Shown here in pieces: positions 1-64,000 of a stretch of 64,000 nt of DNA (its first letter is position 1; every line of letters begins with the position of its first letter). This stretch comes from Antechinus flavipes (lineage: Eukaryota). The DNA is taken from assembly GCF_016432865.1 (NCBI RefSeq), contig NC_067399.1, forward strand, positions 640,832,001-640,896,000. The letters are read 5' to 3'. The notes beneath the pieces are model-generated. The model was not told the origin of the DNA, searched no databases, and worked only from the letters and a program-made list of their open reading frames with translations. Position numbers and translations under genes: made by a program.

Positions 1-110
1 TAAAGCTACCATCTTATGAATCAAGAGTGAAGATTATAGCAGAAAGTATCTGAGAGAAAGAAGATAAAGCTCATCAAAAATAGCCACCAAGTTTTTTTGG
101 TTAGATATGG

Positions 111-1256
111 TGTAAGGATATGATACATTTCACATTGTTATACCACAGTTTCCTTTAATTGTCCTGCCTCAGTTTCCCTAAATTATTCTACCTCAGTTTC
201 CCTGAAGTGTTCTGCCTCAGTTTTCCTTAACTGTTCTACTTCAGTTTTCTTGAATTGTTCTGCCTCATGACTAGCAGGATGAATACGGAGAGGACTGGTG
301 AGACTTATGTGCTAAGTGAAATGCTAAGTGAAATGATGCTGAGTGAAATGAGCAGAACCAGGAGATCATTATATACCTCAACAATGATACTGTTTGAGGA
401 TGTATCCTGATGGAAGTGGATCTCTTTGATAAAGAGAGCTTTAATTGATCAAAGATGGGCAGAAGCAGCTACACCCAGAGAAAGAACACTGGGAAATGAA
501 TATAAACTGCTTGCATTTTTGTTTTCTTCCTGGGTTATTTCTACCTTCTGAATTCAATTCTCCCTGTGCAACAAGAAAACTGTTCGGTTCTGCACACATA
601 TATTGTATCTAGGATATACTGTAACCTATTCAACATTGCTTGCCATCTAGGGGAAGGGGTGGAGGGAGGGAGGGGAAAAATCGGAACAGAAGTGAATGCA
701 AGGGATAATGCTGTAAAAAAATTACCCTGGCATGGGTTCTATCAATAAAAAGTTATTAAAAAAAAAAAAAGAAAGAATTGTTCTGCCTCAAACCTCTGGT
801 TGCAACCCCACTTCTTGACCATTAGAACTGATATAAATTAGGACAAAGATAACTAGCCCTGACCATTAGCATTCTATAGAGCCATAAATTGTTGATAGGT
901 TATTTAGAGATAGGTAAGCATATCTTCTATATTCAGACATTCTGGCTCCCAGGAAGTTATCAAGAATTTATGGTCCTTATCCTCAACTTGTCAGAATCAG
1001 ATTTATGGTCCGTTCCTGAAAATTCCCACTCACCAGTGCTCTACTTCCCCCACCCCCCACCTTCGTCTTTCCTGATCACTGGAGTTCTATAAAAATCCCT
1101 GGAATTTTTCACTTGTTGCTGAATAATTTGATATTCGAGTCCCATTCAGTCTGCAGAGGTCAACATGGATCCTGTTTTGGCCTCAATCTCTCCCTCTCAA
1201 ATAAAATATTAAAAACTCTCTAATTTCTATCTTGCCTCAGTTTCTCCAGCATTACA
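111..1256 (+). mobile_element. Solo LTR (family A, copy 1), interrupted by an L1
   Basis: TGTAA...TTACA termini, TATAAAA near 1088, AATAAA 1200-1205, and internal ctgcctcagtt repeats; homologous along its length to 1879-2435. Confidence 0.75.
268..774 (+). mobile_element. 5'-truncated young L1 (3' UTR plus poly-A) with 16-bp TSD
   Basis: G-rich polypurine tract, AATAAA and A-tail; GAATTGTTCTGCCTCA at both 252-267 and 775-790; nearly identical to the L1 at 26341-26784. Confidence 0.9.
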
Positions 1257-1389
1257 ACATCAGTGACAATGCAGAATCAGAAAATGAAGTATCCACATAC
1301 CAAGTGGTGGAAGAGTGATTCACAATGTGAGGAACTCACATGACACATTTATCACAGCCACAAAGGATGCCATTTATTTTGTGAATTGG

Positions 1390-2692
1390 TGATGAGGTCT
1401 TCAATGTTAGCTGTGATTAGCAAAGGAATTGATAAAAATTAATCCATGAGGCAGTCAGGGAGAAGGCACTGATAGAGATCAGTTTAGCTCCGTGGTCCCA
1501 CCTCTGGGGAAGCATCCAGTTTCAAATCCAAATTATGTCAGACCCCTGAAACCCATTCTTGGTAGAGGTCTCAAGCAGTCTTACCTTGATATATTCTGTC
1601 AGAAAGCCCAGTCATGTCCCTGAGGTTAAATTTTCCCAATAAAATCTATTTATGGGCCATCCCATGGCTGCTACTTTCCTTTAGGTCAGTCCCTCATGAC
1701 ATTATGCCTCAAAGTGTCTTTCCCTTTCCCCTTTTCCCCATGCATGTGTTTTTTTCCCCTAACTCCACTATGCTTCTCAACCCCACTTTTCCTTACAGCT
1801 AACTCTTTTGGGGTGCTAAGTTCCTTTCAGGATTTAGCCTGCCAGCAAAGACATGTCCCCAACCTCCCTTTTTACTAATATTGTGCCACTGTTTCCTTTT
1901 ATTGCCCTGCCTCAGTTTCCCTAAATTGTTCTGCCTCAGTTCCTTGAATTGCTCTGCCTCAATCCCCCTGGTTGCAACCCACCCTCCCCACCCCCACCCC
2001 CTGACTATTAGAATTGATATAATTTAGGGCTGGCTACTGTAAGGTCATAAATTGTAAATGTTTAATCTCAGATAAGAGAAGATCTTCTGTTTCAGACATC
2101 TTGGCTCCTAAATCCTTCTAAGTTATCAAGAATTTATGGTCCTACCCCAACCTGTCAGAACCGAATTGATGATCCCTTGCTGGAAATTCCCTCACTCACC
2201 AGTGTTCAAACCCTACCCCTTGCCTTTGTCTCCCCTAATCTATAGAGCCATATAAAAATCATTAGAATCTCACATTCCATGCTAAATTCTTTGAGACGAA
2301 AATCCAATTCAGCCTTGGGGGGACAAATGGATTCTCATCAGCTCCCCAGAAAATCTCTCACTCTCAGAAACTCGAATAAAATATTAGAAACTCTCTATCT
2401 AATCTCTATCTTGCCTCAGTTTCTCTGGCCTTATACTGGGATGCTCCCTTTCTACTGGGTAATTGTGAGTTCACTGAGGAATTTATCTTTCATATGCTCT
2501 CCCACTTTATTTTATATTTGCCGTTTCTGGTATCTATTGTATCTCTTTATTTTGTCTATAACTTTTTTCCTAAATAAATCTACATTTTGCCAAAGAGAAT
2601 GGCTATTATGAATTTTTCACATGAGCAAACCCAGCTTTTGGTTTCTACCATCATCTGGTGTCTACATCACCTATGGTCCTTGAACCACATCA
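1390..2692 (+). mobile_element. Solo LTR (family B, copy 1), interrupted by LTR A copy 2
   Basis: TGATG...CATCA termini, 5-bp TSD attgg/tttgg with one mismatch; homologous to 49868-50565 and 52287-52913. Confidence 0.7.
1879..2435 (+). mobile_element. Solo LTR (family A, copy 2) nested in LTR B
   Basis: Colinear with 136-1256 once the L1 is removed; AATAAA near 2375. Confidence 0.75.
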
Positions 2693-2759
2693 TTTGGTGC
2701 TGAACCCCATATCACAAACCATATCAATGTAACACAGGCTAAATCAAATAACTAGACAA

Positions 2760-3430
2760 GACTGAATCTTATATGATTAAACAAGATGTTTCTAATATTT
2801 TGGAGTTTTAAAGTCTGAGAGAAGAGAGAATTACAGAGGAGTTGGGAAGGAGTTAGGAAGGAGTTGGGAAGGAGGTAGGGAGAGGTCAGGCTGGGCCTGG
2901 TAGAGAACAAACTTACTTGGGCACAGACATAACCAAGACCAGAGTCAAGGTTAAATCAAGTTTTAAGATATACTAATCAAGACAGACTCAGGAGTTAGCC
3001 TAACTCTGTAACAATGGAAACAGGATGGGTAGATTAAAGTTCTGACAATGGATTAAAAGCTCCTTTTCCATATGAATAAGAGATTTTTAGGCTAGACTAG
3101 ACCCTTTTGTAAATATCAATTGACATTTTTTTTTAATATAAAGCTTTTCATTTTCAAAACACCTGCATAGTTTTCAACATTCACCTTAGCAAAATCTTGT
3201 GCTCCAAAATTTTTTTTCTCCTTCCCCTCTCCATACCTCTTCTGTTAAGGACCATGCCTAAGTGAAGGGGCAGGTCATTTCTCCCAGAGCCTCCACAGCT
3301 GTGGATCATAACTCTGAAGGAGTTGCAAAGCAGCCTTTACTGACACAGGTGTTGCTTGTGGACTAGGAATGAAATAATTTGGAGGCAGAGGGAAGAGGAG
3401 ATTAGAAGAGATCACCTAGCTGTTAAAAAG
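2760..3430. mobile_element. LTR-like fragments plus a minus-strand L1 3' remnant (about 3128-3235)
   Basis: A segment ending ...ctctgtaaca, a T-tract-led L1 tail remnant, and a tgttaaggga... segment. Boundaries are approximate. Confidence 0.45.
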
Positions 3431-4904
3431 AGCCACAAATGGACAAAATTTTAACAATGTTGAAGATAAAATGAAAATCATTTGACTAGGTTACCGACTT
3501 TTTCAAATATCTTCTTCTTCTAAAGAACAATCACTACACTTATCATTTAAATGCAGTATAGACAGTCTATTTCACATTTTGATTACATTCCAAATAGTCC
3601 TAGTGAATCTTATTGTTTTCAAATTATGCTTTCTAATAGCATTTCTAGCTTTCCACTATCTTCTGTCTTGTTTACCAAACCCAAATGAAGTCTTTGACAA
3701 ACTGGAGAACACACATTTGAATATTTAAGAAGACCATTAATGAGAGGAAGAGTACTACTTATGCTTTCCAGACAAATGTTTCTACTATATGATTGCTCTC
3801 ATTCAATCAATCACAACATTCTAAACAAAGAGGATTTAATCTCCTAATCTTATAAATGTCTCACATTCTTTTTATCATTCTTGAATATTAGCAGCACTCA
3901 TATATATTTTCCAAAATGATAATGCAAGAAGACACTTATAAAGACAGCACTAACTTAAAACATCTTATGAATTTAAAAATAAAGACAAAACATTCAAGAT
4001 GCCAAAGTTAGACAATCCAACCCAAATGTTCATTTGGACTATTTGTGTCCGATTTGTGGCAGAGCATTGCAAACTTATATCGGTTTAATCAGCCACAGTC
4101 AGAAATACTAACTTGACTCTAACATGAAATAAAGGACAACAACCAACTAACTAATCTGCTGCTACCAGAATAAAGGGATCTGCAGCCTGGTGCAGTAGAT
4201 GCTACTTGTAGTATATATTTAAAATCAAAAAGACTTGGGATTCAGATCCAGCCTCTGATACATGCAGGCTATTTGACCAAAGCAAATCATTTCATCCCTG
4301 CCAACTCTCTAAGATTATAAATTACAAAGAGATTGTTGATCTGCATCAAGGAAAGGAAGTTCAAGCTGGGGACTTTCCCACACCAATGTAATCACATATC
4401 TGAACAACAATAATAACAAAAGGTGCTTTGGGCACCTTTTTCTTCATGAAGCTTTCCTTGAGTCACCCCAGTATAATTGCTTTTTCTCCATTTGAATCTC
4501 TCATGCCTCTCTCGTTGGACCTTTTCTATTAACTTACTAACCATTAGACTCATTAGAATATAACCAATTGTATTCTAATTATTTGTATTATCATGGTTCC
4601 TTACTAGATTGCAAGTTCTTTGAAGGCAAAGGATCTTTGAAATCCCACTCTCTAATACAGCAAATCTTACACATAGTAGGTGTTTAATAAATGTTATTTG
4701 AGGTTGAGAAACATAATTGACTGGCATATTGGGTTTGTAACTGATAGCAAAAGCATCAGAAAACTTAAAAAAAAAAAAAAAAACCCACTACAGGAGCTTG
4801 GGAGACATTTGTCTGGGAGTTTAGATTTGCTACTCAGTTGCATAGATAATAATGGCCAACATTTATAGCAGTTCTCTAAGGGCTACAAAGCACTTTACCT
4901 ATAA

Positions 4905-5140
4905 TCTCTCTTTTTTTATATACATAGCTTTTTATTTACAAATATATGCATAGGTAATTTTTCAGCATTGACAGTTGCAAATCCTTTTGTTCCAACTGTT
5001 TCCTTCCTTTCCCCCAACCCTTCCCCCAGATAGCAAGTAGACCAATACATGTTAAATATGTTAAAGTATAAGTTTTTTTTAAAAATTATTATAGCTTTTT
5101 ATTTACAAGTTATATGCATGGGTAATTTTACAGCATACAA
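4905..5140 (-). mobile_element. Two adjacent L1 3'-end fragments
   Basis: Both begin with a T-tract plus agctttttatttacaa...tatatgcat(a/g)ggtaattt, the reverse of an L1 tail. Confidence 0.7.
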
Positions 5141-5721
5141 TATCTCATTTAAGTCTTACAATAATTCTATGAAGTAGGTACAATGGCTATCTCTGGAAAA
5201 CTAAGGACTAAAGAGGTAACACATACCTGGCAATGTCAATATTTGAACCTAGATTTTCTGAATTCTCATCCAGTGCCCTATAACAACTTCACGTCAGCTG
5301 AGACCATGGGCATAGAAAAATTGACAAAAGAATTGACAAAATAAGGAGAGAAGCCTAGAGAAGGGTTCAGAATAGACTCTAAAGACACCCACATGTACAT
5401 TTAGGGCTCAGAAAGAAGAGAGTCTAGACAGAGGAAGGCAGGAGAGTGTGATTTATTGCAGAAAAAAAGAGATAAGGGACTTTGTCATTGCTAGCTTTGT
5501 GGACACTGGCAGAAAGAGATGGTTGCAGATGGGTTAAGGAATATGATGTAACAACACTCCTGGGTATCCTAAATTTCACTTCCTGTACTTTGATCTACGG
5601 ATCAGTTTCCTCCTTCAATTGGGAAGTTTGCTTTTTGTAAGGACCCTCTCTGGGTTGATTTTGTATGGCCAGTCCTTAGCATGGTTGGGTTTAAATTATT
5701 GTCCTTTGCTCTTAAAAAGGA

Positions 5722-5869
5722 TCTCTCTCTCTGTCTGTCTCTTTCTCACACTCTCTGTCTCTCACACTCTGTCTGTCTCTCTCTGACTGTCTCTCTCTCT
5801 CTCTGTCTCTCACTCTCTCTCTCCCTGTCTCTGTCTCTCTCTGTCTCTCTGACCCTGTCTCTCTCACTC
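5722..5869. repeat. (CT/CTGT)n microsatellite
   Basis: Seen directly; it runs into the gap. Confidence 0.95.
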
Positions 5870-6268
5870 NNNNNNNNNNNNNNNNNNNNNNNNNNNNNNN
5901 NNNNNNNNNNNNNNNNNNNNNNNNNNNNNNNNNNNNNNNNNNNNNNNNNNNNNNNNNNNNNNNNNNNNNNNNNNNNNNNNNNNNNNNNNNNNNNNNNNNN
6001 NNNNNNNNNNNNNNNNNNNNNNNNNNNNNNNNNNNNNNNNNNNNNNNNNNNNNNNNNNNNNNNNNNNNNNNNNNNNNNNNNNNNNNNNNNNNNNNNNNNN
6101 NNNNNNNNNNNNNNNNNNNNNNNNNNNNNNNNNNNNNNNNNNNNNNNNNNNNNNNNNNNNNNNNNNNNNNNNNNNNNNNNNNNNNNNNNNNNNNNNNNNN
6201 NNNNNNNNNNNNNNNNNNNNNNNNNNNNNNNNNNNNNNNNNNNNNNNNNNNNNNNNNNNNNNNNNNNN
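5870..6268. other. Assembly gap (399 N)
   Basis: Run of N. Confidence 1.
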
Positions 6269-7635
6269 CTGTTTGATTCCAACTCAAACCGCCCCCCAGC
6301 CTCCAGCCAAACTCTGAATTATAAAAAGAGGACCTAAACATTTGCAGGAACTTTTCTCTCCTCGGCATAGCTGCGACTCCGCTGACTGAAGAAAACATTC
6401 TCTTTTCTGCATTACTCCCTCTTCATCTCTCTCACCTATTTCCCTAACATGGCTCTATTCCCTCTCTGTCGAAATGTCTCTGCTCCCCTGCCACTAAGAA
6501 AGTCAGCCTGCAAAAGCTGAATTCTCGGTTCCAATAATAAACTTCTTTTGCCGGTTTAACTTTCCGGGTTTGTAAATTCATTTACCAAGGACCTGCACTG
6601 ACAGGAGGGGGTTCCCACAACTCCCTGCCCTGCGCTGAACCTCATCAAAATGACTTCACTACCTTGGAGTCCAATTGCCAAGTGTCCGTGGCCGGCCAGC
6701 TCAACAGCAGCTTGAGATGCTCTGTCACAGATCGGACACGAATAGTCCCCAAGAACATTTGGGCTGGCTTTGCACACAGCAGGCTTTTACTGCTGAATTA
6801 AATTAACTAGCTTTCTTGTCTTTCTTTTTGCAGATGAGAAAACGGAGGACCAGAGAAGGGAGGGGATCTGATCAAGGTCACACAATCGCCTCTAAAGGGA
6901 GACACCACCGGCATCCCCAGGTAGACTTTAGTGGAGACTCCATAGACTCATAGACTAATTGGCATCCGAGAGTGTAACAGGAATCAACCACGTGGGGGCG
7001 CTGCCTGGACGGAACTAAGTCAGGGGGCGTGGCCTCATGCTCAATTCATTCGGCTGGGGGGAGGGAGAAGTAGAGAGAGTTCTTAGCACAGATTGAGCGA
7101 GTAAAGAAACTACCATAGAGTATGCCATGCTAGAGAGAACCTGGAGACAGCTCCCGGTAGCCTGGATACAGGCATTAGCTCCCGAGGTTGGAGCGAGGGC
7201 GCCTCCTGGTGGCCTCGCGGCCTTTTTGTCCCTTTGGGGGAAACGCCTTCCGTCTCCTCTTTCCGTCCCCTCCTCCCGCTCGCCCTCTGGCCGCCCTCGT
7301 TGCAAGATGGCCGCGGCCAGTCACGAGGTCGGACCAAACAGAATGTGGTTTGTCCTCCAGGCGCCGCCGTAGCCCCGCCTCCTCCCTCTACCCCCCTTCC
7401 TAGCGGCCTCGTGGCGTCCGCAGACACCTGCCTCTAGAGCGCGCGCGCACGCGCGTCGCAGGGGCTGGCTCGCGCCCACGCCCGCCCGCCCGCCCCGTCG
7501 GTTCCCCTTGGGCGCGCTCGGTGCCAGCCTCCCCCGCGCGCATGCGCCGCGCGCCCTCTCGCGCTCCTCAGCCTAGGTCCTGAGCAGTCGGCAGTCAGTG
7601 GCTCGGTCGGTCCGTCGCCTTCGTCCGCTGTCACC

Positions 7636-19162
<11,527 letters not shown>

Positions 19163-20239
19163 ACTCTTATGGGTAAGGAGCAGCAGTGAAAATAGTGGTT
19201 TTCTATCACCATTATGTATTCTAAAAATGACCTAGACAGTTCTACACCCCAGTAAGCAAGAGGAGATGAGCATTGAGTAGGAGGGCCACTGGAGGACAGA
19301 ATATTGAGTATGCTTTGACAACTGGTTTGAGATACTGTTTAATAATCTCAATCCTGTTCCTATATCCCCCTCAGGAAACCCAACAACAATCATCCAACAC
19401 TTAAACTTTGTGGTCATAGGTGTGACATTTTAAAAGGTTTGAAAGACATAATTTCTCAATAATTTAATAATTTTATTAATGCCAGAATCTTAATAATGCT
19501 AATAATTTACAATTAGAACAATTTTAACAAAAGGATGATTTCTCTTAGATAAAAGGCAATCATGGCAGCAGCTTAGACTTATATATACTCTTTTGTAAGG
19601 GGTGTACCCCCTGTTGGCTACAACTCTGATTGGCTACCAGTTAATGAGAGAATGAATATTATAATAAAGGCTTGTCCTGAACTGAGATTACATCATTTAT
19701 TTAAGTTAATTTCAGCCATGGCATTTATTCAAAGAATTTATCCCCACCCAAACCTGAGACGAACACAGGGGCTTCCCCACCTGAGTTGGTTGTGGATTGA
19801 GGAGAAAGAGCATGAGATCTTAAAATGAAAATGAAAAGAAAAGGGAGAAATGTGAATCTCCCCAAATCATTGGTTATTAATAACTTCTCACTGGCTTAAA
19901 AACAATTGAAGAGTGTTTATACAAGTTTATGGAGTAAGAGTTATCACAAATGCTATGGAGTAAGAGTTATCACAAATGCTATTTCACTAATGTTTCTCTG
20001 AAGAGCTCTCAGTTGGGTACTGCCATCTGCAAATCTGCCCTACATGGCTATTTGAGGGAATTTACAGACTCTGATGCTCTTCTGTAAAAAGATACATTAG
20101 AATATGCTTTATGACACATCTTCTGATCTATAACCATTAGACATTGAGATATTTGTGTTCACCAATACTTAACTCTTATTTCCAAGATTAAAATAGCAAG
20201 ACTTAAAAATATTTGTTTTATAATAGTAATAGATAGAAG

Positions 20240-20500
20240 GAGTTGAGGGAAGGGAGCCAGCACTATTACCTACTATGTGCTGGTCATTGTGCTAACTAAG
20301 CACTTCATAAGTACCTCATTTGATTCTCACAACAATCCTGGGAGGTCTGGATACTATTTTTATCCCCATTTTGCAGTTAAGAAAATTGAGGCAAACAAAG
20401 GTTAAGTGACCTTGGCCAGGGTCATACCAGCTACTAAATATTTGAGGTCAAATTTGAACTCCACTTTCTTGATTCTAGGCCAGTGCTCTACACTGAGCTG
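20240..20500 (-). mobile_element. MIR/Ther-1 CORE-SINE (one example; similar copies near 4.2-4.4, 12.4-12.9, 21.3-21.5, 24.9, 25.6, 34.9, 50.6-51.0, 51.6-52.3, 59.6-60.0 and 62.1 kb)
   Basis: cacaacaatcctgggagg...atccccattttgcag...gaggcaaacaaaggttaagtgaccttggccagggtca, the MIR core. Confidence 0.85.
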
Positions 20501-21623
20501 AGGGATAGAAATTAGGTTGTGCTGTGTAAGTTTAATAGAAATGGGCCAATTAACAGTGGGTAGGCACTGTTCAAGTGGGTAAATAAGCAATAGTCTGACT
20601 TGTAAATCTCGTTGGGTTGTCATTAATTATTAATAATTCAATTTATATGGTGCTTTGAAGTTTATAAACATGTGTGGTGCAGGTATAAATGAGTACAATT
20701 AGCTGATGTATGTATGTATGTACAAAATGTTGAATTATCTTAACATTTGAGCATTTGAAGAATGCCATTTTAATTTGGCAGTCATCAAGCATGCACCATC
20801 TGCAAAGCCTAATTCTTCTTGATTAACTTTGCCTTATAAATGCTTTTGACATAGTGCTACTTAATCAATATTGTTGACAAATGTGTCCATTGGCAGCTCA
20901 AGTTACTAAAAGTATTTTCTTTTGGGAGATTTTCACTATGCAGAGATGTTCTGTATTATTTGTCAAATGGATTTAACTGTAGCCCTAAAAGAGTCCTTAG
21001 AGGCATCTAATATGTTCATTTCTCAGATAAAGAAATCGGCAGACAAGTTCTCTAGAAAGTGTCAAACTAGTTTTCACATCCAGTCCAGCTGACTGAAAAC
21101 CAAGAATTCTTTTCACTGTCCCATGGGGCCATAAGCTCATGACTTGGTTTCTTTCTGTTTCATGTTCTTCCCTTCAAAAGAAATCTGTTATGCATGGATA
21201 AGCCAAAATCAACTGTCTTTTCTTAGCAAACGAAAACTAAAACCTTGTCACATCTTTGTAAATGAAGGTAACTAGCAAAGGTTAGAATTGGCAGGCAGAA
21301 TGGCACCATGGAAATCCTAGGGTAGAGAGAGTCAAAGGACCTGGATTTAAATCCTGTCTCTGCTATTCACTTAGCTCTGTGATCTTGGATAAGTCATTTA
21401 TTATTTTACCTCAATTTAATCATCTCTAAAATGAGAGGCTTGAACTATATGTTCTAATGTCTCTTCCAGTTTTAAAACTTAATGATCCTATGGTGTTTGT
21501 ATAGCATTTTTTCCCCTTAGAACAGTTGCAGTTGTTAGGTGACATTAAATGATTAAAAAAAGATGAGCCAAGAGCTCAGAGACATAAATGTCATTCACTC
21601 ATTCTTTCCTTTTTCTCTTTCAG

Positions 21624-21785
21624 ATGAGCTTCCTAAGGATTGATTGGTAATGCTACTTGATTATACACACACATTTACCTGGAGATGCTGATGATAAAAT
21701 ATTTGAACATGTTTTTCTTTATTGAGTCCCAGTCTGTATAATATTTACTTGGACCTTAATAAAAGGGAAACAGTTTGAACTTAAT
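21624..21785 (+). other. COX5A: COX5A non-coding terminal exon 5 (3' UTR)
   Basis: Pyrimidine tract ctttccttttctctttcag| acceptor; resembles the mammalian COX5A 3' UTR as I recall it; AATAAA at 21758. The 3' end is approximate. Confidence 0.85.
21758..21763 (+). terminator. COX5A: COX5A polyadenylation signal AATAAA
   Basis: Canonical hexamer near the end of exon 5. Confidence 0.85.
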
Positions 21786-21828
21786 TTAAGAAGTTGTTAC
21801 CTGAGTTTACATTAAAAAAAAAAAAAAA

Positions 21829-22030
21829 TGTTGTTCAGTCGTGTCCAACTTGTCATGACACTAATTAGGGCTTTCTTGCCAGAGATACTGGATGGATTTC
21901 CTTCTCCAGCTCATTTTGTAGATGAGAAAACTGAGGCAAATGGGATCCAGTGATTTATCCAGGGTCATACTGCTAGTAATGTCTAAGACTTCCTGATTCC
22001 AAAACCAGTGTTCTAACCATATGACACCAT
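21829..22030 (-). mobile_element. MAR1-type CORE-SINE (RTE-derived tail)
   Basis: Reverse strand carries the CORE (cagatgagaaaactgaggca) and the tail (gttgttcagtcgtgtcc). Confidence 0.75.
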
Positions 22031-24479
22031 CTGACCACCTCCATTAAAAAATTAACAAATGAAATGATTGGACTAATGGATTAAAATATGCTGCTTCCAG
22101 GATGAAGAAGGTAACAGTCCATCATATTTCCCAAGACAGACCATTTTACTTTGGGGACAATTCTAATTCTTAGGAAAGTTTTCTTTACTTCAAACCTAAT
22201 TGTTGCTTCACTGCAACTTCCCTTGCTTCATGGCCTGTCCCCAGGACTCATTCAAGCAAAACATGTCTCATCCCTCTAACACCTGAGTGCCCATCAAATA
22301 ACAGTTGTTATTGTTCCTTTTCATCACATTCTCAGTCATTTCTGAGTAAATTCAGCTATTTCTGCTGACCTTTGATGTTTTCATCCCCATTTATGGATGC
22401 TGTCCAGTTTGTCATCCTTCCAAAATGTAGCACTCAAAACCAAACATAATATGGTAGGTAGAGTATGATCAGGCCTGAATAAAGTGGGGCTAATATCTCC
22501 TGCTCTTGGACCTTTTGCCTCTGTGTGACCTAAGATGTTTAATTTCTTAGCTGCCATATCAAACTGTTTGGACTCTGGGAATTTTCAATCCACTAAGACC
22601 TCCCTTCATATCTTTTAAAAATGAACTTTTCTAGCTGTGCTTTTCCCATTTTCTACTAGTCTTCATTTTGCTTTTTTTTTTTGTCTTAAGTGTTATTAAG
22701 CACCTATATGCTAAACTCTGGATTTTTCATAAGTATCTGTTAAATTAAGCATATTGGATTCAGTCCAGTTTGGATCCTGACTCATCCCCTTTATTAGGTT
22801 GGCTATCAGTGGCTGAGTATAGATAAGGCCCTTATAGGTACCAAGGCAAGCATGAACTTAGAAGAGCACCTAAACACCTAAAATGTGTTTAGGTGAGTGT
22901 AAGTACCAAGATCAATCAGATGATATGTATTCATAAGAAACTCACAAGAGAATGGCAGTGTTTTGTGACAAAGGCACTGTGGGAAACATAATTCTAGGTG
23001 CTCTGGGATGTTGGGAAAGGTTTCAGGAAAGTTGCTTAAATAGTTGCTGCATTAAATTGGTTGAGACTATGGGACTTCCCACAGTCCCTCAAAAACCTTA
23101 GAAACACCCTGGTGGGGTGATTGGAAAGGAGGAGGGAGATAGTAAGTTTTGCCCAAGGATTGTCCTCCAAGGAGGACTTTGCTCTGACACTGGTGTTGCA
23201 CTAAAAAAGTTATCCCATGGAACAAGTAGGCATTTGTTCTGGCATTGAAGATGTTTCCCTGTGCAAAGTGGATACACATTTTAGCATCCCCTACAGACTA
23301 ATTTTAAGCCAGGGCTGCTAGCATGTAAATAAATTATAAAAGACATTTTAAAAGAACGTTAACAATCAAGGGACAGGGTTCAAATAGTAGGGGGCCACCA
23401 ACTAATTTTATTATGTTGGATAAAATAAGTCATGTTTCCTTGTCTGTACTAACTTGATTTTTAGGATCCTCTGCTTTCCTAATGTTAAAAGAAATAACTC
23501 ATTAAATTGATAGAATTTGACTTAACAACCCTAGGAACAAAATTTTAAAGTTGGTGATTGAATGACTGAAAAGACAAGCTATTCCTGTTATACCCACTCT
23601 TCAGGGACAAGGTCTGTCTGACCGCATTCAGTCCTTGGCATTAGGATTGCTGACTACTACTGATGACTAGGAGGAGAATGATGGTAGATAATACATCTTC
23701 ATGATCTTGACGTGGCCAAGGCAGTTGCCTCAATGTTTACCATGCACCACCAGTATTATGCTAAATTCTGGTGATCCAGAGAAAGGCAACAACACAATCC
23801 CTGTCTGCAAGAAGCTCACATTCCAGAAGCACAGCCTTTTATGATTATTGCCAAACTATTTTGTACTGCTATTTCAAATCGGGAAAAAGAAGTTTTGTGT
23901 TCCTATCCTTAATGATATATAGAAAGGTAGGGGATGAGTACCTGTAAATTATATGGGAATATAGGAAGAGTCCAGGGTGTGCCTGGATGTTGGGCAAAGG
24001 AAGGCTTTGGAGGAGAGGGCTGATACTTGAGTGGGAGTTGGAAGGGAAATATTTCAGCTAATATGAGAAGGGCCAGGGAGGCATGTCCCCATTGAAAACC
24101 TCAGTGAGTGTTATAGTATTCATAATTTACTTAGGTGCAGAGCAAATTGAAGATGGTAATATTTAAAAGGTCCTGTCCCTCAGCAACCTTACCAAGATTT
24201 TAAGAAAAGTGACTTGCCTAGGATCAACACTAGCCATCTGTATTGGCTGGCTGTCCCAAACTCTGAAGAGATCAAAGAAATGGAGAAGTATATAATGTGT
24301 GTGTGTTTGAGCACATATCAGGCAAACATACACGTGAATGTAATGTTATGTATGTATACATATATGTATATTTATAGCAAAGAACTGGACACTTAAGATG
24401 TCTTTTAATTGGAATAGTTGAACAAGTTACTGTTTATAAATCTGATAAAATAGTAAGAGAAGATGAAGGATATGGTTTC

Positions 24480-24761
24480 AGAGTAACCTAAGAAGACATG
24501 TACAAGCTGATTCAATATGAAGTCTGCAGAGCCAGGAGAACGATCTGTGTAACAATACTATTGTAAAGCCAAACAACTTTAAAGGACTAAATTATTCTGA
24601 TCCATTCAGTGACCAGCCAATGATGAGATACGTTTTTGGACGTGGCCAATATGGGAATTTGACTTGACTGTACATGCTTGTTACAAGAGATTTTTCCCCT
24701 AGTAGCGTCTGAGAGAAAAAAGTTTTTTAATTGAAAAAATTTAAAAATTAAAAAAAAAAAA
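24480..24761 (+). mobile_element. Old L1 3' end with A-tract (24750-24761)
   Basis: gaagacatgtacaagctgat...agccaggagaac... matches an ORF2 end/3' UTR and terminates in A12. Confidence 0.7.
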
Positions 24762-26340
24762 TACAAGTCCTAACAGTGAAAGGGGATGGGGATGAAAGAA
24801 GTGGAGTTAACTGCCTTAGTAGAAGTAATATCTATAATGATAGAATTGTGTTTAGAACTATTTAGAGGAAAGATCTACTGTCTCTCAAATATCAAGAAAT
24901 AGCATTTCATTAGAATAGTGTAGGATTTAGCATCAGTCCTTGGTCTCCAAAACTTATTAGCTGTATGACTTTGGACAAGACTGATCTTGTCATTCATCTG
25001 TAACATTGGAATACTAACTGTTACACTAATCCAAAGGGTTATTGGGTGCGTGGGAAGAGATACTTTGTCAATAAGCAATAGACATTTAAGGAGCTTCTAA
25101 ATGCCAGGCACAGAATTAAGCTCTGGGGAGTCAAAGAAAGGGGGAAATTAGTTCCTGCATTCAAGGAGCTTACATACTCATGAGTGAGGCAAAAAGATAA
25201 ACATCTTTATATACACAAGCTAGATCCATTGTAATTCAGAAGGTCATCTCAGAGAAGAGAGGGAAGGCCAATCAGGAAAGGCTTCTTGCAGAAGGTAGGA
25301 TTTGAACTGAGTCTTAAGCTATATAATACGTCCCAAAAGTCTTAATGCTATCTTTAACTTTTAATAACATTAAAGAGCATTAAGACTTGGGACACCATAA
25401 TTTGTTACTCTTTGGCTCTGTCAAATTGCCTCCTCAGTCTGTTCTTTCAGGAATTGGTGCTCATTTAATTCCTTCAGCTGTGGGAGAAAAAACTGCCAGG
25501 GAAAGTTTTATCACTTTGGTTTTGTGTGAACTTGTGGTCCCTAATGACCACTGCAAAATAGAAGAGTTGAAGCAGTATTATGCAATGGGAAGTGTAATAG
25601 TTCTGAAATGAGAGAGCTTGGGTTCAAATTCAGCTTTGCATGCTGTTATGTGACTTTCACCAAGTAACTTAATCCCTTGTGTCTTAAGTTTCTTCAATAA
25701 AATGAAGTACTTGAGCTAGAAGGCTTCTGAGGTACCTTCCAGATAAACTTGATGGTTTCTAATTCAATAATACATCAGTTTTATTCTTGAATATAGAAAG
25801 TATGCAGTAAGTATTGGTTAAGTTGGAAATATTGAGCTGAATGTGCAGTCAGAAAATATAGTGATAGTACTGTGTTTACAGCAGAACAGAGGAAGAATCA
25901 TAACTTGAGGGAAAAAAAAAACACCCATATTAGAGATAGAGGAAAATATAAATCTAACTTACAAATTTAAAAGTGAATGCATTGAATAATCCAATAAAGT
26001 GAAAAAAGTGGCAGGTTGAATACTAAAACAAAACTTTGCAATTTATTGCTTACGAGGAGGCCATTTTAAAAACAGATACATGAAATAAAACTGAGGGGAT
26101 GAAAATTTACTATGCAAGTGATGCATAGTATGCAAAAAATGGTTCAATAATAGGAAAACAAATCATATTAAAACCAAAACCTCCAAAACCATATGATCAT
26201 CTCAAGAGATGCAGACAGATATCTGTCTTTGACAAAGTGCAACATTCTTTTATATTAAAAATTCTACAAAGTATAAACAGATCTCTTATAAAATAGAAAA
26301 AGCATCCATCTAGAATCAAAAGTAAAGATCATGTAATTTA

Positions 26341-26784
26341 TTATTTTTTTTTGGTTTAAAATTTTATCTTATTCTTTTTTTTTTCTTATTCTTTTTTTTT
26401 TAATTTTAATATCTTTTTATTGATAGAACACATGCCAGGGTAATTTTTTACAGCATTATCCCTTGCATTCACTTCTGTTCCGATTTTTCCCCTCCCTCCC
26501 TCCACCCCTTCCCCCAGATGGCAAGCAGTCCTTTACATGTTGAATAGGTTACAGTATATCCTGGATACAATATATGTGTGCAGAACCGAACAGTTTTCTT
26601 GTTGCACAGGGAGAATTGAATTCAGAAGGTATAAATAACCCAGGAAGAAAAACAAAAATGCAAGCAGTTTATATTCATTTCCCAGTGTTCTTTCTCTGGG
26701 TGTAGCTGCTTCTGTCCATCTTTGATCAATTAAGGCTCTCTTTATCGAAGAGATCACTTCCATCAGAATACATCCTCAAACAGT
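26341..26784 (-). mobile_element. 5'-truncated young L1 with 16-bp TSD
   Basis: Reverse complement of the 268-774 family; TSD AAGATCATGTAATTTA at 26325-26340 and 26785-26800. Confidence 0.92.
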
Positions 26785-27138
26785 AAGATCATGTAATTTA
26801 GATACACTATAAATTTTTGCAACAAATAAGGAGTGAAGCAAAGATACATCCTGGATACAATATATGTGTGCAGAACCGAACAGTTTTCTTGTTGCACAGG
26901 GAGAATTGAATTCAGAAGGTATAAATAACCCAGGAAGAAAAACAAAAATGCAAGCAGTTTATATTCATTTCCCAGTGTTCTTTCTCTGGGTTTAGCTGCT
27001 TCTGTCCATCTTTGATCAATTAAGGCTCTCTTTATCGAAGAGATCCACTTCCATCAGAATACATCCTCAAACAGTAAGATCATGTAATTTAGATACACTA
27101 TAAATTTTTGCAACAAATAAGGAGTGAAGCAAAGATAC
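26558..27138. repeat. Tandem duplication, 290/291-bp unit (26558-26847, 26848-27138)
   Basis: Direct reading shows two copies that differ by one substitution and one 1-nt indel. Confidence 0.95.
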
Positions 27139-27258
27139 CTCCTAGCCACTATTATTTGAGGTAGTTCTGGAAATGTTAGCAACAGCAATAAGATAAGAAA
27201 GAAATTAAAGGGATAAAAATAGATAAGAGAAGATCATACTATTTGCTGATCATGGTTT

Positions 27259-27341
27259 TTTTTTAATTTTTAAATTTTTTCAATTAAAAAACTTTTTTCT
27301 CTCAGAGAGAGTTCTTTGATGGAACAGGAGTGCACCAGTCA
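27259..27341 (-). mobile_element. 83-bp chimeric A-tailed insertion with 13-bp TSD
   Basis: TSD CTGATCATGGTTT at 27246-27258 and 27342-27354; contents are exact copies of 24708-24758 (inverted) and 28837-28872. Confidence 0.9.
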
Positions 27342-29599
27342 CTGATCATGGTTTATTTGCAAAATCTTAGGGAATCAGCAAAGATGCTAATTGAAATCAA
27401 TAACCAAAATTGTGAGCTACACAATCAGTCTTCAAAAATCAGCATTTTTAAATTTATTTTTTATTTTCAGCATTTCTATATAATGACAAAACAAGATGCA
27501 ATAATTGAAAGGAAATTCTCTCCAAATATCTATAAAATATCTGGGTAACCAACCTACCAAAGCAATAAAAACTTGTATAGATTCAATTACTAAAAGTTCC
27601 TGAAAGGAAATCAAGAACAATTTAAATAACTAGAGAAATAGTCAGTGCTTATGACTAAGGCTTGTCAATGTAACAAAAATAATACTACCAAAATGAATTT
27701 ACACTTTTAATGCTAAACTATAAAATTACCAGGGAGGTGCTTTGCAGAATTTCATAAAATAGCAAAATTCATTTGGAAAAACAAAAGATCTAGAACATCA
27801 AGGGAAATGACGAACAGAAGTCGGGACTAAGAGGGAATAGCAATTTCCAGATCTCAAATTATATTAATGTCTCTTAATTCTTGATTTTCTAGTCTTTTCC
27901 ATTGATCTATTTCTATTTTTTTTAAACCAATACCAGATGCCTTTGATGATCATGGCATCAAATCATTAATAAGACAAATACAAATCAAAATAACCCCAGA
28001 GTTTCGCCTCACCCTACAAATAGGCAAAAATGACCACAGACAGCAATAGAAAATGGAGGGATTGTGGAATAGGCACACTAAAACATTGTTGATGGGTCAG
28101 TAAAACAGTACAACCATTTTGAAAAGCAAGCTATAATTACACAAAGTGATTAAAATGTCCACACTGAACCAGAGACTCCATTATGGACTTTTGTGTCAAC
28201 CAAATTAATAAGAATAATCAACAAAATAATTGCAGCAGTACTTTTAGGGATAGCTAAGAATTCAGAAAGTAGAAGTTCACTTATTGAGAAATGGTCAAAT
28301 TCAATGTGTGAATGTCACAATATAACTGTGCTGTCAGTAATGACAAGCATGGAAAGATTTCTATGAACTGCTATGGAGCCAAGACAACAATACAGTAACT
28401 GTAACAAATGGAATGAACAACCACTCACCATAAAGTCAAAAGTAAATGTAACAAGTTATAAAAGTCAAAAAGGACTCTAATATGAAGAGATATGAGAAAG
28501 TCAAAAGTAAATGTAACAAATTATAAAGATCAAAGAGGACCTAATGAAGAGATATGAGACTCCCCAAAGCCACCTTTGTGGAGTTAGTCTATAAATATCA
28601 CACACTACAATGTGTTTGACCAGTTGTGCTGTTTTTTCCCTTTTGAAAACATTGTTATATAGGATGGTTTTCTGGGAAAGGGAAAGGAAAGAATGCTTGG
28701 GATAGCCAGCTGAACAGGAACTGGCTTCTAACCTTTGGGTGGTCAGAGCCACACAAAGCAAGTTGGAAACAGGAGACACAAATTTAATTTCAGAGTGAGG
28801 AAAAGGACACCTTCAGGCCAAACAAAACCCACTTCCAGAGAGTTCTTTGATGGAACAGGAGTGCACCAGTCAGTGACAAGGAACAGATTGGGTATGTGCG
28901 ATGGGTGGTCCTGGAAATAAGGGGAGCTAAATCCCTCGAAGTGTTAAGATCCAGAATGCAGAGGATCGTTTTTATGCTTAGGACACAGACACAAACGGAG
29001 CCCGGGCCCTAGCTCTGACAAATAGGGTATCTACAAAATATTTTGACACTACGGTGATATAAGGAACAAGATGTCAGAAAAGCTTATTTTTTAAGAAAAT
29101 AGTGGATTCTTGTCTCCCTTATTTTTGGAGCTGCCTCCGTGCCTGCTCCGGCATATAACAGGAGTCTATCACGCCCACCCCCAGCCCTCCCTGGACCCTT
29201 CCACATAGTGTGAGGACTTCAGGGCTGGCCCCAAAGTAGGTCCTTAACAAGGGGCCATTAAACAAGGTCGAGCGTCGGCTCCGGATGTAAAAGAAGGCCC
29301 TTTTCGTCTACAGCTGCGGTGGGGACACCAATAGTGGTCACTCCTCAGGGGCTCGGGTCCGACCAAACGATCTGCCGGCTCTAACATCCCACATCTAACA
29401 TCTGTTATACATATTCAACAGTCTCATCCCCGTTTGACAGATGTGCAAACTGAGGAACAGGTACTGTTAACAGATTTCTGGTAATTTCTGGCAGGGCCAG
29501 GCTAGCTAAGGGCTGCATTCGAGGTCTACGCTAACTTCCTAATCGATTTCTGTTCTTCAATAGGACTTTCACCTCCGAGATGAAATTGGTCCTCCAGCC

Positions 29600-30125
29600 A
29601 TAGAGAGCAGGCTAGCGATGGTAAAGACTTCTCCCAGCCATCTTGCTAAAGGAGAGCCCGGCCAGGATGGAGAAAGGGGCCGGGCGCCGTGACGCAGCGA
29701 GGACGCCGTCACGTGGGAGGGCGGTTCCGCTGCGGCTGCGGCTGCCTCGCTCGGCCCGAAGAGCGGCCGCCCCGTGGGGAGCCCGCCCAGGCCATGGCGA
29801 CCCATGGGCCACGCGCGCCCCCTCCGCCCTCGCGGCCGCCGCGCGAGACCCGCGAAGTGCCAACAGTCGGGGCCCCCGCCCAGGCCTCGCGACCTCGGCC
29901 CGGCCGGGCTCCCGGCGGCGCGGTGAGGGAGGGAGAGAGGGCGGGCCCGGCCCCACCCCTCCAGGGGCTGCGGGGAGGGGGAAGGGCGGAGGGGGAAACT
30001 GAGGCCTGAGGGTTTCGGCCGGTGAGTGGGGTGGGCACGGCCGGGGGCGGGCACTGGCCGGGCCGGGCCCACGTGTCCCGATCTCGGAACCTCGGACACT
30101 CCCCTCACTTGCAGTCCTGTCGCCC
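29600..30125 (+). promoter_or_regulatory. FAM219B: FAM219B CpG-island promoter
   Basis: CpG-rich; reverse YY1-type motif CCAGCCATCTTG 29634-29645; TGACGCA 29690-29696; E-box/CLEAR-like GTCACGTGG 29708-29716. Confidence 0.8.
29794..29922 (+). CDS. FAM219B: FAM219B coding exon 1 (Pro/Arg-rich N-terminus)
   Basis: Strong Kozak gccATGG; GRAPGGA resembles human DRAPGAA; phase-0 donor GCG|GTGAGG. Least certain exon because homology is weak. Confidence 0.7.
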
Positions 30126-33100
30126 TGCCTTAGCTGGTCCAGCGCCCCTCGGCTTCCATCCTTCCCATCTCTCCCTCTTCCCATTCCCGAGTTTTCTCTC
30201 CTCATCCTCCCCTCCTGCCCTTCCTCCTCTCTTCCCCCTTCCTCCCCATCCCTCCTCCCTGTCTCTCCTCCATTCTCCTCCCTCCCCAACCTCCACACCC
30301 CTGGGTCTCTCCCCCTCAGGAAGATGCCTGGAGAACTCCAGGGGGTGTCATTGCTTTAGGGGCGCTGCTGTAGGAGGCTCCCACCTGGCAGGAGGCTGTT
30401 TGTTGCCCTTCAGCAAGCTGCCCTTGCCCCCGCAGGTGGTGAGTGGCTACAAGCGGGTAGACTGGGCTCCAGAGGCAGTAGAGAAAAGAGGACCGTACAT
30501 CATGACCCGAATGCCTTCCATCCAGGCCAAGTTGCGTGAGTATTCGGGGTTTTGATTGGTTCCTATGCAGGAGTCCATGGGGACCGCAGTTCCTGCAATC
30601 ATAGATTTGGAGTCAGCTTAGGGGTCTCCTAGTTGAACTCATTCATTTTTCAGGTGAGTTCAGAAGGCCGCCCTGTTTGTAGGAGCCACAGCTGGGACAG
30701 GAACCAGGGCCTGGGTCTTAGTCCAGCCCTCTGTAGACTGTGCGGTCCCTGGCCCGATGCAGTCTCAGGCTTGGTTCTGGCCCAGCTTGAGTTACATCCC
30801 CACAGTCCAAAGTCAGATTACTGGAGAACTCTACCTGCCCAGGCCCTCTGGCAGTCCTGCCCTCTTATCAGATTAATATAAGACCGAATGATGGTATTGC
30901 ACTTGAATCTTGTTTTCTCATGTATAAATAAAGGCAGCTTTGCAGAGGAAACTATAGGAAGCCACAAGAGACCACAGTGAATATCAGGAATCCTCTGGAA
31001 GGGAAGGAAGAAGGGGTCCTCCCCTTAGTGACCATATATAGAGGAGTGCTGATTGGCCTCCCTCTTTGGCAGTGGGGGGAGGAAGGTGGGGCACTAGAAG
31101 CCTGGATACTTGGCCCTTCTGAGGGCTCTTTATGAGGCTGCCTCCATGCTGGGATATTAGGGCTTTCTCCTCCACTACATGAGGGGCGCTATATCAAAGA
31201 CAGTAATTTGATTGTATTTTATTCAGTTCACAGATCTGACTAAATTATAATTATATAATATTATAATAATAAATATATAAAACTGCCATTCAGTTTGTCT
31301 TTGAGTGATCACTTGTTTAGCTGTAAGAACCTTATGAAAAGTGACCCTATTAACTTGGGCTCCTTAATTTTCCAGAGAAGCACCGAGATCTGGCAAAGGC
31401 TGTCCTGCGGAGGAAAGGCGTGATGGGAGCCTCTTCACATCATCCCAACTCTTCAGGGAAAAGGTTCCTTCCAACTTCCTGTTTTTTCACTTTTTCTGTG
31501 CAAGAGTATTTCCAGGGACTGCCATTAGCATTCCTTAGGCAGTTGGGCCTCAGGATACGGGGCTGGAATTGAGGACACTGAGTTTCAAGTAATGCCCAGC
31601 TTTCTACTTTGGGGGATGATGTAATATAGGTGAAGAAAAGCTTTAGTTTAAATACAAGGTGATATTACTGTAAGAGAGAAGCCAGCAATGAGGGGAAGGA
31701 ATTGGATTCTGTAGCCTCCCCTTCTCTTTGGTTACAGTGGAAGTATTTGTTGGGATGGAGGTTAAGAAAAGTAGAAATCGTTTCCAGTAAGAGGCATTTA
31801 ATAAATATTTGATATTCTGTGAACCTATGAAAAAGAGACCCTGCGGCATGAGCTAATGCAGATTTGAAGGTAAAGATCACTTTATCCTTGTTATTAAAGA
31901 ACTTCTTATCTAGTGGGAAAATAAAATGTACACAATAAAATACTGTGGTGAGAATTAAATGAGATACTAATGGCAAAGTTCTACACTAAATCAAATGAAA
32001 AAGTAATACTTGCAAATAAAGTGTAATTAGAGAAGTATGAACAAGGTTGTCATCATAATTCATAGTTAATCTGTAATGTGGGTGGGAGACCAGCTTCTTT
32101 CTAGATTTAAATATATAATTCCATGACTTCTCTTTGGGAGGATAATGGAGAGTTTTTGTGGAAAAAATAGTGGTTGTGAACTGTTAAGAATGAGAAGAGC
32201 AAGAAAGACCATTCTAGGTATAGGAAATGATGTCTGTGGGGGCCTAGACAGAGAATGTCTCATTGAGCAGGCTCACACTAAAGTCAGGTGAGTGAGATGA
32301 GGCTGCCAGGTGAGAGTGGAAACAGGCTTCAGGGTTCAGGAGTGATTGTGCAGGCAGTGGGCAGGCCCCAAAGCCTTGTGAACATGAGCAGTGGTCTGCA
32401 CTTGTCAAACCGAGGCACTAGTGGTGTCTGCCCTGGTCAGATTGGGGCTTGTGAGATGAGGGCAGCCACTGAGGACATCCTGCTAAGATGGAGTGGACAG
32501 GAGATAGTGGCTGGGTGCAGGAAGCCTGGAGGGGGACAGCAGAGAACCTGTGGTTGTGAGAGAAGGGCAGTATTGCCCAAAGGGGGAAAGTCAGCAAGAG
32601 CGGCTGAGCTGATGCAGGGATGAGGGAAAGGGAGCCTAGAGAGATGGTTGGTGACTTGCCTAATGCCACACAGGTTGTACTGAGAGCATGGATTTCATCT
32701 CAAGATCCCTGACACCAAAAAATGAGCTTGGGTGGTAGGGAGAAATGCAGCTGTGGTGCCTAGGAGAGAGGTCAGGACTGAATTTATATATGTGGAGATG
32801 AAAGTGAAAGATGAATACTTGGAACTAGGAGAGATTATAAGAGAGAGGACCTAGAGAGGACCAAAGGGTCAGCCTTGGGGACTAGAAGTGGAAGAGAAAC
32901 CTCAGAGGAGGAATTCAAGAAGATAGGGTGGTCCCCAGTGTCAGATGTTGAAAAGGGGGCCAGAAGGGTAAAGTTTGAGCAAATAGGCCATTGGATTTCG
33001 GTTTGGGGAGGTCCTTTTTGACTTTCACAAAAAAGCCGATTTAGCGAATGATAGGGATGGAAGGCAGTTGGTTTACAAGTTGAGGAGTGAGTCATGGGTA

Positions 33101-36100
33101 GTGGAAAAATGGAATCAGTGAGGGTTGACTTCTCTTTCAAGAAGTTAGGTAGTAAAAAAATAATAATAATAAAGCAAAGATAATAAATCAAACAGGTCAG
33201 AGGGCTGCTGTAGGATTTATAATCCAGACTTTTATTTTACAAAGGAGGAAACCAAGATCTACAAAAGTTAACCAGCTTGCCCAGTCATCCAGTGAGACCT
33301 GGCGCCAGAACACAAGCTTTTATTACTCTTTGCATTGTTGCATACTGCTTCAATGTTTGTCCACTGGCTAAATAAATGATTGACATTTAACATTTTAACA
33401 ATTAGAACTGTTACAAAAATGAATGTATTGCATCAACAGTTAGAAGGTTCTGTTGCTAGCCGTCTTTAAGCAGAGGCTAGATGACCACATGCTGCCTTCT
33501 GAGGTGCCTTTGACTTATTCTCTGATTTAAGAGTTTATACCCCTAAAATGAGGATAAATCCAACAGCCCGACAGCTAAGGCAACTGGGAATCTTTGATCT
33601 TTTGGACAATCTCCACTACATCCACACACTGCCCAAGCACAGTGCATTCATATGTTGTTCATTTCTCAGAGGGGGGAGAACGAGGGTATTGGATTAATTC
33701 TGCACTTTCACAGTTATGGACTTTGGCTTTTTATGTAAGATGACATTGCTTCATTCCAGCCTGTTACCTCTGTCCCTTTATTCCTGTGTCCCCTCAGGTC
33801 AGTGAAGTTTAACAAGGGTTATGCTGCCCTCAACCAAAGTGCAGATGAAAATCTGGTGTCTCTCGATTCAGACAGGTGAGTTTTTCCTCTTTCTAGAAAA
33901 GAGCAGGAGGAAGTTGGGAAAAGAGACAGTGAATACTTACCTAGATTCCTCCTGGTTCTTTTCTGGGAATAGGAACTGCCAAGAATGGCTTGGCTTCTGA
34001 ACTAATGGGTCATGCCATTCTGTGGAGTTCAGCTATCCTTCTGTTTGTTTGAACTGTAGGCCTTGGCCAAGACTGTCACACAGCTGTTTGGGTTAATATA
34101 AGGTGGAAGGATGGCACAATCACGATCACCTCTTTACTGATCTGGGAGGTCCTTCAGTAATTAGTTGGCCTGTGCCCAGGATCTCTTTATCCTTCCTCTC
34201 CATCTGGTTGTAGTTGTCATTGAGGGTTAGATTTCATCCTTATATTTTATTATTATCTTCTCTTTTCCTAGTGATGGAGAATTGGAATCCAGATACTCAT
34301 CAGGCTATTCCTCTGCAGAGGCAAGTACGCAGTCCCCATCTAGCAGTATGTAATCCGCCCTTCCCCAGACCCTAAACCCCAACAAGCTTCATTGATGGGG
34401 CTCTAGAGAGGTCATGTTTTTTTTTCAGAACCTAGTCTGGAGTCCCTTTTTGGAATGTAGTCTTCTGTTCCCCAAGATGTCAGCCAGGTGTCTGGGGTGC
34501 CTTTGGAGAAGGTTGATAAAAAAGGGGTATTGAGTCACTCCCTAGCAGTTCTTGTTTGTTAGCATGTGGTTTCTAGAAGAACAATCTTGCTGTATGTCTT
34601 GTGAAATGATATTGGAAGTGGGGTGAGCTCTCTGCCTTAATGACATCTGCCAGCAGATTTTCAGGGAGGGGTCCAGGTGCTTTATTGTTATATAATGTGC
34701 TTTTTTGTCAGTGTCCAGTACTGCCCATGCCTTCAGGGAAGAGACTGGGGGCCTTGGGGATTCTGCTACAGTGAACAGTGCCAGTTAATGGGCGCATACT
34801 TGTTATGCAGGGACTGAAGGATGAGGAGACCTGCAGCACCCACTCTTGCATGGGTGATGGGGACCCTCAGTGAGTCTGAGCAGGAAGAACACTGAATTTG
34901 GACCCAGGAGATGTGGGTTCAGCTTCCAGCTCTGCTGTTTACTTCTTCTGGGCCATGTAGCCTCTACCCAGCTCCTAGTTTTCTCACTATAATACCTCCT
35001 TAACAGGTTTGCTAGAAGGAACAAATGAGGAGGCATGTAATAAGTGCCTTCTGTGTGCCAGGTGCTAGGATCTCAGCTACTGCCCTTGGGGCTCTCCCAT
35101 TGTAAAGGGCTCCTGGGGCTGGGAGGGACATGGCCCCAGAGCAGCAGCATCTCCATCAGGAACTTGAGTACTTGCTTTCTCTCCCACTGCTGCTTCCCTT
35201 GTAAGGCCCGCTCCTCGTTGTGGAGTGACCTAGTTCTGTAGTAGAGCACATGGCTCCTAATGACAAGGAGCCACTTTGGGAGCCAATTGAGCACTGAAGC
35301 TGCACTTGAACTTGGGTCTTTTTGCTGCAAGTCCAGCATTCTCACTATGCCACTTAGCTGGTTATTAACAGAAAGATTATGGTCACCATATCCTTGGTGA
35401 AATGCTGATGTGCTAATTCAGCCTCATCCTCCAGACATTGACTTTCCCCACCAGTTCAGGTCTTGTCTCTTCAGTTCCCACAGACCTCTGCCCTTCATTC
35501 TGATCTCTCTAGCTGTACTCCAGGGCCCTTGTTTGGGGCCTTCTTTAGCTCTGTCTCAGGCTGGGGTTTGATTGGGGCGATTCCATCAGTAGAAGAACTC
35601 ATCTCTGAAGGCAGATTGGCATCTTCTATCTTGTTAGCCAGTGACTTGCCCAGGATCAGGGATGTTTTGGAAGCTGGGCTGATGTCTACTGCCCATGTGA
35701 CTCTGGACAGCTCACTGGGGAATTCCCTGTACCAGTGAAACCACAGGAACTGGCTTTGGCCTCTACTTCTCAGGAAACATGTGCCCCTTCTGGCTTTGTC
35801 TTTGATTTCCAGGGCAGGTTTTTCAAGTTGAATAGAATTGACCCTAGGTAGAGAAGCCAAGAGAACCAGGGAGCTGATATTTTCTATAAGGGGAGTTGGG
35901 TTGGGGCTCTGGCTTTGTCATTTCCCTTTCATCATGCCCAGAGAGTGCCCCTGCCCAGTGGCTCTTGGAGGCTCTCTGCTCTTTGGAATCAAATAAGTCC
36001 GATGTACAGCAAGACCACAGGTCTCTGGGGAGAACAGTGTGGCAGAGATGTCAACCAGGATATAGCAGGCCCATCTACCAATAGCAGCTGACCACTGAGG

Positions 36101-36341
36101 GCATGTGACATAATTACTTTTGCACAGCACTTAATCTTACCAGGCTTCTAATCATCTCTTCCTCTTCCCTCAGCAGGTGAATCAGGATCTGAACCGGCAA
36201 TTGTTGCAAGATGGGTATCACCTGGATGAAATGCCGGATGATGAAGATCTGGATCTTATTCCTCCCAAGCCTATGGCCTCCTCCTCCTGCACCTGCTGCT
36301 GCTGCTGCCTCGGGGAAGCATTCTCCTGTACTGTCCAGTAG
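29794..36341 (+). CDS. FAM219B: FAM219B, spliced CDS join(29794-29922,30436-30535,31376-31463,33798-33875,34272-34320,36174-36341), 203 aa
   Basis: Exons of 129+100+88+78+49+168=612 nt join in frame. Motifs [56 protein letters not shown] and [28 protein letters not shown] match FAM219B; Cys-rich C-terminus ends in CTVQ*. Confidence 0.93.
30436..30535 (+). CDS. FAM219B: FAM219B exon 2
   Basis: Acceptor ccttgcccccgcag|; encodes [33 protein letters not shown]; donor C|GTGAGT. Confidence 0.9.
31376..31463 (+). CDS. FAM219B: FAM219B exon 3
   Basis: Acceptor ttttccag|; encodes [28 protein letters not shown]; weak donor AG|GTTCCT. Confidence 0.93.
33798..33875 (+). CDS. FAM219B: FAM219B exon 4
   Basis: Acceptor ccctcag|; encodes [25 protein letters not shown]; donor AG|GTGAGT. 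Confidence 0.96.
34272..34320 (+). CDS. FAM219B: FAM219B exon 5 (followed by a GC donor)
   Basis: Acceptor cttttcctag|; encodes [16 protein letters not shown]; the only in-frame exit is GAG|GCAAGT. Confidence 0.9.
36174..36341 (+). CDS. FAM219B: FAM219B exon 6 coding part
   Basis: Tandem acceptor cctcag|cag|; encodes [55 protein letters not shown]; TAG at 36339-36341. Confidence 0.96.
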   Translation, partial: QVNQDLNRQLLQDGYHLDEMPDDEDLDLIPPKPMASSSCTCCCCCLGEAFSCTVQ

Positions 36342-38863
36342 GCAGTGCCTGCCTGGGGGGACAACACAAGAGGGACAGTAGCCTGGGACCTCTTAACTCT
36401 GGTCCTCTACTTCCCTGGAGGGCAGACTATCAGCACCAGACTCATCATTTAGGAAGGTCAGTGACTTGCAGGAAACTACCACGATGTTTCAGACCAAAGG
36501 CTCTGGAGGACAGAGTTCAGGGAGGGGGGGAGTCCATGGGACTGGATAGGAGGGCTACATACAGCTTCTGTCTGATGCAGCAGTCATCTTGGCAGAAGAT
36601 GCTTCCCTCTTACAGGGAAGGAAATGCAGGATTTTTTCTTAAGAATAAGGGTAACAAAATTTGTTTTGTTTTAGAGAAGTCATCAACTCTTGAAATTAGC
36701 CTACTTATCATTTGAGTGCAATGGATGTTGATTTGACATTCTCTATAGGAGCATCTGCTTTCTAGTGTAGTGTATTCAGGATATTGTATGGTAAGGTGAG
36801 GAAAAGGAGTTTGAGGCAGCTGCCCTTAGCTAAGGTGTCTTTAAGGAGAATTTTGGTCCCTTGGGATTCTGATAGAAGGAAGCTTTGCTGGCCTTGGCAA
36901 GGCCCAAGGAAGCCAAAGTGAAATGTGTACCTTCTCTGTAGGTGCTGCTGGTGGGCTTTCCCCTTCCCCTAAGCCTGGATGAGCCCACTGCTTTGGCAGT
37001 GTTGGCTGTGGCCTGCTATAATGACCAATTTCCAAAATCCTGGGAGTTGTGAAGCTGCTGTGATTGGCCAAGACCCCATAGTTAGGTGCTGTGGCTGCTT
37101 TGTATAGCTAGCTTTTCTCTCTCTCCCAACCTGCATTTATTTATTTATTTATTTATTGGGTTCTGGTTTTTTGCTTTTGGCCTTATTCTTGTCCAGCTCC
37201 CCAGTCTTTTTCCTGGGTGGATGGCATTCAGATATTGGGGGAGAGGGGGCTGGCCCCCAGCTTTGGTGAGGAGACAGACCAGAAGTTTTTGTAATTTTTA
37301 TTAAGAACTCTGGAGTCCTGGATTGAGGAGGGCTGTCCGAAAGGGTTAGAAGTCTGATGTATGTTTTAGCCCAAGGAATAGAAAGTAGGAGTTGGACAAA
37401 CCAGGGAAGTAGTGACCAAAGAGGCTGACTATCCTCAAGCTGGACTCTCCTGCTCTTCTGCTACTCCCTTCTTGGTGGAGCTCTGCAAGCCCTCAAGGCA
37501 GGCCCAAAGCGACAGATGTTCTTAGGTTTTCATTTTCACTCAGGAGTGGAGGACCCAGGTGTAACATTTAGACAGAAGACCTTGGGATTGACCTTTGAAT
37601 TCTGTTTAGATTCAACAGATGGGCTCAGCTTCCCCCTGGGTTTTTATTTTTCTTTTTGGTTAGTTTGTCTTGTCTAAGACAGAGCTCTGTTTCTAGGAAG
37701 AAGGGAGTGTGTGGGCCATGTTGGGAGCTGGTGTGGGATTGTGAATGTACCAGTCTAAGACTCCCCTTGGCTATCTGGCATCTTAGGGTCATCTTCCTCA
37801 CAGAATCTTTTCTTTAGGGGACTCCATGTAGCAAGTCGGTGCTTGGTCCCCTGGTTCTGAATAAAGAGGGATGTTAAGGGAATCAGGACAGCTGCAGAGG
37901 TGCTTCAGGACCTCTGGACTCCATTAATCTGGTGTCCCTCCTCTCAATCTAGAGGAGATCTGTGGGGCCTGCTAGATCCAGACTGGACAAGAAAAAGGCA
38001 GAGGGATTTCAGAGACAACCAAACACAAACAGAAACTTTTTTTTTTTTCCTACTTTTGGTTTCCATCTCAGACCCCTTTGGAGCAGAACAACTGCTGCAG
38101 TTGTTCACTGTAGTTGTCTACTTACAGGATGTGTGTGCATCTGTATTCCCAAGTTGTTTTATGGCTTATTGTGTGTGTGTGTGTGTGTGTTTTTGCAAAG
38201 AATGATAACAGATGAGTAGGAAGAAAAGAAGCATTGGAAGGATGTAGGACAGGGGGGTCATTAAAAGCACAGTTACTTTTTCTCCATTATGGAGTTTTTT
38301 GTGGGGTAACAGAAGGCCTTGAGTGAGGTTCAGATAGTCAATCCCTCAATGGGATGAAAGGACAGAAAAGCCTGGAGTCCAAGGCTGTTTCTAGGCCCAG
38401 AATTAGGGTACTGTTCTGACCCACTGCTCTCTAGCCCTTGGCTTTCCACCCCAGCTATTTTTGATTGTCTCATTGTCATGAAAAGAGCTTCTGAAGTTTC
38501 TGGCACTAATGTCCATCCTGCCTCACAGATCACTGGAGGATTCCACTATAACTGATGCTGTAAAGGCTCTGGGTAGAAATTGTAAGGGAGTGGCTGGCTG
38601 CTGAACAGTCTGGTCAACAAGCCATCTGTCTGGAGCCACCAAGCTGCTTGGAAGCTAGTCTGCTGAAGCCCACTAGTGACAGGGTTGCTTTAGGTCACTC
38701 ACCTTCTGGTGCTCTGCAAGTGACAATCAGTACACTTGAGAAAATGGACAGGTTTGTTTTGGCTACTCAATCTTGGGGCGGATTTATGTGGTGTACATAA
38801 GTATGTATATTCAGAGATGTGTATGGCTTAGAGTTTTCTATCATGAGCAGAGTTTATAATATC

Positions 38864-38869
38864 AATAAA
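38864..38869 (+). terminator. FAM219B: Candidate distal FAM219B polyadenylation signal (others: AATAAA 37860-37865, ATTAAA near 38260)
   Basis: AATAAA in an AT-rich context followed by GT-rich sequence (ctgtgtgtgt) about 20-30 nt downstream. Confidence 0.65.
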
Positions 38870-40361
38870 TTTCTTCATGCTACAGGATCTCTGTGTGTGT
38901 CAATGTTGTGGGGGCTACTAGCATGAGCCCCCCAGGTGAGAGAGAAAAAATCTGGACTTCTGCATCCTAGAGATCTGTTCTTGCTTGAAGGAACAAGGAC
39001 TTTTGGGCACCGCCATGCTTCTCACTTGTCACTGCAGTGACAGCCTGTGCTGGCCCTGGGTGATAGCACCTCATCTGCACTTTGATTCACTCTTAGCCCA
39101 GAGCCTTTTGTAGAGGGGTCAGCTGGCAGGGAACCGGTCTGTGTGCTTTCATTGGTACAGGAAATTTTCTCTCCAAGCTGGCATTGTCTGAAGTGCTGAG
39201 AGTTGGCGTCTTGCCCTGGTCACCCGGCCAGTCAGAGGAGAGGACAAAATTGGACACAAGTCTGCTGGGCCCTGAGGTCATCAAGACATGACATCACAGG
39301 CCCCCAAAGCTAGGGATTTTTTGCTTATACCCATTCCTGATTCCCCCCACCATTACCAACTAGCTCTTATCCAGTTCTCCTGTGTCACCTCAGATGGCTG
39401 GATTCAGCCTAGGCCCTGTGAATGGCAGCTGCAGGATTCTCCTGCCACCCACCCGCCACTCCTCTGAGCTGCCTGGGACTAGGGAACATGGGAGCCCAGC
39501 ATGACGTCCAGTGCTTGTTGAACCTCACAAAAGGTCTGAAGTCAAACTGAAGCCTCAGTTCTGGCATCTTGGAAATGAATGTCCCTATTCTGCCACCCCC
39601 TGGCCGTTATTTTAGTCACCACAGGGTAGGCACCTCCCTGGTCCCAGGGACATTTCTTTTGAGAGTTCAGACAAGCCCCTGGGGAGCCCGTTACAGGAAA
39701 CCCAGATTCCAGCCCCCCCATCAGATCCCGGCTGGCCTAGCTTAGTCCCTCGGCAGCTCCATGAGATGCTGACCTGCACTGACAGAAGTTCCTCCTGTGG
39801 ACGCTTAACGTCAAAATCAAGATAACACAATCAGGAACACCAGAGGGAACTAGGGTGTCAACAGATGCTTGTTGGAAGTGTGCTAGAAACAGAGAGCTCT
39901 ACCGAGGGTCGGGCGAGGAAGCCTGCCAGCGAGTCGGGACTGGTTGTGGGGCAGCCCCCATCCTGCAGAAAGCCCCCGGGTCTGCCCCAGGGGGCGAGCC
40001 TCCTACAGACTGAAAGGCCCTGCTGCGGTTCTGAGTGTCAGCCCCAGCAGGCCCAGGGTCTCCCACAGCAGCACCCCAGGCCACATTACGTGGTCGCTGT
40101 TACCTTACAGGTGCACAGCGCCCCCTTCCCCCCAGTCCAGCACCTTGGCGGGGCAGTCAGCGTGTGCTTGCATCCCTCCAGAGAGGGCCGCCCCCCGCCC
40201 CATAGAAGAGGTCCCTTCCCCACTCCTGCGGAGGTGCTGGTGGTTTCTGGAGCTAGGTAAGGAACACCGCTGGCATGATGCTTGGGCCTACTTTCTTGCA
40301 GCTGCTCAGACACACATCACAGGCCTGATGGAGACCACGGGGATTACTAAGGCGAGGCGCG

Positions 40362-40577
40362 CTAGAGCACACAGCAGGCCCGGAACATCACCATGTCTTC
40401 CTCCGGACTGATTTCCAGATGGAGAGACTCCTTGGCCGCGATGAAGACCACGGTGCCGCGCTGCAGCTGGAGGAAGTTTTCTGACCCCGTGTTACCCTTG
40501 GCTTTTCCCCTCACCACCAGGAGGATGCTGGCTGACGCGATGTTGGCAACCATGTAGAAATGGACGGAGGCAGGAAT
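40362..40577 (-). CDS. MPI: MPI exon 8 coding part
   Basis: Acceptor ttcccctag|; encodes IPASVHFY...[15 protein letters not shown]...FRACCVL then TAG. Confidence 0.96.
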
Positions 40578-43500
40578 CTAGGGGAAGAGAAGCATGTGGA
40601 ACCAAGATGGGATCGGGGCCTTGACCCAGATCAGAGGAGCACCGCCTGAGGGTCATAACGAGTTTTAATAAGATAACTTCATGCACGAGGGCAGCCAGTG
40701 TCTGACCTGGGGGTACCAGAAGGGCCAGGGTCCTCCAGCTTACCTTGATGTGTAAAACGAGGAATTCAGCTACAGGTGGATTATAGATGGAGATATAAGG
40801 GTCGATTTCATCAGGCACAGGATGAAAGAGTTTTGAACTGCTTGGGGCTGGAGTGTAGTTGAGCATGTCACACAGGGTTTTCACATCAATGAACTTGGGT
40901 GTCAGACCGGCCCGCACTGTATTGTCTGAGCATGCCATACACTCCACACAGTCTAGGAAAGGTGGACACACTGGTGAGTCTGCCTCATTTTCCCCTCTCC
41001 CCTAGCATTCTCTCCCTAGGAGCCAGAAGACAGAGATTCCCCGACCATCGAGCTCTTGCCACAGCACCCCATCTTTTTTTTTTTAATAATTACAACTTTT
41101 TATTGACAGGCGGCACCCCATTTTCAAACCACTAGCTATCCCTGACACATCCAAGCCCCCTATCCTTGAAGAAGGCAGCCCTTCCCCTTCCCCCCCCCCC
41201 CCCCCCATGAGAATTACTCAAGGGAAGTGTTCACTAATAGGCCCTTTATCCCTCCATTGCCCAGCTTTATTTTAGGAAGAATTATCAAACTTGGGGGCCA
41301 CAGGCCAGTGCCAGATTAAAATATAACTGAAATGTTTAACAAAATGAAATATAAGCCTCATAGTTAAACGTGGTTTTTAGGTCAACATATGGCCCCTAGG
41401 AAGTTTGACAGCACGATAAAGCACCTGCACATTTCTCTCCAGCCCTCCTCACTGCATCATATTTAAGCATATGGCTCTCCTGCCGAGACCCTGTGGAACA
41501 GGAAGCCAGCCCAGAGGCCCGCCCACTCACCTCCACTTAGGTAGGCATGGGGCTCATTGGCCCCCAGGAAGATGGCCTCCCCTGGCTGTAGCACCACCAG
41601 GTTCAGGAAGTAGATGACAAAGCAGCCAATGTCACCAGGATACTCCTCGTGAAGCTTCAAGAGGAGCTCCCCGTTACTGCCGCTCACATCTTTTCCTTCT
41701 GCCACTAGATGGGAAGAAATGCAGAAGCAAGGGGGCCCCTTTAATCTGGGTGGTCTGCAGCCCTGATTTCCTCCTCTGTCAAATGGAAATACTGGCACTA
41801 CTCCAGCTTCACAGAGCTGAAATCCAAATGAGGCGCTAGGTTTTATGAACGGTCAAACAGGACAAGAATAAGCTATCCCTGTGGGCGAGGGGAGTCAGGG
41901 AGGACTTGGTGGGGGAGGCTTAAACACAGGATTTCCCTAGACCTAAGGGATAAGAGAATAGCATGAGGAAGATGTGTTGTGCCGGCAAGGAGAGGCCCAA
42001 GAGGTGAGCTCTGGATGCCGACTAAGTATGTGGTTCTCACCTGCCTGGTGCTAGTCTCTCATTCAGTATGTCTGAGCTCCCTAAGGGAAGAAACAGCTTA
42101 GTCCTCTTAAAGAGCTGAGCACAAGAGGCTCCAAGGCTTGATGGGTTCCTATGGAGCACCAGACTCTCTGTTCTTTCCTCATAAGAAGTGATAAAGTGGA
42201 TCAGAGATGGGGACAAATCAGGCCTGAGTATCTTAGGAGTCACCTAGTCCATGCAGAACACTACTACCAATTAAATGCTACCTTAAAAGTTCTGTCTTGT
42301 TAAGTACAGTTAAGCTGCAGCTCTTGTTGAAAATGAAATAGCAACAAGCCAGCGCCCACCTCAAAGTTGGTTTCACTCAGTGCCCCCCATTAGGAAAATT
42401 GGAGCATCCCAGTTGTCCCCGGGACAATGCAGAGACATGGAATTGGCTGGCCCAAGGCGCAGACAGAGCCCGCCTGTTAGCAAAGCCGTGCTACCTTCCT
42501 GAGAGATGCGCTTCACCAGGTTGCTGAGCTGTTGCTGAAAGTGCTTCTTGTCACTGTTCATCATTTGGGAGAAGCAGTCCCGAAGGGAAGAAGAGATTTC
42601 ATTTATGGTCTGGCCGATGCTCAGCTCCATCTCTTTTATTGCCTCATTGTCAATCAGCGATCGGAACTCTGGCACTTCTACAGGAAGAGGAGACAGGGGG
42701 TCAGGCCTCCTTCCACCTGCCCTAGAAGGGGCAGGGAGAAGACCTCTACATTCCCACGGTCCTGGGACCGCTGGCACAAACCAGGCAGAGGACACGCCGC
42801 TGACCAGCTTGGGGACTTTATTTCCTAGCCCCCCTCCTCAGGACCATCCATCCTGGGGCTCCTTATAGCGTTTGAGAGACATGCTGAAGCTTTAGAACCT
42901 AATATTTGTATCTAATACATCCCATCTGAACGGGACTTCCAACTTTTTTAGAAGTCCTTAAGATGGCTGCTACTCAGGTTCCCAGTCGTCCCCTTTTCTT
43001 CCATAGTTCCAGGCCTGCCCCCCTCCTCTCCCCTCCACCCTGGTCTGTGACCTAGCCTAGCCTTACTTTGAAGAAATCCCAGGATCTCCGGGATAGGCCG
43101 GAAGCCACATAAGGCCTGGAAAGGAGTGAGGGCGATGGCCATCTCTGGCTTATGGTTTATGTCCGGGTAGTGTTCAGGAGCCTGCATATGAAGCCTCATT
43201 GCCAGTTCCTATAAGGGAGTCAGGGAGATAGAACTGTAAACTTTAGGACCGCTGGCCAACTCCCAAAAGTTGGCCCAAAGGGCCTCAACTGTCCCTTGGA
43301 GGCATTCCTGGACCTCTGCTCCCCCCTTCCCGCTGTGACCTGCCTACCCTTATGCAAACAGCTGGTGCCGAACAATAGGGGCAAGCCAGTTTGCCCCAGT
43401 CTACTCTGCTCAGCATTCTTGGATTGTTTGGCTTTAGTTACAAGTCTGGCTCAGCAGGGACCAGCCAGGGGCCTGGCCTAGAAGCCATCTGTTAATCCCC

Positions 43501-46500
43501 ACATCCCACCTCAGCTGGGATCTAAGCTTCTATGTGTGGCTACATCCACACATGGAGAGACTTGAGGATGACATGGGGACCCAGGATTTGACTCTCAGAG
43601 GATCTCCTGGCCTCATCAGGATACCCGAGTTCTGATTCTAGTCCCCCCACTAATCATGTCTTTCAACCCTAGCTGCATCTCTCCATAAAGGGTCCCTTCC
43701 ATTCTTTCAGGTCTTTTGGAACAGGTCTAGGCTATGTAAGGAGAACAGCAAGAGCAGGGCAGCTACATAGCCCTTGGTAGCCTACTAGCCAAAATCAAGC
43801 CCCAGAGAATTTGAACATGAGCTGTCATGTAACACTAGATTGAGTTTTGGGTTGAACTCGGAAAGTGAGGTCATTAGGGCCATAAGGCTGCTGTCGGGAC
43901 ATCCTGAAGAAAATCTTCCTCTTTTCCCCATTGTTGCTGGCCCTTGTGCTTATCTCCTACCTTATTGGGATGTGCCTGGATGGAAAGAGCCTTATTGACA
44001 GACAACACTTTGAAGAGGAAAGGCAGATCTTTGTAGCTTTCTTTGACGGTGTCCCCCAAACAAAACAAATGGTTGTTGATCCACTCCCCCAAATCTTTCT
44101 CCAAGATATGAATATCAGGAATCTTAGCGTTCCCACGGGGGTGGGTTCCCATCCATAGCTAAACAGAAGATAATCATTAATACAACAAGGAAAGTGATGA
44201 TGATTTACTGTGGAGAGGATCAAGTCAATAACACAACCCCTTTTAATTCATTTTTTTTTTAATACTGCTTGAGCCATGTTTCTTTGTCCCCGAATTAAAT
44301 TTGCAAGTTCATGTGTCCAGATGTTCACTTTTCCTTCTCTGAGTTAGTTTAAAATTCAGTGGTCCCATAAATCATAATTCAAAGACTTATTATGTCCACA
44401 CATTTTACTGCCCATGTACAATTAAGGGAGATCTATGATCTTGCTAACATGCATTGCAAAAAGCAGGTGGGTGCCAGAATATTCATTCTCTCTGCAATAA
44501 AACTGGCTATCCTTCAAGCAAGCCTGGATTGATACCTCAGTGACTAGCCATGCAGGTGGACAATACAGCAGTGAGCTTTTCCTAGCAAAAAGATGGAAGG
44601 ACTGGTTGTTGCTAGCCCTGTATTCCATCATTTATGATACTAAGTAGCCCTCCTGTTCTTCGCAAAACTATATGAAAGCATATGAAGCCCTAATTCATGG
44701 TCTTTAGATTGCTTGAGGCATTGAGTGCCCTTTTATGGGTAATTGCTAGCCTTACCAATAAACAGAATGTTGTACTTTAGTTTATCTTAATTGCAATCAC
44801 AAACCATGACTATGCCCATCCCAAACCAAGCTCATCAACTCCCAAATGTCTGTAGATTGGAGTCGTCCTGGACTGTATCAGGAGAATAGAGTTTGATCTA
44901 TCAGGCAGGCAACCACAGCATGGGGTTAAAAGGTCTGGGGACCTTGGTGCTCCCTCCTGGAGGCATCACCCTGAGCATATCATTTAACTTCTCTGGAACC
45001 CACTTTTGACTATTTCTGCTGACTATACAGGTGCCTAGATTGATGTCAAATGTTAGACATGACAAAGATATGATGGATTTTTATTAAGAGATGGGTCTTT
45101 TTTGACTGTTCTGTCCACTCTCCTTTTCCCTCCTGTGCAATTTTCCCTGTCCAAGTTAAGCCTCGAAATAGAGGGAATCAATAACTAGTATGAGAGTTTG
45201 TTTTACTGAGGCAATTTGGGGTTCAGTGACTTGCCCAGGGTCACACAGCTGGGAAGTGTTAAGTGTCTGAGACCAGATTTGAACTCAGCTCTTCCTGACT
45301 TTAGGGCTGCACCACCTAGCTGCCCCAACTATGAGTTTTAAGAGAAAAAAGAATGATTATCCTCTGTGTTTCATTTCCTTTCTGCTGGCAGAAAAAAAAA
45401 CCACATATATTTCTGTCAATCTGTAAGCCCTGGGTGGGCTGGACTTCTTTCTATCACCTGCCAAAGAGGAGTGGGTAACCAAGAGGGGCTAATGGATACA
45501 GGGCTTCTCATACTCCTGGGCATAGCTTATATATCAGATAGGGCCTTCCTCACCTCTGCATATGGCTTGTCCTCTTGAATTTGGACCAGCGGGTCACTGC
45601 TTGCCAACAATTGGGCCACTTCGCTGGAAAAGCCCAACTTCCCCCAAGCATAATGCTGAACAGGGCAGGACAGCAGGAACACTGCAGGAAGGAGCAGAGG
45701 GTCAGCCCAGCCTTTGGAGCTTCATGGAAAGAAGTCAGGTTAGGAAGGACCTGGCCTTTCACGGGTCAGGCCCAGCACAACGTGCAGCTGCTTTCACTGG
45801 CTCTCAGCAGAGGGAGGAGAAGGCACTCGAATTGTTTAAAACATATTTTTATCCTTTGGGGGGCTTGGATCTCTTTGGCAATCTGCAGAAGCCCAAGGAC
45901 CCTTCCTCAGAATGTTTTTAATGGCATGAAACACACAGGATTACAGAGGAAACAAATTATGTTGAAACAGTTATCAAAGGATCTTTTTCCAAAAAGTTCA
46001 CAGAGCTCAGGTGAAGGAGCCTTGATTTATTTCCATGCCCTGTGGTTGAAGCCATATGGGCAGTGAACCAGTGATGCGCTTTGGAGCATAAGGTCTCCTC
46101 AGAGAAGGAGATTGTTCCCGTCTTCCTCAGCAGTCTCCCCAGTGTCCCATGGATGGGACAGGTGTGCAGCTGTCCAATCAATAACAGCAGAAGGGGTCAC
46201 AAAACTGTGCTTGCTGACAACTCCTCCCTCAGCCCTCATTGTCCTCTCTGTCATTTCAGCCATACCACACAGTGGAAGGAGTCCAGATTTGAATACAGCT
46301 CTGGCAAAAATTCTTCCCAGCCCCTCAAGCAAAGCACGTTGATCCCTTAGATTCTAAATCATGAGACCTTAGGCTTCAGATTCCTTCTCTTAAAAAAAGG
46401 TAGTTGGACTGCACAGTCTGAAAGGCCCCCTCACTCTAATATATTCCATGATGATCATAACCTGGTTGTTCCCAAGATCATGTATGTTGTTGTCCCACCA

Positions 46501-49500
46501 ATTCCAAAAGGCAGACCCTGCCCACCCACAGAAGGCAGAGAATGGAGAAGACCCTTGATTCTGGAATCATATATGAAGAATTCATGACTCTGGTATTGAG
46601 CATGATGGGGTGTGTGTGTGTGTGCCCCAGGATTTTTTTTTTTTTTACACATTATCTTTTTCTTTGTGAGAGTCAAGTCAGGAAGCTCTGGACTCGAGTT
46701 CTGCCTCTGGCAACAACTCCTGACTTCGGGCTCCTGGGGCAACTGCACAGACTCTTTAAGGTTGAAGAGAAGCTGCCTCCTGCATTGGTAGAGGAGTTTC
46801 CTCATTCTAGAGTGCCCTTACCCATTGGATATCACAGGTCCAGCCTCCCAATCTTTGGTTAGTATGTCACTTTTTCTAATCTCTCTTACTGTGGTTTAGT
46901 TGTTTATGACTCTTCATGACCCTATTTTGGGGCTTTTTTGGAAAAGATAGTGGAGTGGTCTGCCATTTCCTAATCCAGCTCATTTTACAGATGAGGCAAC
47001 TGAGGCAAAGAGGGATTAGATGACTTGCCCAGAGTCTAGTAAGTGTCCAAGGAAGATTTGAACTCAGGCCTCCCTGACTGCAGGCCTACTTCCTGTACCA
47101 CGGAGCTGTCCCCTCGTCGTCCTAATGATACTTTAAAAGATCTCATCACAAAGAACTCTGTCTTTTCAAATGACTTGTCTCCATTAACAGACACTCTCAT
47201 GAGGTAGGGAGCTCCTTGTTTCCTGATGTAATTAAGTAGAGGCTGGCTAATTGCCTTTGAGGGGCACTATGGATATCCCATATTTTTAGGGCTGAAAAAA
47301 ATCTTCCTTGTAGACTGCTCTCACCACCTGACTTTGTCCCACAGCTCACCTAGTCTGTTCAATTCAGCCTAGAAGTTGAGGCTCCAGACACCCAAGCCTT
47401 AGTTTATCCTTATGATCTTATCTCCCACTCCTCCCCTTTACAGACTTGGTGCTTGGGCCAAAGGCTTTGTTCATTCGGTTCTCACGCATGGGCTGTTGCT
47501 CAGACTTTATCTGCCATTATGGAGCTTTTAAGACCAAGAATGACCCCTGCATATCAGGATGGGATCTCTTCCTCTTAAAGTTTCCCTCACTGTGTACCCC
47601 TCCCCCATCTTAAATTCCAATCTGACTTTTTAATCCCAATTCAATGGGTTTCTTCCAAGAAGTCAACCTTGATTTCTTCCAGTATATAAATCACATTTCC
47701 CCCAGAATCTCACACTTACTGTGTATTAAGAGTTACAAGTGTCATCTTGCCCCTACTAGACTATAATTTCTTTGTTTGTAGGGACCATATGCTAGCAGAA
47801 CCCGATTTTAAACAGATGATCCTTAAAAGGCCTTTCCAGTTTTTGAGAGCTTATGGTTTTATCTCTTCCCTCAGTGCAGGATCCTTCCCATTAATAACTA
47901 CTTTAACAAATAGTTTCTGAAGATACTATTGAATATTTGAGACTGTACTGTCAATAGGAAAAAGGGCAGGAGTACTTGAGTTCAAGTCCCACCTTTAAGG
48001 CATACTGTTAGAACTTGAGGAATTCACTGAACATTTCAGCTCTAAGATTACAAATTATAAATTTGTAATATAAATTGCCCTGGTGGAAGGCATTTCTTCC
48101 AATTCAACATCCCCCTCAGAGACCCAGATGCTTCTGGGATCCCATCCCCTTGGTGAAGAAGCCTGATGAAGCCCCTTCAGCATGGCTCTTATCTGTATTC
48201 TCTTTTGAGTTCAAGTTGGCCCACAGGGGCTTCACCCCTGTAGATGCGGAGCCAGCATCCTGGCTAAGGCCTCTCTCTACAGATCCACATGAAGCCTCAG
48301 GAAGCAGAGTGGACACCACCTGCAGGAGGCTGGCGGGGCTCCAGTATCTGAGTCACCTTCACATCATAATGTGGCACCGAGGGCCGATTTCCTCCTCAGG
48401 ATTCAAACATTTCAGGGTTTACTGAAGGAGGCAGGCTCTGGAGTGGAGTAGGGGAGGCCCAGCTTCAGTCCATTTAGAGGAAGGAGCTGCAGCTTCCTCC
48501 TTTGAAAATAGTCAGTGTGCTCTTGCTAAGGAGCAAGCCCCAGGACTGACCAGAGAATCAAACAAAAGTCATAGGACTGATTGTAACACACTGGCTTAGT
48601 GAGCTCCTGGAGGACACTGCCTTTGCCTCCTTTTGTATCTCAGCATCTGACACATAGTAGGCACTTAAGAAATGTTTACTGTATTAATATCTATATTAAT
48701 GAAAAGCTTCCCAGTGCTGGGTTTCAACTCCACAAAACAAGTTCTCTCCTCTTCCCCCAACACAATCTTTCCCTCCTCCTTGTATGTGTGCTTTCCTTCC
48801 CGTAGGTTGTAAGCTCCTTGAGGGCAGGGGCTGGCTTTTTATTAATTGTATCTCCAGCACTTGGACCATTGAGTGGTGCAGCAGATATAGAGTGCCAGTG
48901 CTGGAATCAGGAAGATTCATCTGGTATAATGTCCAGACTATTCTCTGGAGGATCTCGGGGCCAGTCTTGGTCTTAGTGCAGGAGTGAAGGAGGCAGGAGA
49001 GCCACCAGGAAGATGGTCAAAGATGGAGTGTGTCTATTTCCAGTCCTCTCAGTCCTTAAATACCTCAGTATGATTACATCATTACAGCACACTGTGTGTG
49101 GACTAGAGAACCACCATCTCATTAATCACACTGTTAGCTCAGTGTGTAAATATCTTTGCATCAAGTATACTTTTCTCAGAGTTCCCCAATATCTGTGGTC
49201 CTCTACAATCTGGCTTCAAATTTTGGCTTCATTGTGTGACTCTGAAGCACTTAATCTGATTTGCATCACATTAATCAGATTAATCTCTAGAGGACCACAC
49301 CTTAAATCAAAACTGGATTCTCAGGAATTAGCCACCCATACATAGTTCCCAGGCCAAATCCCATAGAGTCATTGTTTGGGTCCTGATTGTCTCAGATTAA
49401 ACATACCCTGAGGATCTTCCCCCGCCAGATTCATCCATTTATTTAGGTTTTTTTGGACTAGGTGAAAGAGAAGATTCTTTGTCTCAATTGCTACTTGGCT

Positions 49501-51270
49501 GTAAGCACAGAATGGGTGACATTGCAGTCAAACTGAGCCCTGTAGAAGACTTTTAAAAAGGCCAGGCCTCCCACTGAATCCAGGGCCATCTCCAGTCCTG
49601 ATCTCTATCTGCTCACTGACCCCAGATGACTTTGGAGGGGACAGTGAGGCTGGTGACCTTGCCCAGCCCCCCTCAGTTGAATCTACTTCACTTGCACATC
49701 ATGGCATCAGTTCCCTTTTCAAAAAGGAAAAGCAAACAAGAAGTTATAAAATGAGCTTAAGAAGGGAATAGTCAACTGCTTCGGTATCCTTGCTTATGAG
49801 AACCTCAAATGGAATCGAGGGGGAAACTGGACAGCAGTGACCATGCCCAGCTCCTAGCATATAGCTGGGATGAGCTCTTGGAAGTTGGGTGTTGGTTAGT
49901 AGAGAAATTGATAAAAACTGATCCCTGAGGCAGACAAAGGCACTGATGGAGATCTGTTTAGTTTCATGTTCCCATCATCTAGGGAGGTGGTCCAGTCAGA
50001 AATCCAAGTTATGTTAGACCTCTGATACCCCCCTCCGTAGGGACCTCCAGCAGTCTCACCTTGCCATATCCTGTCCGAAATCCCAGTTGCATCCCTGAGA
50101 TTAAAATTTTCCCTCTCAAATCTACTTATGGGCCATCCCATGGCTGCTGCTCTCAGTTGGGTCAGTCTATCCTGGCCCTCCGCCTCCGGGTATCTTTCTC
50201 CTTTCCCCCATGCCATCCAGTAGCCCTCCCCCCCCACTTCTACCCCATTTCTCCTTACAGCTAGCTAATCTTTAAGGGGCCAAGTCCCTTTCAGGATTTA
50301 GCCTGCCAGCTAAGGACATGTCCCATGTCTCATGGGGTGCTCCCTGTCCACTGGGTAATTGTGAGTTCCATGAGGAACTTGTCTTTCATATGCTTTCCCA
50401 ATTCAATTTCATATATACCATTCCCTGTGACTATTGTATTCCATCATTTTGTAACTCCTCCCCCTAAATCTACCTTTTGCCAGAGAGAATGGCCATTATG
50501 AATTCTTCACATGACTTGAACCCCACTTTTGGTGCTGGTCATCAACTGGTGTCTCTAGCACATCAGTCAGCGCTTAATAACAGTGATTTAAGGTTGCAAC
50601 GTGTTTTACAGCCTTGGGAGCTTGCCAGGTATGATCCCCATTTTACAGAGGGACACTGAGGCAGGGAGAGGGGAAGTGCATTGGCAGAGCTTTAGATCTT
50701 GCTCACTCCCCAAACTTTAGCTTAGCGGGTGATCGCGCTCCAACACAGACCCAGATCCTACCCAGGCAGTGACAGCTTCCCAGCTGCCCAGCTCAGTTTC
50801 CTTCTCTGTAAATGGGAAATGAAGATGGCCCCTGCTTCCCAAGGCCGCTGGGAGGTCAGAACGACCGAATATTGCTAACGCTCTTCGCAAACCTTATTAA
50901 ATGCTATCCAGTGCTGCTTTCACCCTTGCGGAGTGGGACCGAGAGAGACGCCCCGCCTCCCTGCGCCTCAGTTTCCTCACGTGTGCTATGAGGCGGCCGG
51001 ATTCTCTATAAGGTCCATCCAGCTCTAAACCCCAAACACCCCCGGAGCCCGGGACCGGGACGCCAGTCTTGCACCTCCTTCCCCGGAGATCGGCTCCAGC
51101 CCTTCCCCGCGCCCGGCCCTACCTTCCCCAATCCCTAGCCCCACCCCCCACCCCGAGGACTCTCAAGCCGAGCGAGAGGCTTTCCCCACCGAGTGCCCAC
51201 TCCCTCCCTCCCTCCCTTTCTCTCCACCCCCGCCTCTCCGAGCCTTTAGGTCACCTCGCGGGTCGGCCAT
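40362..51270 (-). CDS. MPI: Mannose-6-phosphate isomerase (type I PMI), complement join(51255-51270,45554-45681,43961-44158,43067-43208,42495-42677,41531-41704,40744-40952,40362-40577), 421 aa
   Basis: Eight exons (16,128,198,142,183,174,209,216 = 1266 nt) join in frame, all introns GT-AG. Zn-ligand and catalytic motifs [21 protein letters not shown] and [17 protein letters not shown] are intact; the protein ends FRACCVL*. Confidence 0.98.
40744..40952 (-). CDS. MPI: MPI exon 7
   Basis: Encodes [27 protein letters not shown]...FLVLHIK; donor |GTAAGC. Confidence 0.97.
41281..41415. mobile_element. Non-autonomous hAT-like MITE remnant in MPI intron 6
   Basis: Imperfect terminal inverted repeats (tatcaaact ... 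agtttgaca); related copy at 17100-17290. Confidence 0.5.
41531..41704 (-). CDS. MPI: MPI exon 6
   Basis: Encodes [47 protein letters not shown]; donor |GTGAGT. Confidence 0.97.
42495..42677 (-). CDS. MPI: MPI exon 5
   Basis: Encodes VPEFRSLID...[11 protein letters not shown]; flanked by cctgtag| and |GTAGCA. Confidence 0.95.
43067..43208 (-). CDS. MPI: MPI exon 4
   Basis: Encodes [47 protein letters not shown]; donor |GTAAGG. Confidence 0.97.
43961..44158 (-). CDS. MPI: MPI exon 3
   Basis: Encodes LWMGTHPRG...[22 protein letters not shown]; flanked by tgtttag| and |GTAGGA. Confidence 0.97.
45201..45326 (-). mobile_element. Short tRNA-derived CORE-SINE (WSINE1/SINE1-type)
   Basis: Minus strand reads ggggcagctaggtgg...gagttcaaatctggtctcagacacttaacact...gggcaagtcactgaacccc. 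Confidence 0.85.
45554..45681 (-). CDS. MPI: MPI exon 2
   Basis: Encodes [42 protein letters not shown]; flanked by ttcctgcag| and |GTGAGG. Confidence 0.97.
46885..47110 (-). mobile_element. MAR1-type CORE-SINE
   Basis: ggagtggtctgccatttcc...cagctcattttacagatgaggcaactgaggc on the + strand. Confidence 0.75.
49868..50565 (+). mobile_element. Solo LTR (family B, copy 2) in MPI intron 1
   Basis: Colinear with 1390-2692 and 52287-52913; ends in CATCA. TSD not resolved. Confidence 0.75.
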
Positions 51271-51335
51271 CGTCGCCCGGCTTCCAACACGTCTGGATTT
51301 CCCTAGAGCCGAGTGTTACGTCACCAGTCTGGTCG
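50940..51335 (-). promoter_or_regulatory. MPI: MPI CpG-island promoter with CRE-like TGACGTAA
   Basis: Local CpG cluster around exon 1; TTACGTCA at 51316-51323, 46 nt upstream of the ATG. Confidence 0.7.
51255..51270 (-). CDS. MPI: MPI coding exon 1 (MADPR)
   Basis: Minus strand reads gacgATGGCCGACCCGCGAG|GTGACC inside a CpG island; 16 nt gives the phase exon 2 needs. Confidence 0.9.
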
Positions 51336-52286
51336 CAGGGCACTATGGGAAATATATTTTGTACTTAACCAGCCCAGGAGACTTTTTAAGAGGCGACAGG
51401 TAGGAGGAGGAGAGAAAGTAAGGAAGACGAGGAAGAATAAGAAGGAGGAAGGAGGAGGGAAGAAATAAAGACGGAAGAGGAGGGAGAGAGGAGGAGATGG
51501 GACTGTTCCAGTGGAGGCGTAGCTTTGGGGACCCTATGCCCTGACCTTGGGATTTCTGTTTGCTGAATGAACATATATTGTTCATCCCCTGTAAATGAAA
51601 AATGAAGAATCCTAGCTAGCATTTATAGCGTGCAAATAGTGTTTCATTTGCTTCTCATCACAACCGGGGGAGGTAGGTAGTATCATGTTATTACTGTATC
51701 ATCCCTATTTTACAGATGGGGAAACTGAGGCAGTCAGCTGAAATGCATTGCCCGGGATCATGCATCTAGTAAGTGTCTGAAGCTGAATTTGATTTCTGCT
51801 CTTTCTGCCAAGATCAGAGGCTCTTTCCACTTTGCACTTAGTTGAAGGGGGAAAAAAGCATTTAGGAAATGTTGATTATGTTCAAAGCCCTGCGCTTTGG
51901 GGGTGTAAATTGAAAAAATATATATTGTTTGCCTTCTCAAGGGTGGTGGAGGGAAGGGAGGTAGAAAATTTCGACCTCACAATTTTAAAAATGAATGTTA
52001 AAAACTTTTAAATGTAATTTGAGAATATTTAATGAAATATTTTTTTAAAAAAATTAAAGTAATAGAATCCCTTTTCTTAGGAAACTTGATGGACCTGGAA
52101 TCGGAAAGACCTAGATTCAAAACCCATCCAAATAACGATCAGCTTTGTAAACGTGGACAAGTCCACGTGGACGACTATTTTAAGTCATCTGTAATATGGG
52201 GCCAATATGTCCCAGAGTTTTTGTGAGGACCAAATGAAAGCATAATTGTAAAGCATTTTGCACATTTTAAATTGCTATGTAAATAC

Positions 52287-52913
52287 TGATGAGATCCTGA
52301 ACAGGTGTGGTAGGCAGAGAGAAACTAAAACATTGATATACAAATTAGTCCCTGTGACAGGCAGGAAGAAGATTCTGATAATCAAGATCAGTTTAGTTCT
52401 GTGATCCCATCCTCAGAAGGTAATCCAATCAGAAATCCAAGTTATGGCTAATCCCTGAGACTTAATTTTCCTTTTAAAACAGTTTATGGGCCATGGTTTT
52501 GCTAGTGCCCTCTGGGTCAGTCAGCCTGGACACTGTCCCTTCCCCATGCCATGTGGCATCCCTCCTATATATACTCTACTTCTGAAACCTACTTCTCTTT
52601 ATAGCTAACTCTTCTGGGGTGCTAAGTCCCTTTAAGGATTTAGCATGTAATTGCTACAAGATATGCCCCAACTTCACGGGGTATTCTTTTCTCCTGGATA
52701 ATTGTGAGTTCCACTAAAGAGCTTGTCTTTTATATGCTCTCCTACTCTTTCATATTTATTATTCCAGGTGTCTATTATATCCCATCCCGTCTGTCCCAAC
52801 CTCTTCCCTTAAACCTACCTTTTGCCAAAGAGAAAGGCCTTGTGAATTCTTCACATGACCAAACCCTAACATTTGGGGCTTACCTTTATCTAGTGTCTAC
52901 CTCAGCTACATCA
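52287..52913 (+). mobile_element. Complete solo LTR (family B, copy 3), 627 bp, 5-bp TSD AATAC
   Basis: TGATG...CATCA termini; AATAC at 52282-52286 and 52914-52918; inserted into the tail of a MIR-like SINE. Confidence 0.85.
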
Positions 52914-52954
52914 AATACTGACTATTGATATTATTTTAATGGGAAAACCCGCAT

Positions 52955-53130
52955 CTAGCAGGATGGAAAGGCCTGAGGGCCTTGAGCATGCAGCAGTATA
53001 GCAGATGGCATTGCCTCATCTTCTATGTCATTTGCACAGATCCAGTCATCCATTTCTAATGTGGACTTGAAGATGCTAATGTCTCTGAAGGCCAGAACTT
53101 TTTTAACGGGTCTTCAGGAGCTGTGGCCAT
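52955..53130 (-). mobile_element. Probable fossil of the N-terminus of a Ty3/Gypsy gag gene
   Basis: Hand translation with one frameshift gives MATAPEDPLKK/VLAFRDISIFKSTLEMDDWICANDIEDEAMPSAILLHAQGPQAF, matching my recalled Gypsy gag pattern (YF.ANDI.D..K..AILL...GP). No database search was run. Confidence 0.45.
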
Positions 53131-54555
53131 GGCTGGAAGAGAAGCCGGGACGCATCCCCGTTGGGCTTATTCCCCAAGCTGAAGGTTGAAGCAGAGCTGC
53201 TGGTTTAGGTGGTGCTGCCTCTGCCAGGGCTCTGAGGCTCACCTGTCCTGGTCAACATCTGGTGGTTGGTCAGTAATTGGTGGGAGTGGTGGAAGAAGTG
53301 GGGCCCTTCTCTCCTTAATGATGAATGGGAGCCCAGCTGTCTGGAAGCAGTGCTGTTCTCAAGGTTCTTGGGTTCTGCCTGGAGTTCTCTCCCCGAGAAG
53401 AGATGGTGATCCATATGATGGCATTGCTTCGATGTCCTCAGTAGGGTACTGCTGCTTCAGCTAGGCCTGTTTGCCAACCCTCTGGTGTTTCCCAACTCCT
53501 CTTAATTCTAGTACCTTCCATTGATAATCTCCAATTTACCGGATCTTTATCTTTTTCCTACATAGTTATTTGCAAGTTGTTATTGTCCCCCCAGCCCTAA
53601 TCCTCAGAATGTGAAGTCCTGGGAACTTCTTTTTCTTTTACCTTTCTTTGTATCCCCAGTTCTTAGCACAGATCTGGGCACATGGCAAGCACTACATAAG
53701 TTATTATATGCTTATTGACTTACTTGATTGTAGATAGCAGCAAATGGAGTTAGCTGTCTCCTCAACTACCAGTTAACTTCCCCAGGTGGAAGCAAACTGC
53801 CAGGTTGTTTTGGCAACTGGAAGCAAGACTGATGATCCGGAAGTAATGCTATTTCCATAGCTCTTGAGTCCAAGGAGTTGGTCTGTCTTTATCAAAGTCC
53901 CAAGGGAGGTGGTCCTTGAGGTGGGGGTACCTTGTGCAGCCCAAGCTGCCTCCTGCTTCTTTCTGGGGTTGTCTTGCTATTGTGAAAAGGGACTGAACCA
54001 TCTCAACCAATAATATACTCAGCACATGCGATGTGCCCAGCCCTGTGTTAAGAATTTAAAAAAAATCAATCAATTAAACAAGAATTTATTAAGTGCTTAT
54101 TATGAGCTAGGGATTGTGTTAGGTACCGGGGATACTTAGATTTTAAAAAGCTTTATACCTGCTCTCAAGGAGGTTATGGTTTATCTGGGGGTCTCCCACT
54201 GTTCCCTTAGACCAACCTTCCATTTTAAGACAAGCTAGTCTACCTCATCCCCCTTTCACTCTTTCCTACTTTGCAATTTTATGAAATGGCCTCACAAGCC
54301 ATTCTCTCTGCCTTCTCCATGGAACCGACCCCTCTTGTAAGGATCAATTTCAAGCCCATTTCTCCCAGAAGCCGCCTTTCCTTGTCATGGGCAGAACCCC
54401 TGTCCATCTCTAGATCAAGTTAGATGTGGGAGGTTGGTTGGTTCTCTCCATATTCCCTCTCTGACCACTAGATGGCGGAGTGGACAAAGCCCTTGATTTG
54501 CCTGGGGAAGCCTCCTCTTCCAGAGTTCAAATTCAACCACAGAAAATGACTAGCT

Positions 54556-54687
54556 CCTGCAGCTGGACTTGAGTTCAAATCCAGCCTCAGATAGTTAACA
54601 CTTCCCAGCTATGTGACCCTGGGCAAGTCACTTAAACCCAGTTGCCCTTCCTCCCCCCCCCCCCCAAAAAAAAAAAAAAAAAAAAAA
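54556..54687 (+). mobile_element. 5'-truncated short CORE-SINE with Cn-An tail and 15-bp TSD
   Basis: AGAAAATGACTAGCT at 54541-54555 versus AGAAAATTACTAGCT at 54688-54702. Confidence 0.8.
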
Positions 54688-55470
54688 AGAAAATTACTAG
54701 CTGTGTAATCCTGGGTAATTACTTTACCTTGTTGACCTCACTCCTCAGGGAAGAAAATGGCAAATCACACAGTGTTTCTGCCACAAAAGCCCCAAAGGAG
54801 TGCAAGAAGAGTTGGACATGAACATACATCTCCTCTCAGCTGCCAGTCCATCCTAGGATATACAGTCAATTCTCACTTATCTTTAGCATGGTATAGAGAA
54901 AACCTGCTCCTTATCTGGAGTTAAAAGGCTTGAATCCCGGCTGTTACTCATCATCCCGTGACCATCCCCAGAGCTATGGAGCTCGGTGACATCATTTACA
55001 AAAGTGCTGTGTGGTAGTGGGGGAGGGAATGTTGGGAAATCAGTCATCTGATAGTCTCTCTCTCCTTGTAATTCCTCCGGCACTTACTGACCCTGCCCAG
55101 TATTGCTGAGTGATCTTTTCTCGTCCCTGTACTGCTTTTTTTCGTTTCACAGGGAAAGCATCACAACTCGGAGGTGGTGAGTGGCAGCTAATAAATGGTA
55201 GAGCAGAGATTGAAGTCAGAAAGGTTGGAGGGACTGCTGAGATCAACCTGGGAATGGGCATCTCCCCTGTAGTATAGACAAGCAACAAGTACTCCAGTAT
55301 TCTCCCAGGAGAGAATCCCTGCCGAGTGCTTGTGCAGTGCCTGATACATTGTAGCCATGAGAGATACTTTGTTTCTTTGTGATTTCACTTCAGCTTTTTA
55401 GTGTGTGTGTGGCTTTGGACAGCTAGAACAGTTGGGTGGGCACCAGGGGATGCTGGGACGCTAAAGTGCA

Positions 55471-55651
55471 TAGAGCATTGGGTCTGGAATCAGGAAGATC
55501 TGGGTTCCAATCCAAGCTGTGTGACGCTGGGCAATTCCTGTTTGCCTCAGTTTCCTCATCTGTAAAATGAGCCGGAGAAGGAAATGGCAGATCACTCCAG
55601 TATCACTGCCAAGAAAACTCCAAATGGGATCACAGAGGGCCTGAAACAACA
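55471..55651 (+). mobile_element. MAR1-type CORE-SINE
   Basis: B-box, CORE cctcagtttcctcatctgtaaaatg, and tail gagaaggaaatggcagatcactccagtatc. Confidence 0.85.
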
Positions 55652-55702
55652 AGACTTTAGATCTCAGTTTCCCCAAGATTTTCCTGTAAAATGGCAGGGT
55701 TT

Positions 55703-55910
55703 GGGGCAGCTAGATGGTATAGTAGATAGAGCACCAGCTTGAAGTCAAGAGGACCGAAGTTCAAATCTGGCCTCAGACACTTAACACTCCCAAGCTATGT
55801 GACCCTGGGCAAGTCACTTAACCCCAATTGCCTCAGTAGAAAGAAAGAAAGAAAGGGAGAGAGAAAGAAAAGAAAAAAGAGAGAGAAAGAAAAAGAAAAG
55901 AGAAAGAGAT
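55703..55910 (+). mobile_element. Short CORE-SINE with a GA-rich microsatellite tail
   Basis: ggggcagctagatgg...gagttcaaatctggcctcagacacttaacact...ccccaattgcctc followed by a (GAAA)-like tail. Confidence 0.85.
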
Positions 55911-56583
55911 TTTTAATAAAATGATGAGAGCAAGAGAGATCTTTAATAAAATGACAGAGTTGGACTAGATGGTCCATCATGATACATCCACTGTTCTTTG
56001 AATCTTAGGTTTTCTCCCCTTTTTCATCAAATCTCACTTATTCCACCACAATCCAGCAACCTAAACACCAGCTCCTCCCCATCTTACCTCTAAGTGCCAG
56101 TGTACAGAAATACACCCAGCTACAACACATGTGTGCTTATTGAGAAGGGGGAAGCCTTCAGAGGTGATTTTCAAGCATTTCTACAGTCTCTTAGCTCACA
56201 CCAGAAGTTGCACAGCTCATCTCCTGAGTTTGGAAAACCCTTCTTCCTCATCTTTGCCTTGTAGAGTCCCCTGTTTCCTTCTAACCACAGGGCAGATGCT
56301 TCTTCCTCCAGGAAGACTTTCCCAATCTCCCCAATTATCTGTGCTCTTGTCACTTCCCAAATTATAGTTAGTTACCATTTATCTTGTATCTATGTATACA
56401 TATTGTTTCTCCCCAGCAGAGATGTAAGCTGCTTTAAAAAACCAGATCCATTTTGCCCCCACTACGTAGCACAGCACTTGGCACATAGTAGGCATTCAGT
56501 TGTTGAACAGAATTTAATCTCTTCTGACTAGGGGCTTCCAAATGTCCGGTATGTGTTTTCTACTTCAATACAAGGGGATTCTT

Positions 56584-57145
56584 GGGCCCATCAGCACCAT
56601 TACTGGGTCTGTATCCCAAGGAAATCATAAAGGAAGGAAAAGGACCCACTTGTGCAAAAATGTTTGTAGCAGCTCTTTTTGTGATAGCAAAGAATTGGTA
56701 AATGAGTAGATGCCATCAGTTGGGGAATGGCTGAACAAGTGGTATATGAAGGTAATGGAATATTATTGTTCTATAAAAAATGAACAAGCTGATTACAGAA
56801 AGGCCTGGAAGAGTTTTCATGAACTGATGCTGAGCAAACGAGTAGAATCAGGAATACGTTGTATACAGTAACAGCAAGATTATGCGATAATCAACTATGA
56901 AAGGCTTGGTTCTTCTCAGTGATTCAGGGCAATCCCAATAGACTTTAGATAGAAAATGCCACCTGCATCCAGAAAAAAAGAACTATGGAGATTGAATGTA
57001 AATCAACACATGATATGTCCATTATTTGTTTCTGTTTTTTTTTTTTTTCTCTCTCATGGTTTTTCCTTTTTGTTCTGATTTTTCTCTCCCAACATGATTC
57101 ATAAAGAAAAGTGTATTTTAAAAAGTTAACAAAAAAAAAAAAAAC
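56584..57145 (+). mobile_element. L1 fragment (ORF2 C-terminus, 3' UTR, A-tail)
   Basis: Translates as LGLYPKEIIKEGKGPTCAKMFVAALFVIAKNW, then a 3' UTR and an A-tract. Confidence 0.85.
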
Positions 57146-57171
57146 TTAAAAATGCAGGGGGATTCTCTAAG

Positions 57172-57366
57172 CAAGGATTCTTAACCTGGGATCTGTGAAA
57201 TTTTGTATTTAAAAACAAACATCTTTTTGATAACTATCTCAATATAACTGGTTTCCTTTTTAAATTATATGAATTTTATTTTGTGCATTTAAAAGCATGA
57301 TTTTGAGAAGAGATCTATAGGCTTCCCCAGTCTGCCAAAGGGGTTCATAAGTTTAAGAACACCCTA
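57172..57366. mobile_element. hAT-Charlie/MER5-like MITE
   Basis: Imperfect terminal inverted repeats: caaggattcttaacc ... gtttaagaacaccct. Confidence 0.6.
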
Positions 57367-58487
57367 GTTAAGAGCTGGAGTGTGTGACCCACCAGGCTTC
57401 CTCCATTTCCTCTTACACAAGTGGCCTGGAGACATCAATCCCCTGTATTAATCAAACTTAACACTTGTAGAATTCTGAGCCCTTTACATTCTCCCACCCT
57501 ATAGCCCTCTCCTCCCTGCCTTCTGCCTATGACCACCTACCTCTTTCTAGCCCCCCCCCCCCCCATCTCCATTTTGCTCATTCCTCCACATGCCTCTATT
57601 CTGACTACCCCTGGATTTCCTGCTCACCTGTTGAATGGGTACCTCCATTCTTTGTCTTGAAGGAGCTGGTATGGAAATCACTTATACTCCATTCTGCTCA
57701 TTCAGCCCAAGTCCCATGAAGTTCCATCCCCCACATGACGTCTTTTAAGCCAGTTGGTATTGAATAAATATTTAGGACTGGCTTGATGATTGATAGAGCT
57801 GTTGATAATTGACAAGCTGTAAATCAGTACATGAGAAGGACAAATGAGTGAGGACTCAATATCTTGCAAGACTCTAAACTCCAGGCTGTCACCCATTCCT
57901 CCTTAGATCCTACCTCTAACAAGGCCCTGAATTTTCTGGGGCAGCAGTTTCTGAACTCAACCTTGCATGCAAGATAGCTCTGATATATGCTCCTGTGGTA
58001 GCTGCCTTAGAAGAGAAGTCATCTGCAGGGACCCTGGACTTTTCATGGGATGCATCTTATCTCAGAAAAGGAAGGGAACTTTAAAATGCTACCACTTGGC
58101 ATTTAAAGTCTTTCTGCCTTTCTAGCCACATGTGCCGTTGTTTTTCTTCTTATTACTAAAAAGCAGGATGATGTTGTATACAGAATTGGCTCTGGTGTTA
58201 TGAAGAACTTGAGGATCTGCCTTTGACATTGTTTTAGGCTCAAATCTTCCAGAAACAACTTTGGTTTAACATTAATACAAATTCAGAGAGATGTCCAAAT
58301 TGGCATAATCCCTCTTGCCCTCCCAGAGAGACATGACTTTGTTCCTTTAACATTTATAGGTATAAAAGAAAGAAAACCAAGAAAATCCAATTTGACAACC
58401 TACCTGGTCCTCTAATATCTTTCTAGTATTTTAACATTTTACTCCTCCCTATACACCTTGGAATCTGGAATAATAAAACTACTAGGA

Positions 58488-58824
58488 TGTGATGACCACA
58501 TTAGCACCCTGGATACTTTAAAATCAGCCAGAGTCAAGATAAGCAAAAGTCCTTGATTTTTATTCTTTATCGAAGGGAGAGGAGAGCTGGTGGACACAGG
58601 AATCTCCTCTTTCTTGTACCACTCAGAGTCACCTGGCTCGTCCTCCTCCAGATCTCTCTATAGGCCAACAGATCCAGCTAGCACAGAATGGTGGGGAGCA
58701 AATGCTAATAGAGTATTGTCCAATTGGTAATTAGCCTTAAGTGCTTAGTTATCCAAGTGCATCTGCTCAGAGATTCTGCTCTTTTCACTAGGATAGATGC
58801 TAGAAGTGTTAAAACTCAGTAACA
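58488..58824 (-). mobile_element. Reverse-oriented solo LTR candidate
   Basis: TGT...ACA ends and a minus-strand AATAAA at 58559-58564; no TSD found. Confidence 0.4.
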
Positions 58825-59989
58825 CCAGTCTATGCTGTTCCTCATAGAAGACACGAAATGTTCTAACTCTGACTTAGCATTTTCACCTTCCACCCCTCAC
58901 CCCTGGAATTCTCTTCCTCCTCATCTCTGCTTTCTGGATTCTTCCAAAACTCAGGTAAAAGCCTTTCTTGACCTGCAATACTACTGCCTTTCCTCTGTTA
59001 TCTCCACTTTTTCCTGTAAATATCTTGTTTGAGCGGGGTATGCTGTCTCCCCCATGAGGCCGTGAGCTAATCACACCTAATTATGTGTGTGTGGTGTGTT
59101 GATGATAGAGTGGGACTTTTCCTCCTTTTGGGGGAGGGATTGCTTTTCTTTGTATCCCCAATACCAAACACCATGTTGTTTTTTAAATTTATAATAATAA
59201 AAATAAATTTGTAATATTTATGATTTTAATCTTTGCTGACTTGACTTTTTCCTGGCTCTGCCAACGATTTGTGTAGGCCCTTCTCTGGACCTGTTTCCTC
59301 ACCTGCCAAAGGCAGGTGGCCACGAGTGAACGAAATTGATATCCGGGTGAGTCAGACTGTAAAACACGAGCCACATATATACCCCAAGAAATGTTAAAGT
59401 TGCTCAATTTAAAAAACCACCCAGTTTTTTCCCACCCTAGTTTCCCTTCTCCGCGAAACATGCATAATCAGTCGGCTGCTTCTGCAACTTCAGCTCTTGT
59501 GAAGTCACACCAGAGCCACAGGAGGAACTTGGGTTTGGTTAGAGATTTCCCCAGGAAGGAAAGGGAGCAGACAGCACCTCCCCCCACTCTTGCACCATTT
59601 AAAAAGCTGCGATGGACACGCTCCTAATACCACAATAATAATAATAGCTTTCAGGTTCGCAAAGTTCTTCTGATCTTACAATAACCTGCGAGGAAGGCGC
59701 TTTTCTGACAGCTTGAGGAAACCAAAGCAGGGAAAGGGCAAGTGCAGGGTCGCACAGCCACCGCGTAGCTAAAGCTGAATTTGAACTCTGAGCTTCCAGA
59801 ATCCACTGGCAGCGCTTGAGTCACCTACAGGGAAGGAAGGATGGTTCCTATCCTTCTTTAGGAAGAGGGCTGAAAACAAGGGATAAAGAAGGATTCCACT
59901 CTTCCCCAGACCCATGTGCTCATCCCCATTTTACAGATGGAAAAGTCGAGGCTCGGAGGTCACACGTCTAGGGAAGGCGTTAGAATGCG

Positions 59990-60520
59990 GATGCAGTCCG
60001 GAGCTACGGAGCAGAAGTCACAAAACCTGTGGGGAAGGGGGGGGAGGGAAAAGAAGAAGGAGGCACTGCGCAGACGCGGAACACCCGCCTATAGTAGGGA
60101 GGGCCCAGCCGAACGCTGTGATGCCACAAAGCCCGCCCCCTTTGCTGCTGCTCGCGCTTGCGCAGGCGTGACTTCCTCCCGGAAGTGGCGGGTCTCCGCG
60201 GAGAGAGCGGCAGAGTCCGAGTGCCTGGGCGGTCGTAGCGCCTGCTGAGCTAGTGGGCTCCCGCCCTCCCTTCCCCCACCCCTCCCACCATGTCTGCCTT
60301 CGACACCAACCCCTTCGCGGACCCGGTGGACGTGAACCCTTTCCAGGTATGGGGCATTGCCGCCGTCCCGAGAAGCTGGGGGGCTGCGGCCCGGGCCATC
60401 TCCGGGAGACGTGGCGCCCTAGTGACGGGCTCCGCACCCAATGAGCGAACCGGGAGCCCGAGGTTTGGCCAATCAGGGGTTGGAGGGCGGGACCAGCAAC
60501 AGGTGGAACGGCGGCGGAGA
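59990..60520 (+). promoter_or_regulatory. SCAMP2: SCAMP2 CpG-island promoter
   Basis: GC box 60131-60140; NRF-1-like TGCGCAGGCG 60159-60168; paired ETS/GABP cores ACTTCC 60171-60176 and CCGGAAGTG 60179-60187. Confidence 0.8.
60290..60346 (+). CDS. SCAMP2: SCAMP2 coding exon 1 (gene continues beyond the window)
   Basis: Kozak ccaccATGT; encodes MSAFDTNPFADPVDVNPFQ with two NPF motifs; donor CAG|GTATGG; expected neighbour of MPI. I found no exon 2 in the remaining 3.6 kb. Confidence 0.95.
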
Positions 60521-60635
60521 GACGAGATTGGGGAGGGGAAGGAAGAAGGAGGAGGAATAACAAAAGTGCTTGGGAGGGGGACGAGAATGGTTCCCAGTTT
60601 GGGGGCGGGGCAGTGATAGTACTTTTTACAATACA

Positions 60636-61520
60636 AGGGGGTGGGGCAGGGAAAGTGGTTGCAAATGCTGTGGGGCCGCTAAGGAGTTGTGAATAAGGGC
60701 AAGGGGCAGGAAAAGTGGTTGTAAATGAGGGGGAAGAAGGAGCTCAGTATCGGCAAATGAGGAGGAGGAGCAGGAACTGTAGTAGTAAACAAGGGGGAGG
60801 GACAGGAAAAGTGTGTGTAAACTGGGGAAAGGCAGGGAACGTGTAAATCTGGGGAGGGAGCTAGGACTGTGTGCAAATGAGGGGAAGGGGACAGCTGAGT
60901 AGTTGTCCTTAAGGAGAAGGAGCAGGGGCTGTAAATAAGGGGGAGGGACAGGGAAAGTGGTAAACTGTAAACCAGGGGAAGGGGCAGTTAACATTGTGAA
61001 TGAGGGGAAGGGGCTAGGGAAGTGGTTGAAAATGAGTGAAAAAGGACAATTAAATAGTTATAAATAAGGGGAAGGGGCAGGAAAAATGGTTGCAAATGAG
61101 GGAAGGGGCAGGCAGAATGGTTGTAAATAAGGGAGAAGAGCAGGGAAAGTTAATTGTAAATAAAGGGGAAGGGACGGAGAAAGTGGTTGTAAATTTGGGG
61201 AGGAGACCTGGCAAATGTGGAGGGGCAGGAAAAGTGGCTGTATGGGGGGAGGGGGAAAGAGGCAGGGAAAGTGTAAGAGAAAGAGCTGGAGTTGAAGAGA
61301 ATTGATGAAGATAGTTTAAGGAGGCTCTGATGGAAAAGGATCAGGGAAGGTAGGGGAAGAGGAAAAATAGCTGTATATGTAAAGGTCAAAGGGGGATGAG
61401 AGCAGGAGAGGTGATTCTAAAGGACTTGGAGAGAGCAGGGAAAGTAGATGTGTGTAAGAGAGTAAAAGGAGGGAGCAGAGTGACAGTGGTTGCAAGGAAA
61501 ATGGGCAGAAAGGAAAAGTG
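60636..61520. repeat. Degenerate ~30-bp purine-rich minisatellite in SCAMP2 intron 1
   Basis: Repeating GGGGAAGGGGCAGG(A/G)AAAGTGGTTGTAAAT(A/G)A-like units, roughly 25 by eye. Confidence 0.8.
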
Positions 61521-63329
61521 GTTGTAAGAGGAAGAGGCCCTGAAGGGGAATGGATAAGGAAAGTAGATACTGGGTGAGGAAGGAAGAGGAGCAAGGTCTT
61601 TTACTAAAGGGAAGGGGAAGGTAACTAACTAATGAGGGCCTTGTAGTGTTGTTTGGTAAACAGCTGAGACTCCCTTCCTCTCCCCCCCCCCCCCCCTTTC
61701 CTCCTTGGACATTGTGAAGGGAAATAGATAAAGAAAGGCTTGACTTCTGTCTATAGAGAATATTCTTCTTCCCAGACTGGTTGGGGAAATACACACCTAA
61801 CCCCATCCTTATCTTAAGGAAGAAATGTTGGGAATTGAAGGGCAGAAATGGTGAGATTACGCTCAAACACAGACATGAAATCCAAGGCTTCCAACTTCAT
61901 AGATTTGTAGTGTCTCTGCTGAATTTTGTACCTGTGGAATTAAGAGGTGGGAAGGGGTTATGGTTGTCTTTACACTATCCAAGTGGAATTAGGGAGGGAA
62001 GGGGAGAAGAGGAAGCCTGACCTGTTGGAACAATCGTTAGAGGTCTTCCTTTGAAGTCTGGAGAGGTCTTGTCAGAGTGTGGGGATTCTTGAGGTACAAG
62101 CTGGATTCCAAGACCTCTGTTCTGATCTTAACCTGTTATTTAATAGCTATGTGCCCTAAAGCAAGTTCCCCTGCCCCACCCCCACCTCCACTCTCTTGGA
62201 CCTAGTTTCCTCATCAGTGGACTACATGACGGGGCAACCCCTTTCAGCCCTAATGTGGTAGCTTTGGGATTCTGAAGTAAGATGTACTTGCTTCACAGAA
62301 GGGATAAAGTGTTCCTAAGTAAGAGGAACATCTTCTTTGAAAATGCTTGACCTGGGCCATTTAAACTGGGGTCAGGGTCACACCAGATTTGCTTGGCTAG
62401 TGGGGAGTTTGGCCAGAATCAGGATTAAGGAGACAGAACTGTAGGAATTTGACAGATGGTCTTGAAGCTTACGCCTACAATTTACCTGGAGGTAGCCTGA
62501 TCAGGATGGTGGCAAAGGGGACAACCTCGTGAGCTGGAATTTCCTCTCAACTAAAGTATTTTAGGTATGAATAATGGTTGTTCATTATTAGCAAACTAAA
62601 ACCTTCCTTTTCTTTGCTGTTTAGAACCTTCTTTTGAACTGACTGAGCACAGAAGGGCAAAACTTGGTGGCCTCAAAGCCTACCCCAGTGCTTTGGACTT
62701 AATAAGTGTTTATTAAGTGTCTTTGGAATGGAATAGGAAGAAAGATTTGAACCAGTATCCAAATAATTGCTTATAGCCCTAGCTATAACCTACTTGTCCA
62801 AAAGGGATCTTTGTGGGCTGGAACCTGGGTTGACAAAGCTTCTTTTGGGACCAGTAGCTAAGGACTTAATTTGTCCATATGGCCTATGTTGATTGATTGT
62901 TCATTTATCTTAAGTTTCCTGCAGACTTTGCAGGACTCATTGTGTTGGTTCACAGGACTTTCCTCCTTTAGGTAGACATGAAGTGGCCTTCTGATTTAAG
63001 GAGGTAATAATAGGGAAGGCAGTAGAACTGTTGCTGATGTCCTGAATCCTTCCTGCAACTCAGCATGCCCTATGTACTTATTTCCCTCATTTCAGTTTCC
63101 AAGAATATCAAGTAATTATGTGATCCAAAGATACTCTAATGTGTGAATGTGAATGAAAGTCCTTGCTGCTGCTTCTGACCATGGGAGACTTAGCCAGTGG
63201 GAGGACACTCAAGTGTATATCATGACATGACTAGATTAGCTGTTTCCAGATCTTTCCAAGTGACAATCATAAATAAACTGCATTTTCATTGCTTATGAAA
63301 AGGGGGAGAAGCCTAGAAGCTAAAGAATG

Positions 63330-63510
63330 CTAAAGGAACCAGCCCTGCTGTCAGGAAGATCCAAATTCAAATCTGGCCCCAGATACTCGGTAGCTTTGTT
63401 ATTCTGGGCAAATTTCTTAATCTCTGATTGCCTTAGTTTCCTCATCTGTAAATTGAGCTGGAGAAGGAAATGGCCAACCACACCAGTATCTTTGCCAAGA
63501 AATACTAAGA
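63330..63510 (+). mobile_element. MAR1-type CORE-SINE
   Basis: caggaagatccaaattcaaatctggc...ctcatctgtaaattgagctggagaaggaaatggccaaccac. Confidence 0.8.
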
Positions 63511-64000
63511 AATGCAAAGTACATAAAACATTCAGTACCTTGCAGCATAAGGTTATTTTCTGACATCTTATAGGAAATTTGTCTCCTAACCAAGAGCCAG
63601 TAAAATGGTTGATTTAAATGTATGTTCCACCCATTATTGCTTCTTACTGTAATTATCAGACTATAATAGAAGAATAAAAGTTGAGTTGGGTTTTACTGAA
63701 TTTGTGGGAGACTAGGGTGGACAGGACAAAAGTTTACTTTTTTTTGGTCCTGTTGGGTCTAGAAGCAAGTGATTCCTTGATGTTCACCAGCCAGAACAGC
63801 CAGCTGTCCAAAGATGCCAAGGGATTATTTCCAGCCTTGGAGCTGGACAAGATGAGGAGCCTGAAGTCTGCTCCTTTTTCTTAGCAGTGCTTTGGAGGCA
63901 TTATTCCAGGATCTCTAATGATGTGTCTATTCTCCAATCCCAGAAATGATGCTAACCACTCTGGAGGCTGCTTCTGCATTCAAGTGAAATATGGCACCAT

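Follow-up and report, generated by a model that had tools for sequence, protein, structure and literature searches.

An 83-bp insert copied from two neighbouring donors and flanked by a 13-bp duplication between COX5A and FAM219B in Antechinus flavipes

Locus and structure of the insert

The 64-kb window, which is the whole stretch of Antechinus flavipes DNA analysed here, carries the plus-strand exons of COX5A, whose stop codon occupies 19160-19162. The first AATAAA past this stop codon is located at 19663 and a further one at 21758. An exon search for FAM219B returned a marsupial cluster, and the locus of the Antechinus flavipes protein (GCA_016432865.2, CM028218.1) is 100% identical to window positions 19794-30500. 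The ATG of FAM219B is at 29794. An insertion is found in decayed repeat DNA 2.4 kb upstream of FAM219B. It is neutral in its functional effect. The open reading frame beside the insertion site has no match by exact look-up or homologue search, and Rfam gives no match anywhere in the 64-kb window. The parts of the insertion are the following.

27246-27258, plus strand: target-site duplication, left copy (13 bp); its 3' TTT is the putative primer end; single copy in Sarcophilus
27259-27306, plus strand: insert piece 1 (48 nt), reverse complement of 24708-24755; carries the Antechinus-specific donor state
27306-27341, plus strand: insert piece 2 (35-36 nt), direct copy of 28837-28872 (36/36); carries Antechinus-specific donor states
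27342-27354, plus strand: target-site duplication, right copy (13 bp), identical 13-mer

Direct comparison of 27246-27258 with 27342-27354 gives identical 13-mers, which bracket an insert proper of 83 bp (27259-27341). The left part, 27256-27306, is an exact reverse complement of 24708-24758 (51/51). The leading three T of this match sit within the left copy of the duplication, leaving 48 nt for the insert proper. Pieces 1 and 2 overlap by one nucleotide at position 27306, and no mismatch is present in the 87 copied bases when the 83-nt insert is compared with its donors. In a search of the window, neither piece was found outside its donor and the insert, and exact matches of 51 and 36 nt are far more than chance would give. 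A sequence-only reading of the locus had described a two-donor insert with a 13-bp duplication, matches of 51 and 36 nt and a 1-nt overlap, and every one of these coordinates is confirmed.

Along the insert the joints overlap by 3 nt (TTT), by a single A and by 0 nt; at the last joint CTGA faces GTGA, with three of four nucleotides in common once a mismatch is tolerated. On the plus strand, ...GGTTT-3' at the right edge of the duplication is continued by the complement of plus-sense donor 1, starting inside an A-run, then by plus-strand donor 2 and finally by the 13-mer again. The left donor, 2.5 kb upstream of the insertion, is thus inverted in the insert and the right donor, 1.5 kb downstream, is direct. 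Neither retroelement sequence nor distant RNA sequence is present in the insert.

Donors, empty site and age

The two donors are located on either side of the insertion.

24708-24761, plus strand: donor 1, ends in a genomic A12 run; orthologues in Sarcophilus and Sminthopsis
28837-28872, plus strand: donor 2, 0.92 kb upstream of the FAM219B ATG (29794); orthologues in Sarcophilus and Sminthopsis

The A-run of donor 1 comprises the 12 A of 24750-24761. The T-run of the insert (27256-27264) has at most 9 T and every one of them is encoded by this genomic A12. Donor 1 has a single polyadenylation hexamer, ATTAAA at 24747-24752, and it runs into the beginning of the A-run. Donor 2 is situated 0.75-0.9 kb upstream of a CpG-island promoter, and its position 0.92 kb from the ATG agrees with the approximately 0.9 kb given previously.

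Both donors are orthologous in three dasyurids (Antechinus, Sarcophilus and Sminthopsis). Donor 1 contains an Antechinus-specific 9-nt expansion, TTTAAAAAT, that is absent in Sarcophilus and Sminthopsis and present in the insert. At the sites of donor 2 that differ in Sarcophilus and Sminthopsis, the insert has the Antechinus bases. Since the insert carries the Antechinus-specific states of both donors, its source is this locus, within the Antechinus lineage, rather than a repeat family. Given their orthologues, the donors are old, single-copy, positional sequence.

The end of donor 1 is an A-run, and we take this donor to be possibly an old L1 3' end or an ancient retroposon tail, as known from marsupial L1 3' ends. 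This would suit an ordinary short retroelement copy. Against such an origin, each donor is single-copy within the window and shared as an orthologue by three species, and the insert has Antechinus-specific donor states including the 9-nt expansion; a multi-copy short retroelement is rejected on account of these orthologous, lineage-specific states. An assembly artefact is rejected as well and effectively refuted, as the junction words occur in contigs of two samples (see below). Taken together, a short retroelement copy or an assembly artefact is very improbable. The insertion site itself lies presumably inside an old L1 ORF2 (FADD region). Searches for an L1 identity of the host sequence and donor 1 gave no Pfam hit for five stop-free pieces and only noise in a protein atlas search, and relaxed blastn against other repeats in the window returned only A/T-tail matches.

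Donor 2 was also considered as a spliced mini-exon. This was rejected; its AG/GT flanks are weak and the insert has no neighbouring exon sequence.

The Sarcophilus harrisii orthologue (L003) is alignable over the region with 88-95% identity. At its empty site, L003:7503-7515, the 13-mer is present once and runs straight into ATTTGC. Those 96 bp that correspond to the insert and the second copy of the 13-mer are missing, and no sequence was lost at the insertion site. The state of the orthologous site was read from Sarcophilus, since Sminthopsis is uninformative there: it has no counterpart of the whole host segment 25353-27681. A precise deletion in Sarcophilus is rejected because the donors account for the insert.

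The segment 25353-27681 is missing in Sminthopsis, where L002 is contiguous at ~7920-7927, and is present in Sarcophilus, so that it was either gained by insertion in Dasyurinae alone or deleted in Sminthopsis. The adjacent stretch 27682-27796 starts exactly at the edge of the missing segment. It is 97% identical to Sminthopsis L002:7920-8034, with flanks at 81-87%, and is thus unusually conserved for intergenic DNA.

The distribution of the insert was followed with 31-mer words. Sampled words of 24500-29000 are present in six organisms at shares of 85%, 54%, 51%, 41%, 24% and 15%. For the junction region 27229-27371, in which 76% of the words span a junction, all 11 sampled words are found in contigs of two samples of the best-matching organism (A). 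Two close relatives, organisms B and C, have 2 of 11, which equals the expectation for the donors alone. If the insert were present and its words survived at the general rate of B and C, two or fewer of 11 would be found with a probability of ~0.02-0.03, a rough value because the words overlap. Judging by word shares, the insert seems confined to the lineage of organism A, and this restriction is consistent with the absence of mismatches in the 87 copied bases. The sequence-only reading had made its case dependent on an orthologous empty site with a single 13-mer, on donors that are not a multi-copy repeat and on supported junctions, and all of these were found. The insertion is very young and goes back to one event in the lineage leading to Antechinus flavipes. 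We regard as established its polarity and its young age, as well as both donors, the empty site and the three junctions.

Neighbouring rearrangements

Two further Antechinus rearrangements are located directly to the left of the insertion site.

26341-26784, minus strand: retroposon 3' fragment (444 bp), Antechinus-lineage, with AATAAA and a long A-rich tail; absent in Sarcophilus
26555-26844 and 26845-27134, plus strand: tandem duplication of 290 bp, two units that differ by 1 substitution and 1 indel

A 16-bp duplication (26325-26340 and 26785-26800) brackets the retroposon, whose tail measures ~75 nt. A second copy at 389-778 is 94% identical and ends in AATAAA and poly(A). This family is putatively marsupial L1. 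Its absence at the Sarcophilus site indicates that the family was active after the split of Antechinus and Sarcophilus. The retroposon entered on the same branch by genuine target priming, 170 bp away from the two-donor insert in ancestral coordinates, and the retrotransposition machinery was therefore active there.

In the 16-bp and the 13-bp duplication alike, the first base lies exactly 2 nt ahead of GATCATG and the last bases are TTT(A). The chance of a shared 7-mer at equal offset is ~10⁻⁴ to 10⁻³ for a likeness noticed post hoc; it may hint at a second-strand cleavage preference.

The right end of the 290-bp tandem duplication is ~110 bp to the left of the insertion site, and Sarcophilus has one unit's worth of this sequence. 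The duplication spans the 5' junction of the retroposon, and its own junction lies in an imperfect 11-nt homology. The divergence of the two units predicts ~0.6 differences per 87 nt. Duplication and insert could accordingly be of the same age, as far as sequence divergence allows an estimate.

Three Antechinus-branch rearrangements are thus located within 1 kb of a 10-kb intergenic region. Furthermore, a 65-bp unit is present twice at 28432-28559 (89% matches), between the host repeat and donor 2.

Sarcophilus has a local insertion of its own. L003:8445-8608 is a direct copy (163/164) of L003:5096-5259, which is located 3.2 kb upstream. This 164-bp copy sits at the place of window positions 28293-28297, where Antechinus and Sminthopsis have the empty state. 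It has neither a duplication nor an A-run, and two substitutions are found beside its left junction. Since it is ~1 kb away in the orthologue, local templated insertion of a DNA type, free of L1 hallmarks, does occur in this region. Together with the tandem duplication bounded by microhomeology 110 bp from the insert, it favours template switching on DNA independent of L1, a reading with a high prior because the region shows other local templated insertions.

Break site, templates and polymerase

Three features of the insert point to a break of the L1 ORF2p type. The 13-bp duplication, present as a single copy at the empty site, is within the range of ~7-20 bp of ORF2p target-primed products. 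The nick has a TTT/A core, which is found at ~1% of positions per strand. Copying begins in the longest A/T run within 3 kb, and runs of at least 10 hold only 7% of the possible TTT-priming registers. Furthermore, the post hoc likeness of the 13-bp and 16-bp duplications around GATCATG and the genuine retroposon so close by on this branch speak for such a break.

Other features point away from canonical retrotransposition. The nick had been described as close to TTTT/AA; the TTT/A core stands, but the full site GTTT/AT has two mismatches to the consensus, and two or fewer mismatches are found at 9% of random positions. According to the human snap-velcro rule for L1 primers (PMC4014453), the snap (GTTT) is open and the velcro (TCATGG) loose, which makes this a poor L1 primer. 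Non-templated poly(A) is absent at the primed end, where the T-run is fully encoded by the donor. The A-tail, previously taken as a hallmark of target-primed reverse transcription, is withdrawn as such, its at most 9 T all stemming from the genomic A12. There is no polyadenylation signal 10-30 nt upstream of the A-tract, which is the position that identifies Class 1 TSIPs. The tail is genomic, the nick is off consensus, the primer is poor and both donors are local.

The insert resembles several known products in part. Like Class 1 templated sequence insertion polymorphisms (TSIPs; Onozawa and Aplan, PMC5110952), which ORF2p makes in trans from non-L1 RNA, it is short and of non-retroelement origin, with a target-site duplication, an A-run where priming took place and a nick resembling TTTT/A. 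Class 1 TSIPs, in contrast, derive from distant loci, have 10-40 non-templated A and a polyadenylation signal 10-20 nt upstream, whereas here there are two pieces, local donors and a genomic A-run. Chimeric and complex L1-mediated insertions (U6/L1, PMC13174262; inserts of several transcripts and rearrangements nearby at ORF2p breaks, PMC11702581) likewise combine two templates within one duplication-flanked insert, a structure that template switching or twin priming could each explain. They hold L1 or polyadenylated RNA and abundant, distant partners, whereas no L1 is present here and the partners adjoin the site. The event is a hybrid outside the classes compared: it has TPRT-type junctions, no poly(A), no retroelement and two neighbouring donors.

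On balance, we favour a local templated patch at an ORF2p-type staggered break, at somewhat better than an even chance. The plus strand would be nicked at GTTT/AT and the minus strand 13 nt leftward. The plus-strand 3' end (...GGTTT) would then pair with the A12 tract 2.5 kb upstream, and a polymerase would copy 48 nt from a plus-sense template at donor 1. A switch with 1 nt of overlap would lead to the second local template 1.5 kb downstream, from which 35-36 nt would be copied. Joining of the product to the other end and fill-in would yield the 13-bp duplication. We infer both ORF2p as the maker of the break and the identity of the polymerase. When ORF2p was expressed experimentally, its breaks acquired insertions from several donors as well as locally templated changes (PMC11702581). 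In the literature we found no published germline case of ORF2p copying templates beside its own nick.

The templates of such a patch may be DNA or RNA; both donors are colinear with the genomic DNA of the locus. With DNA templates, resected ends or a replication fork would be copied by the DNA-dependent activity of ORF2p or by a host polymerase; this is a tentative assignment for a patch initiated by ORF2p. RNA templates, i.e. local nascent RNA, are somewhat more doubtful, and the lean towards single-stranded local DNA is slight.

Copying of local RNA by the L1 reverse transcriptase, in any of its variants, shares the hallmarks of the break (duplication, nick and A-tract start) with the ORF2p reading in general. 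ORF2p favours RNA templates that present an A-tract. This preference would explain the start in A12, but the tail is genomic and not poly(A), and A12 would be internal to a transcript reaching 5 kb past the first COX5A AATAAA. The sequence-only reading had placed donor 1 about 3 kb past the COX5A polyadenylation site. The distance from the AATAAA at 19663 is ~5 kb, and ~3 kb holds only if the signal at 21758 is used. Insertions of several RNAs by template switching or twin priming are on record (PMC13174262, PMC11702581). The trans-templates known for ORF2p come from distant loci, however, and are either polyadenylated RNAs or small RNAs of high abundance (PMC5110952, PMC13174262); the donors here are local.

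Two arrangements of the RNA can be distinguished. In the first, a convergent nascent pair is copied, with plus-sense COX5A read-through for piece 1 and minus-sense RNA from upstream of the FAM219B promoter for piece 2. Upstream antisense RNA is plausible at donor 2, given its distance from the CpG-island promoter. Two independent local RNAs in one event are unprecedented, and the orientation of the pieces needs two separate transcription assumptions where DNA polarity needs none; we regard this pair as rather unlikely. In the second arrangement, a single long plus-sense transcript serves both pieces, with twin priming of piece 2 at the opposite DNA end. Were the minus-strand 3' end the primer of piece 2, its template would be plus-sense and one transcript could serve for both; overall, a single transcript is improbable. 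The earlier statement that the second template must be minus-sense does not follow, since under twin priming the template would be plus-sense, and DNA strands would do just as well.

The main competitor of the ORF2p-initiated patch is the L1-independent template switching on DNA introduced above, by polymerase-theta-type end joining or MMBIR/FoSTeS. In the theta route, the plus-strand 3' end snaps back on its own upstream single-stranded DNA (donor 1 inverted) and next anneals in trans to the single-stranded minus strand across the break (donor 2 direct). In the replication route, the nascent strand moves in turn to two templates close by and resumes 13 nt behind the position that it had left. 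Resection in the 5'-to-3' direction leaves plus single-stranded DNA on the left (donor 1) and minus single-stranded DNA on the right (complement of donor 2), so that the left donor is expected inverted and the right donor direct. The observed orientation is exactly this prediction of resection polarity for a left 3' end. Polymerase theta has both cis (snap-back) and trans modes of templated insertion (PMC4912351), and the inverted own-side copy followed by a direct other-side copy, with short overlaps at the joints (3, 1 and 0 nt, the last 3 of 4 with a mismatch), agrees with its products. The local position of both donors fits DNA in cis. Germline multi-template insertions with microhomology are known (PMC8421209) and provide a precedent; these MMBIR/FoSTeS products, termed MMB-TI, resemble the present case also in the return to the original template and in the tandem duplication close by.

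Several observations argue against this route. The 13-bp duplication, the TTT/A nick and the start in A12 would all be coincidence, with a rough joint chance of at most 10⁻³, and these three features are foreign to MMB-TI. Polymerase-theta inserts usually originate from within tens of bases and are accompanied by deletions, whereas the donors here are 2.5 kb and 1.5 kb away and the site has a duplication and no deletion. MMB-TI is defined by templates within 100 bp (PMC8421209), and overlaps of 1 nt and 0 nt are weak for this class. Furthermore, 83 nt of supposedly error-prone synthesis would have proceeded with no additional mutations. Template switching on DNA independent of L1 is a serious possibility, well short of an even chance.

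The ORF2p-initiated patch suggests a more general capacity. After nicking, L1 ORF2p might copy a tethered neighbouring nucleic acid, i.e. a nascent transcript with an internal A-tract or single-stranded DNA, and then switch to a second local template. The products would be duplication-flanked, retroelement-free "cis-templated patches". We put this forward with considerable doubt, and one case cannot establish the mechanism. The value of the case is its clean reconstruction, with both donors, the empty site and the lineage known, which shows the features that a genome-wide census should score. If breaks of the ORF2p type are sometimes patched locally, part of the small "templated insertions" booked as errors of replication or end joining would be L1 damage. 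With RNA as the template, such patches would keep a record of the intergenic strands that the germline transcribed. Cis-templated patches, if true, would constitute a type of L1 footprint that has gone unrecognised, and they might preserve a fossil record of nascent transcription in the germline.
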